64,000 bases of DNA from an uncultured Verrucomicrobiae bacterium (GCA_963812605.1 CAWEWF010000002.1:125120-189119); one strand, 5' to 3'; shown: positions 1 to 64,000, counted from the first letter of the stretch. Notes: generated from the letters alone by a model not told the origin. Made by a program: numbers and translations.

Positions 1-430
1 TCGTCAACGCCTCTTCGCCGCTGTCCGGCTGGCTAATCAACAAATCATCAAGATTCACGCCGATGCGCCTGGCATACGAGGGATCCACCGCGTGTTCGGC
101 ATCTACGAACGCCGCCAGCCCGCCCGCGCGCTGGGCGCTGGCGATGACGCTGAGCATCAACGTCGTCTTGCCGCTGCTCTCGGGCCCAAATACCTCGGTA
201 ATACGACCGCGCGGGATACCGCCGACGCCGAGCGCCAAATCGAGCGCAAACGCACCCGTGGGAATGACCGGAATGTCCACGTGCGACATCTCGTCGCCGA
301 GGCGCATGATGGAGCCGCTGCCATATTGCTTCTCGATGGCCGCGAGCGCCGCCTGCAAATTCTTGTCCTTCAGCGCGCCCGCCTTGCCCGCTGCGGATTC
401 TTTTTCCTTGGTTTCAACTTTGGCCGACAT
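1..430 (-). CDS. recA: Recombinase RecA (N-terminal part, runs off the window)
   Basis: Manual minus-strand translation: MSAKVETKE...[14 protein letters not shown]...[28 protein letters not shown]...[10 protein letters not shown]...[11 protein letters not shown]. Confidence 0.97.
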
Positions 431-1019
431 CGTGAATCTCCTTTTGGTTGTGCGCTCCCAGAGCGTGTGACGAAAGCTTCATGTACCTCGAACCTTCGGG
501 ATGAAGTTGGCTCTCGAAGAGATGGATGGTCTCCGCCCGCAACGTCCCGAAGCTTGTATCTTTAAGGGAATCGATGGCCCTTGTCAACGCAGCGTCCGGG
601 CGCGGCGATTTGACTCGTCCGAGTGTCAGGTGGCCCGAAAACTCACGGCGTTCGGGCGCAAACCCCAACGGCTGTATAACGTCCTGCACCGCGCGCGCCA
701 GGGCTTGCAGCCTGTTCCCCGTGTCCTCGCACCCGACCCAGACCACGTGCGGGCGCTTTTCATCCGGAAACGCTCCCGCGCTCCGCACCGATAGCTCGAA
801 GGGTTGCTGTTGGGCCGCGACCAACCGCAAGGCTGGCTTGATCTGGTCAACGACCGCTTCCTCAATATTGCCGAGGAATTGCAACGTAAGATGTAGGTTC
901 GCAACCTTGGTCCACGAAATTTTCACGCCCACCAGCGCCTGCTTCAACCGCGCCTGCGTCTCCTCGATGGCAGCGCGCACGTCGTCGGGAATATCGATGG
1001 CAATGAATGTGCGAATCAT
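414..1019 (-). CDS. thpR: RNA 2',3'-cyclic phosphodiesterase (2H family, 2'-5' RNA ligase-like)
   Basis: [11 protein letters not shown] start; two HxT motifs ([14 protein letters not shown]); ATGA overlap with cinA stop. Confidence 0.92.
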
Positions 1020-2239
1020 TTTTTGAGAAGCTCGCGCCGCACGGCATCGAGGGCATACTGCGCGGCGAAGAACTTGAAGGTTTCGCGGTCGAAAGCCAGG
1101 ATGCGACGCTGGATGTCCGTGCCTTTGGGCGTGGCAAAGCCGATGTACACGAGGCCCACGGGCTTTTCCGGCGTGCCGCCCGTCGGCCCGGCAATCCCCG
1201 TCGTACTGATGCCGAAGTCCGCGCCACTGCCAGTGCGGACACCCTCGGCCATTTCCCGCGCGACCTCCTCGCTCACCGCGCCATGCTCCACCAAGGTTTT
1301 CCCGGACACACCGAGCAGCCGGGTCTTCGATTCGTTCGAGTAGGTCACGCAACCATTGATGAAAACCTCACTGGAGCCGCTCACATTCGTGATACGGTTG
1401 GCAATCGTCCCGCCCGTGCATGATTCGGCGACGGCAATTGTTTGGTGGACGGCCGCCAGCATTTTTACCACGACCTCTTCGAGCCGGTCGTCGCCAGTCC
1501 CATAGATATTGTCCGCGAGAGCCATCCGAATTCGTCTCTCAGCTTCATCCGCGATCGATTTGTGATGGGAGATGATCCGCACTTCGACTTCCCCCATCTT
1601 GGCACTATAACCGAGTTCGATGTCCGATAAATCAGCCAGAGCAGGAGCGACCCTTTCTTCCACGATTGACTCGGCAAGCCCGACGACCTTGAACGTGCGG
1701 CAATCGAACTGCGGCTGTGCGCCAAAGTGTTGCTTCAGGACGGGCAGGACGTATTCTTCAAACATCGGTTTGAGCTCTCGCGGAGGACCCGGCAGCAACA
1801 GAACCAGCTTGCCTCCCTCATCGATGGCCAGACCAGGTGCCGTGCCATTGCGATTCGGCAGTACTTGCGCGCCCACGGGCACCAGCGCCTGCACGTAAAT
1901 GGATTCGGGCAGGCGAATCCGCCGGTTGCGAATGCGCTCGGCGATGTGGCTCGCGACCGCTTCGTCACGCACAAGTTTACGCCTCAGCAATTCGGCAACG
2001 ACATCGCGCGTGAAATCGTCCGACGTGGGGCCGAGTCCGCCGGTAATGATCAGGACATCGCTGCGTTGCAATGCCTCCTCGATCGCCGCCCGCATCTCCA
2101 GCCGGTCATCGGCAACGGTGACCTGGCGATCAAGGCGCAAGCCGATGCCGGCAAGTTGGCGGGCAATGTAGCTGAGATGCGAATTGACGGTGAAGCCCAG
2201 CGTCAGCTCGCTGCCGGTGTTAATGAGTTCGACCCTCAC
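1016..2239 (-). CDS. cinA: Competence/damage-inducible protein CinA (MocF-like domain + PncC NMN deamidase)
   Basis: GSELTLG, GGLGPTSDDFTR, AESCTGG, STTGIAGPTGG motifs; upstream of recA; GTG start inferred. Confidence 0.95.
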   Translation of the reverse strand: MRVELINTGSELTLGFTVNSHLSYIARQLAGIGLRLDRQVTVADDRLEMRAAIEEALQRSDVLIITGGLGPTSDDFTRDVVAELLRRKLVRDEAVASHIAERIRNRRIRLPESIYVQALVPVGAQVLPNRNGTAPGLAIDEGGKLVLLLPGPPRELKPMFEEYVLPVLKQHFGAQPQFDCRTFKVVGLAESIVEERVAPALADLSDIELGYSAKMGEVEVRIISHHKSIADEAERRIRMALADNIYGTGDDRLEEVVVKMLAAVHQTIAVAESCTGGTIANRITNVSGSSEVFINGCVTYSNESKTRLLGVSGKTLVEHGAVSEEVAREMAEGVRTGSGADFGISTTGIAGPTGGTPEKPVGLVYIGFATPKGTDIQRRILAFDRETFKFFAAQYALDAVRRELLKK

Positions 2240-2290
2240 GCGAGCGACCCTAACGAAGGGGTCGGGTAAAGTCAAACGACGCGGCGCGCA

Positions 2291-4621
2291 TCACCGGCTC
2301 GGCAACAGTTCCTTCGGGAAGTTTACCGGACGATACTTCGGATCGCTGATGGTGCCGCCGACTTTATACTCCAGAAGAACCTTGAGAACGCTGGAAAGAA
2401 TGTTTATCCCCGGCCAGGCGCGCAGGAATTGCGCCTGTACGCGGAAATCCAATTTGCCGTCAAAGCCAAGCTGGCCACGGCTCGTGGCGGTGAAAGCGCC
2501 GGCGGCAATCTGCATGTCTTCCGTGTTTACAGCCTCGTTCGTGATGGTGAACGAAGCCTGTGCGCGCGTCGCCTTGGTCTTGCCAAGAATCTCCGAGAAG
2601 ATGCCAAACACGGGCGCCTGCCAAAGGACGCCATCGGTCACGTCGAGTTGCCCTTTCCCAACCAACGTACTCAAATCAGTTCCATGTCCACTGATTGTCG
2701 CCTGGCCCGTCAGCAATCCGGTGACGGTGCTCTCGTGTCCCTTCGCCGCCCCCAGCAGGGTGTTAACATCCGCGCGCTCGACGTTGAAATCAAAATTATA
2801 CAAAGGATCGGCATCCGAGAAGACGAACTCGGCATGGCCCCGCAGTTTGCCACTGTAGAAATCCGCATCGAAATCATTGATTTGCATCGTGTTGTTTGTG
2901 AATACGAGGGTGGCCTGCGCCCGGTCGGCGATGAACTTCCAGTATGAGAAACCCTCGTTCACAACGTGCGCGGCCCAAACGGTGGCCCCGGGGTTGTCGA
3001 AATCGATCAGGCCACGCGCGTTCGCATCGGTGCGCGGGCCGAAGCGATAAGGCGCCATCGTCCTCGCGGCCTTCTCCCCAAGCAACCCGGCGATTTCCGA
3101 CGGATTCGCGTGGGCCGCCAGGTCGAAGTTGACGCGATGACGATTGAAGTCGGCAAACAGCGTGCCGTGAACATCGCCCTCCCGCCGCTCCAGCCGCAAA
3201 TCCTGCACATCGAGCCGGCTCTCACGGAGACGCAACCGGGCGGACGCGCTTTCGAGTCCAACGCCGCGATAGCTGCAACGGTGGGTATCAATCTGTGCGT
3301 CATACGCAAACGCATCGGGATCGACAAAATCGCCGCTGACCTTCGCGATAATGTGCGGCGGAGTCTCAAACCATGCCGGCTCGACGATCTGTCGCACGCT
3401 GCTGATCATGAGTGGCAGGAGCTTCGTCGGATCAAGCGTGCTGTCGAGCTCATACGCGAAGTCGCTGCTTTCGATCTGGTATTCGCCATGGCCGTCCAGA
3501 CGACCCTCCGGCGTCACGACTTCCACGTTGTTGAACTTGAACTGCGGACCCCGGTCTTCGAAAGCAAACTTGATCGAGCGAAATTCGACGCCCCGAAAGG
3601 TCAACCCTCCCGTCTCCACCGTGCCGGTCAATTCCGGCAGGCTCCCCGTTTCGGGACTCAGACGGTAGCGCGCCTCGATCTTCGGGTTCACCTCGACCCG
3701 CAGATCGCGCAGCATCGGCCCGGCCTCCTTCATGAACAGCGGGGCAATGGCTGTAGGATCGGTGGTGCTGGTCAACGCCATGTCGAACTGTCCCATGGCG
3801 AGATCGTAACGGCCATGAATGTCGACCTCGCCGCCATAGAGCGAGGCTTCACAACGACGGACTTCGATCGCTCCGTCGCTCATCTCAATATCCACGCCCG
3901 CTGAGACAAGCTGGAGACTGCGATACTGAAGCTGGCTGCCCCGCAGCTTCGCCAGGACATGTCCCGCGAGCGGTTGCGCCAGATCGAGGTCAAAATCCAG
4001 ATCGAGCTGCGGCGGGAGGGTGACCTGGATCTGGTTCAACTCGCGCACCCCTTTGGTCAGGAAAAGAAAGGGCCTGCCACTGGGAACAGCCGCCGCGGCG
4101 GGAGTTGCTGTTGTTGAGGCTGAACGCGGTTTGATGCGTCCCGAGACGTTGAGGCGAATGCCGCAATAAACGCCAGTGAGCCGATCCACCCGAATCGAGC
4201 CGTCATCTTCAAATTTGAAAGTAGCGTAGGCATCGGACGCCGTAAACTTGGCCGGGCCGTTTTCGTCCGGCGGCGTAGGAATCGCGATGACGGCGTTGGC
4301 AATGTGGATGGCGCGGATGGAGGTCTGTTTGTTGAGGAGCCGCCTCAAACTGAACTGCAACTCCAACTCGTCGATCTGGGCCAGCGGCTGATCGGGCGTC
4401 TTCGCATCCGCAAACGTCGCATCCGTGGCCACGACCCCACGGAAGAGATCGAGCCGGATCGAGGTAAACTGGGCGGCGTAGCCCGCCCGTTGCAATTCAC
4501 TTAGAAGAAGCTGCTTAAGAAAATCGGGGAAACCATAGAAGTGCAGATACCCAAGCGACAGTAGTAAAAGAAAAACCGCCAGCAGCAACAAGCGGACAAA
4601 AAGCCTGTACAGGAATTTCAC
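2291..4621 (-). CDS. AsmA-like/DUF3971-type envelope protein
   Basis: N-terminal TM anchor, long beta-rich body, AsmA_2-like C-terminus (EYKVGGTISDPKY). Confidence 0.75.
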   Translation of the reverse strand: MKFLYRLFVRLLLLAVFLLLLSLGYLHFYGFPDFLKQLLLSELQRAGYAAQFTSIRLDLFRGVVATDATFADAKTPDQPLAQIDELELQFSLRRLLNKQTSIRAIHIANAVIAIPTPPDENGPAKFTASDAYATFKFEDDGSIRVDRLTGVYCGIRLNVSGRIKPRSASTTATPAAAAVPSGRPFLFLTKGVRELNQIQVTLPPQLDLDFDLDLAQPLAGHVLAKLRGSQLQYRSLQLVSAGVDIEMSDGAIEVRRCEASLYGGEVDIHGRYDLAMGQFDMALTSTTDPTAIAPLFMKEAGPMLRDLRVEVNPKIEARYRLSPETGSLPELTGTVETGGLTFRGVEFRSIKFAFEDRGPQFKFNNVEVVTPEGRLDGHGEYQIESSDFAYELDSTLDPTKLLPLMISSVRQIVEPAWFETPPHIIAKVSGDFVDPDAFAYDAQIDTHRCSYRGVGLESASARLRLRESRLDVQDLRLERREGDVHGTLFADFNRHRVNFDLAAHANPSEIAGLLGEKAARTMAPYRFGPRTDANARGLIDFDNPGATVWAAHVVNEGFSYWKFIADRAQATLVFTNNTMQINDFDADFYSGKLRGHAEFVFSDADPLYNFDFNVERADVNTLLGAAKGHESTVTGLLTGQATISGHGTDLSTLVGKGQLDVTDGVLWQAPVFGIFSEILGKTKATRAQASFTITNEAVNTEDMQIAAGAFTATSRGQLGFDGKLDFRVQAQFLRAWPGINILSSVLKVLLEYKVGGTISDPKYRPVNFPKELLPSR

Positions 4622-4789
4622 AAGGAGTGATTCTTAATCGCGCCGTCTCGGCCCGTCAACGTGATTCCCCCGCACGTCATGTCGCGCGCCATCAGTATCG
4701 GTCTAAACAGAAAACCACCTTTCCCACCCAATATGCCGTCAGAGCGGCCCCACAATGGCGGCACAGCCACCAAAAAACCATGGCACTTG

Positions 4790-6676
4790 TCACTGCTTGC
4801 CTGGCGCATTTGTCGGCACGGACACGGTGGCTGGCAGGGTGATGACCTGGCTCAGGGGCGGCGCGGTGGTTGACGGTGGAGTGTTCGTCGCGGACAATAC
4901 CGCCGGCGGATTGGACTGCGTGACAACGTCCCGCACCAATGTATTTGCGCGGCTCGTCCAGATCGTGAAAACGAGCGGCGGATCGCTCCAGAAAGCGTAC
5001 TGCCTTTCGGCATCTTGCGACTTGCCAAGCAGGAGAGTGTATGTCTTGTCGCCCACTGTCGCGGTAATTGTCGCCTCGGGTTGGTCGAGCCCATATTCGG
5101 CCAGGTTGTCACGTCCTTCGCGCACAAACTCCTCGGCGGGCAGCCCCGCGAATTCATCAAGCAGGCGCTGGAGCGCATCACTGTCGATCACCCCTTGGAC
5201 CGGCTCCAACAGTTTCCATTTCTTGTCGGCGTCCCGTTGGATGGTAACCTTCCCCGACTTCTTCTCGATCGTCAATTTCGCGATCTGGTCCGGTTTCAAA
5301 TCGGCCAGCGTCCGCGCGCGCAGCGTAAGCCAGTTCGCCGGCAGCCAACCAGCGATGTTGGTCTCCACCCCATAGACGAAGGGCTCATCAACCCGCTTCA
5401 CGAAGCGGACACTATTCGACACATCCAGCGCGCCGACCAGTAATTGCGCCAGCAAGTTTGTTCCCTCACCGCGCAAACTCACGGTCGCCATTGGCGCCGC
5501 CAACCCGTATTTATCCAGATCGGTCGCCACATCCGCGGTGAACTGCCGGGCGTTCAAGCCACCCAGGCGCCTCAACAGTTGCTGCACCGCGGTATCGTCC
5601 GCGACGGCGGACACCGGCGCGGCGATCCGCCAGGTAGCATCGGTGTGCATGAGGGAAATCTTGTCGGTGCCATGCAGCACTTCGATCCCGTGCACATCAC
5701 TCTCCGCTAACGCAAGCACCTGCGCGTCGCGCAAATCGTCGGCTTGAACCGCAAACTTCTGCACAGGGGTGGAAGGCACGGCATAGATCGAATCCGTGCT
5801 CTTGAGTTTTGCATACACCTTGCCCGGGTCGTTGGTCGAGGCGCGGCCAATCTGCAGCGTCTTGCCCGATTCACCCGTCCAGACGGTGATTTCGCGCTCC
5901 GGCTCATCCAACTGGTACGTCGGAATATCCCTCGGACTTTCGCTGACGAAGTCCGCTACGCGCAGGCCGCTCAAATCGGCAAGTAGTTCGCTGACTTTGC
6001 GCGGGTCAGCACGCGCCAGAAGGGGACGGGTCAACGCCCAGCGCGGTTCCGCGTTCGTGGTGATGGCCGATTTTGCCAACTCGATCACTCGGTCGCCGTT
6101 CTTGATCTCGATGCGCGTGGCTGATGCGGGCTGGAAATCGATCACGGTCCGATCCCGCAGGTCGTCCAGTGTGCGGTCGACGCGCTCATAAATCGACTTC
6201 GGCGCCACGAGTACGTTCTGCCTCCCCTGCAACTGGGCATAGACTGCGTCCTTGGTCGGCGTCTCATTGCCGATGAGCAGGACCATGCTGCCCTTTTTGT
6301 TCTGTAGCGTCAGTCGAACGCGCGGATTCTGCAACCCAAAGTCTTTCAGGGTCAAGCCCGCGAGTTCGCTTTTAGTAATCACCCGGTTACGCTCGGCGAA
6401 TTCCAGTTCGTCAAGAATCGAGCTGACAGTGCTGTAATTGGCGCGAACGTCGAGCGGTTGTTTGATTTGCCATTGGTCGCCCGATCTTTCGAGCGTGTAA
6501 ACCTGGTTCGTTAACTCGATCTTCAGGCCAGTGATGTCCTTGGATTGGAAATCGAGGACGCGCTTGTTCCTGGCCGCTAAATCCTGGGTGGAAGTGCCCC
6601 GGTAGTAATCCAGCGCCACCAAGCCGCCAATCACGAGGGCCATCAGAACCAAAACCAATGTCGTGCGCGGTCTCAT
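4790..6676 (-). CDS. DUF4340 domain protein (repeated domains)
   Basis: N-terminal TM; repeated YGLxxP-like and LRDR motifs; follows GldG-like gene. Confidence 0.85.
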   Translation of the reverse strand: MRPRTTLVLVLMALVIGGLVALDYYRGTSTQDLAARNKRVLDFQSKDITGLKIELTNQVYTLERSGDQWQIKQPLDVRANYSTVSSILDELEFAERNRVITKSELAGLTLKDFGLQNPRVRLTLQNKKGSMVLLIGNETPTKDAVYAQLQGRQNVLVAPKSIYERVDRTLDDLRDRTVIDFQPASATRIEIKNGDRVIELAKSAITTNAEPRWALTRPLLARADPRKVSELLADLSGLRVADFVSESPRDIPTYQLDEPEREITVWTGESGKTLQIGRASTNDPGKVYAKLKSTDSIYAVPSTPVQKFAVQADDLRDAQVLALAESDVHGIEVLHGTDKISLMHTDATWRIAAPVSAVADDTAVQQLLRRLGGLNARQFTADVATDLDKYGLAAPMATVSLRGEGTNLLAQLLVGALDVSNSVRFVKRVDEPFVYGVETNIAGWLPANWLTLRARTLADLKPDQIAKLTIEKKSGKVTIQRDADKKWKLLEPVQGVIDSDALQRLLDEFAGLPAEEFVREGRDNLAEYGLDQPEATITATVGDKTYTLLLGKSQDAERQYAFWSDPPLVFTIWTSRANTLVRDVVTQSNPPAVLSATNTPPSTTAPPLSQVITLPATVSVPTNAPGKQ

Positions 6677-8196
6677 TTGCGGCGGCTCACCCACACCACG
6701 ATGCCGATGATCGCCACGAGCAGCGGCAGGCCGCCAATCACCAGTGCATAGACCGCCCGCTGTTGGTTCGGCGACATATCGAGACGGAATTCATCGGGCA
6801 CCTTCGGGCTGACGGCCATCAATTGCTCGCGTTGGAGCAGCCAGTTGAGTGAGTTCATGAAGAAATCGAGATTACCGCCGCCAAGGGTGCTGTTGTCCAC
6901 AAACCGGGAAGTGCCAATGACCACCATGCGCGTCACTCCGATGTCCACGTCCACTCCATGCGGTTTGCTGGTCTCGACCGCGACCGCCAGCGGGAGCGGC
7001 CCGGAAATGTCCGTTGCCGGGTTGAAGGTTGCATGCTCGGTATCCGGATCGGTCTCGCCCCAATAGGCGGGAGCGGCTTTTACCAGCTCGGTGACCCGCG
7101 GCTGGTCCGGCATCCCCCCTTCGGTTTGCGGTACTTGCCGAATCGATCTTGTGTAAGGAAACTCCGTGTTCGTGTCGCTCAACTTTACGGTAATTGGATG
7201 CGCCGCGTAATCGGCGGCCACGGCGTTAACATCCAGCATCTGCGTGCCAAGCAATACTCCCGCCTGGCGCATCGCCAGGTCGTCGTCCACCTGGACGCCC
7301 CACTTCTTGAGAAACGCCTCCAGGCCGGTGGTGGTGTGGGGGTCGAGCATGATCAGCAGCCGGCCTTTGTCTTTCAGGTATTGCTCCAGCGCGTTCAATT
7401 CAGTAGGCGCGAACGCCTGATGCGGACCGGCGATGACCATCGCGCCTGCATCCGTCGGCAACGCCTGCTTTTCAAGCAGGTTCCATTTCTCCACCACGAT
7501 GTTGTCGCGTTTGATGTAGCGCGCGAGTTCCGAATAGCCCTCGCGTTGGTCGAAATCTTCGGGATCCCGTTCGCCGTGGCCCGTGAGAAAATAGACTTTG
7601 GGTGATTCTTCCTCCGTCACGGTCTGGATCGCGGAAAGAAAGAGCCCTTCTCCCTTGAATGCCTTGACGCGGCCTTCGCTCATCTCCGGGTTTCCTGTAT
7701 CGAGATCGACCATTTCATCGAGCCGCACGTATTTGTGGTGCCCGCGGCTGGCAAAAATGACAACGTCGGGAGAATCGAGAGTGTACTCCTTCACGAGCTG
7801 CTGTGCGCGCGCCAGATCGCGTTGTGGATCGACGTACTCCACGTGCAGCTTTTCTTTGCCGTAAAACTGAAACTCCTTCAGCAGGTTGCGCGTATCATCC
7901 AGAATCTTCTCGACGTAATCGCGGTGATCGTTGGGCGGCAGGAAGACAATCACCTCGACCGGGTCCTTCAAACCCGTAAGCACCTGCTTGGTTTTTTCGG
8001 CGAGCTTGTAGTACCCCGCTTTCGTCCAATCAAAGCGCACATAATGCCGCGACGCCAGCCAGTTGACCATGACCACGAGGGCCAGCAGCGCCACGATCTG
8101 CACCAGGACATTGGCGCCAATCACCATCCGCCGTTGGCCCAGCGTCGGGGGCTTGCCATTTTGTGAGGTCTCGCTCGCCACCGCCGTTACCTCCAC
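6673..8196 (-). CDS. GldG-family ABC transporter auxiliary component
   Basis: RFDWTK, YFLTGHGE, NLDFFMNSLNWL motifs; N- and C-terminal TM. Confidence 0.88.
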   Translation of the reverse strand: MEVTAVASETSQNGKPPTLGQRRMVIGANVLVQIVALLALVVMVNWLASRHYVRFDWTKAGYYKLAEKTKQVLTGLKDPVEVIVFLPPNDHRDYVEKILDDTRNLLKEFQFYGKEKLHVEYVDPQRDLARAQQLVKEYTLDSPDVVIFASRGHHKYVRLDEMVDLDTGNPEMSEGRVKAFKGEGLFLSAIQTVTEEESPKVYFLTGHGERDPEDFDQREGYSELARYIKRDNIVVEKWNLLEKQALPTDAGAMVIAGPHQAFAPTELNALEQYLKDKGRLLIMLDPHTTTGLEAFLKKWGVQVDDDLAMRQAGVLLGTQMLDVNAVAADYAAHPITVKLSDTNTEFPYTRSIRQVPQTEGGMPDQPRVTELVKAAPAYWGETDPDTEHATFNPATDISGPLPLAVAVETSKPHGVDVDIGVTRMVVIGTSRFVDNSTLGGGNLDFFMNSLNWLLQREQLMAVSPKVPDEFRLDMSPNQQRAVYALVIGGLPLLVAIIGIVVWVSRRK

Positions 8197-8929
8197 TTCC
8201 TGGATTCGACGAGCCGCGTCGTTATGAATAACGCCAGCACCGTGCCGCTCGCGTAAAGAACCAGCGGCCGCAAGTCGACCACGCCCCGCTGGAAGTCATT
8301 CATCTGTTCGAAGGCCGACAGGAATTCGAAAACTTTCCCGGCGGTCGTACCGCGTGTGAAATAGTACCCGAACCAAATCGCGATCAGGTATAGGAACAGC
8401 AGGGCGAACGCGATCAGGAAGGCCGTCACCTGGTTTCGCGTCATGGCGGACGTCATCAATCCGACCGCGATCAGGAACTGTCCGATCACCACGATCCCCA
8501 GGTAGCCGCTGAAGATCGGGCCGAGATCCAAGGCGGTTTGTCCGACCGAGAAATGCCGCAGGATCACCACGTACAATCCCGTCGCCGCCCACATCAGCGT
8601 GTACAGCGCCACCGCGCCCAACCACTTCGCGAGAACGACTTCGAAATCCGTGACCGGGGCCGTCATCAACATCTCAAGCGTGCCGGCGCGCTTCTCCTCC
8701 GCCAGCAACCGCATGGTGATCGCCGGCACGAGGAACAGTGAAGGCAGCCAAAACCAGCTAAAAAAACCTTCCATCACCGTCATCTGCGTTGACCCGCGCG
8801 AAAGCAACTCGCCCACGATCGAAATAAAGCTGATTCCCATCACCAGCAGGAAAAACAGGATCACGATGTATCCCAGGACGGACGCGAAATACGCGTTCAA
8901 TTCACGTCGCAACAAGGCCGGCACATTCC

Positions 8930-8933
<4 letters not shown>
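8187..8933 (-). CDS. ABC-2 permease (GldF-like)
   Basis: PAITMRLLAEEKRAGTLEMLMTAP; about 6 TM segments. Confidence 0.9.
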
Positions 8934-9919
<986 letters not shown>

Positions 9920-10042
9920 AGCCCAGCCAGAAAGCCTTACCGAAAACTTGCCAATCCCTCCTTTACCTCTTCAATCAGGAAAGCGCCGTAAGTTCTAGCA
10001 TATTGACATAGACGTTGGCAAGCTGCGGAATGTTCAACAGGC

Positions 10043-10073
10043 AAAAGAAAGGACAGGCGTTAAAGCCTGTCCT
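10043..10073 (-). terminator. Intrinsic terminator after the WD40 gene
   Basis: AGGACAGGC-loop-GCCTGTCCT stem followed by TTCTTTT on the minus strand. Confidence 0.7.
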
Positions 10074-10100
10074 CCAGGGTCAAAGTAATGTCGAAGCTGT

Positions 10101-11750
10101 TTACTTCCTGGCCTCTTCCATGAGGGGCCAGACCGCATGCGGCAATTGCCAAATCTTCACCGACCCATCCGCGCTGCTGCTGGCAAGATTGTGACCGTCC
10201 GAGCTGACGGCGACGCCCGTCACCGGCGCGGTATGTCCGCGGAACGTGCGAAATTCCTTCCCCGTATCGAGGTCCCACAATTTAATCGTTCCGTCTTCAC
10301 TCGCGCTGACCGCGAAGCGTCCGTCGGGCGTGAACGCCACGCTCCGCACCGACTGGCTGTGTCCGTCGAACTGTTGGACTTCGCGGCCACTGGCGAGGTT
10401 CCACAGTTTCACCGCCTTGTCCCGGCTGCCGCTCAAACCGAATCGGCCATCGGGACTAAAAGCCACACAGGTCACATTTGCCAGGCCGTTGCGGAAAGAA
10501 CGCACCTCCTGGCCCTTCGCCACATCCCACAGTTTCAGGGAATCATCCTCGCTCCCGCTCAACGAAAAATTTCCATCCGGACTGAACGCCACGCTGGTCA
10601 CCCGCCAGCCGTGTCCGGTGAACGAGCGCACCCGTTCCACTTTCGGCAACGCCCAAAGCTTCACTTGATTGTCGTCGGCTGCGCTCGCGATGAACTTCCC
10701 GTCGGGACTGAACGCCACGCTGGTCACCTTCCAGCCCATGCTCTCGGTCGCCCGCAGTTGGCGGCCCGACGCCACTTCCCAGAGCCGTAACGTGCTGTCA
10801 TTGCTGCCACTCAACGCCAGACTGCCGCCCGGACTGAAGGCCACGCTCGTGACCGCTTCGCGATGCCCGGTGAACGTGCGCAGTTCTTTGCCGCTGGCTG
10901 CGTCCCACAGTTTCACCGTCTGGTCCTCGCCACCGCTGAGAAGAAATTTGCCGTCCGGGCTGTAGGCGACGGCGGTGACAGCGCCCTTGTGTCCCGTAAA
11001 GGTGCGCAACTCGCCGCCGTATTCGACCAAAATCTTCTGGAGAAGTTCCTTGGTTTGCGGCTGGTTTGGATTCATCTTTTCCGCCCGTGCTGCCAGTCGC
11101 GCGGCGGCATCGTAGTTCTTTTGTTGCACCGCTTGCCCCGCCAGCGCGAGCAACGCGGCGGACTCGGCCCGGTCAATTTCGGTTGAAAGCACCCGCGACC
11201 GCGCCGCCTGAGCGATGCCGCGCGCCTGGTCAAATTTTCCCGCGTGCAATGACTCCAGCGTGGCCAACGTCAACGCGCGCAGGACCGCCGGCTGCACGAC
11301 GAGCAGGTCGAGTGCGTGTTGACCTCCCGAGTTCTCACGGCCAAGTTGCAGCTTCCTGTCGCGCGTGTCGCTCGCGGACGCCACCCAGAGATGCTGCCCG
11401 TCACAGGCGACGATGAAGTGCTGGGCGCGGAGTCGATTGATGACCGCTTTTCCGGAATGATCGGTGGCGGAGACCTCCATCCCGTCCACGGGTTTGAGCG
11501 CCTGGAAGAAATCGCGATACCGCGTTTCCGGAATTCCGGCCTGAAGATCTTCACTGGAAGCCAGCGGGACAATGGCCCTGGCGGCGGCCAGTTCATCGAT
11601 GACTTTCACGGGAACACCGGCGACCGACGCGTCGGACGCTTGGAGGCTGATTTCAACCGACCGCGTGGGTTCTTCGACGGTTTGCTGCACGCAACCGAAC
11701 GCACAGAGAACAATCCACGCACAAACGAGTTTCAGGGAATGCTGGCTCAC
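10101..11750 (-). CDS. WD40-repeat protein, probable lipoprotein with helical/TPR-like linker
   Basis: About 7 GH...VAFSPDG...WD repeats; lipobox-like AFGC near residue 20. Confidence 0.9.
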   Translation of the reverse strand: MSQHSLKLVCAWIVLCAFGCVQQTVEEPTRSVEISLQASDASVAGVPVKVIDELAAARAIVPLASSEDLQAGIPETRYRDFFQALKPVDGMEVSATDHSGKAVINRLRAQHFIVACDGQHLWVASASDTRDRKLQLGRENSGGQHALDLLVVQPAVLRALTLATLESLHAGKFDQARGIAQAARSRVLSTEIDRAESAALLALAGQAVQQKNYDAAARLAARAEKMNPNQPQTKELLQKILVEYGGELRTFTGHKGAVTAVAYSPDGKFLLSGGEDQTVKLWDAASGKELRTFTGHREAVTSVAFSPGGSLALSGSNDSTLRLWEVASGRQLRATESMGWKVTSVAFSPDGKFIASAADDNQVKLWALPKVERVRSFTGHGWRVTSVAFSPDGNFSLSGSEDDSLKLWDVAKGQEVRSFRNGLANVTCVAFSPDGRFGLSGSRDKAVKLWNLASGREVQQFDGHSQSVRSVAFTPDGRFAVSASEDGTIKLWDLDTGKEFRTFRGHTAPVTGVAVSSDGHNLASSSADGSVKIWQLPHAVWPLMEEARK

Positions 11751-11809
11751 TCCATATTGATTAGCAGCGAATATGCCAGCCCGACCCGCAAATGCAGGAT
11801 TATGTTGGC

Positions 11810-12451
11810 TTATCTGTCCACGCCGCCGGGATTCTCGGTCGCCGCTTCCCAGAATTGAAGAAATTCGCGGGCTTGTGCAGAATTGTGCAGGCTGGCGAAC
11901 TTCGCGACCTGCCGACCCACCGCCTTTAATCGCCTCTCAACCGCCTCGTCCTTGCAGTTGCCTTCGTCGTCAAAGACCCCATTCACATTCGCGAGGGCCG
12001 CCTGCTCGGGCACCACCCACGCATGCAACGCGCGTCCGACACTCCGCAGCGCGCTGAGGGCGCCGAACGCGCCCATGTTGCCGCCCGAGACACCGACGAG
12101 CCCGATCATCTTGCCCTCGAACTCGTCAAAGCCCATCAAGTCGAGGGCGTTCTTCAGCACGCCACTATAGCCGCCATGGTACTCGGGCGTGGCGAGCAGG
12201 ATGCCCTGGGCACGCTTCACGTCCTCGCACAAGCGCACCACATCCTTTGGCAGATTGTCGCCGCTGTCGCCGCCGTCACAAAAGACGAGTTGGTAATCGC
12301 GCAGATCGATCAGGTGCGTCTCCGCTCCCGCTTCCTCCGCGCCGCGCAACGCCACTTTTAGCGCCAGCCGCGTGTAACTCTTCTGGCGCAAACTGCCGCA
12401 AATGCCTACGACACGAACTTTACTACCACCAAGTTTGTGCTGTTCACTCAC
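11810..12451 (-). CDS. NADPH-dependent FMN reductase
   Basis: GICGSLR, ATPEYHGGYSGVLKNALD motifs. Confidence 0.92.
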   Translation of the reverse strand: MSEQHKLGGSKVRVVGICGSLRQKSYTRLALKVALRGAEEAGAETHLIDLRDYQLVFCDGGDSGDNLPKDVVRLCEDVKRAQGILLATPEYHGGYSGVLKNALDLMGFDEFEGKMIGLVGVSGGNMGAFGALSALRSVGRALHAWVVPEQAALANVNGVFDDEGNCKDEAVERRLKAVGRQVAKFASLHNSAQAREFLQFWEAATENPGGVDR

Positions 12452-12614
12452 AATTGGAGGATAATGTATGGAAATGGTGAAGTGATAGCAATAAGGCGGC
12501 GGCGATAGCCGTAATTCAGTGCAATTGACGAACGCCCGACAGTCAGGATAGTCTCCTTTTTTACTAGTTGTTTTGCCCCGTCGCTGGCACCAGCGGTATA
12601 ATCAGGAGAAATCT

Positions 12615-13777
12615 ATGACAAATTGCTCGGTTGGATTGAAGCGACGAGTTGCGCTGCTGTTTATGGCATTGTTCCTCTTAACCTACATTCAGCAGGCTTT
12701 TGCTACGATGTGGTCACACTTAACTCCGAAGAAATTATCAGAGGTCGAATTGTCGATACCACTGAGACAAATTTCGATTGTGGTGGGAAACTATAACAAA
12801 CCATGTTGTCACGAAGGTCATTGCAAAATCGGATATTAAAACGATGGAGAGAGAAACCGCTGAACAAAAAAAGGAACAGGCTGATTATGCGGCGCTCTCA
12901 TCATATAAACTTGATCCCAATCAGGAACTCACAGAGTCGCAATACACTTCGGGGATAGCGGCGTTCAATAAATTTCGAACGGACTATCCACAAACGCACT
13001 TTGCGGATGACATAAAAAAGCGAATTGTCACCTGGAGCGAGGAACTGGCGAACCTGCAAAGCGGCAAGGTGAAGTTTGCTAACCAGTGGATGACTCCAGA
13101 TGAAAAGAAACCGCAAGCCGAGCAATGGCAGAAGAAGAACGCTGTGCAATCCACACAGCATTCCATTCAATCGCTAAAAAACCAACTTGCGAGTCTTCAA
13201 AACCAGCGCAAAGTAGCCGCTGACAACCAGACGATCGAAGGGCAACTTGCGACGCGAAGGCTACGCTTGCGAAACTTAGAATACCTATCAGCCCGTCTAT
13301 CAGACGAACGACGGAGGCGGCTCTTGAGGTCAAAATGCCAACGGTACAAAATACTGGATTCCCAATGCAACTACTCAAACTCAAATGCGAGATAGCAAGG
13401 GTCAGCCAGTTTTTCAAACCATTCCGAATCCAGAAAGACCTGCCGCATCGTCCCGTGTCGCTTCTCTTGAAAGCCAAATCGGTCCGGGCACGGCTGAGTG
13501 AGCCGAACTCGATACTAGGATTCGGGACACCCAAGTTCAGATCACGAAAGTAGAACAGGATTACAACCAAGCCCTCGCTCGCGCCAACGCACCGCCTCCA
13601 CCCATCAAACCTGTTGTGGAAGCCAAAGCAGAGCCGCCGCCACCACCAGCGCCGCCCCCTCCACCTCCGCCACCACCGCCAGAACAACCGTGGTATGTAA
13701 TGTACTGGAAATGGATTGCTGGTGGCGTCGGCTTGATTGTCGTGTTGTTTGTCGTCAGTAGAAGCCGTAGTTATTGA
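12615..13777 (+). CDS. Secreted/membrane-anchored coiled-coil protein with Pro-rich linker; broken by several frameshifts (probably sequence errors)
   Basis: Signal peptide at 12615; ORF 12778-13395 core; C-terminal ...PPPPPPEQPWYVMYWKWIAGGVGLIVVLFVVSRSRSY* ending 13777; AT-richer than flanks. Confidence 0.6.
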
Positions 13778-13982
13778 GAGTATTAGCAACGGCAGTTTGC
13801 GACAACCCGGGCTTATAGAGAGGCAAACCTATCCATTTGACATCCGGCAGACACGAACTTTGTCTGCCTTCCTTCGTTACCGCGATTTCAGTGGGTCATT
13901 TGCTGACTGTCAGTCCCACGAAAAATCCGGTTCGCATTTTCATCCCGCCGCAGTATATTCCACAATCATTCGGTGAGGCAAG

Positions 13983-15470
13983 TTGATGGCACTGACCCGC
14001 TACGGCGAACTACGCAACCGCTTAATGCGCCAGGGATTTCCGAACGTCTTCGCGCCGGCGGTCCTGCGCGATGCCGACAGCAATTACATTCCCATCCCGA
14101 TCAGCGAACGATTGGTGCAGTGCATCTGGTACGACCAACGGCTAAAACTCGGGGAATTGCGGACCACCGATGGCCGCCCGGTTCGTGTCATCTTCCAAGG
14201 TTGGTGGAACCTTGAGGCCGGCCCCGACTTTCGTCATGCGACCGTGCAGATTGGCAACGAAGCAGAACGCACGGGCGATATTGAGTTGCATCTGCGCGCC
14301 GAGGATTGGGACCACCACCGGCACGAGCACGATACGCACTTCAACGACGTGATCCTCCATGTCGTCCTCTGGGAGGCCGGCAGCCAGCATGTGCCACGGA
14401 CGCGCGCTGGCCAGATCATTCCGCAGATCGTCATTCAACATCACTTGGACACCGCGCTGGAGCAACTGTACGACGAAATCGATCTCGACTCTTATCCGCA
14501 CAACGCCGGCAATCATCACGGCCAGTGCGCGCAAGTGCTGCGCGCCCTGCCCACCGGTTCGCTCGCCGCGATGCTCGATGCCGCCGGGGACGAGCGGTTT
14601 GCCGCCAAGATGCGGCGCTTCACCCGCTGGATTCATCGCGTCGGCCCGGAACAGGCTTTTTACGAAGGCTGGATGGAAGCCCTCGGGTACAAGGCGAACA
14701 AGGTGGCATTTCGCACTCTGGCGCAACGGGTGCCCTTGGCGGACTTGAACGATCAGCGGTCGCAACTGGCCGCGATTCTCTTCGGCCTGGCCAACTTCCT
14801 GCCAACCGGCGCGCCCCAGTCGCGCGACTCGGCGGGCGCGCGCTACGTCAAGCGACTCTGGAACGCGTGGTGGAAACTTCGTCCCGATTTCGAGGCGCGA
14901 ATTCTTTCACCCGAAACGTGGCGGTTTAGCGGCGTGCGGCCGGCGAACCATCCGCATCGACGCCTCGGCGCGGCGGTCGCCTTGCTGAAGAAACATCCGC
15001 GCTTCATGGAGAAAGTTATCGGCGCGATCCAAAGCGGCGGCGATCCGGCAAAGTTATTTTCCGAAATCCGCGACGATTATTGGAGTCATCATTTCACGCT
15101 CGGTAGCAAGACGCAGGCACGAGCGAGCGAATTGATCGGCGAGAGCCGCGCGCGGGAGATCGTCGCCAACATCGTGCTGCCCTTCGTCGCCGCCTGGGCG
15201 GAAAATGATGGTGACGGAAAACTTTACGAGACTGCCAAAGCCCGGTATGAGCGACTGCCTGCCGCGCCGTCGAATAGCATCATCCGCCTGGCCAGTGGCC
15301 AGCTTTTCGAACAGCCAGCCTCCGCCCGCCGTTACCTCAAAACCGCGCGCCAGCAGCAGGGCTTGATGCAAATCTTCCAGGACTTTTGTCTTAACGATAA
15401 ATCCGCCTGCCACCAATGTCAGTTCCCCGACCTCGTCCGCCACTGGAGCGCCTCGCAACCAGGGCCATAG
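13983..15470 (+). CDS. DUF2851 family protein
   Basis: GWWNLEAGPDF, GDIELH, HxHxxD, VILHVV motifs; C-terminal CxxxxxxCxxC. Confidence 0.85.
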   Translation: MMALTRYGELRNRLMRQGFPNVFAPAVLRDADSNYIPIPISERLVQCIWYDQRLKLGELRTTDGRPVRVIFQGWWNLEAGPDFRHATVQIGNEAERTGDIELHLRAEDWDHHRHEHDTHFNDVILHVVLWEAGSQHVPRTRAGQIIPQIVIQHHLDTALEQLYDEIDLDSYPHNAGNHHGQCAQVLRALPTGSLAAMLDAAGDERFAAKMRRFTRWIHRVGPEQAFYEGWMEALGYKANKVAFRTLAQRVPLADLNDQRSQLAAILFGLANFLPTGAPQSRDSAGARYVKRLWNAWWKLRPDFEARILSPETWRFSGVRPANHPHRRLGAAVALLKKHPRFMEKVIGAIQSGGDPAKLFSEIRDDYWSHHFTLGSKTQARASELIGESRAREIVANIVLPFVAAWAENDGDGKLYETAKARYERLPAAPSNSIIRLASGQLFEQPASARRYLKTARQQQGLMQIFQDFCLNDKSACHQCQFPDLVRHWSASQPGP

Positions 15471-15480
15471 CCAGATCCCG

Positions 15481-17028
15481 TCATGGCTTTACATCTTTAT
15501 CGGCCGCGCAACGGAAGCCGACGTTGGTCGTGCGGTACTCACGGGGGCGGTCTGCGATCCGACGAGTGAGCGGGACTTCGCCTTCATCCCATGAACCGCC
15601 ACGGACGACGGCGGTATCGCGGCTCGGGGTGGTGGCGGTCCACTCACTGACGTTGCCCTCCATGTCGGCTACACCACTGGGGCTGATATCGTCGGGGTAC
15701 GCATAAACCTCGGCGCGTTTGATGCGCTTGGGATATTGGGAACTGTTGCACTTCAGGGGATCAGGCTTGTCACCCCACGGGAACAATCGGCCATCGGTGC
15801 CACGCGCCGCTTTCTCCCATTCTTCCTCAGTAGGCAAACGCTTCCCGCGCCATGAGGCATAGGCGCTGGCTGCGTACCAATCAATCCCAAACACCGGCGT
15901 ATCCCACGTGAGATAGTTGCTGCCGACGACGGTCTGGTTCTGAATGGCGCTGAGAATCTCATTCCAGTGGATGGGATGATAGTCCTCGTCGTGCGGTGTG
16001 AACGGATGCACTGTGAATCTGGCTGTTCCCGCATCGACCGCGTCGAGAAATTGTTTGTACTGGCCGAACGTGACTTCATATTTGTCGATGTAGAATTCCG
16101 GCAATTGTTTCTTCTGCCCATCCTGGTAGAGAAATTCCCCGGCGGGAATCCGCACCATGGTTCCCATGTCGGCAGGCCGTGGCGGCGGCTTCAGCGTCGA
16201 AAGCGACTGCCACCAGAACCAGGCCGCTATCGCCGCCAGGGCGAGCGCAACTGATCCGACCACCGCAATGGTCACGGGACCGACCCGTTTCGGCTGGATC
16301 TGGCCGATGGTCGACCGAACGGTCTTGACGGGTGGAAAAAGTTTGCGGTCGAGCGCTTCGGCAGCGTCGGCAACCTCCATTGGCGACGCAAACTGCTTGT
16401 GGCCTTCCGTGCCGAGCATATTCTCGACGAACTCGCTGGTGGATTTGCTGACGGGAGCGATGTCATTGGCCAGGGTGGCAATCATCACGGCAAGATTCAA
16501 TACGTCCTCGCGTGGCGACTGGCTCGGTTGCATCTCGACGGCATCGACGTTGACGAGTTTGACGGCACCGGCGGCATTCGTCAGCACATTCTTATCCTGC
16601 GGCGGTTGATGGGGAATCTCGCGCTGCCAGAGGAAATCCAGCGCGCGCGCGACCCCGGCGACCGCCAGCAACAGGTGATGTTCATCCACCCCGCCGTCTT
16701 TCCGGAGGAACTGCGGCAGCGGCGGACCGTCCATGTATTCCATCGCGCAAAAATAAATACCGTCCGCCTGTCCGGCTTCATAGACGGCGACGAGATGCGG
16801 GTGAACGAGCGCCGCGTCCGTGCGGGATTCCTCAAGAAAATGATTGGTCTTGCCGGGCATGGTCGCCAGTTCGGGCGAGAGGATGCGCACCGCGACCATG
16901 CGGTTCGTCGATTTCTGGATCGCGCGATATACCTTGCCCCAGCGACTGATGCCGATCTGCTCCTGGATCTCGTACGCGCGAATCGTGCGCCCAATGATCG
17001 GATCGGGCGCGGGCGTTGGTTCCGTCAC
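15481..17028 (-). CDS. Ser/Thr (pseudo)kinase domain - TM - FGE-sulfatase (SUMF1/EgtB/PvdO) domain protein
   Basis: Kinase-fold N-terminus (HPHLVAVYE, MEYMDG); TM; RLPTEEEWEKAARG, GNVSEW, VVRGGSW, GFRC. Confidence 0.88.
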   Translation of the reverse strand: MTEPTPAPDPIIGRTIRAYEIQEQIGISRWGKVYRAIQKSTNRMVAVRILSPELATMPGKTNHFLEESRTDAALVHPHLVAVYEAGQADGIYFCAMEYMDGPPLPQFLRKDGGVDEHHLLLAVAGVARALDFLWQREIPHQPPQDKNVLTNAAGAVKLVNVDAVEMQPSQSPREDVLNLAVMIATLANDIAPVSKSTSEFVENMLGTEGHKQFASPMEVADAAEALDRKLFPPVKTVRSTIGQIQPKRVGPVTIAVVGSVALALAAIAAWFWWQSLSTLKPPPRPADMGTMVRIPAGEFLYQDGQKKQLPEFYIDKYEVTFGQYKQFLDAVDAGTARFTVHPFTPHDEDYHPIHWNEILSAIQNQTVVGSNYLTWDTPVFGIDWYAASAYASWRGKRLPTEEEWEKAARGTDGRLFPWGDKPDPLKCNSSQYPKRIKRAEVYAYPDDISPSGVADMEGNVSEWTATTPSRDTAVVRGGSWDEGEVPLTRRIADRPREYRTTNVGFRCAADKDVKP

Positions 17029-17963
17029 GAAGCACCTCCCAGAAGCGGAAGGGGGGCCAGCGGGCGCAACGACGGTGGCACGGCGGCAATGTCCTGCATC
17101 TGTCTGCGATAGTACGTACGCACCACGAAGCCGACGAATTCACGTGGCGCACCGGGAAACCGAACGGCGAACGACTTGGTCGAGAAATTCTCCCACTGCG
17201 GAATTGGCAACCAGATCGGTTCGCGCCAGGTGACGCTCGATCCCGTGCCGCCCAGGGCGGCGAATTGGACGCAGATGGCCACCGCGGCCGTGCTCAGTTC
17301 GCGCTCGCCAACCTGCGCCTTGGCTTGAACGGAGACGCTTACCGCGCCCCCGCTTTCGCTGCGCTCCACGCGCGCAATGCGGATCATGCGGTTCCACACG
17401 GCTGGTTCGGCCACGGGCGCCGCGGCGCCAACAACCGCCGCCGGACGTGGCTCATTCAAGACCGTCGCATTGGTTGCCGTGGACCCGGCAGGCGGCGCCG
17501 TCGCCGGCTCCGGGTGCGTGACCAGCGCGGTTTCCAGCTTCACTTTCCTTGGCCGGTCCTCGGAGAACATCGAACTGAGCAACGCAACCTGCCCGCCGAT
17601 CACCAGGAAGACAATCGTAATCGCGAGGACCTGGAGCAAGTCGAGGGGACGACGCTGTCGCTTGCCAGGAACTCCATGAACGATTTCAAAACGCAGGCGC
17701 ACGCCGCCGATCTCCAGTTCGTCACCGGAAGCGAGGCGGCCTTCGGTGATTGGCTTGCCGTTGATGCAAACGCCCCCAACGCTGTCCAAATCGTGGAGGT
17801 AGTACCCGTCAATATGGCGTTCGATGGCGGCGTGGCGCCCGCTCACGCCGGGTTCGCCCAGTTGAATGTTGCAGTTGGCGTCGCGACCGATGACGAGCGA
17901 CGGTAGCTCGACAACCACCGGTTCTTTCGGCGCGATCCGATTCTGAAACACCAAACGGTACAT
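17025..17963 (-). CDS. FHA domain membrane protein
   Basis: IGR...VSGRHA...DLDSVGGVCING FHA signature; single TM; extracytoplasmic domain. Confidence 0.85.
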   Translation of the reverse strand: MYRLVFQNRIAPKEPVVVELPSLVIGRDANCNIQLGEPGVSGRHAAIERHIDGYYLHDLDSVGGVCINGKPITEGRLASGDELEIGGVRLRFEIVHGVPGKRQRRPLDLLQVLAITIVFLVIGGQVALLSSMFSEDRPRKVKLETALVTHPEPATAPPAGSTATNATVLNEPRPAAVVGAAAPVAEPAVWNRMIRIARVERSESGGAVSVSVQAKAQVGERELSTAAVAICVQFAALGGTGSSVTWREPIWLPIPQWENFSTKSFAVRFPGAPREFVGFVVRTYYRRQMQDIAAVPPSLRPLAPLPLLGGAS

Positions 17964-18011
17964 AGTTTCCCCGCCGATGATACCATAGCCGGGCGACGCG
18001 CCCACGGTTTT

Positions 18012-18998
18012 TCAAGGACGGTTGGCGCCCGGGTCGTATCCCGCGGGATGCGCCTGGTGCCACTGCCAGGCGCTGTCGATAATGGCTTCGAGCGAGTCGA
18101 AGCGCGGTTTCCAGCCCAGCACCTTGCGGATTTTCGTCGAATCACCCACCAGTTTTGGCGGATCGCCCGGGCGACGCGGTTTCTCGATGACAGGAATTTT
18201 GTGCCCGGTGACCTTGCGCGCGGTTTCGACGACCTGCCGGACCGAGTAACCGTCGCCGCTGCCGAGGTTGAAGACATCGCTACCGTCCCACTTCAACGCC
18301 AGCATGTGGGCCTCAGCGAGATCGATAATGTGGATGTAGTCGCGAACGCAGGTGCCGTCGGGAGTTGGGTAATCCGTGCCGTAGATCTCGACGTGCGGCT
18401 TCTGGTCGAGGGACACCTTCAGGACATTGGGGATCAGGTGCGTTTCCACGCGGTGATGTTCGCCAAACTTGCGCGACGCGCCCGCCGCGTTGAAGTAACG
18501 CAGGCAAACGTACTGCAGGCCGTGCTGTTGCTGGTACCAATGGAGAATCCGCTCGAACATCAGCTTCGATTCGCCATAGGGATTGATCGGCTCCTTGGCG
18601 TCGTCCTCGGTAATCGGCACCTGTTTTGGCGTGCCAAAAATCGCGCACGTCGAGGAGAAGACGAACTTGCCAACGCCCGCCCGGACGCAGGCTTCGAGGA
18701 GATTGATGCCGTTGCCGACGTTGTTGCGGAAATATTTGCTCGGGTTGGTCATGCTCTCCGGGACGAGGGCGTTGGCCGCAAAATGCACGACCGCCTCGGG
18801 ACGGATCCGTTCGAGCGTCTCGAAGAGCATTGGACGCTCCGCCAGGTCTCCTTCAATGAACTCCGCCCGGTCGTCGATGGCCGCGCGATGTCCCTCGCTT
18901 AAATTGTCAAAAACGAAGATTTCCTGGCCCGCATTGAGCAATTCCTCGACGCAAATGCTGCCGATATATCCCGCCCCACCCGTGACAAGTATTTTCAT
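18012..18998 (-). CDS. galE: UDP-glucose 4-epimerase
   Basis: VTGGAGYIGS, YGESK, LRYFNAAGA, DGTCVRDYIH. Confidence 0.96.
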   Translation of the reverse strand: MKILVTGGAGYIGSICVEELLNAGQEIFVFDNLSEGHRAAIDDRAEFIEGDLAERPMLFETLERIRPEAVVHFAANALVPESMTNPSKYFRNNVGNGINLLEACVRAGVGKFVFSSTCAIFGTPKQVPITEDDAKEPINPYGESKLMFERILHWYQQQHGLQYVCLRYFNAAGASRKFGEHHRVETHLIPNVLKVSLDQKPHVEIYGTDYPTPDGTCVRDYIHIIDLAEAHMLALKWDGSDVFNLGSGDGYSVRQVVETARKVTGHKIPVIEKPRRPGDPPKLVGDSTKIRKVLGWKPRFDSLEAIIDSAWQWHQAHPAGYDPGANRP

Positions 18999-19122
18999 GG
19001 CGGCGGCGATGCTACTGAAGCGCAGCGCTCCGCGCAAGGAGGGAACGCTTCGGCGATCCTCTTGCCGAAGATTAGCCCGATGCTTGCGGGTCCTCTGATG
19101 CCCTGTTACACTCTCGCTCCGC

Positions 19123-20688
19123 ATGCCCCCTGTAACCAAAGCCCGAACGCCGGTGTCGCGCCGGAAACGCGCAGAGCGAAATTCGCAACCGACGAACGGC
19201 GAGCACGAGGAAGGTTTAAAAATCCTCTTCGTCTCGTCCGAGTGTGTGCCGTTTGCGAAAGTCGGCGGCCTCGCCGATGTGGTCGGCGGCTTGTCAAAGG
19301 CGTTGCGACGGCTGGGGCACGATGTGCGCATCGTCGTTCCACTCTATTCACTGATCGACCGCGCCCAATACGGCATCAAGTTCGTCGGCCCCGCCTGCGT
19401 GCATATGGGCGGGGGCGTCGAGCATTGGATTGGGTTGCACACGGGACTTCTCGATGGAGAAGTGCCGGTGTGGTTCGTGGAATACGACGCCTACTTCGGA
19501 CGGCCGGGGATTTACGACGGGCCGACGGGTCATTATATGGACAATGCGTTTCGCTTCGCGTTGTTGTCGAAGGCGGCCCTGCAGATTTGCAAGGATCAGA
19601 ACTTCATTCCGCACGTCGTTCATGCTCATGATTGGCCGACCGCGACCGCGCCGGTGTTTCTCAAGACCTGGGACCGGGTCCTCTCGCCGCTGTCGAATAC
19701 CGCCAGCGTATTGACGATCCACAACATCGGCTACCAGGGCGTCTACAATGCGAACGTCATGCCGTATCTCGGCCTCGGCGCGGAACACTTCACACCCGAT
19801 AAGTTTGAGGACCACGGCAAGGCCAACCTGCTCAAGGCCGGCGTCTCGTTCGCGGATGCGCTGACGACCGTCTCGCCGACACACGCAAAGGAAATCGTCG
19901 AGCCGGTGGGCGGCATGGGGCTGGCGATGTTTTTGAACAATCGCCGGGCCGATCTCTTCGGTATCCTCAACGGCGTGGATTATTCGGAGTGGAATCCCGC
20001 GACCGACAAATACATTTCCGCGCACTTCACCGCGAACGACCTCCGTGGCAAGGCCGCTTGCAAGGCCGCGCTCCAAAATCATTTTCACCTCGAAGAGCGC
20101 GCCGATGTCCCGCTGTTCGGCATCGTGAGCCGCTTCGTGCATCAGAAAGGATTCAGCCTCCTGCGCGAGGCGTTGCCGCCGGCGCTCGACAACATGGTCA
20201 TGCAATGCGTGGTGCTCGGCAGCGGGGACGCGGACACCGAGAATTTCTTCCGCTGGCTGCGCACCAGGTATCCCGGTCGCGTCGGAGCGCACATCGGGTT
20301 CTCTTCCGAATTGAGCCATCTCATCGAGGCGGGCTGTGATTTCTTCCTCATGCCGTCCCTCTACGAACCCTGCGGCCTCAACCAGATTTACTCCCTCAAG
20401 TACGGCACCCTGCCCGTTGTCCGCGCCACCGGCGGCCTCGACGACACGGTGCAGAATTATGACGAAGCGACCGGCAACGGCACCGGGTTCAAGTTTTGGG
20501 AGCCCTCCGGTCGCGCGCTGTACTATTGCATCGGCTGGGCCGTCGCGACCTGGTTCGACCGCCCCCAACACATTCTTCAGCTGCGCCAACAAGCGATGGC
20601 GCAAAATTTCGATTGGGTCGCTTCGGCGCAGCAATACGTTGATGTGTATCGACACGCGCTGCGGAAGAAACTGGCCACACCGGTGTAG
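19123..20688 (+). CDS. glgA: Glycogen synthase
   Basis: KVGGLADV, HAHDW, TIHNIGYQG, MPSLYEPCGLNQ, TGGLDDTV. Confidence 0.96.
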   Translation: MPPVTKARTPVSRRKRAERNSQPTNGEHEEGLKILFVSSECVPFAKVGGLADVVGGLSKALRRLGHDVRIVVPLYSLIDRAQYGIKFVGPACVHMGGGVEHWIGLHTGLLDGEVPVWFVEYDAYFGRPGIYDGPTGHYMDNAFRFALLSKAALQICKDQNFIPHVVHAHDWPTATAPVFLKTWDRVLSPLSNTASVLTIHNIGYQGVYNANVMPYLGLGAEHFTPDKFEDHGKANLLKAGVSFADALTTVSPTHAKEIVEPVGGMGLAMFLNNRRADLFGILNGVDYSEWNPATDKYISAHFTANDLRGKAACKAALQNHFHLEERADVPLFGIVSRFVHQKGFSLLREALPPALDNMVMQCVVLGSGDADTENFFRWLRTRYPGRVGAHIGFSSELSHLIEAGCDFFLMPSLYEPCGLNQIYSLKYGTLPVVRATGGLDDTVQNYDEATGNGTGFKFWEPSGRALYYCIGWAVATWFDRPQHILQLRQQAMAQNFDWVASAQQYVDVYRHALRKKLATPV

Positions 20689-20811
20689 GCTGGACTCCAA
20701 CTCTTCCAACAAGCCTGGCGCAGAACTTCGATTGGGTCGCTTCGGCGCAGCATTACGTTGAGTGTATCGGCACGCGCTTCGAAGAAAATGGCCACGCCGG
20801 TGTAGCTGGAC
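20586..20811 (+). repeat. Imperfect tandem duplication (~110 bp) of the glgA 3' end
   Basis: 20586-20695 vs 20706-20811 share ccaacaagc...ttcgattgggtcgcttcggcgcagca...tacgttga...ccggtgtag(g)ctggac. Confidence 0.9.
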
Positions 20812-20819
20812 GCCACGTG

Positions 20820-20859
20820 TTGACATCACTCGATGATACATCAGTTACATATGTATCAT
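20820..20859 (+). promoter_or_regulatory. Putative sigma70 -35 box plus palindromic operator upstream of PadR gene
   Basis: TTGACA at 20820-20825; perfect inverted repeat ATGATACAT-N9-ATGTATCAT at 20833-20859. Confidence 0.65.
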
Positions 20860-20961
20860 GCCGATCAACATGGACGGAAGGCGCGGGAAGACGGGGTCTC
20901 GATAGGGCACTTTCCAGCGCATTTACTCCTGAGACGCAAACGACCCGCGCCGGGTGGTCTG

Positions 20962-21282
20962 ATGGCCCAGATGCGAAAGGGTACAACCGCCTGGATTGTG
21001 CTGGCGGTTCTCGAAAACCGCGATGAACTGTACGGCTACGGCCTGCGACGCGAAGCGTTCAAAAAGTCGAAAGGTTTATTTCCAATTCAGGAAGGTGCGC
21101 TGTATCCCTTGCTGGATCGAATGCGGCGCGCGCGGTGGGTGACATCGAGACGCCAGACTGTTACCGGTGAGAGAGAAGGTATTACCGCATCAGCGCCCGC
21201 GGCCGCCTTGTGCTCGCCGAATATCGTCGCGAGTGGAAATTGCTGTCGTCGGTGCTCGACGCTCGGTTGTCACCACGCGTAA
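20962..21282 (+). CDS. PadR family transcriptional regulator (frameshift near 21170; end approximate)
   Basis: QMRKGT...LYGYGL...[13 protein letters not shown], then [21 protein letters not shown] in another frame. Confidence 0.85.
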
Positions 21283-21294
21283 GAGTCTTAATTT

Positions 21295-21388
21295 GGAGGG
21301 CCACGCTCTGTCGTGGCCGTCTGGGATCACCGACGGCACCGGACGCGATCCTTCGACTTCGCTCAGGACAGGCTCCGCGCGTCCCTCC
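21295..21388. repeat. REP-like palindromic element with nested CCTTCGACTTCGCTCAGGACAGGC motif
   Basis: GGAGGG...CCCTCC terminal inverted arms with internal GGCCACG...CGTGGCC and GGACGCG...CGCGTCC hairpins. Confidence 0.55.
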
Positions 21389-21444
21389 GTCTCACGCGTA
21401 AGACTTGCGGCGCTGCCGTGCGCCCGGTATAGTCTCGTCGCTTT

Positions 21445-24064
<2,620 letters not shown>

Positions 24065-24065
<1 letters not shown>

Positions 24066-25854
24066 TGAAGGCGATTACCCAGTTCTGGCAGCAGGTCAAA
24101 ACACACAGCCTTGGGCGCTCTGTTCTGTTGAGTGTGCTCGTCGGTGTCGTTGCCGGATTCGGGGCGCTGGGCTTCAATTTCATCCTCAATAGCGCGGGTG
24201 ACCTTTTCATGGTGCGGGCGGTCGGCTATCAGATGCCGCAACCCGGCGGGGAGGGCGTGACGAAGATACCCGCAGAAGCGTCGCGGCGATGGTTATTGTT
24301 CGTCGTGCCAGCGTTCGGTGGATTACTCTCCGGTTTGCTCGTGTTCTCCCTCGCTCCTGAAGCGGAAGGGCATGGCACCGACGCAATGGTCGACGCGTTC
24401 CATCAGAAACGCGGGGTCATTCGCAAACGAGTGCCCATCATCAAAACGTTCGCTTCGGCTCTGACGATCGGGAGCGGCGGATCAGCGGGACGCGAGGGGC
24501 CGATTGCGCAGGTCGGCGCGGCGTTCGGGTCAGCATTGGCGACGTGGTTGAAAGCCAGCGACCGCGAACGTCGAACTCTGTTGCTGGCCGGTGCGGGCGC
24601 GGGAATCGGGGCGGTGTTTCGCGCGCCACTCGGCGGGGCGCTATTCGCAATGGAAGTGCTGTATCGCGACATTGAGTTTGAAACAGCGGCGTTGGTGCCG
24701 TGTTTTGTGGCGGCAATCGTGTCGTACTCCATCTACTGCGGGGTGAGCGGCAGTTGGGGCGCGATTTTCTCGGTGCCGAACGTGACGTTCAACCATCCGC
24801 TGGAGTTGCCGCTGTACGTGGTGCTGGGGGCCGTGTGCGCACTGATGGGCATGTTGTACGTGAAGGTGTTTTACGGCATGCGCGACCATGTATTCCGTAA
24901 GCTGCGCCTCCCCAACCATCTGAAGCCAGCGCTTGGCGGACTGGTGGTCGGCGCAATTGGCTTCTTCTTACCCCAGGTGTTGGGCATGGGTTACGGATGG
25001 GTGCAATTGGCCATGAACCAGCAACTGCCGCTGAAGATCATCGTCGCCGTCGCGTTCATCAAGATTCTCACGACAAGTTTGACAATCAGTTCGGGAGGTA
25101 GCGGCGGCGTATTTGCGCCGTCGATGGTAATCGGCGGCATGGTCGGCGCCGCAGTCGGCACGGTGCTGCACGCCTGGCTGCCCCAGATCGTGACGCAACC
25201 CGCGGCGTTTGCACTCGTCGGCATGGCGGGATTCTTTGCGGGCGTGGCCAAGGCACCAGTGTCCTCGCTCATCATGGTGTCAGAAATGACGACCGGCTAC
25301 GGCTTGCTCACTCCGCTAATGTTGACAACAGCGGTGGGCTATCTCCTGGTGCCCCGTCGCCTCTCCCTTTACGAGAATCAGGTGGAATCGCGAGTCGATT
25401 CTCCAGCTCACGAAGGCGAGTACATGGTGGACACATTGGAAGGGCTGTTTGTGCGGGACGCGATGCCCAAGGCCCTTCAACCCGTTACGGTCCGATTCGA
25501 TGCGCCGTTGCCAGAGATTCTCGACACTGTTGCCGACTGCCGACAGCATGTGTTCCCCGTGCTGGATCCGGGGACGGGTTGCAGGGGGTAATTTTGTTCG
25601 ACGACATCCGTTTGTTTTTCACCGAGCGCAACCTTCCCCGGGAGGCAGTGGTCGCGCAGGATTTGTTGGCTTCCAATCTTGTGACCGTCCATCCCGACGA
25701 AGACCTTATGTCTACCCTGAAGAAGTTTCGCGAGACCGAACAGGTGGAACTGGTCGTCGTCGAGCGCGAGAACCCGCGCCGCGTCGTCGGCATCCTGAGC
25801 CGTCGCGATGTCCTTTCCACGTACCAGGATCGGGTGCAGCGACGGAGAACTTGA
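24065..25854 (+). CDS. ClC chloride channel/transporter with C-terminal CBS pair (frameshift near 25570)
   Basis: GSAGREGP, GGSGGVFAPS motifs; CBS domain completed by ORF 25579-25854. Confidence 0.9.
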
Positions 25855-25929
25855 AGGAAACGCAGATTCTAGTTGAGCCGCAGCGAAACTCAGCTATATT
25901 CTGGACAGCAGCAGGTGAGTGAGGTCACA

Positions 25930-26070
25930 ATGTTGAAATTGACGAGGCAGGAGCAATTGATCGTGGCGTTCTTCTTGTCCGCGCTCCTGTTGGGAACAGC
26001 GGTTAGGGAATGGCGCGCGCGGCATCCAAAGGCCGCCAGCGTCGCGACATCGGAAATGAGGGGCCGCTAA
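25930..26070 (+). CDS. Small single-TM protein resembling a ComEA N-terminal anchor
   Basis: MLKLTRQEQLIVAFFLSALLLGTAVREWR; GAGG RBS; TAATG overlap with next gene. Confidence 0.6.
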   Translation: MLKLTRQEQLIVAFFLSALLLGTAVREWRARHPKAASVATSEMRGR

Positions 26071-26561
26071 TGCAAAAGCAGAATTTCGCGGAGGCAGTCG
26101 ACGAGGTCGTGCGAGCGGATGGGCGTTACGATCGCGACGCCTACTACTTTGTGCGTGAGGGCCTCGACTTCACCATCAAAATGCTCAAGAAGGATTCGCG
26201 CGGCGCGGGACGGCATGTCAGTGGCCAGGAATTGCTTGACGGGTTACGGCGTTTTGCGCTCGATCAATTTGGTCCGATGGCCAAGACCGTCCTCAGCCAT
26301 TGGAACGTGAAAAAATGCGAGGATTTTGGGGAGATTGTATTTCGCATGGTGGACAAGGGCATCCTCGGCAAAACCGAACAGGACACCCGCGAAGATTTCA
26401 AAAACGGTTATGATTTTGACGAGGCCTTCGTCAAACCCTACCAGCCGCCTCCGCGCACGCGCAGCCGTCGTCCCGCCAAGAGCCAGGACGCCCCGGATCG
26501 CTTTCACAGTGTGCCGAGCCGCGCTTCCGATGCGAAGAAATTGAGCGGCGGCTCGAACTAG
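26070..26561 (+). CDS. Planctomycetes/Verrucomicrobia conserved protein (Minf_1886-like)
   Basis: DxRYxxDAYxFVREGLDFT, HVSGQELLDG, FGPMAKTV, DFGEIVF motifs. Confidence 0.85.
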   Translation: MQKQNFAEAVDEVVRADGRYDRDAYYFVREGLDFTIKMLKKDSRGAGRHVSGQELLDGLRRFALDQFGPMAKTVLSHWNVKKCEDFGEIVFRMVDKGILGKTEQDTREDFKNGYDFDEAFVKPYQPPPRTRSRRPAKSQDAPDRFHSVPSRASDAKKLSGGSN

Positions 26562-26575
26562 GTGTCTGAGACGGC

Positions 26576-29179
26576 ATGCGATTCAACTTCCGCTGCGGCG
26601 TTGCCGTCGCGTTCACATTTATCGCAGGAATTTCAATGACCCACGCGCAAACTCTCAATTCCCCACCCGTTCACAAGGTCGTCTTCGATAACGGGCTTAC
26701 GCTTCTGGTTCGCGAAGACCACAGCGCACCGGTCGTCAGCGCCCAGGCGTGGGTGCGCGCAGGCAGCATCACGGAAGGCCCGTGGATGGGCGCTGGTCTC
26801 TCGCATGTATTGGAGCACATGCTCTTCAAGGGCACGACCACGCGCGGCGTATCGCAAATTGCGCAGGAGATCGAGCGCAAGGGCGGTTACATCAATGCCT
26901 ATACCTCCTTCGAGCAAACCGTTTTCTACATCAATATCCCGTCGGAAAACTGGCAGACCGCCGTGGATATCCTGGCCGACTGCATGCAGCACGCGACCAT
27001 TCCCGAACCCGAGTTGCTGAAGGAAAAGCGGGTCATTCTCCGCGAGATGGCAATGAATAATGACGATCCGTCGCGCCGCGCCAATCGCTCGTTATGGGCA
27101 ACCGCCTATACGACCCACCCGTACCGCTTTCCTGTTATCGGCTATCCCGATATTTACAATCGCCTCAAGCGTGACGACGTTGTCGCCTATTACAAGGAAC
27201 ATTACGTACCGAATAACCTCGTGTTTGTCGTCGTTGGCGACGTGGATGCGGCCAAGGTCGAGCAGGAACTGCGCGACCAGACAAAGGACGCCGATATGGG
27301 CGCGGTGGCGCCGGCTTTCGTCCCGCCCGAGCCGGCGCAGCTTAGTTTGCGCGAACGCCACGAAGAGATGCCGATGCAGCTCTCGCAGATCCATCTGGCC
27401 TGGCACATCCCCGCAGTCACGCATCCCGATGTTTATCCGCTGGACGTACTGGCCATTGTTCTCGGCCAGGGGAACAGCTCGCGCCTGTATCGCGAGCTTC
27501 GCCAAAAGCGCGGCCTGGTGCTGGGAATCGGCGCCGGGAGCTATACGCCCGGTTATCCCGGGATTTTCGTCATTGAAGCTACCGCGGAGCCTGCCAGGCG
27601 TGAAGCGGCCATCGCCGCCATTCGCGAGCAGGTGAAACAACTCGCGGAACAACCGATCACGGAAGAGGAACTGCACAAGGCAATCAAAATCAGCACCAAC
27701 AGCCACCTCGAACGGCTCAAGACGATGCAAGGCCAGGCCTCGGACATCGCGCAAAATGAATTCCTCGTAGGTGATCCGAACTTTTCAGACGTGTACCTGG
27801 AGAACCTGCGCAAGGTTACCCGCGATGACCTGCAACGCGTGATCCAGACGTACTTCACCGACAACAATCTGACCATCACCACGCTCAACCCGCCCGGCAC
27901 GCTGCCCAAGCCACCACCGACAGCAACCGCCAAAGCGGAAATCACGATCAAAAAGTTTGAGTTTTCAAACGGACTTCGCTTGCTCGTGCGCGAAGATCCA
28001 AAACTGCCTTTGGTCGATTTCCATGCCATCCTGAAAGGGGGCGTCATTGCTGAGACCGGCGAAAACAACGGCATCACGAAACTGACCGCGCGGATGTTGC
28101 TCAAAGGAACGAAAACGCGCACTGCGGAGCAGATCGCCGAAACGATGGAGTCGGTTGGCGGCGGCATCAGCCACTTTTCGGGCAACAATAGTTTTGGCAT
28201 CGCAGCCCAATCGTTGAGCGAGGATTTCGACCGCACCCTCGACTTACTGGCCGACGTTCTCCAGAACCCGACGTTCCCCGATGACATGCTGACACGTGAA
28301 CGCGCAGTGCAGATTTCGGAGTTCAAGTCCGAGCAGGACCAGATTCTGCGCAAAGGGCAACAAACTCTCCGTGAGGCGCTCTTTGAGCAGCATCCTTATC
28401 GCTTGAATCCGCTGGGGAACTCCAATGTGCTCGCAAAACTTACCCGCGCCGATCTCGCTGACTTTCACCGCCGCTTTGTCGTGCCAAGCAATCTCGTGCT
28501 CACGGTGTTCGGAAATGTGAACGCCGACGAGGTGCGCAAAAAGGTCGAGGCGAAGTTTGGTTCCATGCCGTCGGCGCAACTGGAATTCCCGGTGACGGGC
28601 CCGGAGTCGCTTCACGCCGACGCGCGCAAGGTGCAGAAGGTTCCGAAGGAGCAGGCTGTGCTTCTCATCGGTTACAGCGGCACGGATATTTTCAGCAAGG
28701 ACCGTTTCGCGCTGGAATTGCTCAGCGAAGCGTACACCGGGCAGGGTTCACGCGTCTTCCGCCGTCTCCGCGACGAATTGGGGCTGTGCTACTACGTTGG
28801 CGCGTCCCAGTTTCTGGGTCTCGACCCCGGCTATTTCGCCTTTTACGTCGGCACCACGCCGCAAAACGTCGGCACTTGCGAGAAGGAAATCTTCGCCGAG
28901 CTTGAGAAATTGGAAGCGAACGGATTGAGCGATGAAGAATTGACCCGCGCCCAAAACAGCATCATCGGGCAGCGCCGCGTTCATATGCAGGATAACTCCG
29001 AGTTGAGTTTGCTGGTGGGCTCGGACGAATTGTGCGGGCTGGGGTATGAGAATTTTCGGACAATGGATGACAAGTATCGCGCGGTGACCCTCGATGACAT
29101 CAAGCGCGTGGCGAACCAGTATTTTACCAACAAAGCGCACGCCATCGTCGTGGTGACGCCGGCCGGGCAGGAGGAATAA
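26576..29179 (+). CDS. M16 (pitrilysin-family) zinc protease, fused two-module form
   Basis: HVLEH inverted zinc motif, NAYTS; second module lacks the motif; possible signal peptide. Confidence 0.93.
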   Translation: MRFNFRCGVAVAFTFIAGISMTHAQTLNSPPVHKVVFDNGLTLLVREDHSAPVVSAQAWVRAGSITEGPWMGAGLSHVLEHMLFKGTTTRGVSQIAQEIERKGGYINAYTSFEQTVFYINIPSENWQTAVDILADCMQHATIPEPELLKEKRVILREMAMNNDDPSRRANRSLWATAYTTHPYRFPVIGYPDIYNRLKRDDVVAYYKEHYVPNNLVFVVVGDVDAAKVEQELRDQTKDADMGAVAPAFVPPEPAQLSLRERHEEMPMQLSQIHLAWHIPAVTHPDVYPLDVLAIVLGQGNSSRLYRELRQKRGLVLGIGAGSYTPGYPGIFVIEATAEPARREAAIAAIREQVKQLAEQPITEEELHKAIKISTNSHLERLKTMQGQASDIAQNEFLVGDPNFSDVYLENLRKVTRDDLQRVIQTYFTDNNLTITTLNPPGTLPKPPPTATAKAEITIKKFEFSNGLRLLVREDPKLPLVDFHAILKGGVIAETGENNGITKLTARMLLKGTKTRTAEQIAETMESVGGGISHFSGNNSFGIAAQSLSEDFDRTLDLLADVLQNPTFPDDMLTRERAVQISEFKSEQDQILRKGQQTLREALFEQHPYRLNPLGNSNVLAKLTRADLADFHRRFVVPSNLVLTVFGNVNADEVRKKVEAKFGSMPSAQLEFPVTGPESLHADARKVQKVPKEQAVLLIGYSGTDIFSKDRFALELLSEAYTGQGSRVFRRLRDELGLCYYVGASQFLGLDPGYFAFYVGTTPQNVGTCEKEIFAELEKLEANGLSDEELTRAQNSIIGQRRVHMQDNSELSLLVGSDELCGLGYENFRTMDDKYRAVTLDDIKRVANQYFTNKAHAIVVVTPAGQEE

Positions 29180-29181
29180 AC

Positions 29182-29556
29182 ATGGCTGAAGTTCAAAAAG
29201 ACACTCAGGGTTCGACCGAGGACACACTCCGTTTCCTGGACATGGTCGGCTTGTTCGGACAGCAAGCGATGATGGCCCTCGGCAAGCTCGCCAACCCCGC
29301 CACGGGCAAAGCTGAAAAGAACCTGCCGGCCGCGCGCCTCTTCATCGATACGCTGGAAATGCTCGAGAGCAAGACCAAGGGCAACCTCAATTCGGACGAG
29401 ACGAAGGTGCTCCACGCCACGCTCACCGACTTGCGCCTGATGTACGTCGAGGAATCCAAGGCACCCCAGGCGCCCGAGAAACCTTCCGAACCGGCCAAGC
29501 CGGCGGAAGGCGCAGCCGACGATCCGAAAGTCAAGTTTCGCAAGACCTACGATTAG
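29182..29556 (+). CDS. DUF1844 family protein
   Basis: ALGKLANP, ARLFIDTLEML-KTKGNL, LRLMYV. Confidence 0.88.
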   Translation: MAEVQKDTQGSTEDTLRFLDMVGLFGQQAMMALGKLANPATGKAEKNLPAARLFIDTLEMLESKTKGNLNSDETKVLHATLTDLRLMYVEESKAPQAPEKPSEPAKPAEGAADDPKVKFRKTYD

Positions 29557-30389
29557 GCTTTCGTCGGGCGTTTGTTTCGCCGCCGTTCGACGAACCATGC
29601 CAGCCAGATCGTGATCTCGCAAATCACGATGAGCGGAAGCGACATCATGATCATTGAAAACGGGTCGGGTGGCGCAAGGATGGCCGCGAGAATAACCGCT
29701 CCCGCAATCATGATCTTGCGTCCGCCGGCCACTGTGCGGGCGCTGAGCAGGCCCAGCCGCACCAACATCAGAATGACCAGCGGCACTTCGAAGGTGATCC
29801 CCACCGACAGCATGAAGTTCGTCACGAAGCCGACGTAGTCGACCGCGGTCCATTGGCGTTTCATGTCCAGCCAGTCGGTGTACTTGAGGAACACCTTCAA
29901 TGTTTGCGGAATCATGACGTAATAACAAATGGCTGCGCCAGCCAGGAAGAGCAGTGTCCCAAAAATAAAAGTGGGCATGAGCAGCGCCCGCTCCTTCTTC
30001 TTCAGCGCGGGCAGAATAAAGTCTGCCAGAAAATAGCAGATCGCGGGCGAGGCCACCACCAGCCCGCCATAAAACGACAGCTTCATCCAAAGGAAAAAGG
30101 CGTCGGTAACCCTCAGGCTGACAAGCTGTCCTTCCGGGCCGGGCACGATGCGCCGCCACGGTTCTTCGAGGAAGATAAGGATGCGATTGGCAAACACCAG
30201 GCAGACGTTGAAACCGACGAAGAGCGCGATGCCGATCTTGATGATTGTGCTGCGGAGGTCTTCCAGGTGCTCGAAGAAGGATTTGCTCTCACCTTCCGCG
30301 TCTTCGGACACGACTTGGAGTTCGTGGCGCGAATCCGAGTTCTGTTGCTTGGCCAGCCAGCCGGTCAATATCGCAAGCCATCTAAGCAA
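29553..30389 (-). CDS. tatC: Twin-arginine translocase TatC
   Basis: SFFEHLEDLR, FILPAL, FEVP, PPDPFS. Confidence 0.93.
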   Translation of the reverse strand: MLRWLAILTGWLAKQQNSDSRHELQVVSEDAEGESKSFFEHLEDLRSTIIKIGIALFVGFNVCLVFANRILIFLEEPWRRIVPGPEGQLVSLRVTDAFFLWMKLSFYGGLVVASPAICYFLADFILPALKKKERALLMPTFIFGTLLFLAGAAICYYVMIPQTLKVFLKYTDWLDMKRQWTAVDYVGFVTNFMLSVGITFEVPLVILMLVRLGLLSARTVAGGRKIMIAGAVILAAILAPPDPFSMIMMSLPLIVICEITIWLAWFVERRRNKRPTKA

Positions 30390-30410
30390 GCTCGTCCATC
30401 AGTCGTGCAA

Positions 30411-30659
30411 CTAGTTCAGTTTCGTGTCCGGGGGTTGCGGGGTGCTGGAAGCGGTGATTTCCGGCTTGCTCGGCGCGGGTGGCGTTGGCGCCTGGGGAGG
30501 ATCGTCGTGCATGTCACGGGAAGCCTTTTTGAACTCTTTCATCGCCTCACCGATTCCCCGGGCCAATTCCGGCAGCTTCTTGCCTCCAAACAGCAAGAAA
30601 AGGATGATCAGCACAAGAATGATGTGCCATTCACTCACCACTGCTAATACAGGTGCCAT
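30411..30659 (-). CDS. tatA: Twin-arginine translocase TatA/E
   Basis: LLFGGKKLPELARGIGEAMKEFKK. Confidence 0.93.
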   Translation of the reverse strand: MAPVLAVVSEWHIILVLIILFLLFGGKKLPELARGIGEAMKEFKKASRDMHDDPPQAPTPPAPSKPEITASSTPQPPDTKLN

Positions 30660-30723
30660 ACGTGTCTCCTGACAGGTGCACACTACTACGGCGTTTTCCG
30701 CCTGTCAACGAAGCAGCCAAAGT

Positions 30724-31260
30724 CTATTGATTCACGACCGCAAACTCACAACGGCGGTTTTTTGACCAGGCCGCTTCGTCGTGACCCATGTCCGCGGGTC
30801 GGTCCGAGCCGTAACTGATGGTCGTGATCCGGCTGCCGTCAGCGCCCAGCTTGGCCAGTTCCTCGCGGGCGGCCAGTGCGCGACGTTCACCCAGCGCCCG
30901 GTTGAATTCGGCCGTGCCGCGTTCATCGCAATGGCCTTCCACCACCAGCTTGCCGGGGTTCGACTTCAAGTACGCAGCTACTGCCTGGAGCTTCGACTCT
31001 TCACTGGGCCGAATGCGCGCGCTGTCGTAATCAAAATAAACGGGGGCAAACTGTCCGTGCGCGAGGTCGGTAACGCCTTCCGGGCGCACGCCGTTGGCAC
31101 TCGTAACGTCGGAACCAGGACCACCGAGCGGCGGTACGCCGTTTTCTGCACCCGGCTGCTTTGCGCCTCCATTGGTTGCGGTCTTGTTCTTGCAGCCCGT
31201 CAATCCAAATGCCGCAATCACGGTCGCCAAAATGATCTGTACTAAAAACTTCTTCCTCAT
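30724..31260 (-). CDS. pal: Peptidoglycan-associated lipoprotein
   Basis: Lipobox LTGC; VYFDYD, EGHCDERGT, LGERRA, NRR. Confidence 0.93.
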   Translation of the reverse strand: MRKKFLVQIILATVIAAFGLTGCKNKTATNGGAKQPGAENGVPPLGGPGSDVTSANGVRPEGVTDLAHGQFAPVYFDYDSARIRPSEESKLQAVAAYLKSNPGKLVVEGHCDERGTAEFNRALGERRALAAREELAKLGADGSRITTISYGSDRPADMGHDEAAWSKNRRCEFAVVNQ

Positions 31261-31305
31261 GAGAGGTATTCTCCTTGTAACGATTGATTTCTTCGCATCC
31301 GCAAA

Positions 31306-32541
31306 TTACGGTCCCCACGCGGGTTCGGATGCGCCCCCTTCGATAGCAGGCAACTGTACTTGTTCGCCGGTCACAACGTCAAGCAGATACAACTGTGTCC
31401 GCCAGTGCTGGGTCTTCCCAAACACCAGGTGCCGTCCGTCCGGCGCCCACGACGGATCTTCATTGTCGGCGCCGTCGGCAACCACCGGCGTCACCGCACC
31501 GCTGCCGCGATCGTACACTCCCAATTGAAACTTGCCGCCGACCCGCGACGTGAGCGCCAGCATCGGCTTCATATCGGAGTTGGCGGGCGGACGCGACCAA
31601 TCGGGCTCCGTGTTATAACTTGGCGACGTTGTCAATTTTGACGGCGTGCCCCCCTCCTTGCCCGTCATCCAAATCTGGGGCGCGCCGCTTTCATCACTTA
31701 CGTAGGCGATGTCCCGTCCATCGGGTGACCATGTCGGTGATGATTCCCCACCGCGGGAATGGGTCAATTGTCGCAAATCGCCTCCTGTGGCGTTCATCGT
31801 GTATAGCTCGGGGTTCCCGCCCTTGCTCAGCGTCAAGGCGATGCTCAAGCCATCGGGTGAAAACGCTGCGCCGGTGTTTAGTCCCGGGTAGGCCGCCAGG
31901 CGCAGCCGCTGGCCGGTGTAAAGATCCACTTCGAGCACGTCAGGGAAAAGATTCTTGTAACTGGTGTAGACGATCTTACGGCCATCGGGCGACCAACGGG
32001 GGCGCACACTAATCGAACGATCATACGTGAGTTGTTTCACGTTATAACCGTCGTAATCCATCACGGCCAATTCCTTCGCGCCGCCATGCGACCAGACAAA
32101 GGCGATCTTCGTCTGCGCGATGCCCGGCTGGCCGGTGATTGCCTGGACAATATCATCCGTCAGCTTGTGCACCGCGCGCCGCAAATCCTGTCCGCTGCCC
32201 TGGTAGGTTTTCGAGAGCACAACTTTCTTGGTGGCCTGCTGCTCCACGACGCACTCGATGACCACGCCGCTACGGTCACCGCGCACCGCGCCCGATTGCA
32301 CGAATTCCGCGCTGCTCGCCGGTGACAGCGAAAAATACCCCGACAACCGCAGATCGTTCTTCAATACATCCGTCACCTGCCCCGCAATCGACGCATCGCC
32401 GGCGAAACCCGAAACGCCAAACGAGCGGCGTCCCTTCGCTACATCGACATCCGCGCCGAACACGCCCTGGCCGACCAACGTGGCTGTAAGCAAACACATG
32501 GTCATCGCTTGAATGGGCCGCTTCCAAAACGATTGATACAT
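31306..32541 (-). CDS. tolB: Tol-Pal beta-propeller protein TolB
   Basis: PD40 repeats WSPDG, MDYDG; next to pal. Confidence 0.9.
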   Translation of the reverse strand: MYQSFWKRPIQAMTMCLLTATLVGQGVFGADVDVAKGRRSFGVSGFAGDASIAGQVTDVLKNDLRLSGYFSLSPASSAEFVQSGAVRGDRSGVVIECVVEQQATKKVVLSKTYQGSGQDLRRAVHKLTDDIVQAITGQPGIAQTKIAFVWSHGGAKELAVMDYDGYNVKQLTYDRSISVRPRWSPDGRKIVYTSYKNLFPDVLEVDLYTGQRLRLAAYPGLNTGAAFSPDGLSIALTLSKGGNPELYTMNATGGDLRQLTHSRGGESSPTWSPDGRDIAYVSDESGAPQIWMTGKEGGTPSKLTTSPSYNTEPDWSRPPANSDMKPMLALTSRVGGKFQLGVYDRGSGAVTPVVADGADNEDPSWAPDGRHLVFGKTQHWRTQLYLLDVVTGEQVQLPAIEGGASEPAWGP

Positions 32542-32546
32542 ACCTC

Positions 32547-33506
32547 TTACCCCTCCAATCGAAAATTCACCGAGATTTCAGCAAAGTCGCCACCCAAACC
32601 TTCCGGTAGCGGATCCAAACGCGGTACATTGTGCGCCGCCGTCACGGCCGAGTCGTCCATCAATTTGTTGCCCGACGAATGCTCCAGGCGCACGCCTTCA
32701 ATCCGCCCGTCGCGCGCGACGTGCAGGATAATGGTCGTCACCAGTTTTTTATCGAAACTGGTTGCCTGCCCCGGTTGGTCCCAAGCTTCGTACATGCGAT
32801 CGTGCACGTGCATGTAGTATGACCAAAACTGGGAGCCCTTGCCAACCCCGCCGGCAATTCCGTCCGCCGCGCCATCAGGCGAACCCAAACGCCCGTACTT
32901 CGACACGCCGGTGCCGCCGCCTGCGGCACGGTTGTCACCGCCGGCACTGCCGCCTTCCGAGGCCGCGAGGGCGCTCGCAAAGTGCTGGCGAATTGCGTCG
33001 GCGCTAACTGCCGCGCCAGTCGAGGCGGTCTTGGCGGGTAGTTTCGCATTTGCCACGGTCTTCTTTGCAGTCGTCGTCGACTTGTCAACCGGCTTGTCCG
33101 CCACCTTTGTGGCTGTCGTATCGACCGGTTTCCTGGTTTCCTTGGGAACGGGCTTCTTTGGAATCGCGATAGCGTTCGGATCGTTTGGTTCCGGTGGCGC
33201 CGCCCTGGCTTTGGGCGCGACAGGCTCTTCTGGCTTGGCGACCGGCTCGCTTGGCGCGGCCGAGGGCGCGGCGGCCTGCCCGGCTGGTTCCGCTGGCGGC
33301 GGAGCGTAATTGCCCCGTCCCATTCCCGTGCCGGTGGGCAAATCGCCCAGGATGTCAGCGGGTATGATCAATTCGGTGGCTGCGGGTACGTTGGAGCGGG
33401 CGTTGTTGAAGACACCTTCAAAGACAACAATCCCGCTGATTATCGCGACATGAACGAGGCACGCGACGATAAAGTTTCGGCGGAATCGTTTCTCAATCGT
33501 ACTCAT
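32547..33506 (-). CDS. tolA: TolA/TonB family protein
   Basis: TM with His, Pro/Lys/Ala-rich linker, TonB_2-like C-terminus (SSGNKLMDDSA). Confidence 0.8.
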   Translation of the reverse strand: MSTIEKRFRRNFIVACLVHVAIISGIVVFEGVFNNARSNVPAATELIIPADILGDLPTGTGMGRGNYAPPPAEPAGQAAAPSAAPSEPVAKPEEPVAPKARAAPPEPNDPNAIAIPKKPVPKETRKPVDTTATKVADKPVDKSTTTAKKTVANAKLPAKTASTGAAVSADAIRQHFASALAASEGGSAGGDNRAAGGGTGVSKYGRLGSPDGAADGIAGGVGKGSQFWSYYMHVHDRMYEAWDQPGQATSFDKKLVTTIILHVARDGRIEGVRLEHSSGNKLMDDSAVTAAHNVPRLDPLPEGLGGDFAEISVNFRLEG

Positions 33507-33943
33507 CTCCGCGCGAGTTTCGGTGGCGATTCTTCCTGGGTCAGCAGCGCGATGCGCGTGATTTTGGCGGCGTGCAACTCCTTGAGCACTTCCATGACGG
33601 CGCCGTAATTGTTCACCTCATCGGCCTTGACGAGAATTGTGATGGGCGGATCGGACTGGGCCAATTTCGCCAGTTCACCGCGCAGTTGCGGCTGCGACAG
33701 GGCGATGTCGTTGAGGTAAATCTTCCCGCGCTTGTCCACGGAGAGCGTGCGCGTTTGCTCGCGCTTGATCTGGTCGGTGGTGCCCTTCGGCAAATTGATG
33801 TTCATGCCGTACTCGACCACGGGGAAGAAAATGATGACCGCAATGAAGAGTTGCATGAACAGGTCCACGAGGGGCATGACGTTGATCTCACCCAGCTCGG
33901 GCAGATGTCCGTACCGTTTTCCGCGATTCGAGGGGCGTCTCAT
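33503..33943 (-). CDS. tolR: ExbD/TolR family protein
   Basis: EINVMPLVD, VKAD, YGAVMEVL. Confidence 0.85.
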   Translation of the reverse strand: MRRPSNRGKRYGHLPELGEINVMPLVDLFMQLFIAVIIFFPVVEYGMNINLPKGTTDQIKREQTRTLSVDKRGKIYLNDIALSQPQLRGELAKLAQSDPPITILVKADEVNNYGAVMEVLKELHAAKITRIALLTQEESPPKLARR

Positions 33944-33954
33944 AAATCATCACG

Positions 33955-34014
33955 TGTAGCCGCGAATCTCATTCGCGGATTTTTATCCCACCGCGAAAAG
34001 GTTTCGCGGCTACA
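33955..34014. repeat. GTAG-type REP doublet
   Basis: TGTAGCCGCGAA...TTCGCGGCTACA outer arms, each half a hairpin; between tolQ and tolR. Confidence 0.75.
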
Positions 34015-34034
34015 GACCCGATGTGCAGGCGTGT

Positions 34035-34805
34035 TCAATTCGTCACGTAGTTGTGCTCGACGGCATTCACGAACTCGTCGGCAAAGCTTTCCATTTCCAT
34101 TGTCGAGTGCCGAATCCGTTGCGCGAGCCAATTGTAGGCAAACAGCGAGGGTACCGCCACGAGCAGGCCGACGACCGTCGCCAGCAACGCCGCGGAAATA
34201 CCCGGCGCCACCGCGCCGAGACGCACGGTCCCGTATTCGCCCATCGCGGCAAAGACGCTCATCACACCCCAGGAACTGCCGAGTAGCCCGAGGAATGGGC
34301 CGCCCGTCACCGCGGTGGAAAGAACGCTGACCTGTGATTCGAGCTTCATGACCTCGTTGTCGATCGCGCGACCAAGTGCGCCGCGCAGCGTATCGAGGTT
34401 CACAACGGTTCGGTCGGAGATGCTGACATCCGTATCGACTGACGCGAGCGTCGTCGTCCCGCCGCCGCCAAAGGCCTTGTAGCCGCCGGCAACCTTGCGG
34501 GGGCTGCTGCCGTTCCCGAACTGCGAAGAAACCTCTTCCGCGCCCATGCGGTAGATGTTGTAAAGCGGGCACTCCGGTACTTCGTAATTATTGATGAAAA
34601 GATGCAGCGGGTCGCGCTCGCGACGAAACTGCGCCAGGAACGATTCGCCCGAGCCACGCGCGCGGCGAAGTTGCTGCCACTTGGTGAGCATGACCGACCA
34701 CGTAAAGGCCGAGCCAAGACACAACACCACAACGATTACCTTGCCGGGCCAGTCAGCTTGTCCAAAAATGTACAAGATGCCTCCGGCTGCGAGTACGACA
34801 TTCAT
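34035..34805 (-). CDS. tolQ: MotA/TolQ/ExbB proton channel protein
   Basis: GPFLGLLG, VAPGISAALLAT, GLLVAVP. Confidence 0.88.
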   Translation of the reverse strand: MNVVLAAGGILYIFGQADWPGKVIVVVLCLGSAFTWSVMLTKWQQLRRARGSGESFLAQFRRERDPLHLFINNYEVPECPLYNIYRMGAEEVSSQFGNGSSPRKVAGGYKAFGGGGTTTLASVDTDVSISDRTVVNLDTLRGALGRAIDNEVMKLESQVSVLSTAVTGGPFLGLLGSSWGVMSVFAAMGEYGTVRLGAVAPGISAALLATVVGLLVAVPSLFAYNWLAQRIRHSTMEMESFADEFVNAVEHNYVTN

Positions 34806-34960
34806 CCCCAAACCCTCCTTGTTTGGCCGCAGAGAACAGCCAAGGAGCACTTATACAACTTTACTCGGCCCAGTCAAACTTTTCTTTGGATTTCTTCAGG
34901 AATCGGTGACATTTTTTTCGGCTCGAATTCCGGGTGCGTCTGCGCTACAGACAACAGCGC

Positions 34961-36517
34961 ATGAGTCAACCGAACACACCCAAGACAGCCGACACGGCCA
35001 GCGTAACCCCGCGGGCGCAAGATTATGCGCAGTGGTATCTCGACGTCATCAAACGCGCCGACCTCGCCGAGCACTCGCCTGTGCGCGGCTGCATGGTCAT
35101 CAAACCCCACGGCTACGCCATTTGGGAGAAGATGCAGCGCGAGCTGGACGACCGCTTCAAGGCCACGGGACACGTGAACGCGTATTTCCCGCTGTTCATT
35201 CCCCTCTCCTTCCTCACAAAGGAAGAACAGCATGCGGCGGGCTTCGCGAAGGAATGCGCCGTGGTCACCCATCACCGCCTGAAGTCGATCAACGGCGAGG
35301 TGGTGGTCGATCCCGAATCCAAACTGGAGGAACCGCTGGTGATTCGTCCGACCAGCGAGACGATCATCTGGGCGCAATACAAAGGCTGGATCCAGAGTTA
35401 CCGCGACCTGCCGCTGCTCATCAATCAGTGGGCCAACGTCGTCCGCTGGGAATTGCGCACCCGCTTGTTTCTACGCACCGCCGAATTTCTCTGGCAGGAA
35501 GGCCACACCGCCCACGCCACCGAGCAGGAGGCGCAAGAGGAAACCGCCCGCATGCTCGATGTGTACGCGGACTTCGCGGAGAACGTTGCCGCGGTTCCCG
35601 TCATCAAGGGGCGCAAGACGCCCGGTGAACGCTTCGCGGGCGCGCTGGATACGCTGTGCATCGAGGGCCTGATGCAGGACGGCAAAGCTCTCCAGATGGG
35701 CACGAGCCATTACCTCGGCCAGAATTTCGCCAAGAGCAGCGATGTGACCTTCCTCAGCAAAGAAGGCAAACGCGAGTACGTGTACGCCACGAGTTGGGGC
35801 GTCTCCACGCGCCTCGTCGGCGCGCTCATCATGACCCATTCCGATGACAGCGGCCTGGTGTTGCCGCCGAAGCTCGCGCCGATTCACGTCGTCGTGATTC
35901 CTATCTTTAAGAACGACGCGGAAAAAACCCTCGTCCTCGATGAAGCCGTCAAAGTGGTCGCCGAACTCAAGTCGCAGGGCCTCGCTGTCAAACTCGACGA
36001 CCGCGATGGCATCATGCCCGGCGCGAAATACTACGAGTGGGAAGCCAAGGGCGTGCCGCTGCGCATTGAAATCGGCCCGAAAGATTTGGAGAAAGGCAGC
36101 CTCTGCCTCGTCCGCCGTTTTGTGCTGGAGAAAGAAGGCGAAACCGAACAAGAACTCCGCAAACGCCGCAAGACATTCGTCCCGCACGCGGAGGCCATTG
36201 CCTCGATCAAGCCGATGCTCGACACGATGCAGGGCGAGCTGTTCGAACGCGCCCGGGTCTTTCGCACCAAGCGGTCGCGGGTCATCAATACGATAGAGGA
36301 ATTCGAAAGCTTTTTCACGAAAGACGGCGGTGGCTTTGCCTGGGTACACTGGGCCGGCAATCATCAGCAGGAAGAAGAGATGGCGCGTGAATATGAAACC
36401 ACCATCCGCTGCATCCCCTTCCCCGACCAGATTCCCGATGAGGCGAAAGGCGAAGGGAAATGCATTCTCACAGGCCAACCGTCCAGCCAACGCGTATTGA
36501 TGGCGCGGGCGTACTAG
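34961..36517 (+). CDS. proS: Proline--tRNA ligase (archaeal/eukaryote-like type, no editing insertion)
   Basis: [38 protein letters not shown]-terminal ARAY. Confidence 0.97.
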
Positions 36518-37365
36518 CTCTGTCCTAGCTCTTCCACCACGAGTTCATGATAGGCATTCTTTAGGCGCATGGTCACGTGGTGTTCTCGAAACTCGGCTCC
36601 GTCCACTTCAAAAACAGGCGCGATCTCAATTAAACTATTGGTGGCAAACGCTTCATCGGCCTCCGAGAACATTTCAGTTCCAAAACCTATCTCGTATGCC
36701 GTAACGCCCAGCTTCGCCGCTAACAGGAGCACGACGTTTCGTGTGACACCCGGGAGCGGACCGTCGCTCAATGGTGGCGTAAACAAGTCCCCATTCTTGA
36801 CTACAAACACGTTGCTGGTCGTAAGCTCGACAACGTGTCCTGCACCATTTAGCAACACGGCATCCGTAAAGCCCCTCAGCTCGGCTTCGTCTTGTGCGAG
36901 TACGTAGAGCAACCGATTGGCGTTCTTGATACCCGCCAATTTGGAGGCCGAGTCCAGTCGAATCGAGGAAATGATAGCACGTAAATCCCCTGATCGCGCC
37001 GGTAGCTCCTCTGTCACCGCAACGACGCTCGGTTCCCCGGGAGTCTGCCTTTTCACACCCCAACAATTCATCCCACCCGTGACGTAGATTCGGGCCATCC
37101 CGACCTTCATTCTATTGCGCTGAATCAATTCGAGGAGCGGCACCCTTATATCCTCCTGTGTTAGTTGCCGTCCTACGTGCAACATTTTCAACCCGGCAAG
37201 CAGGCGTTGCAGATGATTGTACAACCGAAAAATCTTTCCATCGTACACGCGCATGGTTTCGAAGACCCCGTCGCCATAGAGAAAGCCGCGATCGAAGATC
37301 GACACGGTGGCTTCGGCTTCGGGCACGAAGCGACCGTTAACGTAGGCGTAATTGGTCGATGGCAT
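36514..37365 (-). CDS. pabC: Class IV aminotransferase, probable 4-amino-4-deoxychorismate lyase
   Basis: [24 protein letters not shown]; coupled to pabB. Confidence 0.8.
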
Positions 37366-38761
37366 TGAGGATTCCCTGCGCTTTCACGAGTGTCTCGTCG
37401 TATTCGGCGTCGGGCTCGCTGTCGGCCACGATGCCGCCGCCAGCGTGAAATGTCAATCGTCCGCGATTAGTGGGGCGGGCGTCTCGCCCGCCAGTCGTTG
37501 ATGAATTCGCGGGCGAGACGCCCGCGCCACTTTGCCCGGACTGATATACCACGGTGCGAATGGCGACGTTCAAATGGGTGAGGCCATTGTAACCGAGAAA
37601 ACCGATCGCGCCTGTGTACACACCGCGCGCGTGCGGCTCCAACTCATCGATGATCTCCATCGCGCGGATTTTTGGCGCACCCGTGATGGAACCGCCAGGG
37701 AAACAGGCGCGGACACAATCGACGGGGCTTACGTCACTTCGTAATCGTCCTTCGACCGTCGATACCAAGTGGTGCACGGTGGCGTAGGTCTCAACGCGCA
37801 CCAACTCGCTGACGCGCACGCTGCCGAATTCGCAGACACGCCCGAGATCGTTGCGTTCCAGGTCGGTGATCATCACCAGTTCGGCGTTGTCCTTCGGCGC
37901 GGCGAGCAACTCGGCGGCAATGCGCGCGTCTTCTTCGCTCGTCGCGCCGCGCGGACGCGTGCCTTTGATGGGGCGCGTCACCACGTGCCGGTCGCGGATC
38001 TTCAAAAAGCATTCCGGTGAGCTGGAGAGAATCTGCGCTTCGCCGATGTCGAGATATGCGCAGTACGGCGCCGGATTCGATTCACGAAGTGCCCGGTAAA
38101 GTTCCGTCGCTGACGCGTCCACTTCGCACTGGAACCGCTGCGAGAGGTTGACCTGATAAACGTCACCCGCCGCGATGTATTGCTTTGCCCGAAGAATCGT
38201 CGCGGCGTAGGAGTCCCGCGTGAAATTGGAGCGAAGAACTACGTCACGTTCGGCGCGGTCGGGAGACCTGCGCTGAATATCTGGTTGCCTGTCAACGGCA
38301 GGGCGCGCTGGGCCAGCGCGCCCTACCTCAAAGACCTGATGCGCACTGTAGTCGAAGACAAGTAGATTATCATAGAAACCAAACCAGCAATCCGGCAAAC
38401 CGATGTCGTCCACAGCCCTGGCGGGAAGCTTCTCGACGAAATTCTTGAGGTCGTAACCGAAATAGCCAATGGCCGCGCCGAGAGGGAAATCAGCAGAGGC
38501 ATCGTGGTAGTGACCTGCCAGTTGTTTTTCCAGAATATCGAAGGGATTACCCTGCACGTTCGCTGTGCCCGACGGTATGATGATCTCCGTGTGGCTACCT
38601 TTCGAACAAACAATCTTCGATGGCGCGGCAGCGAGAATCGAATAACCGGCCGCGCCGGTGACGGTATCGAGCCAGACCGCGTGCGGTTTCGCCACGAACT
38701 CGGCGAAGCGGTCCCGCGGCTCGGTCCACGGTTGTTTTCGAACGACGGGTTGCTGACTCAC
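37337..38761 (-). CDS. pabB: Aminodeoxychorismate synthase component I (chorismate-binding family)
   Basis: PIKGTRPR, MITDLERNDL, FPGGSITGAPK, AGGGIVADS; GTG start inferred. Confidence 0.88.
   Translation of the reverse strand: MSQQPVVRKQPWTEPRDRFAEFVAKPHAVWLDTVTGAAGYSILAAAPSKIVCSKGSHTEIIIPSGTANVQGNPFDILEKQLAGHYHDASADFPLGAAIGYFGYDLKNFVEKLPARAVDDIGLPDCWFGFYDNLLVFDYSAHQVFEVGRAGPARPAVDRQPDIQRRSPDRAERDVVLRSNFTRDSYAATILRAKQYIAAGDVYQVNLSQRFQCEVDASATELYRALRESNPAPYCAYLDIGEAQILSSSPECFLKIRDRHVVTRPIKGTRPRGATSEEDARIAAELLAAPKDNAELVMITDLERNDLGRVCEFGSVRVSELVRVETYATVHHLVSTVEGRLRSDVSPVDCVRACFPGGSITGAPKIRAMEIIDELEPHARGVYTGAIGFLGYNGLTHLNVAIRTVVYQSGQSGAGVSPANSSTTGGRDARPTNRGRLTFHAGGGIVADSEPDAEYDETLVKAQGILNAIDQLRLR
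37469..37531. repeat. GTGG-type REP doublet inside the pabB coding sequence
   Basis: AGTGGGGCGGGCGTCTCGCCCGC...GCGGGCGAGACGCCCGCGCCACT. Confidence 0.8.
38301..38327. repeat. GTAG-type REP inside pabB
   Basis: GGGCGCGCTGGGCCAGCGCGCCCTACC hairpin with GTAG foot on the minus strand. Confidence 0.7.
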
Positions 38762-38834
38762 GGGCCACGCTACAGGTTGTCGGTTGGGTTCTTGTTTACG
38801 TCCATAGTATACCCCGCTATCATTCGCGCCAACC

Positions 38835-39398
38835 ATGAATCCATCCATTCGCCCATCGGACGCCGCGCCCGGCGGGATGCACGGCGCGACGCGCATGCAC
38901 GATCCGAGCGAGGCCGAGCACGATCGCACGCGGCGGCGCTGGATGAACGTGGCGTTCGTGGTCATCGTGCTCCTTAATCTCACGCAATTGCGCTGGATTG
39001 GCGTACACGGTTGGAACTGGCTGGGCGTGGTGCTGCTCATCGTCGCGGCCATGCCGCTCGGACTCGCGATAAAAGTCTTCGAGCTGCGCTTCAAAATGGC
39101 CGCCGCGGAACGACGGCTCGTACTGCATGAGTTGCCGACAAGGCGAAAAATTGATTTCGCGATCTATGGCGCTCTCGTCCTTATCGTCTTCGCTCTGCAA
39201 CCACACTTGGTGACGTGGGGACTTTGGGGCGTCTGGCTTTACGATTTCGTCACTTACTACCACGATCGTCCCGAACGGCTCCGCCATCTCTACGCCGTGA
39301 CGAAAACGCTGGATGAACTGCGGGATTTTCGCGCCCCATGGGCCTGGGCCCTGCCGGCGCTGGCGTGGGAGATTATCAGAACGACAACAGGGAACTGA
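38835..39398 (+). CDS. Hypothetical membrane protein (about 4 TM)
   Basis: Hydrophobic segments; fills the gap between pabB and the M16 gene. Confidence 0.65.
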   Translation: MNPSIRPSDAAPGGMHGATRMHDPSEAEHDRTRRRWMNVAFVVIVLLNLTQLRWIGVHGWNWLGVVLLIVAAMPLGLAIKVFELRFKMAAAERRLVLHELPTRRKIDFAIYGALVLIVFALQPHLVTWGLWGVWLYDFVTYYHDRPERLRHLYAVTKTLDELRDFRAPWAWALPALAWEIIRTTTGN

Positions 39399-40638
39399 TC
39401 GCCTTCTCGTCCTTGCTCGGCGTAATGACGGCGACGTTGAGGCGATTGTCGCGAAAGATGTCCGCCGCGGCTTTTTGCACATCGGCCGCCGTGACCCCGG
39501 CGATGTGCCGTTCGACTTCGGCGGGCGACTGGATGGTGCCGTACGCCAACAGGTGTTCGCCCAGCCACATCATGCGATTCGCGGTACTCTCCAGCCCCAG
39601 TCGCATTTGGCCGATGGCATAATCTTTCGCGCGTTGCAACTCGATCGCCGACGGCGGCTGGCGGGAAATTCTGCGCAGCTCCGTGAGAATCAACGCCAGC
39701 GCCCGCTGCAAACGCTTCGTATCCAGTCCCGCGGAGATCAGCAGCGCCCCTGTGTCAGAGAGGTAGCTCGTCGATGATTGGATCGAGTAAGCGAGGCCGT
39801 GCCGTTCGCGGATTGACTGAAAAAGCCGCGAGCTCATGTTTTCGCCGAGAATGACACTGAGCGCTTTCAGGGCGTAACGCCGCGAGTCGTGGCGCGAATA
39901 GCCGCGAATCCCGATGGCGAGGTGCGACTGCTCACAGTTCTTGGTGAAGAAACGGAGGCGCGGTCCCCGTTGGGATTCATGCGCCGGCTCGAAGCCCGGC
40001 GAGCGGCCATTCTTCGGCAGCAGCAGCGTCTTCTCAACGCGCCGGACAATGTCGTCGTGCTGGCAGTGACCGGCGACAGCTACGACTGTATTGGCGGCCA
40101 CGTACTTCTTCTGCTTAAAACCGAGCAGTCCGCCACGATCCATCCCATCAAGCGACCTGGCTGTGCCGGTGAGCGAACGACCGAGTGGATGCCCGGGCCA
40201 GAGGGTCTCGGTGAGCAGTTCATGCACATAATGGTCGGGCTGATCGTGGTACATCAGCAGCTCTTCCTTGATCACGCCGCGCTCTTTGTCGATATCGGCG
40301 GCGCTGAAACGGGAATGCAAATACATGTCCGCGAGCACGTCGAGCAGGATATCGAAATGAACGTGGCTGGCCTTCGCGTAGTAGCAGGTGGTCTCCTCGC
40401 CCGTGAACGCATTGAGATAGCCGCCCACTCCTTCGACCGTCTGGCTGATCTGCCTGGCGGTACGACGTTGCGTACCCTTGAAGAGCAGGTGCTCGATGAA
40501 ATGCGACGCGCCGCTCAAGCGGGCGGATTCGTAACGCCCGCCCACGCCCACCCACAGGCCGAGAGTGATGCTGTCCATGTGCGGCATCTCGGCGGTGGCC
40601 ACACGCACACCGCTGGGAAGTTGTGTGATCTTAAACAC
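39376..40638 (-). CDS. M16 family zinc protease (single module)
   Basis: HFIEH, NAFT, MSSRLFQSIRERHGLAY. Confidence 0.93.
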   Translation of the reverse strand: MFKITQLPSGVRVATAEMPHMDSITLGLWVGVGGRYESARLSGASHFIEHLLFKGTQRRTARQISQTVEGVGGYLNAFTGEETTCYYAKASHVHFDILLDVLADMYLHSRFSAADIDKERGVIKEELLMYHDQPDHYVHELLTETLWPGHPLGRSLTGTARSLDGMDRGGLLGFKQKKYVAANTVVAVAGHCQHDDIVRRVEKTLLLPKNGRSPGFEPAHESQRGPRLRFFTKNCEQSHLAIGIRGYSRHDSRRYALKALSVILGENMSSRLFQSIRERHGLAYSIQSSTSYLSDTGALLISAGLDTKRLQRALALILTELRRISRQPPSAIELQRAKDYAIGQMRLGLESTANRMMWLGEHLLAYGTIQSPAEVERHIAGVTAADVQKAAADIFRDNRLNVAVITPSKDEKAISSLLSF

Positions 40639-40717
40639 GTTAATATTATTACCGCACTGTTCTCGCAGGTCAAACACTTGCGTCCGCGAACCTGATTTGC
40701 GACACTGGAATCCTATT

Positions 40718-41866
40718 ATGCCGCGCGACCGCGTCGAACTGGAGCACCTCGAATACAAGCTTCTTGCGCCTTATGCACAGAAGGCTGCCGATTCGCGCGG
40801 ACGGGCCTTTCCGGAGGCCAAGCACGGCCTGCGCACGGATTTTCAGCGGGACCGCGACCGCATCATTCACAGCCGCGCCTTCCGCCGGCTCGAATACAAG
40901 ACGCAGGTCTTCCTCAACGGCACGGGCGACCATCTTCGCACGCGCCTGACGCACACGATGGAAGTGGCGGGCATCAGCCGCGGCATCGCCCGCGCGTTGC
41001 AGCTTAACGAGGATTTGGCCGAGAGCATCGCGCTTGCGCATGACCTCGGGCACTCGCCATTCGGTCACGCGGGTGAAGAGATGCTCGATAAACTGATGAA
41101 GGACCATGGGGGTTTCGAGCACAACCTGCAATCACTGCGCGTGGTGACGGAATTGGAGGAAAAGTACCCCGACTTCAACGGGCTGAACCTCACCTGGGAG
41201 ACGCGCGAAGGTTTGGCGAAACATTACACACAGTATGACAAGCCAACGCATTTGAAGGAGTTCAACTTCAAGTCGTCCTCGCTCGAAGCGCAGATCGCCA
41301 ACCTCGCGGACGAGGTCACCTACTATTCGCACGACCTTGACGACGGGCTGGATGCGGGGTTGATCACCATTGAACAACTCGAACAGGTCGATATCTGGCA
41401 GACCACCTTCGCGCGAGTCAACCGCGAACACCCCGGCATGGATCAGGAGCGTCAGTGTGCGTTCACCATCCGCGAACTGATCGAGCGCGAGGTGTCGGAC
41501 GTGATCGCCACGAGCGCCGCCAACATCGCTGCGGCCAAAGTGAACAGCGCCGATGAAGTGCGACAATTAAGCAAGCCACTGGTCAGCTACAGCAAGGAGT
41601 TGAAGAAAGCGAACCAGCAGTTGCGCGATTTTCTCTACAAGAATCTTTACTTCAACCCCGTGGCACACAAGCCCCACGAACGCGCCGTCGCCGCCATGAG
41701 TCAACTGTTCCGCGCCTACGCCGCCAACCCGCGTCTCATGGGCGAAAGCACCCAACGACGCCTGGAAAAGGTCGGCCTCTACCGCGCCATCTGCGATTAC
41801 ATCGCCGGCATGACCGACCGCTTCGCGCTGGAGGAGTACCGGCGGATTTGTCAGCGGAGTAGCTAA
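40718..41866 (+). CDS. dgt: Deoxyguanosinetriphosphate triphosphohydrolase
   Basis: FQRDRDRI, FRRLEYKTQV, RTRLTH, HDLGH, DYIAGMTD. Confidence 0.95.
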   Translation: MPRDRVELEHLEYKLLAPYAQKAADSRGRAFPEAKHGLRTDFQRDRDRIIHSRAFRRLEYKTQVFLNGTGDHLRTRLTHTMEVAGISRGIARALQLNEDLAESIALAHDLGHSPFGHAGEEMLDKLMKDHGGFEHNLQSLRVVTELEEKYPDFNGLNLTWETREGLAKHYTQYDKPTHLKEFNFKSSSLEAQIANLADEVTYYSHDLDDGLDAGLITIEQLEQVDIWQTTFARVNREHPGMDQERQCAFTIRELIEREVSDVIATSAANIAAAKVNSADEVRQLSKPLVSYSKELKKANQQLRDFLYKNLYFNPVAHKPHERAVAAMSQLFRAYAANPRLMGESTQRRLEKVGLYRAICDYIAGMTDRFALEEYRRICQRSS

Positions 41867-41875
41867 CGGGAGCTG

Positions 41876-42412
41876 TCACTTCGGTATTACGTAACTGCCG
41901 CCCGTACATTCGCCAGAAGGAATATCCAACTCGAATTCCTTCCAAATGCCTTCCAACGGAGACCAGGCTTCGCCATACAGCTTTGTACCGTCAACCCTAA
42001 GATTCCTCATTCCATCCCAAGAGATGCGACGACTTCTCCACAGTTTACCACCCTTGCCATAACACTCAAAATCCACCACGCATTCAAACACCAGCAGCTT
42101 TAGTTCCGGCACTTTGAACACGGCGTTTATCATTGCACCAAAACTTTCAACTGCTTGTTTCGTCTCGGGTCGGATAATATACCCGCGACCACCAGCCACC
42201 ACGACAACATCTGTTTCATTCGGATGATCCAAGACTGAATCGAAGCTCGTCAAACCTCGCTGAAAATTCCCAACCCAAGTTGTTGTTAATTCTGGAAGAA
42301 ATCTCACGACTAAGCCTTCGCGGTGCAAACCCTTTCCGGTGGGGCTAAATTGCTCGGGCAACGGACCAGTCCCTGGCAAACCTGGAAGGATTTCAAATCT
42401 GCTCATGTGCAT
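41876..42412 (-). CDS. Hypothetical protein, AT-richer than flanks
   Basis: Intact 178-aa ORF 9 nt downstream of radC. Confidence 0.7.
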   Translation of the reverse strand: MHMSRFEILPGLPGTGPLPEQFSPTGKGLHREGLVVRFLPELTTTWVGNFQRGLTSFDSVLDHPNETDVVVVAGGRGYIIRPETKQAVESFGAMINAVFKVPELKLLVFECVVDFECYGKGGKLWRSRRISWDGMRNLRVDGTKLYGEAWSPLEGIWKEFELDIPSGECTGGSYVIPK

Positions 42413-42421
42413 CCAATCTGG

Positions 42422-43123
42422 CTACATCAACCCCAACTCCTTCAAACTGACGAAGTCCTGGGCGCGTTTGGTGGTGCGGTGGCCGAGGATGATGTGGTCG
42501 AGGACGGCGATGTTGAGCAATTCGCCGGCTTTGACGAGGCGCTTGGTGACAGAGATGTCCTCGCTGCTGGGAGTCGGGTCGCCGCTGGGGTGATTGTGCA
42601 CGAGGATCATCGACGCGGCGGAAGCGGCGATGGCGTCCTTGAAGACCTCGCGGGGCTCGACGATGCTGGCGTTGAGCGAGCCGCGGGAAACCTCGCATTT
42701 CTTGATCAGCCCGTTCTTTGTATTCAACAGGAGCACACGGAATTCTTCGCGGTCAAGACTCCGCATGTCTTCGCGCATCACGGCGGCGGCGTCCTCGGGA
42801 GAAGTGATGATTTGTTGTTTTCCATGCGAGGACTCACTAAGCCGCCGCGCCAACTCGAAGGCGGCTTTCAGTTGAATCGCTTTCGTCTCGCCGACGCCCT
42901 TGATCTTCGCGATGGCCTCCAAGGGTGCGCGGGCCAGTCCCTCCAGCGTGCGAAACTCCCGCAAGATTTGGTGCGCAAGCTGGATGGCGGAGACGCCTTT
43001 CATTCCCGTTCGCAACAGGATGGCAATCAGCTCGGCGTCGCTAAGCGCCGTCGCGCCGCGCAACTTCAACCGCTCACGCGGGCGCTCTCCCTCGGGCATC
43101 TCCCGAATCAAGTAAGTGGTCAT
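42422..43123 (-). CDS. radC: RadC/JAB domain protein (full length)
   Basis: ERPRE, HhH motif GVGETKA, HNHPSGDPTPSSED, LDHII. Confidence 0.95.
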   Translation of the reverse strand: MTTYLIREMPEGERPRERLKLRGATALSDAELIAILLRTGMKGVSAIQLAHQILREFRTLEGLARAPLEAIAKIKGVGETKAIQLKAAFELARRLSESSHGKQQIITSPEDAAAVMREDMRSLDREEFRVLLLNTKNGLIKKCEVSRGSLNASIVEPREVFKDAIAASAASMILVHNHPSGDPTPSSEDISVTKRLVKAGELLNIAVLDHIILGHRTTKRAQDFVSLKELGLM

Positions 43124-43125
43124 GA

Positions 43126-43821
43126 TTAGGGGCGGTGGGCCTGGAGTTTTTGAGGATCACGGGCAGGGACGCCCGTGCCACCAGCAGGGACGCCCGTGCC
43201 ACCAACAGCGAGGTCCGCGTCGGCTGGCGGTCCCGTATCACTGGCTTCGCGCAAACGCTTATGAAACTCCTCCCAAGGGAACTGCGAGCCGGGGCACTCG
43301 CTGAATTCGCCAATCACCTCGCCGTGACCCAAAATATGATCGTTGGGAATGTGGAATTGCTCCTGCAGCCCGCGGATAAGAAGCACGAGCGAGTCGAGTT
43401 GTTTTGAAGTGGGTTGATCCACCGAAAAGTTCCCGACAAGGCAGATGCCGATGCCGCGCTCGTTAATGTACGCTTGGCGGCAATGGCCGCCCTGCATCTG
43501 CTTGATCCAGCGCGGCCCGGTTTCGATGAAGCCGTCGGGTTTGCCCTCGGTGCCGTTGTCGATGACGAAGTGGTAGGCCAGGCCGTTGATCATCCCGCGG
43601 GAGCGGTGCGCCGCGTCGAACACCTCCGCCGACCCCATGCGCGTCGCGCTGTGGTGAATGATGATCCATTGCCAGTCGCGCGTCGGATCCGTTTCACCGG
43701 CCACATTTCCCAAGACAAAACAGGCCACCGCCAGCGCCAGGAGGACTGGCCGGCCAGTCACGACAGCCGCGTGTGACCGCGAGGCTGCTCCTGTAGAACT
43801 ATTGGCTCTCTTCGACCACAT
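43126..43821 (-). CDS. N-acetylmuramoyl-L-alanine amidase (Amidase_2/PGRP family)
   Basis: IIIHHS, YHFVI, IGICLVGNF, GH...CPG. Confidence 0.88.
   Translation of the reverse strand: MWSKRANSSTGAASRSHAAVVTGRPVLLALAVACFVLGNVAGETDPTRDWQWIIIHHSATRMGSAEVFDAAHRSRGMINGLAYHFVIDNGTEGKPDGFIETGPRWIKQMQGGHCRQAYINERGIGICLVGNFSVDQPTSKQLDSLVLLIRGLQEQFHIPNDHILGHGEVIGEFSECPGSQFPWEEFHKRLREASDTGPPADADLAVGGTGVPAGGTGVPARDPQKLQAHRP
43158..43203. repeat. Tandem GTGG-type REP in the amidase tail
   Basis: GCAGGGACGCCCGTGCCACCA occurs twice, translated as GGTGVPA x2. Confidence 0.7.
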
Positions 43822-45091
43822 AGGGGGTCAATTCACCGGCCAGCACTTTCGGGATTTGCGCCCGGAGCACGACGTTGCCGTTTTCCATCTCGCGGGCGGT
43901 GACATAACCGCTGCGATACACCAGCGCGATTGTCTTCGCGCGGTCCTGCGGAATCGACAACGTGACATCCACGCGGCGATCCTTCAATCGGTTCGCGATC
44001 TCGTCGCGCAAGGCATCCAGGTTTTCGCCTGTCTTCGCCGAGATCGGCACCGACCGGTCAAATTCGCGGAGGAATTTATCGAGGGTCGTGGCGCCAGTCT
44101 CCAGTTTGTCGATTTTGTTCAGTGCGACCATGGTGGGTTTACCCCACGCGTCGAGTTCTTTCAATACAATCTCGACCGCCCTGGCCTGTTCGTACGCCTG
44201 CGGATGGCTGGCATCAACGACATGCACCAGCAGATCGGCCTCCACGACCTCTTCGAGCGTCGCTTTGAAGGATTCGACAAGATGATGTGGCAGCTTGCGC
44301 AGAAAACCGACCGTGTCGGAGAGCAGGATGTTCTGGTTGTTCGGCAGGCGCAACTTGCGCGCCGTCGGATCGAGCGTCGCGAACAGCTTGTCCTCCGCGA
44401 CCACGCCCGCGCCCGTCAGCGCATTCATTAACGTGCTCTTACCCGAGTTCGTGTACCCGATGATCGACACCAGCGGCCAGTGCAGCCGTTGCCGCCCGCC
44501 GCGTTCGACGCGCCGGTTCTTCCGCACTTCATCCAACGCGTGTTCGAGACGGTGAATTTTTTCCTGCACGCGCCGGCGGTCGACTTCGAGCTGTTGTTCG
44601 CCGGGACCTCGCGAGCCGACGCCGCCGCGCTGACGCGACAAGTGGGTCCACAGGCCCGCGAGGCGCGGGAGCATGTAATGAAGCTGCGCCAACTCCACCT
44701 GAATCTTGCCTTCACGCGTGCGCGCGCGCTGCGCAAAGATATCGAGGATGAGTTCGGTGCGATCGATCACCTTGACATTCAGGCCCAGGATTTCGCTGAG
44801 GTTGCGGCCTTGCGCGGGCGAAAGGTCGTCGTCAAAGATCACGATATTGGCATCCGCATCGCGGCAGCGCGCCGCGAGTTCTTCGACCTTGCCGGTGCCA
44901 ATGAACGTGGCCGCGGCCGGTGAGTTGCGCTTTTGGCTGATGACGTTGAGGACTTCCGCGCCGGCGGAAACCGCGAGTTCGCGGAGTTCTTCGAGGGAAT
45001 CTTTCACCGCCCACTTGTCGTGGCCGGGTCTCTCCAATCCGATAAGGAGCGCGCGCTCGCGGAGCGGCTCCTGCGTGTCGTGCATCTTCAA
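43799..45091 (-). CDS. hflX: GTPase HflX
   Basis: LILDIFAQRA, GYTNSGKS, LFATLD, DTVGF, NKID. Confidence 0.97.
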   Translation of the reverse strand: MKMHDTQEPLRERALLIGLERPGHDKWAVKDSLEELRELAVSAGAEVLNVISQKRNSPAAATFIGTGKVEELAARCRDADANIVIFDDDLSPAQGRNLSEILGLNVKVIDRTELILDIFAQRARTREGKIQVELAQLHYMLPRLAGLWTHLSRQRGGVGSRGPGEQQLEVDRRRVQEKIHRLEHALDEVRKNRRVERGGRQRLHWPLVSIIGYTNSGKSTLMNALTGAGVVAEDKLFATLDPTARKLRLPNNQNILLSDTVGFLRKLPHHLVESFKATLEEVVEADLLVHVVDASHPQAYEQARAVEIVLKELDAWGKPTMVALNKIDKLETGATTLDKFLREFDRSVPISAKTGENLDALRDEIANRLKDRRVDVTLSIPQDRAKTIALVYRSGYVTAREMENGNVVLRAQIPKVLAGELTPYVVEESQ

Positions 45092-46011
45092 CTTACTGAC
45101 TTTTCTTCCTTTTGCTGCATGCCCTGGAGGATGCGTTTGGCTGTAATCGACGGTAATTCCTCACGCCCAATGTCCAGCCAGTTTAGTTGAGTTTCGCGGC
45201 GAAACCAAGTCAATTGTCGCTTTGCCAGTTGCCGCGTGCGCGTCTTGATCAGCGCCACCGCTTCGGTGAGCGAGAGATCACCCCGCACGTGCGCGACCAA
45301 TTCCCGGTAGCCCGCCGCCTGCATCGCGGTCACGTTCTTCTCCAGCCCGCGCTCCAGCAACTGACGCACTTCGTTCACCCACCCGGTGGCAATTTGTTGG
45401 TCGATCCGTTGCTCAATACGCGCCTGCAGATCTTTGCGGTCGCGGTTTACTATGAACCCCGGAGCCGCAGCCGTGTCCCCGCCCCACTCCCTTTGCAATT
45501 CGCTGATCGGCTTGCCCGTCTGGTGAAACACTTCCAGCGCGCGCACCAGACGGCGCGGGTTATGACGATCAATACGCTTGGCCGTCGCCGGATCCAAACG
45601 CTCCAATTCTTCGAATAATTGGACCGCGCTCATCTTCTCCAGCCGCTCACGCAATTCCGCATTGCGGGGCGGCCCCTCGAACAATCCATGGCGCAAGGCG
45701 CGCACGTAAAGGCCGCTTCCGCCAACGACCAGCGCTTTCTTCCCCCGCGCATGGATGCCGTCAATGACTCGCGAAGCCATTTCGATGAACTGTTTGACGT
45801 CGAAGACCTCATTGACTTCGCACACGTCGATGAGGTGGTGTGGAACAAGCGCCCGCTCCTCAGCGGTTGGCTTGGCCGTGCCAATATCCATGCCGCGGTA
45901 CACCTGCATCGAGTCAGCAGACACGATCTCCACATCGACCAGCCGCGCTATTTCCAGCGCAACAACGCTCTTGCCAACAGCGGTCGGGCCAACGAGGAAG
46001 ACGGTTTGCAC
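45088..46011 (-). CDS. miaA: tRNA dimethylallyltransferase
   Basis: GPTAVGKS, DSMQVYRGMDIGTAKP, KRQLTWF. Confidence 0.97.
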   Translation of the reverse strand: MQTVFLVGPTAVGKSVVALEIARLVDVEIVSADSMQVYRGMDIGTAKPTAEERALVPHHLIDVCEVNEVFDVKQFIEMASRVIDGIHARGKKALVVGGSGLYVRALRHGLFEGPPRNAELRERLEKMSAVQLFEELERLDPATAKRIDRHNPRRLVRALEVFHQTGKPISELQREWGGDTAAAPGFIVNRDRKDLQARIEQRIDQQIATGWVNEVRQLLERGLEKNVTAMQAAGYRELVAHVRGDLSLTEAVALIKTRTRQLAKRQLTWFRRETQLNWLDIGREELPSITAKRILQGMQQKEEKSVS

Positions 46012-46066
46012 GGATGGACATCATACACGAAGTCTGTCATTCTGGGCGAAGCGAAGAGTTACCGAC

Positions 46067-47653
46067 GTGGATAAGCCAATCACTTTTCAGGTTCGCGACG
46101 GGATGATTGTGGTCGTGTTTTTCATGGTGGCCCTGGCGCTGCGGGCGCCATTTCGGAGCGAATACGCCTACCATTGGGACAGCGCGGAATTCTCGTTGGC
46201 GGTTCGCCAGTACAACGTGGCGCTGAGCCAGCCGCACGCGCCCGGCTACTTCCTGTATGTGATGGCCGGGCGCCTGATGAACCTGCTGATTGGCGATCCG
46301 CACGCCAGCCTCGTGTGGTTAAGCGTCCTCTGCGGGAGCGCGCTGGTGTCGGTCTTGTACCTGCTTGGCGCGGCAATGTTTGGACGGCGCGCGGGAATCA
46401 TTGCCGCGTTGTTGGGGATGACCAGTCCCCAGCTCTGGTTTTACAGTTGCGTGGCGCTGACGTATGTCGTCGACGGTTTTCTCGTGTGTTGCGTGGTGCT
46501 GTACTGTTGGCGGGCAACGCAACGCGGGGGAACCTGGACGGATGCGGTGCTGGTCGGCGGATTGCTGGCGGTCGTGGGCGGGGTGCGCCAACAAACGGTT
46601 CCAGCGCTCGTGCCGTTGGTGGTGTGGTTTTTTTGGAGATTCGAGCCCCCGCGATTCGCGAAACTCGCTGTTGCGGGGGGAGTCTCGGTTGGGCTGGCGA
46701 TGATGTGGTTTGTGCCGATGGTGAGCGCTTCCGGAGGACTCGCATTGTATCTGGAAGTCGTGCGGCGACATGCAGTCCACACCGCCCCGTTGACATGGTG
46801 GGGAGGCGGGTGGGATGCCCTCTTGTGGAATGTATTTTTCACGGGCGTATTTTGCGCGGATGGTTTGATCTTGGGCAGCCCGGTGCTGGCGGCCGCGCTG
46901 GTTTGCCGGGCATCGGGCGCGAGGGCGGAGCGCGACAAGGTGTGGGACAAAGAAAACCGTTTTGCGCTACACAGCGCGCTGATCTGGGTTATTTCCGCGG
47001 CGACGATGGAAATCGCTGTCAGTTACACGAGGCTGCCGGGGTATGTGCTGAATTTTCTGCCCGGTCTTGTCCTTCTCACGGCGGCCGCCATCGCTTCGTT
47101 GCGGGCCCAATCTGCCAGAATTGTGGTCGTCTCCATTCTTTGCGCTGCCAACATCTTTGCGTTCCTGGCCTGGCCGGCGCGCTGGGATGGTTTGTTCTTC
47201 GGCACGGGTCGGACGGCGCGTGAGATTCGAAACCAAGACCAAACCATTTCGAAGACGGTCCGTATTCTCCGGGAGCGGTTCCGTCCGCGAGACGTGGTGA
47301 TCTGCCACGCCGTCGAGTACCTGCCTTTCGGGATGCGTCATTTCCAATACTACCTGCCCGAGTTCGACCAGTACCTGCTGTTATCGGACAAGGTAATGAT
47401 CGCTCCCAGCGGCAAGCCGATGATGAGCTTTCGCGAGGGGCAATTGAGTTTTGTGCCGGGACTCGATATTGTCGGAAAGCAAACAATCATTCTGATCGTG
47501 CCGCCCGGGAGACAATTAAGCGATTTTGGTCCGTACTGTGATGTGGAACGGGCAGCGCTCGTGCCGGATTCAGACGGGATCATTTATACATTGAATCCGA
47601 AGTGGCTATTTTCGACGGTGCACGGCGACGAACGTGGGCTCAGTTATCCTTAA
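46067..47653 (+). CDS. GT-C fold membrane glycosyltransferase-like protein (DUF2723/PMT-like)
   Basis: YHWDSAEF...PHAPGY luminal motif; 10 or more TM segments. Confidence 0.7.
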
Positions 47654-48254
47654 GTAGATTACGGAAATGCTGCCGGAACTTCGCCACTTTGGGCGCGATT
47701 ACCATCTGGCAATAGGGCTGTCTCCCATGCAGCCTGAAATACTCCTGGTGATAATCCTCAGCCTTATAGAACGCTTTGAACGGCGAAAGTTGCGTCACAA
47801 TCGGCCCGTTCCAAATCTTCGCCGCGGCGATTTCCTTGATCACCTCTTTGGCCACGGCCTTCTGTTCGTCATTGCGATAAAAGATTACCGACCGATACTG
47901 CGTGCCGACATCATTCCCCTGTCGATCCAACGTTGTGGGATCATGCACGGTAAAAAACACCTCCAGAATCACCTTGAGCGAAACGATCTTGGGGTCAAAC
48001 GTAATCTCGCTCACCTCCGCATGTCCGGTGTCGCCCGTGCAGACCTGTTCATAGGTGGGATTCGGCACGGTGCCCCCGGAATAACCCGATTCAACTTTTT
48101 CCACGCCCTTCAATTGTTCGAAGACCGCTTCCGTGCACCAGAAGCAGCCGCCGCCGACGGTGATGACTTCGTTCGCTTGCGAGTTGGTAGTGGTTTGGCT
48201 CATGGCATTCGTCCCCAGCACGACTCCTGCGATTAGTGCGATGGACCTCAGCAT
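47640..48254 (-). CDS. msrA: Peptide-methionine (S)-S-oxide reductase with probable signal peptide
   Basis: [27 protein letters not shown]. Confidence 0.96.
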
Positions 48255-48317
48255 ACAGATTCGATGCAATTGCCGAGACCGCCGATTCGCACGAGAGAAG
48301 CGAGCTACGGTTTTCGG

Positions 48318-49376
48318 TCAGGAGCGGGCGGCTTGTCGCTGTTGGCGGCGAATGGTCCTGAGGTGGCTGTAACCGACCAGTCGGTGGCGCTGTTCGTCCC
48401 ACAGGCGGAAGGTGAATGATTTGAAGCTGGAGAACAGGGTCACAGGCGGGACGGTTTGAAACAGCGGCTCGGCTTTATGGCACTTCTCCAGATTGTAGTT
48501 GGGAATTCGCGGGCTGAGATGATGGATGTGATGGAAGCCGATGTTGCCGGAGAACCACTGCAGCACCCTGGGCAGCTTGTAAAAGGAACTGCCCTTCAGT
48601 GCCGCCTCGGTATAATCCCACTCTTCGCGGCGTTCCCAGTAAACTCCTTCAAATTGATGCTGCACGTAGAACAACCATACGCCAGCCGTACCGCCCATTG
48701 CCACCACGCTCACTTGAATCAGCAGGTAGGCCTTCCAGCCGAAGACGGAAATCATGCCGCCGACCAGACCCACGAGCGCGAGGTTTGTCCAGTAGACGGA
48801 ATGCCGCTCCCGCTTGCTGGCGCCCGGAGAAGGAAGGCGATGCTTGATAAGAAACAAGGCCGCCGGGGCAATGACAAACAGCACGATGGGATTGCGCGCC
48901 AGCCGATAAGCGAACCGCTTCCAGCGCGACGACTCCAGGTATTCCTGCACGGTCAAGGTCCAGACATCGCCCATGCCGCGCCGATCCAGGTCCCCGGAAC
49001 TGGCATGATGCACTGCGTGCTCCCACCGCCACAGATAGTAGGGCGTCAAAGTCACCACCCCCGTGACAAATCCCCAAAAATCATTGGCTTTGCGGGATTT
49101 GAAAAATGAACCATGACCACAATCGTGAAAAATGATGAACACGCGCACCAAAAAGCCGGCGGTGAGAATTGCCAGCGGTACCGTGAGCCAATACGACACC
49201 GACAAACTGAGATACATCAAATACCAAAGCACGGCATAGGGAACGAGCGAGTTCGTGATCTGCCAGATGGAGCGCCACATCGAGGGCTCCTGATACTTGG
49301 CCACAACTTCTTTCCAAGGCATCGCCGCCGCCTGTCGTTCGGCATCCGTATGAACCAGTTGATCGATCATAGACAT
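48318..49376 (-). CDS. Membrane fatty acid desaturase (Des/delta-12-like)
   Basis: His boxes HDCGH, HAVHH, HHIHH; YVQHQF. Confidence 0.92.
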   Translation of the reverse strand: MSMIDQLVHTDAERQAAAMPWKEVVAKYQEPSMWRSIWQITNSLVPYAVLWYLMYLSLSVSYWLTVPLAILTAGFLVRVFIIFHDCGHGSFFKSRKANDFWGFVTGVVTLTPYYLWRWEHAVHHASSGDLDRRGMGDVWTLTVQEYLESSRWKRFAYRLARNPIVLFVIAPAALFLIKHRLPSPGASKRERHSVYWTNLALVGLVGGMISVFGWKAYLLIQVSVVAMGGTAGVWLFYVQHQFEGVYWERREEWDYTEAALKGSSFYKLPRVLQWFSGNIGFHHIHHLSPRIPNYNLEKCHKAEPLFQTVPPVTLFSSFKSFTFRLWDEQRHRLVGYSHLRTIRRQQRQAARS

Positions 49377-49516
49377 TCCTTTTGCGGGATTTCCCTCAAA
49401 CAAATGGTAGCTGAACCACCTCCTTGAGGTTCCGCTAAAGACACAATATACACCCCGGCTGCGCGGTCGGCAACACCCAATCTCAAAAAAATTTGGCGCC
49501 TCGCCCGCTTATGCTT

Positions 49517-51130
49517 TCACCACGAATAGGCGCCGGCGTCGTCGAGGGCGAGCAGGTATTCGCCGACCATCCGGCCCTGGTCGTCGAACGCACGGGGCGT
49601 GGCGATGGCGGCGAGAATGTGCCGGGCGTGTTCGCGCCAGGAGGCATCGCCCGTCATCTTTGCAAGGGCCGTGAAGAACCGCGCACAGGCCACGTTGTGG
49701 ACAAATGGGTGCTGGCGCTGCGTAAACACGCCCGCGGCATTCTCATCGGGTGTGTGCTCGAAATAACCGCCCGACGTGGCATCCTCGAAGTTCTTCACGG
49801 TCGCGAGGCCGATCCGTCTCGCGGCATCGCGATACTTTGTGTCATTCGTGATCATCGCGAGACGCGCCAGGCCCAAACCGAAAGCGGCTGCGTCTGCGAG
49901 GTAGAATGGGCCGGATTTTTTGTTCGCATCGTGCCAGACGCTGCCGTCGTCGGCGACGTGGGAGGCGAGAATGGCATCGGCGGCGATACGCGCGCGCGCC
50001 AAAACATGTGAATCATATGGATTTTCGGAACGCGCAGACCACAAGGCGTTTTCATAAAGCGTACATAACGCGGCGATAGCGAGGCCGTTTTCGTGGGCGT
50101 AGATGTGGGTGTCGATGCGCGGAAAACCGAGTTTGCGGCGGCCAGCATCGTCAAGCGCATAGTACGTATGGCCATCCACGAATGGTTTGTCTTTTTCGTG
50201 CGCATTGAGGTCCGCATCCTGAGTCGCGAAGAAAGTGCCGTTGGTCGAGGTGAAAAAATTCTCCAAGTAACTGTCTATCTTCCGGGCATCGGCGAGGAAT
50301 GTCTCGTTGCTCGTCACCTGCCAGGCGAGCGCGGCGGCCTCCAAATTGGCGGCTTGATACGGCATAAGCTTCTCGAAATGCGGTTCGTTCCATTGGCTCG
50401 CCGCGGAATACTGGTAGATGCCACCCCAGACCGGATCGATCAGCGCCCGTTGTTTTTCGAGGCTGAAAATGGCCCGCTGGAGGGCGTTGCTGTCGCCGTG
50501 CGCGGCGCGGCGAAGTTCAAATTCGATGTCCGCGCCCATGGGCGCCTTTTGTTGACGCCCCCACCCTCCCTCGCGCGGGTCGTACCAGTCGTCCATGTCA
50601 CGCGTAACGCGGATGCCGATCCAGCCGAGCGCATCCACCGGCGCGGAAGGATCGGCGGCGACCCGGTTCGTGTCCTTTGGATTCGCGCGCTCGATGTCCG
50701 CCAGCGCGGTTTTCAATTCTTCCGGCGCGAGATAGCCGCGGAATTTTCCAAGTTCTTCGGCATCGGGCGAAAAGATCACTGTCGCGGGCCAACCCCACGC
50801 GCCGTAGCGCTCGGCAAGGTCCGGACGCGCGTCGATATCGACGCGGATCGCCACGAAGCGGTTGCTGAGGGCGCGTCCGATGTCGGGGTCCAGGTAGGTC
50901 GTCTCGTCCATGACGTGGCACCAATGGCACCACTCAGCGGCGCAATCGAGGAGGATGAAGCGGCGCTCGCGTTTCGCGAGCGCGAAGGCCTCGTTCGACC
51001 AGGCGACCCAGGGGAAAAGCTGCTGGCGTCCGCGCTCGCGGGCCTTGGCGATATTAACATTGTCGGGAACGTCCGCGGCGGAGACATTCACCGCGGAAAA
51101 CAGGACACAGATAACGGCAAGGCGGCGCAT
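49517..51130 (-). CDS. Exported DUF255 thioredoxin-domain / (alpha/alpha) barrel protein (YyaL/SPATA20-like)
   Basis: Signal peptide; WCHWCHVMD, GWP, PHFEK motifs; 7 nt after DUF2063 gene. Confidence 0.88.
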   Translation of the reverse strand: MRRLAVICVLFSAVNVSAADVPDNVNIAKARERGRQQLFPWVAWSNEAFALAKRERRFILLDCAAEWCHWCHVMDETTYLDPDIGRALSNRFVAIRVDIDARPDLAERYGAWGWPATVIFSPDAEELGKFRGYLAPEELKTALADIERANPKDTNRVAADPSAPVDALGWIGIRVTRDMDDWYDPREGGWGRQQKAPMGADIEFELRRAAHGDSNALQRAIFSLEKQRALIDPVWGGIYQYSAASQWNEPHFEKLMPYQAANLEAAALAWQVTSNETFLADARKIDSYLENFFTSTNGTFFATQDADLNAHEKDKPFVDGHTYYALDDAGRRKLGFPRIDTHIYAHENGLAIAALCTLYENALWSARSENPYDSHVLARARIAADAILASHVADDGSVWHDANKKSGPFYLADAAAFGLGLARLAMITNDTKYRDAARRIGLATVKNFEDATSGGYFEHTPDENAAGVFTQRQHPFVHNVACARFFTALAKMTGDASWREHARHILAAIATPRAFDDQGRMVGEYLLALDDAGAYSW

Positions 51131-51137
51131 GGGTGTT

Positions 51138-52076
51138 TCACGGCTGGCAGAACCAACCGAACGAGGTCCATTCCCTGAACCACTGCTGCACCAGTGACGA
51201 CCAATCCCTGGCGGCGGACGCACGGCGCTTCAGAAGCACCGCACAGGCCTTCTCGATTGTCGCCCCCTGCTGCAAGGCCCGCAGAATTTCGAACTGTTCA
51301 CGGATGAGCGGCTTGTAATAGACCGAGTTTTCCATCCGATGCACCGCAATGTACAGCCGTTGCGGTTTCAGCCCGCGAAAGCTGATGCGCCGGGCGCGTT
51401 TGTGCTGCAATGCGACGGCGTTGCTGGCCTCGCCGCGCAGCCGGTCGTCGCCCTTCTTGGCCGCGATGAGCAAATCGTCCACGGGATAGCGCACCTCCAG
51501 CAACGTGATGTAGGGCTGCAACGCGAGACGGATTTTGGACGGATCGCGACCGAGCAAATCGTCCACATGGATGGTTGGCTTTGCCGCCTCGTCAAACGCG
51601 ACGATGTTGGCCCATTCGATCCGCACCATGTCGAGCGCCAACTGTTGATGCGGCGTGGTCCATTTCGGTTCCGCGCGCAGAAAACCTTCGACACGGCGCC
51701 CGAGATTGCGGAGCGAAAACGATTCCGAGGGATAACGCGCGAGATAGGCGCGCGCCAGCCGCTCAAACTTGCGATCGCCGAGGACCGCCCGCAGACCGGG
51801 ATAATCCTCGTACAGGCAGTCCAGAATGCGGAACCAGTATTGGCGGTTATAGATTTCCAGGCGTTCGAACGACGTAAGGCGGTCATTGGGCTTGATGATG
51901 GCCTCGGCAACGGGAGCGGAGGTTTTTTGCATCCGATCACGCGGCCCCAGCGGTCGCATGATCGCATTGGCCATGAGCGCCTGCAGTTCGCCGAGTTGCC
52001 GGGGCGACGCAACCTTAGGCGGACGCGGTTTTTTGCTCGAACTGGCGGATGAATTGGTTGGCTTTGAGCGCCTCAT
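51138..52076 (-). CDS. DUF2063 family RiPP partner protein (BufC/HvfC-like); start uncertain
   Basis: PNDRLTSFERLEIYNRQYWFR, DYPGL, YPS motifs; overlaps DUF692. Confidence 0.88.
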   Translation of the reverse strand: MRRSKPTNSSASSSKKPRPPKVASPRQLGELQALMANAIMRPLGPRDRMQKTSAPVAEAIIKPNDRLTSFERLEIYNRQYWFRILDCLYEDYPGLRAVLGDRKFERLARAYLARYPSESFSLRNLGRRVEGFLRAEPKWTTPHQQLALDMVRIEWANIVAFDEAAKPTIHVDDLLGRDPSKIRLALQPYITLLEVRYPVDDLLIAAKKGDDRLRGEASNAVALQHKRARRISFRGLKPQRLYIAVHRMENSVYYKPLIREQFEILRALQQGATIEKACAVLLKRRASAARDWSSLVQQWFREWTSFGWFCQP

Positions 52077-52869
52077 GGTGAACCTCGTCGAACGACGGAA
52101 TGCGGTCATCCCACTCCAACAGGGTGGCGGTGTTGCCGACCAATTTGACGGCGCGGGCATAGAGTTCCCAGACGGGGTCCAGCACCGGATGATCGTGGGT
52201 GTCGAGAATGTACTTTTTGAATTTGGAATGGCCCGCGATGTGGATTTGCGCGACGCGGTGATGCGGAACGTGGTTGACGTAATCGTAGGGATTGAAATTG
52301 TGGTTCTTCGAGGAGACGTAGATGTTATTCACGTCGAGCAGGATTCCGCAGTCGGCCTGCTCGACGACCTCGGTGAGAAACTCCCACTCGGTCATTTCGG
52401 AGACATGAAACTCGGCGTAGCTGCTGACATTCTCGACGGCAATGGGGATTTCGAGAAAATCGCTCACCTCGCGGACTTTTTGCGCGGTGACTTTTGCCGC
52501 CGCGAACGTGTAGGGCATCGGCAGCAGGTCGTGCGTGTAACGGCCATCGACGCTGCCCCAGCAGAGATGGTCGGACAACCACGGCGTCTTCGTCCGCTTC
52601 ACCAGGGTCTTGAGGCGATTGAGATGTTCGCGGTTCAACTTGTCGGCGGAGCCGAAGTACATCGAGACGCCGTGCTGCACGACCCGGTACTGTTCGAGAA
52701 TCTGGTCGAGCACCTGCAACGGACGGCCGCCATCGACCATGAAATTTTCGGAGATGATCTCAAACCAATCGACGACCGGCTTGCGCGTGAGGATGTGCTG
52801 GTAATGCGGCACCCGCAGGCCGATGCCGATACCGTAATCGGTGAATCCGTTGAAGCGGTTGGCCGGCAT
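52015..52869 (-). CDS. DUF692 multinuclear non-heme iron oxidative enzyme (MNIO, BufB/HvfB-like)
   Basis: GIGLR, FEIISEN, HGVS, SDHL, ENVSSY, LLDVNNIYV, HIAGH, DTH, LLEWD. Confidence 0.97.
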   Translation of the reverse strand: MPANRFNGFTDYGIGIGLRVPHYQHILTRKPVVDWFEIISENFMVDGGRPLQVLDQILEQYRVVQHGVSMYFGSADKLNREHLNRLKTLVKRTKTPWLSDHLCWGSVDGRYTHDLLPMPYTFAAAKVTAQKVREVSDFLEIPIAVENVSSYAEFHVSEMTEWEFLTEVVEQADCGILLDVNNIYVSSKNHNFNPYDYVNHVPHHRVAQIHIAGHSKFKKYILDTHDHPVLDPVWELYARAVKLVGNTATLLEWDDRIPSFDEVHHEALKANQFIRQFEQKTASA

Positions 52870-52887
52870 AGAATAGTTGAAATGATT

Positions 52888-52916
52888 AGTGGGGGCGGCT
52901 TGCGACCGCCCCCACT
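52888..52916 (-). terminator. Strong stem-loop between precursor and DUF692
   Basis: Perfect 11-bp stem AGTGGGGGCGG/CCGCCCCCACT with 7-nt loop; weak U-tract. Confidence 0.6.
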
Positions 52917-52937
52917 CGAATCAATCGCTGGTGTTGG

Positions 52938-53231
52938 CTACGGCGTGGGAGCAGGAGTGTTGGTCTTGCAACCGCCCTTGCCTTTGCAGGAGTTCTGGCC
53001 TTTGCAGCCGTTGTCGCTGCCCTTGCAGCCGCCCTGACCCTTACAGCTATTCTGCCCCTTGCAGTCGTGTTTGCCCTTGTCGCCGGTGTCATCCAACTGG
53101 CCCCAGCTCGACAGGCTCGTGCCGTTCGGGGTGGTCTTGGTCTGCTGGCTGGCATAGGTACGCGCGACCGCGCCCGTCATCAAACCGGCCATGGCAGCGC
53201 CTGCGAACAGTGCTTTCGTGGATCTCTTCAT
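52938..53231 (-). CDS. Secreted six-Cys RiPP precursor (bufferin-like metallophore precursor)
   Basis: Signal peptide; tandem CKGQNSCKG(Q/K)GGCK repeats; GGAGG RBS; directly upstream of DUF692. Confidence 0.9.
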   Translation of the reverse strand: MKRSTKALFAGAAMAGLMTGAVARTYASQQTKTTPNGTSLSSWGQLDDTGDKGKHDCKGQNSCKGQGGCKGSDNGCKGQNSCKGKGGCKTNTPAPTP

Positions 53232-53406
53232 TGCTACTCCTCCGTTGGTTGTTTGGTTGGTTTTGAACTTTCGTTTCCGCCACGCCGGGCAGTAACGAAT
53301 CTTGTTTTACGATTGCGGAAAATTCTGGCTGGGAAAAACCCAGGCGGAGAAAAAGCCGGCACCATGGGTATCTGATGCCCGACGCGTTGGTTGGATTCGT
53401 ACATTT

Positions 53407-53751
53407 TCACCAATGACCGCCGTAACCAAGATACGGTTCGACCGCGTTTTTGGATTTATCCTCGCCTACCGGAGCCCGCCATCGGCTCCTACGAACAACT
53501 TGTACGCCGTCGATACATATAGACAACCGCGCGGTGAAAAGCAAACGGAATCGGAATGGACGGTGGGGTGCGCTCCGGAAGCAGGCGGTTCCCGTCAAAT
53601 GTGTTCCGCTGTAGTTCGACCATCTAGCGTGCAGCGACAATTCGTGAATCGCAAAAATCAATGCAAGGAACAGCAGTACAAGGGCCAGTTTGCCATAGTC
53701 GTTCATGACCTGTTTCAGTAGCCATCGGATCGTTTTTATTACGGGCTTCAT
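53407..53751 (-). CDS. Hypothetical protein with N-terminal TM (possibly frameshifted)
   Basis: 114-aa ORF in an AT-richer region. Confidence 0.35.
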   Translation of the reverse strand: MKPVIKTIRWLLKQVMNDYGKLALVLLFLALIFAIHELSLHARWSNYSGTHLTGTACFRSAPHRPFRFRLLFTARLSICIDGVQVVRRSRWRAPVGEDKSKNAVEPYLGYGGHW

Positions 53752-53759
53752 AGCGTGCT

Positions 53760-54773
53760 AGGAATGGCACGAATGTCAGGGCGCGCGTAACCGCTGCAAA
53801 AACCGGGGTTTCTTTTTTGGCCCTTTGGAAGACCGGGGGTTTTGGAAGGGATCGGCTACAACTTCCCGCGCCCGCCTTTAGTGTGGGCGTGCAATGGCAG
53901 TTCATCTGCAGGCAGAAACGGGAACAAGGTACGGAAGTTTCGCAACGCGCGCTTACGTGCCGCACTGAAGTTCTTTTCGCGCTCTGTTCCAAGCCAGCCG
54001 AGGTGCTTGAAATATTCAGCCGCCGCCGGGGCAACGGTGCTTCAAATTCGCCACGGTGGAGAAGTTCAGCAACCGCATTACGCCGAGATCGCGTAACTTC
54101 GCGCGCTGGACGTGTTGGCGTGTGCGCCCGGTTCTTCTTGGGGTTCGGAAAGGTCTTTGGCCGCGCCCCACTTACCCACTTGCGAAAATATTCGGCAATG
54201 GCGTCGTCGGTGAAGTATCTCCACGCGATATCTACGAGCAGAGTTTCCCTCTCGCGTATCCCGGTAACTATAGCGGCACGGATTGCCGTGATTTAGACTG
54301 CTTTTTTGCATGGAAATCCAAGCGTTGGCGATGCGACTGTCGCATGGATATTGCGCTAACTGGATGGGAGCGATGCCCAAATGTTCAACTTTACTCCCGA
54401 GTTTGCTGCCCTGGGCCTGACGTTCCAAGTTGCTAATCGCCTGCCACGGATTTGGGAAGTCACCAAGTCGAAGGTGGAGAGTCCGGCTCTGGATTGGAAA
54501 AGTGGTTAGGTATGAAAATTTCCAAGGCATATCCTATGCGCAAAAGCCTTTGCTCGTTACGGTGAATCTCCTCCACTTCTGCAGATGTGCTTGGCAAGTG
54601 TCCGGTGCAGTTGCTCGCCGTACCGTTGAAGCGTCGAGCGAATAAAAGGGCGACTCCCGCGCATACTCCCAGTAGCAGCACGCCAGAAGCTCAGCGTCCG
54701 GCACCTTGTCCTTATCGAATTTCCACTCACGCCAGTCAAGTTGTAGTGTTGGTGTGTTCTGCATGGCCGTCAT
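53760..54773 (-). pseudogene. Fragmented hypothetical protein (ends approximate)
   Basis: WKFDKDKVPDAELLACCYWEYARESPF; later DIAWRYFTDDAIAEYFRKW and LRDLGVMRLL in other frames. Confidence 0.5.
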
Positions 54774-54794
54774 GTAGCCGCTGCCGTCTCGCGC

Positions 54795-56379
54795 TCACGC
54801 CCGCTTCTGCGGCCAGGTGTTCGTCGAGAATCTCCCGGACCGTCAACGCGCGGATGTTCGCGGCTTTGCCTTGCTGCTTGAAGAATCGATCGATTTCGGT
54901 AAGGCGCGTCGCCGCTGAGTAGTCGAAGGCGATGAAGAAGCCAAGCTTGTGCGGTCTTCGCGTGTCATCACTGCCTCGAATGCGTCGATATCCAGGGCGA
55001 CCGGCCTTGTCCTTCTGCTTCACCTGGATCGGATACCACACGTCCATGAACTCCAAATGGCCGGTTTCCTTACCGACGCTTCGCGGGCGCGGCGCTGACG
55101 GGATAAATGCGGCCGTCGATGCCCATGTCGCCGACTTTGACCTTATGTTCGGGATGCCGCCGAGCGCGATGACGGCCCAATTCTCGAACTCAAAAGGCGG
55201 AATCTCGCGGAGCTTTTCCTCTGTCCAAGGCAGATCGCGCACGACGAAACCGCGTCCAATCGCCAGAGTTTTTCATCTTCCGGCAGCTTGCAGACGTCGC
55301 GCAGGCGTTTCGCCATCACCCGGCAGGCTGTCGGCGAAACATCGATGCCGATCCACTGACGTTTCGAGATTCTGCGCCGCAACCAGCGCCGTGCCGCAGC
55401 CGCAGAAGGCGTCGAGCACGATGTCATTTTCGTTGCTGCTGGCTTTGACGATACGGTCCAGAAGGGCGAGTGGCTTTTGCGTTGGATAGCCGAGACGTTC
55501 CTGCGGCCTGCGAGTTGATCGGCTGAATGTCGTCCAAACGTCTGTCGAGCGGACCTGCCTTCTTCTCATCCAGATAGCGCTTCAATCGTGGCACTGCACC
55601 TTCGTTTGGCTGAATCCACCAGCCCTGCCTGTCGTAGCTTCTTCCATCCTTTCTTTGGTCCAACGCCAATACGGCTTTGTACTGCCAAGAAATTCATAAG
55701 TCAAGATTGGACGGTCTGGATTGCTGGATTCGTACAGGTCGTCCGAGTTGATATCGGCGACCATCGGGGTCGTCGCTGACGAATATTTTGCGGCTGTCTT
55801 TTCGTCAAGATTGTCGAGGTCGTATTCCATGAATGGACTGATTCCATGTCAACTCTTGCCGCCGCCGTAGTAAGAAAATCGTGTCGTGATTGTTTGCGGA
55901 TAGTCCTGTGAAAGCGAGACTCTGTGCGCCGAAGTTCGCTTCCAAATGATTTCGCTTTGGAAATTATTCTCCCCGAAAATCTGGTCGAGCATCACTTTGA
56001 CGTAATGGGAGGCGTGCCAGTCGCAGTGGTAGTAGAAGCTGCCGGTTTTTTTGAGGACGCGGGCGAGTTCGACGCAGCGCGGGCGCATGAATTCGATGTA
56101 GGCTTGCGTCGAGGCGTGCCGGTCATCGAACGAGCGCTTCTCTTTCGTCTCGCCCCAGAAGACTTCGTAGTTGCGGTTGGAGTTGAACGGCGGGTCGATG
56201 TAGATCAGGTCCACGCAGGCGTCGGGCAATTTCTTCAGTTGCTCCAGATTGTCGCCGCAGTAGATGACGCGCGTGTCCACGAGCGAGGAAGGTTTCGGGA
56301 AAGCTGCAGTCGGGGGAAGTGCGCGGTCGGGAGACCGGCGCACAACTTTGGAAGTGGGATCAGTTGCTTTCTTCGCCAT
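54795..56379 (-). pseudogene. Beta-class N6/N4 DNA methyltransferase fused to Mrr-like endonuclease domain, many frameshifts
   Basis: IYIDPPFNS (motif IV), YPTQKP, DAFCGCGT (motif I), FENWAV...IDG...IQVKQ...GFFIAFDY. Confidence 0.85.
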
Positions 56380-56414
56380 GGTGGGAGTGTAAGAATGGGG
56401 AGATTCGTTGACAA

Positions 56415-56478
56415 GCCCCGAAAGCTTTCGGGGCAGGCGCGAGGAATGGACGGCCCGCGCTCAGCGAGCGCGGCTACA
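56415..56478. repeat. Palindromic REP-like elements
   Basis: Perfect palindrome GCCCCGAAAGCTTTCGGGGC and CCGCGCTCAGCGAGCGCGGCTACA. Confidence 0.7.
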
Positions 56479-56719
56479 GCGGAAACGGCATCACCGCCGG
56501 ACGGCGCGGTGGGCCAGCAAACGCAAGGCTCTGGACATCGGATTCCGATAGTGGTATGATGGGGGTATGAGTCCAACAAGTTTGAGCGGAAAAGCGTTTC
56601 GCAGAAGCGCTGCTACACCGGCAGAATTCGATGGACGGAGCGGCGCGATACCCAAACGACAGGCATCGCACCCTACAATCAGAGGGAGAGGAAGGGGCCG
56701 CAAAAACATGTGTTTCTGC

Positions 56720-56820
56720 GAAACGAACCCGATTTAGTTGGACGAGAAAACGTAGTTTAACACCTTGTAGGACAAGTGGATACAAAGCAAATTTCCGAGG
56801 ATTACAATCGGGTTCGTTTC
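56720..56820. repeat. 101-bp element with perfect 15-bp terminal inverted repeats (MITE-like)
   Basis: GAAACGAACCCGATT...AATCGGGTTCGTTTC, AT-rich interior. Confidence 0.7.
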
Positions 56821-56986
56821 AGTTCGTAATGCTCATGCCCACTTGCATTACCCTGCGGGCCTCGAAACTACGCGAGGCGGTCTCGCGCCTTCCCAAGCGC
56901 TCGGCTTGGCGCGAAAACGACGTCGCGACGTTGATCATGACGGCGGTCGCAGACCGCCGCGACAGGGGGGTTATTACGGGCCGTGA

Positions 56987-57451
56987 TTATTGCGGTTTCT
57001 TCTTTTCTCCGCAGGCCCGGGCGATGATGGCGTCGAGCGAAAAGATGCCGGGGCCGAAAATCCATACAATCACCGCCGTAAGCAGGAACAAAAATGGGGC
57101 GGCGCTCACGAAGGCATCGGGATTGGTGAAGATGCCTTTGACCTTGTCGGAGTCGGCAGTCAGGTAGGCGATGACCATGGTGAAGATGAGCGGGACCGTG
57201 ATGATTCGCGAACCCAATCCCAGCAGAAGGAGCAGTCCGCCGATGCATTCGGTGCTACCGGCCATGATGGCGTTCAGCTTGGGCATCGGGATATTCAAGC
57301 TCTGGAAAAAATCGGCGGTTTTATTCAGGTTCGCCAAGTGAGCCCGGCCGGTGACGAAGAATTGCCACCCCCAATAGAGGCGGATGATCAATAGGAACAG
57401 GGATTGCAGTTGCGAAACCAGGCTGACGTACGATGCGTACAGTTTCTTCAT
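56987..57451 (-). CDS. DoxX family membrane protein (BufD-like)
   Basis: RLYWGWQF, TECIGGLLLLLGL-SR, GPGIFSLD. Confidence 0.9.
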   Translation of the reverse strand: MKKLYASYVSLVSQLQSLFLLIIRLYWGWQFFVTGRAHLANLNKTADFFQSLNIPMPKLNAIMAGSTECIGGLLLLLGLGSRIITVPLIFTMVIAYLTADSDKVKGIFTNPDAFVSAAPFLFLLTAVIVWIFGPGIFSLDAIIARACGEKKKPQ

Positions 57452-57533
57452 GATTTCACCCCTTCGGTCAATCAAGCTTGCGCGCGGCCAGTTGCCTGAG
57501 TTGCGTGTATCCTATTCGCGGGTCGCAGACTTT

Positions 57534-58982
57534 TCAAGCCGCATTGTCGGGGAACCTGAGCACGACGGTCGTGCCCGTGCCCGGCGTACTCTCGATGGCG
57601 ACGGTTCCACCATGGAGCGCGAGGATGGACTTCACAATCGCCAATCCGAGGCCGAGGCCTTGCGGATGCTGCGACCGCGAGCTATCGGCGCGATAAAAAC
57701 GGTCGAAGATGCGCGGCAAATGCTCGGGGTCGATTCCCGTTCCCGTATCGGTGACACTGATGTCAACCCATCCATCGCTGGGGCGGGCCACCGAGATCAG
57801 CACCTTGCCGCCGCGCTCCGTGTAGTGCAGCGCATTGGAGAGCAAATTGCCGAGCGCCTGGCGGAGGAGCAGCGGATCGGCGTTCAACTGCCCGTCCCCG
57901 GTGCAGGCGACCTGCACGCCCTGTTCCTCGGCGACGATGTCGTAAAACTCCCGCACCGCATCGATCTCACGGCGCACATCCAGCGGCGAGCGTTTCAGCA
58001 CGGTCTCGGCATTCTCCGCCCGGGCCAGGAAGAGCATGCTGTCAATTAATCGCGCCAACCGTCCGCATTCCTCCAGGCCGGAGGCGAGCACACGCTGGTA
58101 TTCTTCCGTCTCCCGCGGCTTGGAGAGCGAGACTTCCGCCTCACCCATGAGGTTGTTAATGGGCGTCCTCAATTCGTGGGCCATGTCCGCCGAAAACTGC
58201 GAAAGCCGCGCGAAGGAATCCTCAAGGCGACCGAGCATTTCGTCGAAGGCCCCTGCCAGCGCTGTCAATTCCTGCGGCCAATCCGTTGTGCCGATGCGCT
58301 CATGGAGCTGCGTCGGGCCGATGCGTTGCGCCGCCGAGGTGATTTTTGCGAGCGGTCGCATTCCCATTCCCGCCACAGCGATGCCAGCGGCGGCTGACAA
58401 ACCCAAGCCCAACAGGACTACTCCGGCCAGCCGCAATGCAAAATTCTGAACCAGCCGCTGTTCTTTAGAAGTATCCATGGCAATCTGGATCACGTTCTGG
58501 GTGCTGCCGTCGGACCCGACCTGTCCCCGTGCCGAAGCCAATAAAAACCATCTTCCATCGTGTGTGTGGACCTTCGTAAAGCGCCTTGGTGATTCGGTCA
58601 TTTCGGAAGGCGGCGGGAATTGGAAACCCCGTAAAGCGTCATCCATGTGTGGCGTTGCCGTAAATTCTCGTCCCTCCCCGTCGATTACCCGCGCATAGTA
58701 ATTTGGGTAAATGCCTTCGACGAAGATTTCGTAGTCCAGGAACTTGCGACTACCCGGGAGTTCGCGCAGCGCCGCCCGGATATCATGCACCTCATCGTCC
58801 GCGAACTGCCCGGCCAGATGATCGACGCTCCGCGCCAGCATCCAATAGACCAGAACGCAGCACACCGTCAGCACCGCCGCGGCTGAAAGCGTGTAGAGCA
58901 TCGTCAGCCGAAACGTAATGGACGACCACCAGCGCCGTGGCGGGTACAAGCCGACCGGCTGCTCAACGGTCTTCGAGGACAT
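57534..58982 (-). CDS. Heavy-metal sensor histidine kinase (CusS/CzcS-like)
   Basis: 2 [42 protein letters not shown]. Confidence 0.9.
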
Positions 58983-59634
58983 AGCCGACCCCGCGAACGG
59001 TGTGGACCAGTTTTTTCGCGAACGGCTCGTCAATCTTTTGCCGGAGGCGGCGGACGGCGACATCCACCACGTTCGTATCGCTGTCGAAGTTCATGTCCCA
59101 AACCTGCTCGGCGATGATCGTCCGCGAGAGAATCTCGCCGGCCCGCCGGGCCAGCAGCGACAGGAGATCAAATTCCTTGGCGGTAAGATCGATGCGTTTC
59201 CCGTCACGCATGACTTTGCGGCGGGGAAAGTCAATTTCCAGGTCGCTAAGTTTCAGCGTCTCCACCGGCCGGGACGGGCCGCGTCGCAAAATGGAACGCA
59301 TCCGCGCGAGTAACTCGGAGAACGCAAAGGGTTTCACCAAATAATCATCGGCGCCCAATTCGAGGCCTTTCACCCGGTCGTGGACCTGGTCCCGCGCCGT
59401 AAGGAACAACACGGGTGTCTGTTTCCCCGCGCGCCGCAACTCCGCAACCACCGACCAGCCGTCCCGACGCGGGAGCATCACGTCGAGAACCACGAGATCG
59501 TAGTTCCCCGTCTGCGCGAGATGCAATCCCTCCTCGCCATCGACGACACAGTCCGCCACGTAGCCGCCTTCGGAAAGCCCCTTTCGCAAATAAGCCGCTG
59601 TCTTCGGTTCATCCTCGACAATCAGAATGCGCAT
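58963..59634 (-). CDS. Heavy-metal response regulator (CusR/CzcR-like, OmpR family)
   Basis: [44 protein letters not shown]. Confidence 0.92.
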
Positions 59635-59762
59635 TGGTTCATCTCCTTCGCAAATAGTCCTCCGGCACGGCTCCAAAGTACCGCTTCCCAACCTTGTTTG
59701 CCAAGAACTGGTTCTGCCTTTGATTACCCATCGCCGCTGGCTGCGGGCCGGCAATTCACTAC

Positions 59763-59791
59763 TTGACGGGGTGGACTCTGGACTGTAAAAG
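59763..59791 (+). promoter_or_regulatory. Putative sigma70 promoter of the mre operon
   Basis: TTGACG-N17-TAAAAG. Confidence 0.45.
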
Positions 59792-59895
59792 TGGCGCGGC
59801 TGTAATGACTTCGGGCCCCGACTTCGGTCAGACAAAGTCACCGTCGAGGGTCATCATGATTTTGAGTGGAGGGTGTGGGGAGACAAGCGATTTAG

Positions 59896-60923
<1,028 letters not shown>

Positions 60924-61046
60924 GCGCCATCCCACCTGCTCCACCCGCCGAAGAATTGATTTGTTGTTGTAGGCCCGCTGCCCTCAGCGGGCGCATATGC
61001 AAACGCCGCGTGAGGGCACGCGGCCTACAACGGCGCAAGGTTTTGA

Positions 61047-61829
61047 TTGAATCGGAAAAACTTGGTCATTATCGGATTGCTGGTGGTCGGCTGGATCGCG
61101 TTTCTGGGCCAACCCAATGCTTTCTCGGGTAAGCTGCGCATGATTTTTGTACAATTTGGCACGCCGTTCGTGAAACTGGGGGATTACTTTCCCTTCGTCC
61201 AGTCGCGTCGACTCCTCGCCCGGCAAAACGAGGAATTGCGACAGCAGAACGAGGCGTTGCGCCAACAGGTGCGCGCCCTGGGTGAAGCCGGAGACGAGAA
61301 CCTGCGCCTGCATCAGCTTCTCGGCCTGAAAGAGCGTGGCGCCTTCCACACCGTCACCGCGCGCGTCATCGGTCGCGACGCGTCCAACTGGTGGAAGAGC
61401 ATCCAGATCGACCACGGCACCAACGATGGGCTCCGCAAGAACCTGGCCGTACTCGACGCCGACGGCCTCGTCGGCAAAATTGTCTCGGTCACCAAGGGCG
61501 AAAGCCGCGTGCTTCTGCTCACCGATCCGAACTGCAAAGTGAGCGCCCTGCTGGAGAATACGCGCGAACCCGGTGTCGCCGCCGGGGTCGAAACCTCGTT
61601 CCGGTTTTCCCCGCACTGCGTGATGACCTATGTGAACCGTGATGCGAAGATCAAGCCCGGCGAGCCGGTGATCTCCTCCGGCCTCGGCGGCGTTTTCCCC
61701 AAGGGCATTCTCCTGGGGACCGTCATCGGTGCCCAACTCAACAAACAGACCGGGATGTACCAGGACGTCGACATCAAACCCGCAGTGGATTTTCGACGAC
61801 TGGAGGAAGTGCTGGTGGTTGCGGAATGA
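61047..61829 (+). CDS. mreC: Rod shape-determining protein MreC
   Basis: Coiled coil ENxRL, GLVGKI, SSGLGGVFPKG. Confidence 0.93.
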   Translation: MNRKNLVIIGLLVVGWIAFLGQPNAFSGKLRMIFVQFGTPFVKLGDYFPFVQSRRLLARQNEELRQQNEALRQQVRALGEAGDENLRLHQLLGLKERGAFHTVTARVIGRDASNWWKSIQIDHGTNDGLRKNLAVLDADGLVGKIVSVTKGESRVLLLTDPNCKVSALLENTREPGVAAGVETSFRFSPHCVMTYVNRDAKIKPGEPVISSGLGGVFPKGILLGTVIGAQLNKQTGMYQDVDIKPAVDFRRLEEVLVVAE

Positions 61830-62293
61830 GCACGCTCATCGCCATCGCGGGAATCCTGGTCGTCGCGGCGCTACAAACGCGGCTGCCGACGTTGGGGTGG
61901 CTCGGCGGCGTGCGCATCGAATTCTTACCCGCTCTTGTGGCGTATATCGCCCTGACAATGCCGCGCGGGCGCGCCATTTCGCTGGCACTCGCGGCGGGCC
62001 TGATGCAGGACGCGTTATCGGCGGCGCCGTTCGGCGTTTCGGCCCTGGCGTACGGCATTGCAGCCATCCTGATGACGAATCTGCGTGAGATCCTGGACCG
62101 CGACCTGCCCTGGGTGCAAATGGGCGCGGGTGCCCTGACCTCAACGGCGGTGGCGGTCATCGCGTTTTTCGCCATCGGCATTTCGTTCGGCATGGTTTTC
62201 AAGATGGTCCTCGTGGCATCGATTAGCGGGGTCGTCACGGCGGCGCTGTTCTTCACGCTGGATTACGCGCAGATGATTTGGGGGATCGCATGA
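61826..62293 (+). CDS. mreD: Rod shape-determining protein MreD
   Basis: Hydrophobic, GLMQDALS; position in operon. Confidence 0.85.
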   Translation: MSTLIAIAGILVVAALQTRLPTLGWLGGVRIEFLPALVAYIALTMPRGRAISLALAAGLMQDALSAAPFGVSALAYGIAAILMTNLREILDRDLPWVQMGAGALTSTAVAVIAFFAIGISFGMVFKMVLVASISGVVTAALFFTLDYAQMIWGIA

Positions 62294-64000
62294 TCATCAG
62301 CGCGCCTTCCCGAGAAAACAACCCGCGCTTGCGCGCGATCGGGACGATCATCGCCGCTGGATTGTTTCTCTTGCTCGGGGCCCTGTGGCGCGTGCAGGTG
62401 ATGCACGGCCAACACTACGACAACAAGCAGGACGCGCAATCGCTGCGCCGCATCCGCATTCCCGCGGCCCGCGGAGAAATTGTCGATCGCAACGGCGTCG
62501 TCCTCGCGAATAATCGCCCGAGCTACGACATCGCGATTTACCTCGATCAATTGGGCGTGTCCAAGAAGAGCAATGTCGTCGCCGTCGCCCAGGCAAGCCT
62601 GGGCGTGCTCGGCGCGGAACTCGGCCTCCAGACAACTCTCGCCGATCGCGACATCAAGATTCACTACCAGAGGCGCCGTCCCTTGCCCCTGCCAGTGTGG
62701 CGCGATCTTCACCCCGAAACGGTCGCGGCCTTTTCCGAGCGCGCCAGCAATCTTCCCGGCGCGGACCTGATCGTCATGCCCGTGCGCCAATACCCGCTCG
62801 GTTCGCTCGCGGCCCATTTGATCGGATACGTCGGCAAGGCGGACGTCGACGACGATGATGATGAAATCGAAAAGTTTTACTATTACCAACCCGACAGCGT
62901 GGGCAAGCAGGGAGTCGAGAAGGCGTGCGATGAATACCTGCGCGGTTCGCCGGGTGGGCGCACCATCCGCGTCAACCCCGCAGGCACCATCGCGGACGAT
63001 CTTGGCGAGAAAGAGGCGGAACGCGGCGGTCGGGTCACCTTGACAATCGACGTCCGCCTGCAGCGAATCTTGGAAAAGGCGTTGGGCGAAGCCCCGCCAA
63101 CTGCGGGCAAGCAGCTTTCCGGCGCGGCCGTGCTGTTGGACGCGCGCACGGGTGAAGTGCTGGCATCGGCCTCGGCGCCGGGTTTCGACCCCAATATTTT
63201 CAATCCAGGCACGCCCGGGCAAATGATCCAGGCGGTGATGAATAATCCCGCCAGTCCAATGCTGAATCGCACCATCGGCGCGCGGTACCCGCCCGGCTCG
63301 ACGTTCAAACCGATCACCCTGCTGGCCGGACTCGAGTCCGGCGTGATTTCGCCGCAGGACACCGTGGTGTGCCCCGGTTTTTTCACGATTGGCAACCACA
63401 CGTTTCGCTGCTGGAACCACACCGGCCATGGCCGCGTCGACGCCGAGACGGCGATCAAGGAATCCTGCGACGTGTGGTTCTACGAGCGAGGTTTGAAAAC
63501 AGGCGTGGATGCCATCACGAAGGTCGCCACGGAATTTGGCCTGGGTCAGCCGACGGGGTTTGACCTGGGGAGCGAGGGCCGGGGGTTGGTGCCGAGCGCC
63601 GCGTGGAAACGGGCGCAGCGCGGCGAAAAATGGTGGGATGGCGACACGGTCCAATTGTCGATTGGGCAAAGTTTCCTGCTGGTCACCCCTATGCAGATGG
63701 CCTGCGTGGCCGCGACGTTTGCCAATCGCGGCACCTGTTTGCGGCCGTATGTCGTCAAGCGCATCGAGTCCTCCGAGAGTCAGGTCGTGCATGAAGGTCA
63801 GCCGGATGTTCGCGCGCATTTGAGCGCGAAACCCCAGCAGATCGAATTTGTGCGCCATGCGATGCTCGGGGCGGTGCAGGAGACGGATGGCACGGCGCAT
63901 GCCGCAGCGGTGCAGGGATTGAGCGTGGCGGGGAAGACCGGCACGGCGCAGTACGACACGATCGTCGACGGCAAGACGCAGCGGCTGGATCGCGCGTGGT
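62290..64000 (+). CDS. mrdA: Penicillin-binding protein 2 (runs off the window)
   Basis: Manual translation: PAARGEIVDRNG, YPPGSTFK, SCD, IGQ, AGKTGTAQ. Confidence 0.93.
   Translation, partial: MIISAPSRENNPRLRAIGTIIAAGLFLLLGALWRVQVMHGQHYDNKQDAQSLRRIRIPAARGEIVDRNGVVLANNRPSYDIAIYLDQLGVSKKSNVVAVAQASLGVLGAELGLQTTLADRDIKIHYQRRRPLPLPVWRDLHPETVAAFSERASNLPGADLIVMPVRQYPLGSLAAHLIGYVGKADVDDDDDEIEKFYYYQPDSVGKQGVEKACDEYLRGSPGGRTIRVNPAGTIADDLGEKEAERGGRVTLTIDVRLQRILEKALGEAPPTAGKQLSGAAVLLDARTGEVLASASAPGFDPNIFNPGTPGQMIQAVMNNPASPMLNRTIGARYPPGSTFKPITLLAGLESGVISPQDTVVCPGFFTIGNHTFRCWNHTGHGRVDAETAIKESCDVWFYERGLKTGVDAITKVATEFGLGQPTGFDLGSEGRGLVPSAAWKRAQRGEKWWDGDTVQLSIGQSFLLVTPMQMACVAATFANRGTCLRPYVVKRIESSESQVVHEGQPDVRAHLSAKPQQIEFVRHAMLGAVQETDGTAHAAAVQGLSVAGKTGTAQYDTIVDGKTQRLDRAW

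Follow-up and report, generated by a model that had tools for sequence, protein, structure and literature searches.

The locus described here raises the question of why a bufferin operon in an uncultured Verrucomicrobiae bacterium should end in a gene for a secreted thioredoxin-like protein. Published accounts count bufferins among the largest RiPP families, describe them as a widespread copper defence, and assign no role to DoxX (PMC11626156, PMC12452194). The core bufferin set, where it is named in PMC12452194, comprises the precursor, MNIO, DUF2063 and DoxX, with further conserved genes at extremely low proportions; DUF255 is not part of that set, in line with a sequence-only reading of this DNA which had placed the gene outside the described core. 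No description of a bufferin-associated DUF255 gene was found in the literature searched. What is new in the locus is the DUF255 gene; the first three genes are of a known bufferin kind.

A bufferin operon with a fourth gene

The ORF listing of the window (the whole 64,000-nt stretch of DNA analysed) contains four tightly packed minus-strand ORFs encoding a precursor, a BufB-type MNIO, a DUF2063 protein and a DUF255 protein, the arrangement that had been read from the sequence. The bufA2-type precursor gene (52938..53231, minus strand), identified by ORF and translation, encodes 97 amino acids and has a GGAG 7 nt ahead of its ATG. The MNIO (DUF692) bufferin maturase gene, bufB (52015..52869, minus strand; 284 aa), matches PF05114 at 353.6 bits and NF050167 (MNIO_BufB) at 344.4 bits against a cut-off of 310, and is the sole BufB match in the genome. 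Its DUF2063 partner, bufC (51138..52076, minus strand), scores 58.6 bits with PF09836 (cut-off 27.2) and only 36.3 with the HvfC family NF050145 (cut-off 142). The overlap between bufB and bufC claimed earlier is plausible but uncertain, as a start at ATG 52076, which has a GAGG ahead of it, gives an overlap of 62 nt, whereas the second candidate, ATG 51974, leaves a gap of 40 nt. The claimed 7-nt gap ahead of the fourth gene was recovered exactly: the gene for the short exported DUF255 protein (49517..51130, minus strand; 537 aa; full ORF 49517-51223) begins at ATG 51130 (MRRLAVICVLFSAVNVSA|AD, signal-like), 7 nt past the DUF2063 stop, and is translationally coupled to bufC. Locus L002 has the same gene order with proteins 81-96% identical, and the order bufB-bufC-DUF255 without DoxX is also found in L051 and L081. 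A chance arrangement of the four genes is excluded because it recurs across many unrelated genomes.

Translation and cysteine spacing agree with the precursor architecture proposed earlier, that is, a signal-like N-terminus, a Thr/Ser-rich spacer and a core of two CKGQNSCKGxGGC units with six cysteines spaced 5,5,6,5,5. The signal is likely cleaved after TYA27. The core, including all six cysteines, is invariant across 15 aligned cluster precursors, eight of them from clusters with DUF255 and seven from clusters without. With the BufA2 model NF050166 the precursor reaches 31 bits, under the cut-off of 60; from the cysteine spacings, this model appears fitted to precursors of the proteobacterial 5,5,6,5,12 type. 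We classify the precursor by its sequence as standard Buf2 (BUF_6/12Cys) type, and the first three genes as an ordinary Buf2-type bufferin cluster. Family scores and the six-Cys precursor thus uphold the reading of a RiPP operon in which MNIO and DUF2063 proteins serve a bufferin-like, Cys-rich exported peptide, but the suggestion that the precursor or the whole system is undescribed finds no support, since the precursor is a standard one with a core shared by 15 clusters. The chemistry expected for such precursors has been published for Caulobacter Buf2, in which the four central cysteines become thiooxazoles (-4 Da each), CysI and CysVI form a disulfide, and a labile form with an extra S-S occurs at -20 Da (PMC11626156).

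RNA folding identified a GC-rich hairpin between bufA and bufB (52883..52923, minus strand) with a 12-bp inner stem (-29.8 kcal/mol, z -4.42; none of 200 shuffled sequences folds equally well). It has no T-run after it and is not listed by the terminator scan. The hairpin may possibly keep precursor mRNA more abundant than the enzyme transcripts, either by attenuation or by stabilising the message.

A short exported form of DUF255

The product of the fourth gene matches PF03190 (DUF255/Thioredox_DsbH) at 83.1 bits against a cut-off of 27, and comprises a signal peptide, a thioredoxin domain (W-C-H-W-C-H-V-M, with cis-Pro loop G-W-P-A-T) and an (alpha/alpha)6 barrel. An AlphaFold2 model (pLDDT 87.5, pTM 0.90) has twelve barrel helices, and Foldseek with this model returned 7tkv_A first (E 5e-22, TMq 0.73), followed by AGE-type epimerase and GH76 barrels; family match, model and structural neighbours all support the earlier description of a co-encoded secreted CHWC thioredoxin and barrel protein. 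Across 81 of 81 relatives the WCHWCH-x-M motif and another 21 positions show no variation; invariant positions in this set include the cis-Pro and barrel residues D232, G236, G237, Q240, Y241, S242, W247, E253, D340 and D413. Relatives carry N-terminal signal or lipoprotein-like segments (read by eye). The window protein does not match the canonical long DUF255 form (~670-800 aa, no signal peptide), a separate copy of which is encoded elsewhere in the same genome, and long forms score 140-167 bits with the short-form profile, covering only its first 350 positions. We assign the window protein to a distinct short exported subfamily. The WCHWCHVM motif is common to the long, presumably cytoplasmic form (e.g. 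7tkv), and is therefore no adaptation specific to bufferins. In NCBIfam the protein weakly matches DsbH and the C-terminal domain of DsbD, missing all curated cut-offs by far (DsbH 19 against 190).

Linkage of short DUF255 to bufferin clusters

Neighbourhood maps, which rest on crude ORF calling, place bufB within 7 kb of a short DUF255 gene in 17 of 80 genome loci, with a bufA-like gene alone in five more. Of 80 metagenome loci, 20 have bufB within 4.5 kb (12 of the 32 that have at least 3 kb on both sides). DUF255 is therefore conserved beside bufferin clusters, though in a minority of them only, and the refuting condition named earlier, a lack of such conservation, does not apply. The loci with both genes span at least six phyla and several gene orders, and include Verrucomicrobiota, Acidobacteriota, Planctomycetota, Bdellovibrionota, and Alpha- and Gammaproteobacteria. 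Genomes in which the short DUF255 gene is not adjacent to bufB have a BufB match in 23 of 25 cases, made up of 19/20 with a non-adjacent copy (17 over the cut-off) and 4/5 with bufA only. Short DUF255 was found in 3 of 301 sampled Verrucomicrobiota genomes, all three BufB-positive against a BufB background of 19/301, and in 5 of 151 sampled genomes of an Acidobacteriota class, all five BufB-positive against a background of 38/151; related genomes are non-independent, so that these co-occurrence counts overstate their statistical weight. By comparative genomics, the short DUF255 subfamily is shown to be functionally tied to bufferin systems.

DUF255 is present in 2 of 18 other verrucomicrobial buf clusters and absent from 16, and we regard it as a minority accessory of Buf2 clusters that is not needed for the core chemistry, because most Buf2 clusters lack it and Caulobacter Buf2 works without it. 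The DUF255 proteins of the window and L002 fall inside a myxobacterial-type clade (SH-aLRT 99 and 98), while other buf-linked copies fall in a second clade. This placement indicates that the window copy was recruited separately, making two separate recruitments of DUF255 to bufferin clusters in the tree. The closest DUF255 relatives outside the window's own clade are 17 Myxococcota sequences, which are never buf-adjacent.

A putative thiol-redox partner for the bufferin

Short DUF255 is most likely a periplasmic thiol-redox partner of the bufferin. By analogy with Caulobacter, bufA2 would yield a Sec-exported six-Cys peptide whose inner cysteines BufB and BufC would turn into thiooxazoles in the cytoplasm, and the exported peptide would bind copper in the periplasm. 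There the invariant CHWC site, the sequence of which cannot tell a reductase from an oxidase, may act as a thiol-disulfide reductase, keeping or re-reducing the thiooxazole thiols and/or cysteines of the bufferin for Cu(I) binding under oxidising copper stress. The peptide would sit in the (alpha/alpha)6 barrel, and electrons would come from a membrane partner, a CcdA/DsbD-type protein and/or DoxX, encoded next door in relatives and presumably elsewhere in the window genome. We give this explanation as a whole, a Buf2-type bufferin operon with an exported DUF255 reductase maintaining the peptide thiols, about an even chance of being correct.

CcdA/DsbD-type proteins carry electrons outward, reducing periplasmic thioredoxin-like proteins, and we favour a reductive role because genes of this type adjoin DUF255 in relatives. 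In L024, L026 and L028 a membrane gene of CcdA/DsbD_2 type stands ahead of DoxX-DUF255-bufABC, and L057 also has one, itself preceded by a thioredoxin gene; overall, CcdA/DsbD_2 adjoins DUF255 in four genome loci and nine metagenome loci, out of 80 in each set. The window operon itself contains neither CcdA nor DoxX. DoxX, the usual fourth bufferin gene, is located outside the operon, 3.7 kb upstream of bufA (56987..57475, minus strand; PF07681, 70.4 bits), and its product is 43-60% identical to DoxX inside other verrucomicrobial buf clusters, with a score of 68.7 for the HvfX family NF050144, under the cut-off of 80. Directly upstream of DoxX lies a heavy-metal two-component system made up of a response regulator gene followed by one for the sensor kinase (57534..59841, minus strand; TIGR01386, 397.2 bits against 292.55; TIGR01387, 348.3 against 279.2), a candidate regulator of the buf locus. 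More tentatively, and at rather longer odds than the reductase reading, DUF255, DoxX and the CcdA/thioredoxin pair (with an NDH-2-like protein in one locus) could form an electron chain that redox-cycles periplasmic thiooxazole metallophores, DUF255/SSP411 proteins being reductases with a barrel that clasps metal-binding peptides rich in cysteine.

The DoxX family comprises quinone-linked membrane oxidoreductases, and in roughly twelve loci a DoxX gene is the immediate upstream neighbour of DUF255, with both on one strand. The two genes travel together: in Verrucomicrobiota they follow bufC, and in Alphaproteobacteria they come ahead of bufA. Together with the structural disulfide of mature Caulobacter bufferins (PMC11626156), this is consistent with DUF255 being a DsbA/DsbC-like oxidase or isomerase that forms or corrects the CysI-CysVI disulfide, with DoxX as its DsbB/VKOR-like quinone-linked reoxidant. 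We consider this unlikely, however, as the CcdA/DsbD-type genes in the same clusters feed reduction, the NDH-2-like gene ahead of DoxX in one locus would supply electrons rather than remove them, and a dedicated 54-kDa oxidase seems excessive for a six-Cys peptide that has a single disulfide.

An equally improbable reading is that DUF255 handles copper itself in the manner of a Sco-type chaperone, C-H-W-C-H-V-M binding Cu(I) or reducing Cu(II) to Cu(I) and exchanging metal with the bufferin. Cys, His and Met ligands are indeed packed into one invariant motif, the heavy-metal two-component system adjoins the locus, and bufferins are copper-stress genes (PMC11626156). Against this, the motif is also conserved in the long DUF255 form, which is widespread outside copper contexts, and no other copper-resistance gene was found among the recurrent neighbours of DUF255 loci.

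In the periplasm, Msr enzymes depend on a thioredoxin-like donor that receives its electrons from DsbD/CcdA, and an exported MsrA (methionine sulfoxide reductase; 47640-48269) is encoded 3' of DUF255, two genes downstream, in the window. MsrA also follows in L002, directly after DUF255 in L066 and near it in L035. DUF255 might accordingly be a general envelope redox-repair enzyme, for example the reductant of exported MsrA, that is merely co-regulated with bufferins and does not act on the peptide. This appears slightly less probable again than a copper-handling role, given that only three genome loci and one metagenome locus, out of 80 in each set, have MsrA near DUF255, against 17 and 20 with bufB, and that a bufA-type gene with no MNIO nearby directly follows DUF255 in L055 and L074, pointing at the peptide. 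The one metagenome MsrA locus, L109, seems to repeat the sequence of a close relative with many errors. Finally, it is very improbable that the barrel is a further hydrolase- or epimerase-like tailoring enzyme with the thioredoxin domain only docking it, since, for all its resemblance to AGE-family epimerases and GH76 enzymes and residues as conserved as the CHWC site, those residues are conserved family-wide, including in 7tkv, and the core of the precursor stays the same whether or not a cluster has DUF255, with no extra tailoring site evident.

A thiol-redox accessory nested within bufferin-bearing genomes suggests that the sulfur ligands of the peptide need upkeep in the oxidising periplasm. 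Were DUF255 the redox partner of the bufferin, this would be the first functional context for the DUF255/SSP411 family, which is found from bacteria to animals; were the electron chain also real, bufferins would be regenerable, actively maintained copper traps and not passive sponges.

Comparison with known systems

TlpA, ResA, CcmG and chlamydial DsbH are periplasmic thioredoxin-like reductases fed by DsbD/CcdA. The window DUF255 shares with them an exported thioredoxin fold, a CxxC and a cis-Pro, and CcdA/DsbD_2 adjoins in its relatives; we know of no fused (alpha/alpha)6 barrel in these families. Bab1_2064 of Brucella abortus (PDB 7TKV), a long DUF255/YyaL/SSP411 form labelled uncharacterised and the only full-length DUF255-type structure found, does combine a CHWCHVM thioredoxin domain with an (alpha/alpha)6 barrel, and is the best sequence match (3.5e-29) as well as the best structural match of the window protein. 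Its chain is nonetheless ~130 residues longer and only 22% identical, and it is the short form that has a signal peptide.

Other verrucomicrobial bufA2-bufB-bufC-DoxX clusters (L082-L099), of a kind catalogued in PMC12452194, have the same invariant precursor core and BufB proteins 67-84% identical to that of the window. DoxX follows bufC in 14 of these 18 clusters and the two DUF255 genes both follow DoxX, whereas in the window DUF255 comes directly after bufC and belongs to a different clade.

The buf2ABC operon of Caulobacter vibrioides (CCNA_02999-03001), as described by Leprevost et al. (PNAS 2024, PMC11626156), resembles the window operon in its Sec-signal six-Cys precursor, BufB-type MNIO and DUF2063 protein, and in the absence of DoxX from the operon. 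Like buf2ABC, the window operon plausibly belongs to a copper-stress context, given the adjacent heavy-metal two-component system. The two differ in precursor spacing, which is 5,5,6,5,5 and internally duplicated in the window (a type of Verrucomicrobiota, Acidobacteriota and Planctomycetota) as opposed to 5,5,6,5,12 in the proteobacterial precursors examined, and in the likely regulator, the two-component system in the window and SigF/NrsF in Caulobacter (PMC11626156). Only in the window is a fourth gene, for an exported DUF255 protein, coupled to bufC.

The bufferin operon and its surroundings

The genes at 49517-53231 (minus strand) form a genuine operon of the known Buf2 bufferin kind, to which a genuine accessory gene is joined. 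The sequence-only reading had described four closely packed minus-strand genes here, correctly in all details checked. The precursor gene bufA (52938-53231, minus strand; 97 aa) has a GGAG 7 nt 5' of its ATG and encodes a basic-hydrophobic N-terminus extending to TYA, then a spacer rich in Thr and Ser, and a six-Cys core (spacing 5,5,6,5,5) made of two CKGQNSCKGxGGC units. A GC-rich 12-bp hairpin (52883-52923; -29.8 kcal/mol, z -4.42) lies 3' of its stop codon. The MNIO gene bufB (52015-52869, minus strand) matches PF05114 with 353.6 bits and NCBIfam MNIO_BufB with 344.4 bits (curated cut-off 310), and is the single MNIO_BufB gene of the window's genome, a 4.17-Mb, 90%-complete assembly. The DUF2063 gene bufC (minus strand; PF09836, 58.6 bits) ends at 51138 and has two start candidates, ATG 52076 (GAGG upstream, 62-nt overlap with bufB) and ATG 51974. 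Beginning 7 nt past the bufC stop, the DUF255 gene (49517-51130, minus strand; PF03190, DUF255/Thioredox_DsbH, 83.1 bits) encodes 537 aa with the N-terminus MRRLAVICVLFSAVNVSA|AD. No clear intrinsic terminator was found 3' of this gene in a terminator scan, and the stretch there folds no better than its shuffles (z -0.66). A promoter-like site (49473-49445) precedes the desaturase gene downstream, with 1.5 such sites expected by chance in the region. Among the runs matched by sampled words, no RNA sequencing run contains the locus, and six soil-metagenome DNA runs contain at most 0.40 of its sampled words.

Downstream of the DUF255 gene, on the same strand, are a DesA-like fatty-acid desaturase (48318-49403) and, two genes past DUF255, an MsrA with a signal-like N-terminus (47640-48269). 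The DUF255-desaturase-MsrA order is common to the window, its closest locus L002 and L109, an error-rich metagenome contig; at another locus (L066) MsrA is directly 3' of DUF255. L002 has 85% DNA identity to the window between 53573 and 48308 and, separately, across MsrA, diverges further upstream and has no DoxX match. In the window a DoxX gene (56987-57475, minus strand) is located ~3.7 kb upstream of bufA and is followed further upstream by a heavy-metal two-component system of response regulator and sensor kinase (57534-59841, minus strand; TIGR01387 348 bits and TIGR01386 397 bits, both above cut-off). Between DoxX and bufA, an N6_N4 DNA methyltransferase (55273-56379, minus strand) is split over two ORFs in different frames, with profile positions 1-84 in ORF 55849-56379 and 136-203 in ORF 55273-55569, and is probably a dead restriction-modification remnant.

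A short exported DUF255 subfamily

An AlphaFold2 model of the DUF255 protein built with 26 relatives (pLDDT 87.5, pTM 0.90) shows twelve helices C-terminal to a thioredoxin fold. Its top Foldseek match is PDB 7TKV, an uncharacterised Brucella Thioredox_DsbH-domain protein (E 5e-22, TMq 0.73), ahead of the (alpha/alpha)6 barrels of cellobiose/glucose 2-epimerases and GH76 mannanases (E ~1e-9), and a PDB sequence profile search agrees (7tkv, 3.5e-29; 3ira, 1.8e-20). Across 81 aligned relatives the motif W-C-H-W-C-H-x-M and the cis-Pro loop (P115) are invariant, as are the barrel residues D232, G236, G237, Q240, Y241, S242, W247, E253, D340 and D413, and therefore both domains are under selection. 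By eye, relatives carry a hydrophobic N-terminal segment directly ahead of the thioredoxin domain, and the myxobacterial ones lipoprotein-like L-x-G/A-C boxes. The window's genome encodes a long DUF255 copy elsewhere (C4, 758-aa frame) which matches the short-form profile weakly, indicating that the window's protein is a member of a separate subfamily that is short and exported.

Linkage of DUF255 to bufferins

The neighbourhood survey proposed in the sequence-only reading confirmed that DUF255 recurs beside bufB. In a genome set of 80 loci with DUF255 relatives (from a scan with one genome per species), tblastn with the window's proteins placed bufB within 7 kb of DUF255 at 17 loci, a bufA-like gene alone at 5 and neither at 58. 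Culturable carriers of the DUF255 gene include Bradyrhizobium valentinum LmjM3, Methylobacterium sp. C25, Granulicella sp. S156 and Tunturiibacter psychrotolerans X4BP1. An independent metagenome set, also of 80 loci, had bufB within 4.5 kb at 20; of its 32 loci with flanks of 3 kb or more in both directions, 12 had bufB nearby. All counts rest on tblastn, not on the neighbourhood maps, which were drawn with a GC3-weighted ORF caller for these GC-rich loci and are rough. The buf-linked loci span the Verrucomicrobiota, Acidobacteriota, Planctomycetota, Bdellovibrionota and the Alpha- and Gammaproteobacteria, and their gene order varies: bufA-B-C-DoxX-DUF255 (L020, L040, L047, L056, L066, L088, L098), bufB-C-DUF255 (window, L002, L051, L081), DUF255 before bufA-B-C-DoxX (L036, L048), CcdA-DoxX-DUF255-bufA-B-C (L026, L028, with L024 cut off after DUF255), a convergent arrangement (L069) and DUF255 followed by bufA alone (L055, L074). 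Linkage that persists through reordering of this kind usually points to a functional tie. The metagenome contig L109 has the order bufB-bufC-DUF255-desaturase-MsrA with overlapping matches in several frames; we took it for a contig with many errors from a close relative, and did not count it as an independent case. Proteins 71-86% identical, known from another search, were absent from the metagenome scan results, and gene context within the window's own closest clade comes from L002 alone.

Seen from the bufferin side, BufB exceeded its cut-off in 18 of 300 other Verrucomicrobiota genomes, and among these 18 loci, all of which were examined, DoxX was present at 14 and DUF255 at 2, both times after DoxX, which makes DUF255 an accessory gene of a minority of clusters. 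Four of the verrucomicrobial loci, in small genomes of 2.2-2.4 Mb (L092, L096, L097 and L099 in G279, G093, G111 and G132), have a bufB-bufC pair of 67-69% identity next to five further genes that form a conserved block (clusters c25-c29). Neither a Buf2 precursor nor DoxX was detected at these four loci, which may have a different precursor type.

At the genome level, 19 of 20 genomes whose short DUF255 is not beside bufB had a BufB match elsewhere (17 above cut-off), the single exception being a 2.0-Mb assembly, and 4 of the 5 genomes with bufA only also had one. In the Verrucomicrobiota sample, where the BufB background is 19 of 301 genomes, a full-length short form (>400 bits) occurs in three, the window's own genome (G000), G012 and G117, all BufB-positive; the remaining 16 genomes with matches (140-167 bits; frames 678-895 aa long) have the long, YyaL/SSP411-type form. 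In the Acidobacteriota class sample BufB was found in 38 of 151 genomes and the short form in 5, all among the 38, one of the five being the chosen centre of the sample; none of these five copies is adjacent to buf genes. No sample examined had the short form in a genome lacking a BufB match, apart from two among the 25 genomes that were checked via their loci; these two are metagenome-assembled (one of 2.0 Mb) and may be incomplete. The counts include kin and are not independent, and no p-value is given.

Origin of the window's copy

A quick maximum-likelihood tree of 81 DUF255 sequences (LG+G4, SH-aLRT only, midpoint root) resolved two clades with 100% support each. The larger, of 62 sequences arranged roughly by phylum, holds all other buf-linked copies (18 with bufB, 5 with bufA alone). 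The window and L002 are nested (supports 99 and 98) within the other, among 17 Myxococcota sequences of which none is buf-adjacent. The window's operon therefore has, in the place occupied by DoxX-DUF255 in other Verrucomicrobiota, a DUF255 of another lineage. BufB was found elsewhere in the genome for all five myxobacterial genomes checked. This placement suggests independent recruitment of DUF255 into the operon, possibly by transfer in either direction.

Possible roles of the DUF255 protein

The function given here for the DUF255 accessory is an inference. A DsbD_2/CcdA-type membrane gene (PF13386, PF02683) stands ahead of DoxX-DUF255 at three loci (L024, L026, L028), a Methylobacterium cluster (L057, 12195-13356) ends in a thioredoxin gene followed by a CcdA/DsbD_2 gene, and 9 of the 80 metagenome loci have a CcdA-like match together with DoxX-DUF255. 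CcdA/DsbD proteins pass electrons outward to periplasmic thioredoxin-like reductases. In roughly twelve loci DoxX immediately precedes DUF255, the pair moving as a unit, and in a Tepidisphaeraceae cluster a gene for an NDH-2-like flavoprotein (L047:4651-6009) lies between bufC and DoxX. The NDH-2-like gene and the thioredoxin-CcdA/DsbD_2 pair are additional redox genes attached to Buf2 clusters. In Caulobacter, passages on Buf2 in PMC11626156 report a minor -20 Da form, taken as a further labile S-S bond by analogy with Buf1; according to the published work, a labile bond of this type can arise from thiooxazole thiols. On the strength of the CcdA, DoxX and NDH-2-like neighbours and this labile S-S reading, we propose, at about even odds, that the CHWC site belongs to a periplasmic reductase that would keep the bufferin's sulfur ligands in, or restore them to, a reduced, copper-binding state, with the barrel as a platform for binding the peptide.

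A CysI-CysVI disulfide is likely in Caulobacter Buf2, according to the same passages (PMC11626156), and the DUF255 protein may instead be an oxidase or isomerase for the bufferin's structural disulfide. It may also act on copper directly, as a reductase or chaperone, via its Cys/His/Met-rich motif, or supply reducing power for envelope repair in general, for instance to the exported MsrA, whose gene is the second one downstream. The barrel, for its part, may carry a tailoring activity rather than serve as a platform. A predicted complex of mature DUF255 (residues 22-537) and mature precursor (28-97) scored 0.01 against a mark of 0.32, which, run without controls, counts as evidence in neither direction.

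A second exported protein, of ~300-340 aa and with an HExxH motif (HEMVH...EEG), recurs at Buf2 cluster edges (L066:2206-3108, L035:6023-7051, L048:7464-8531 and others); the genome set has it at 10 loci, and 15 of the 80 metagenome loci give matches. It has no Pfam or NCBIfam match and may be a metallopeptidase that processes bufferins. Elsewhere in the window's genome there is one copy (G000:C15:25915-26787; 54% identity), and C14 has a second, broken one.

Comparison with described bufferin systems

Literature searches found nothing on bufferins and DUF255 together. DUF692 and DUF2063 with thioredoxin matched only the Caulobacter SigF work, and MNIO with thioredoxin only unrelated work, judged by titles. 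The matches listed for bufferins and DoxX included the known bufferin works and one preprint version; those listed for DUF255/YyaL/SSP411/SPATA20, mostly on animal SSP411/SPATA20, included no bacterial DUF255 function by title. 'Thioredoxin' is absent from the main text of PMC12452194 and PMC11626156, and Thioredox, DUF255 and DsbH from two spreadsheets of the former.

Where PMC12452194 sets out the bufferin core, this comprises precursor, MNIO, DUF2063 and DoxX, with other conserved genes beside it in extremely low proportions; the exported DUF255 gene falls outside this core, as the sequence-only reading had supposed. Buf2 (BUF_6/12Cys) precursors are described in the bufferin literature as having a Sec signal and six conserved Cys, and in Caulobacter each of the four central Cys carries a -4 Da change (thiooxazoles; Buf2 passages of PMC11626156). 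In an alignment of the window's precursor and 14 more (Verrucomicrobiota, Acidobacteriota, Planctomycetota), the six Cys and their flanking KG/GG residues were invariant, in clusters with DUF255 (8 of 15) and without (7 of 15) alike, and the window's precursor is therefore an ordinary one for these phyla, even at 31 bits against the NCBIfam BufA2 cut-off of 60. Treating the CKG-repeat precursor as a new class was rejected, the same core being present in clusters without DUF255. Some verrucomicrobial precursors (L083, L086, L088, L090, L091, L094, L098) have an extra 2-5 Cys in C-x-G-K-D-x-C repeats N-terminal to the invariant six-Cys core, for 8-11 Cys in total. The proteobacterial precursors seen here differ in spacing, with 5,5,6,5,12 in place of the window's 5,5,6,5,5. 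The 'undescribed system' of the sequence-only reading thus narrows to a single gene: bufA-B-C is of the known Buf2 kind, with a core invariant in 15 precursors, and the DUF255 accessory is conserved and undescribed in the literature searched.
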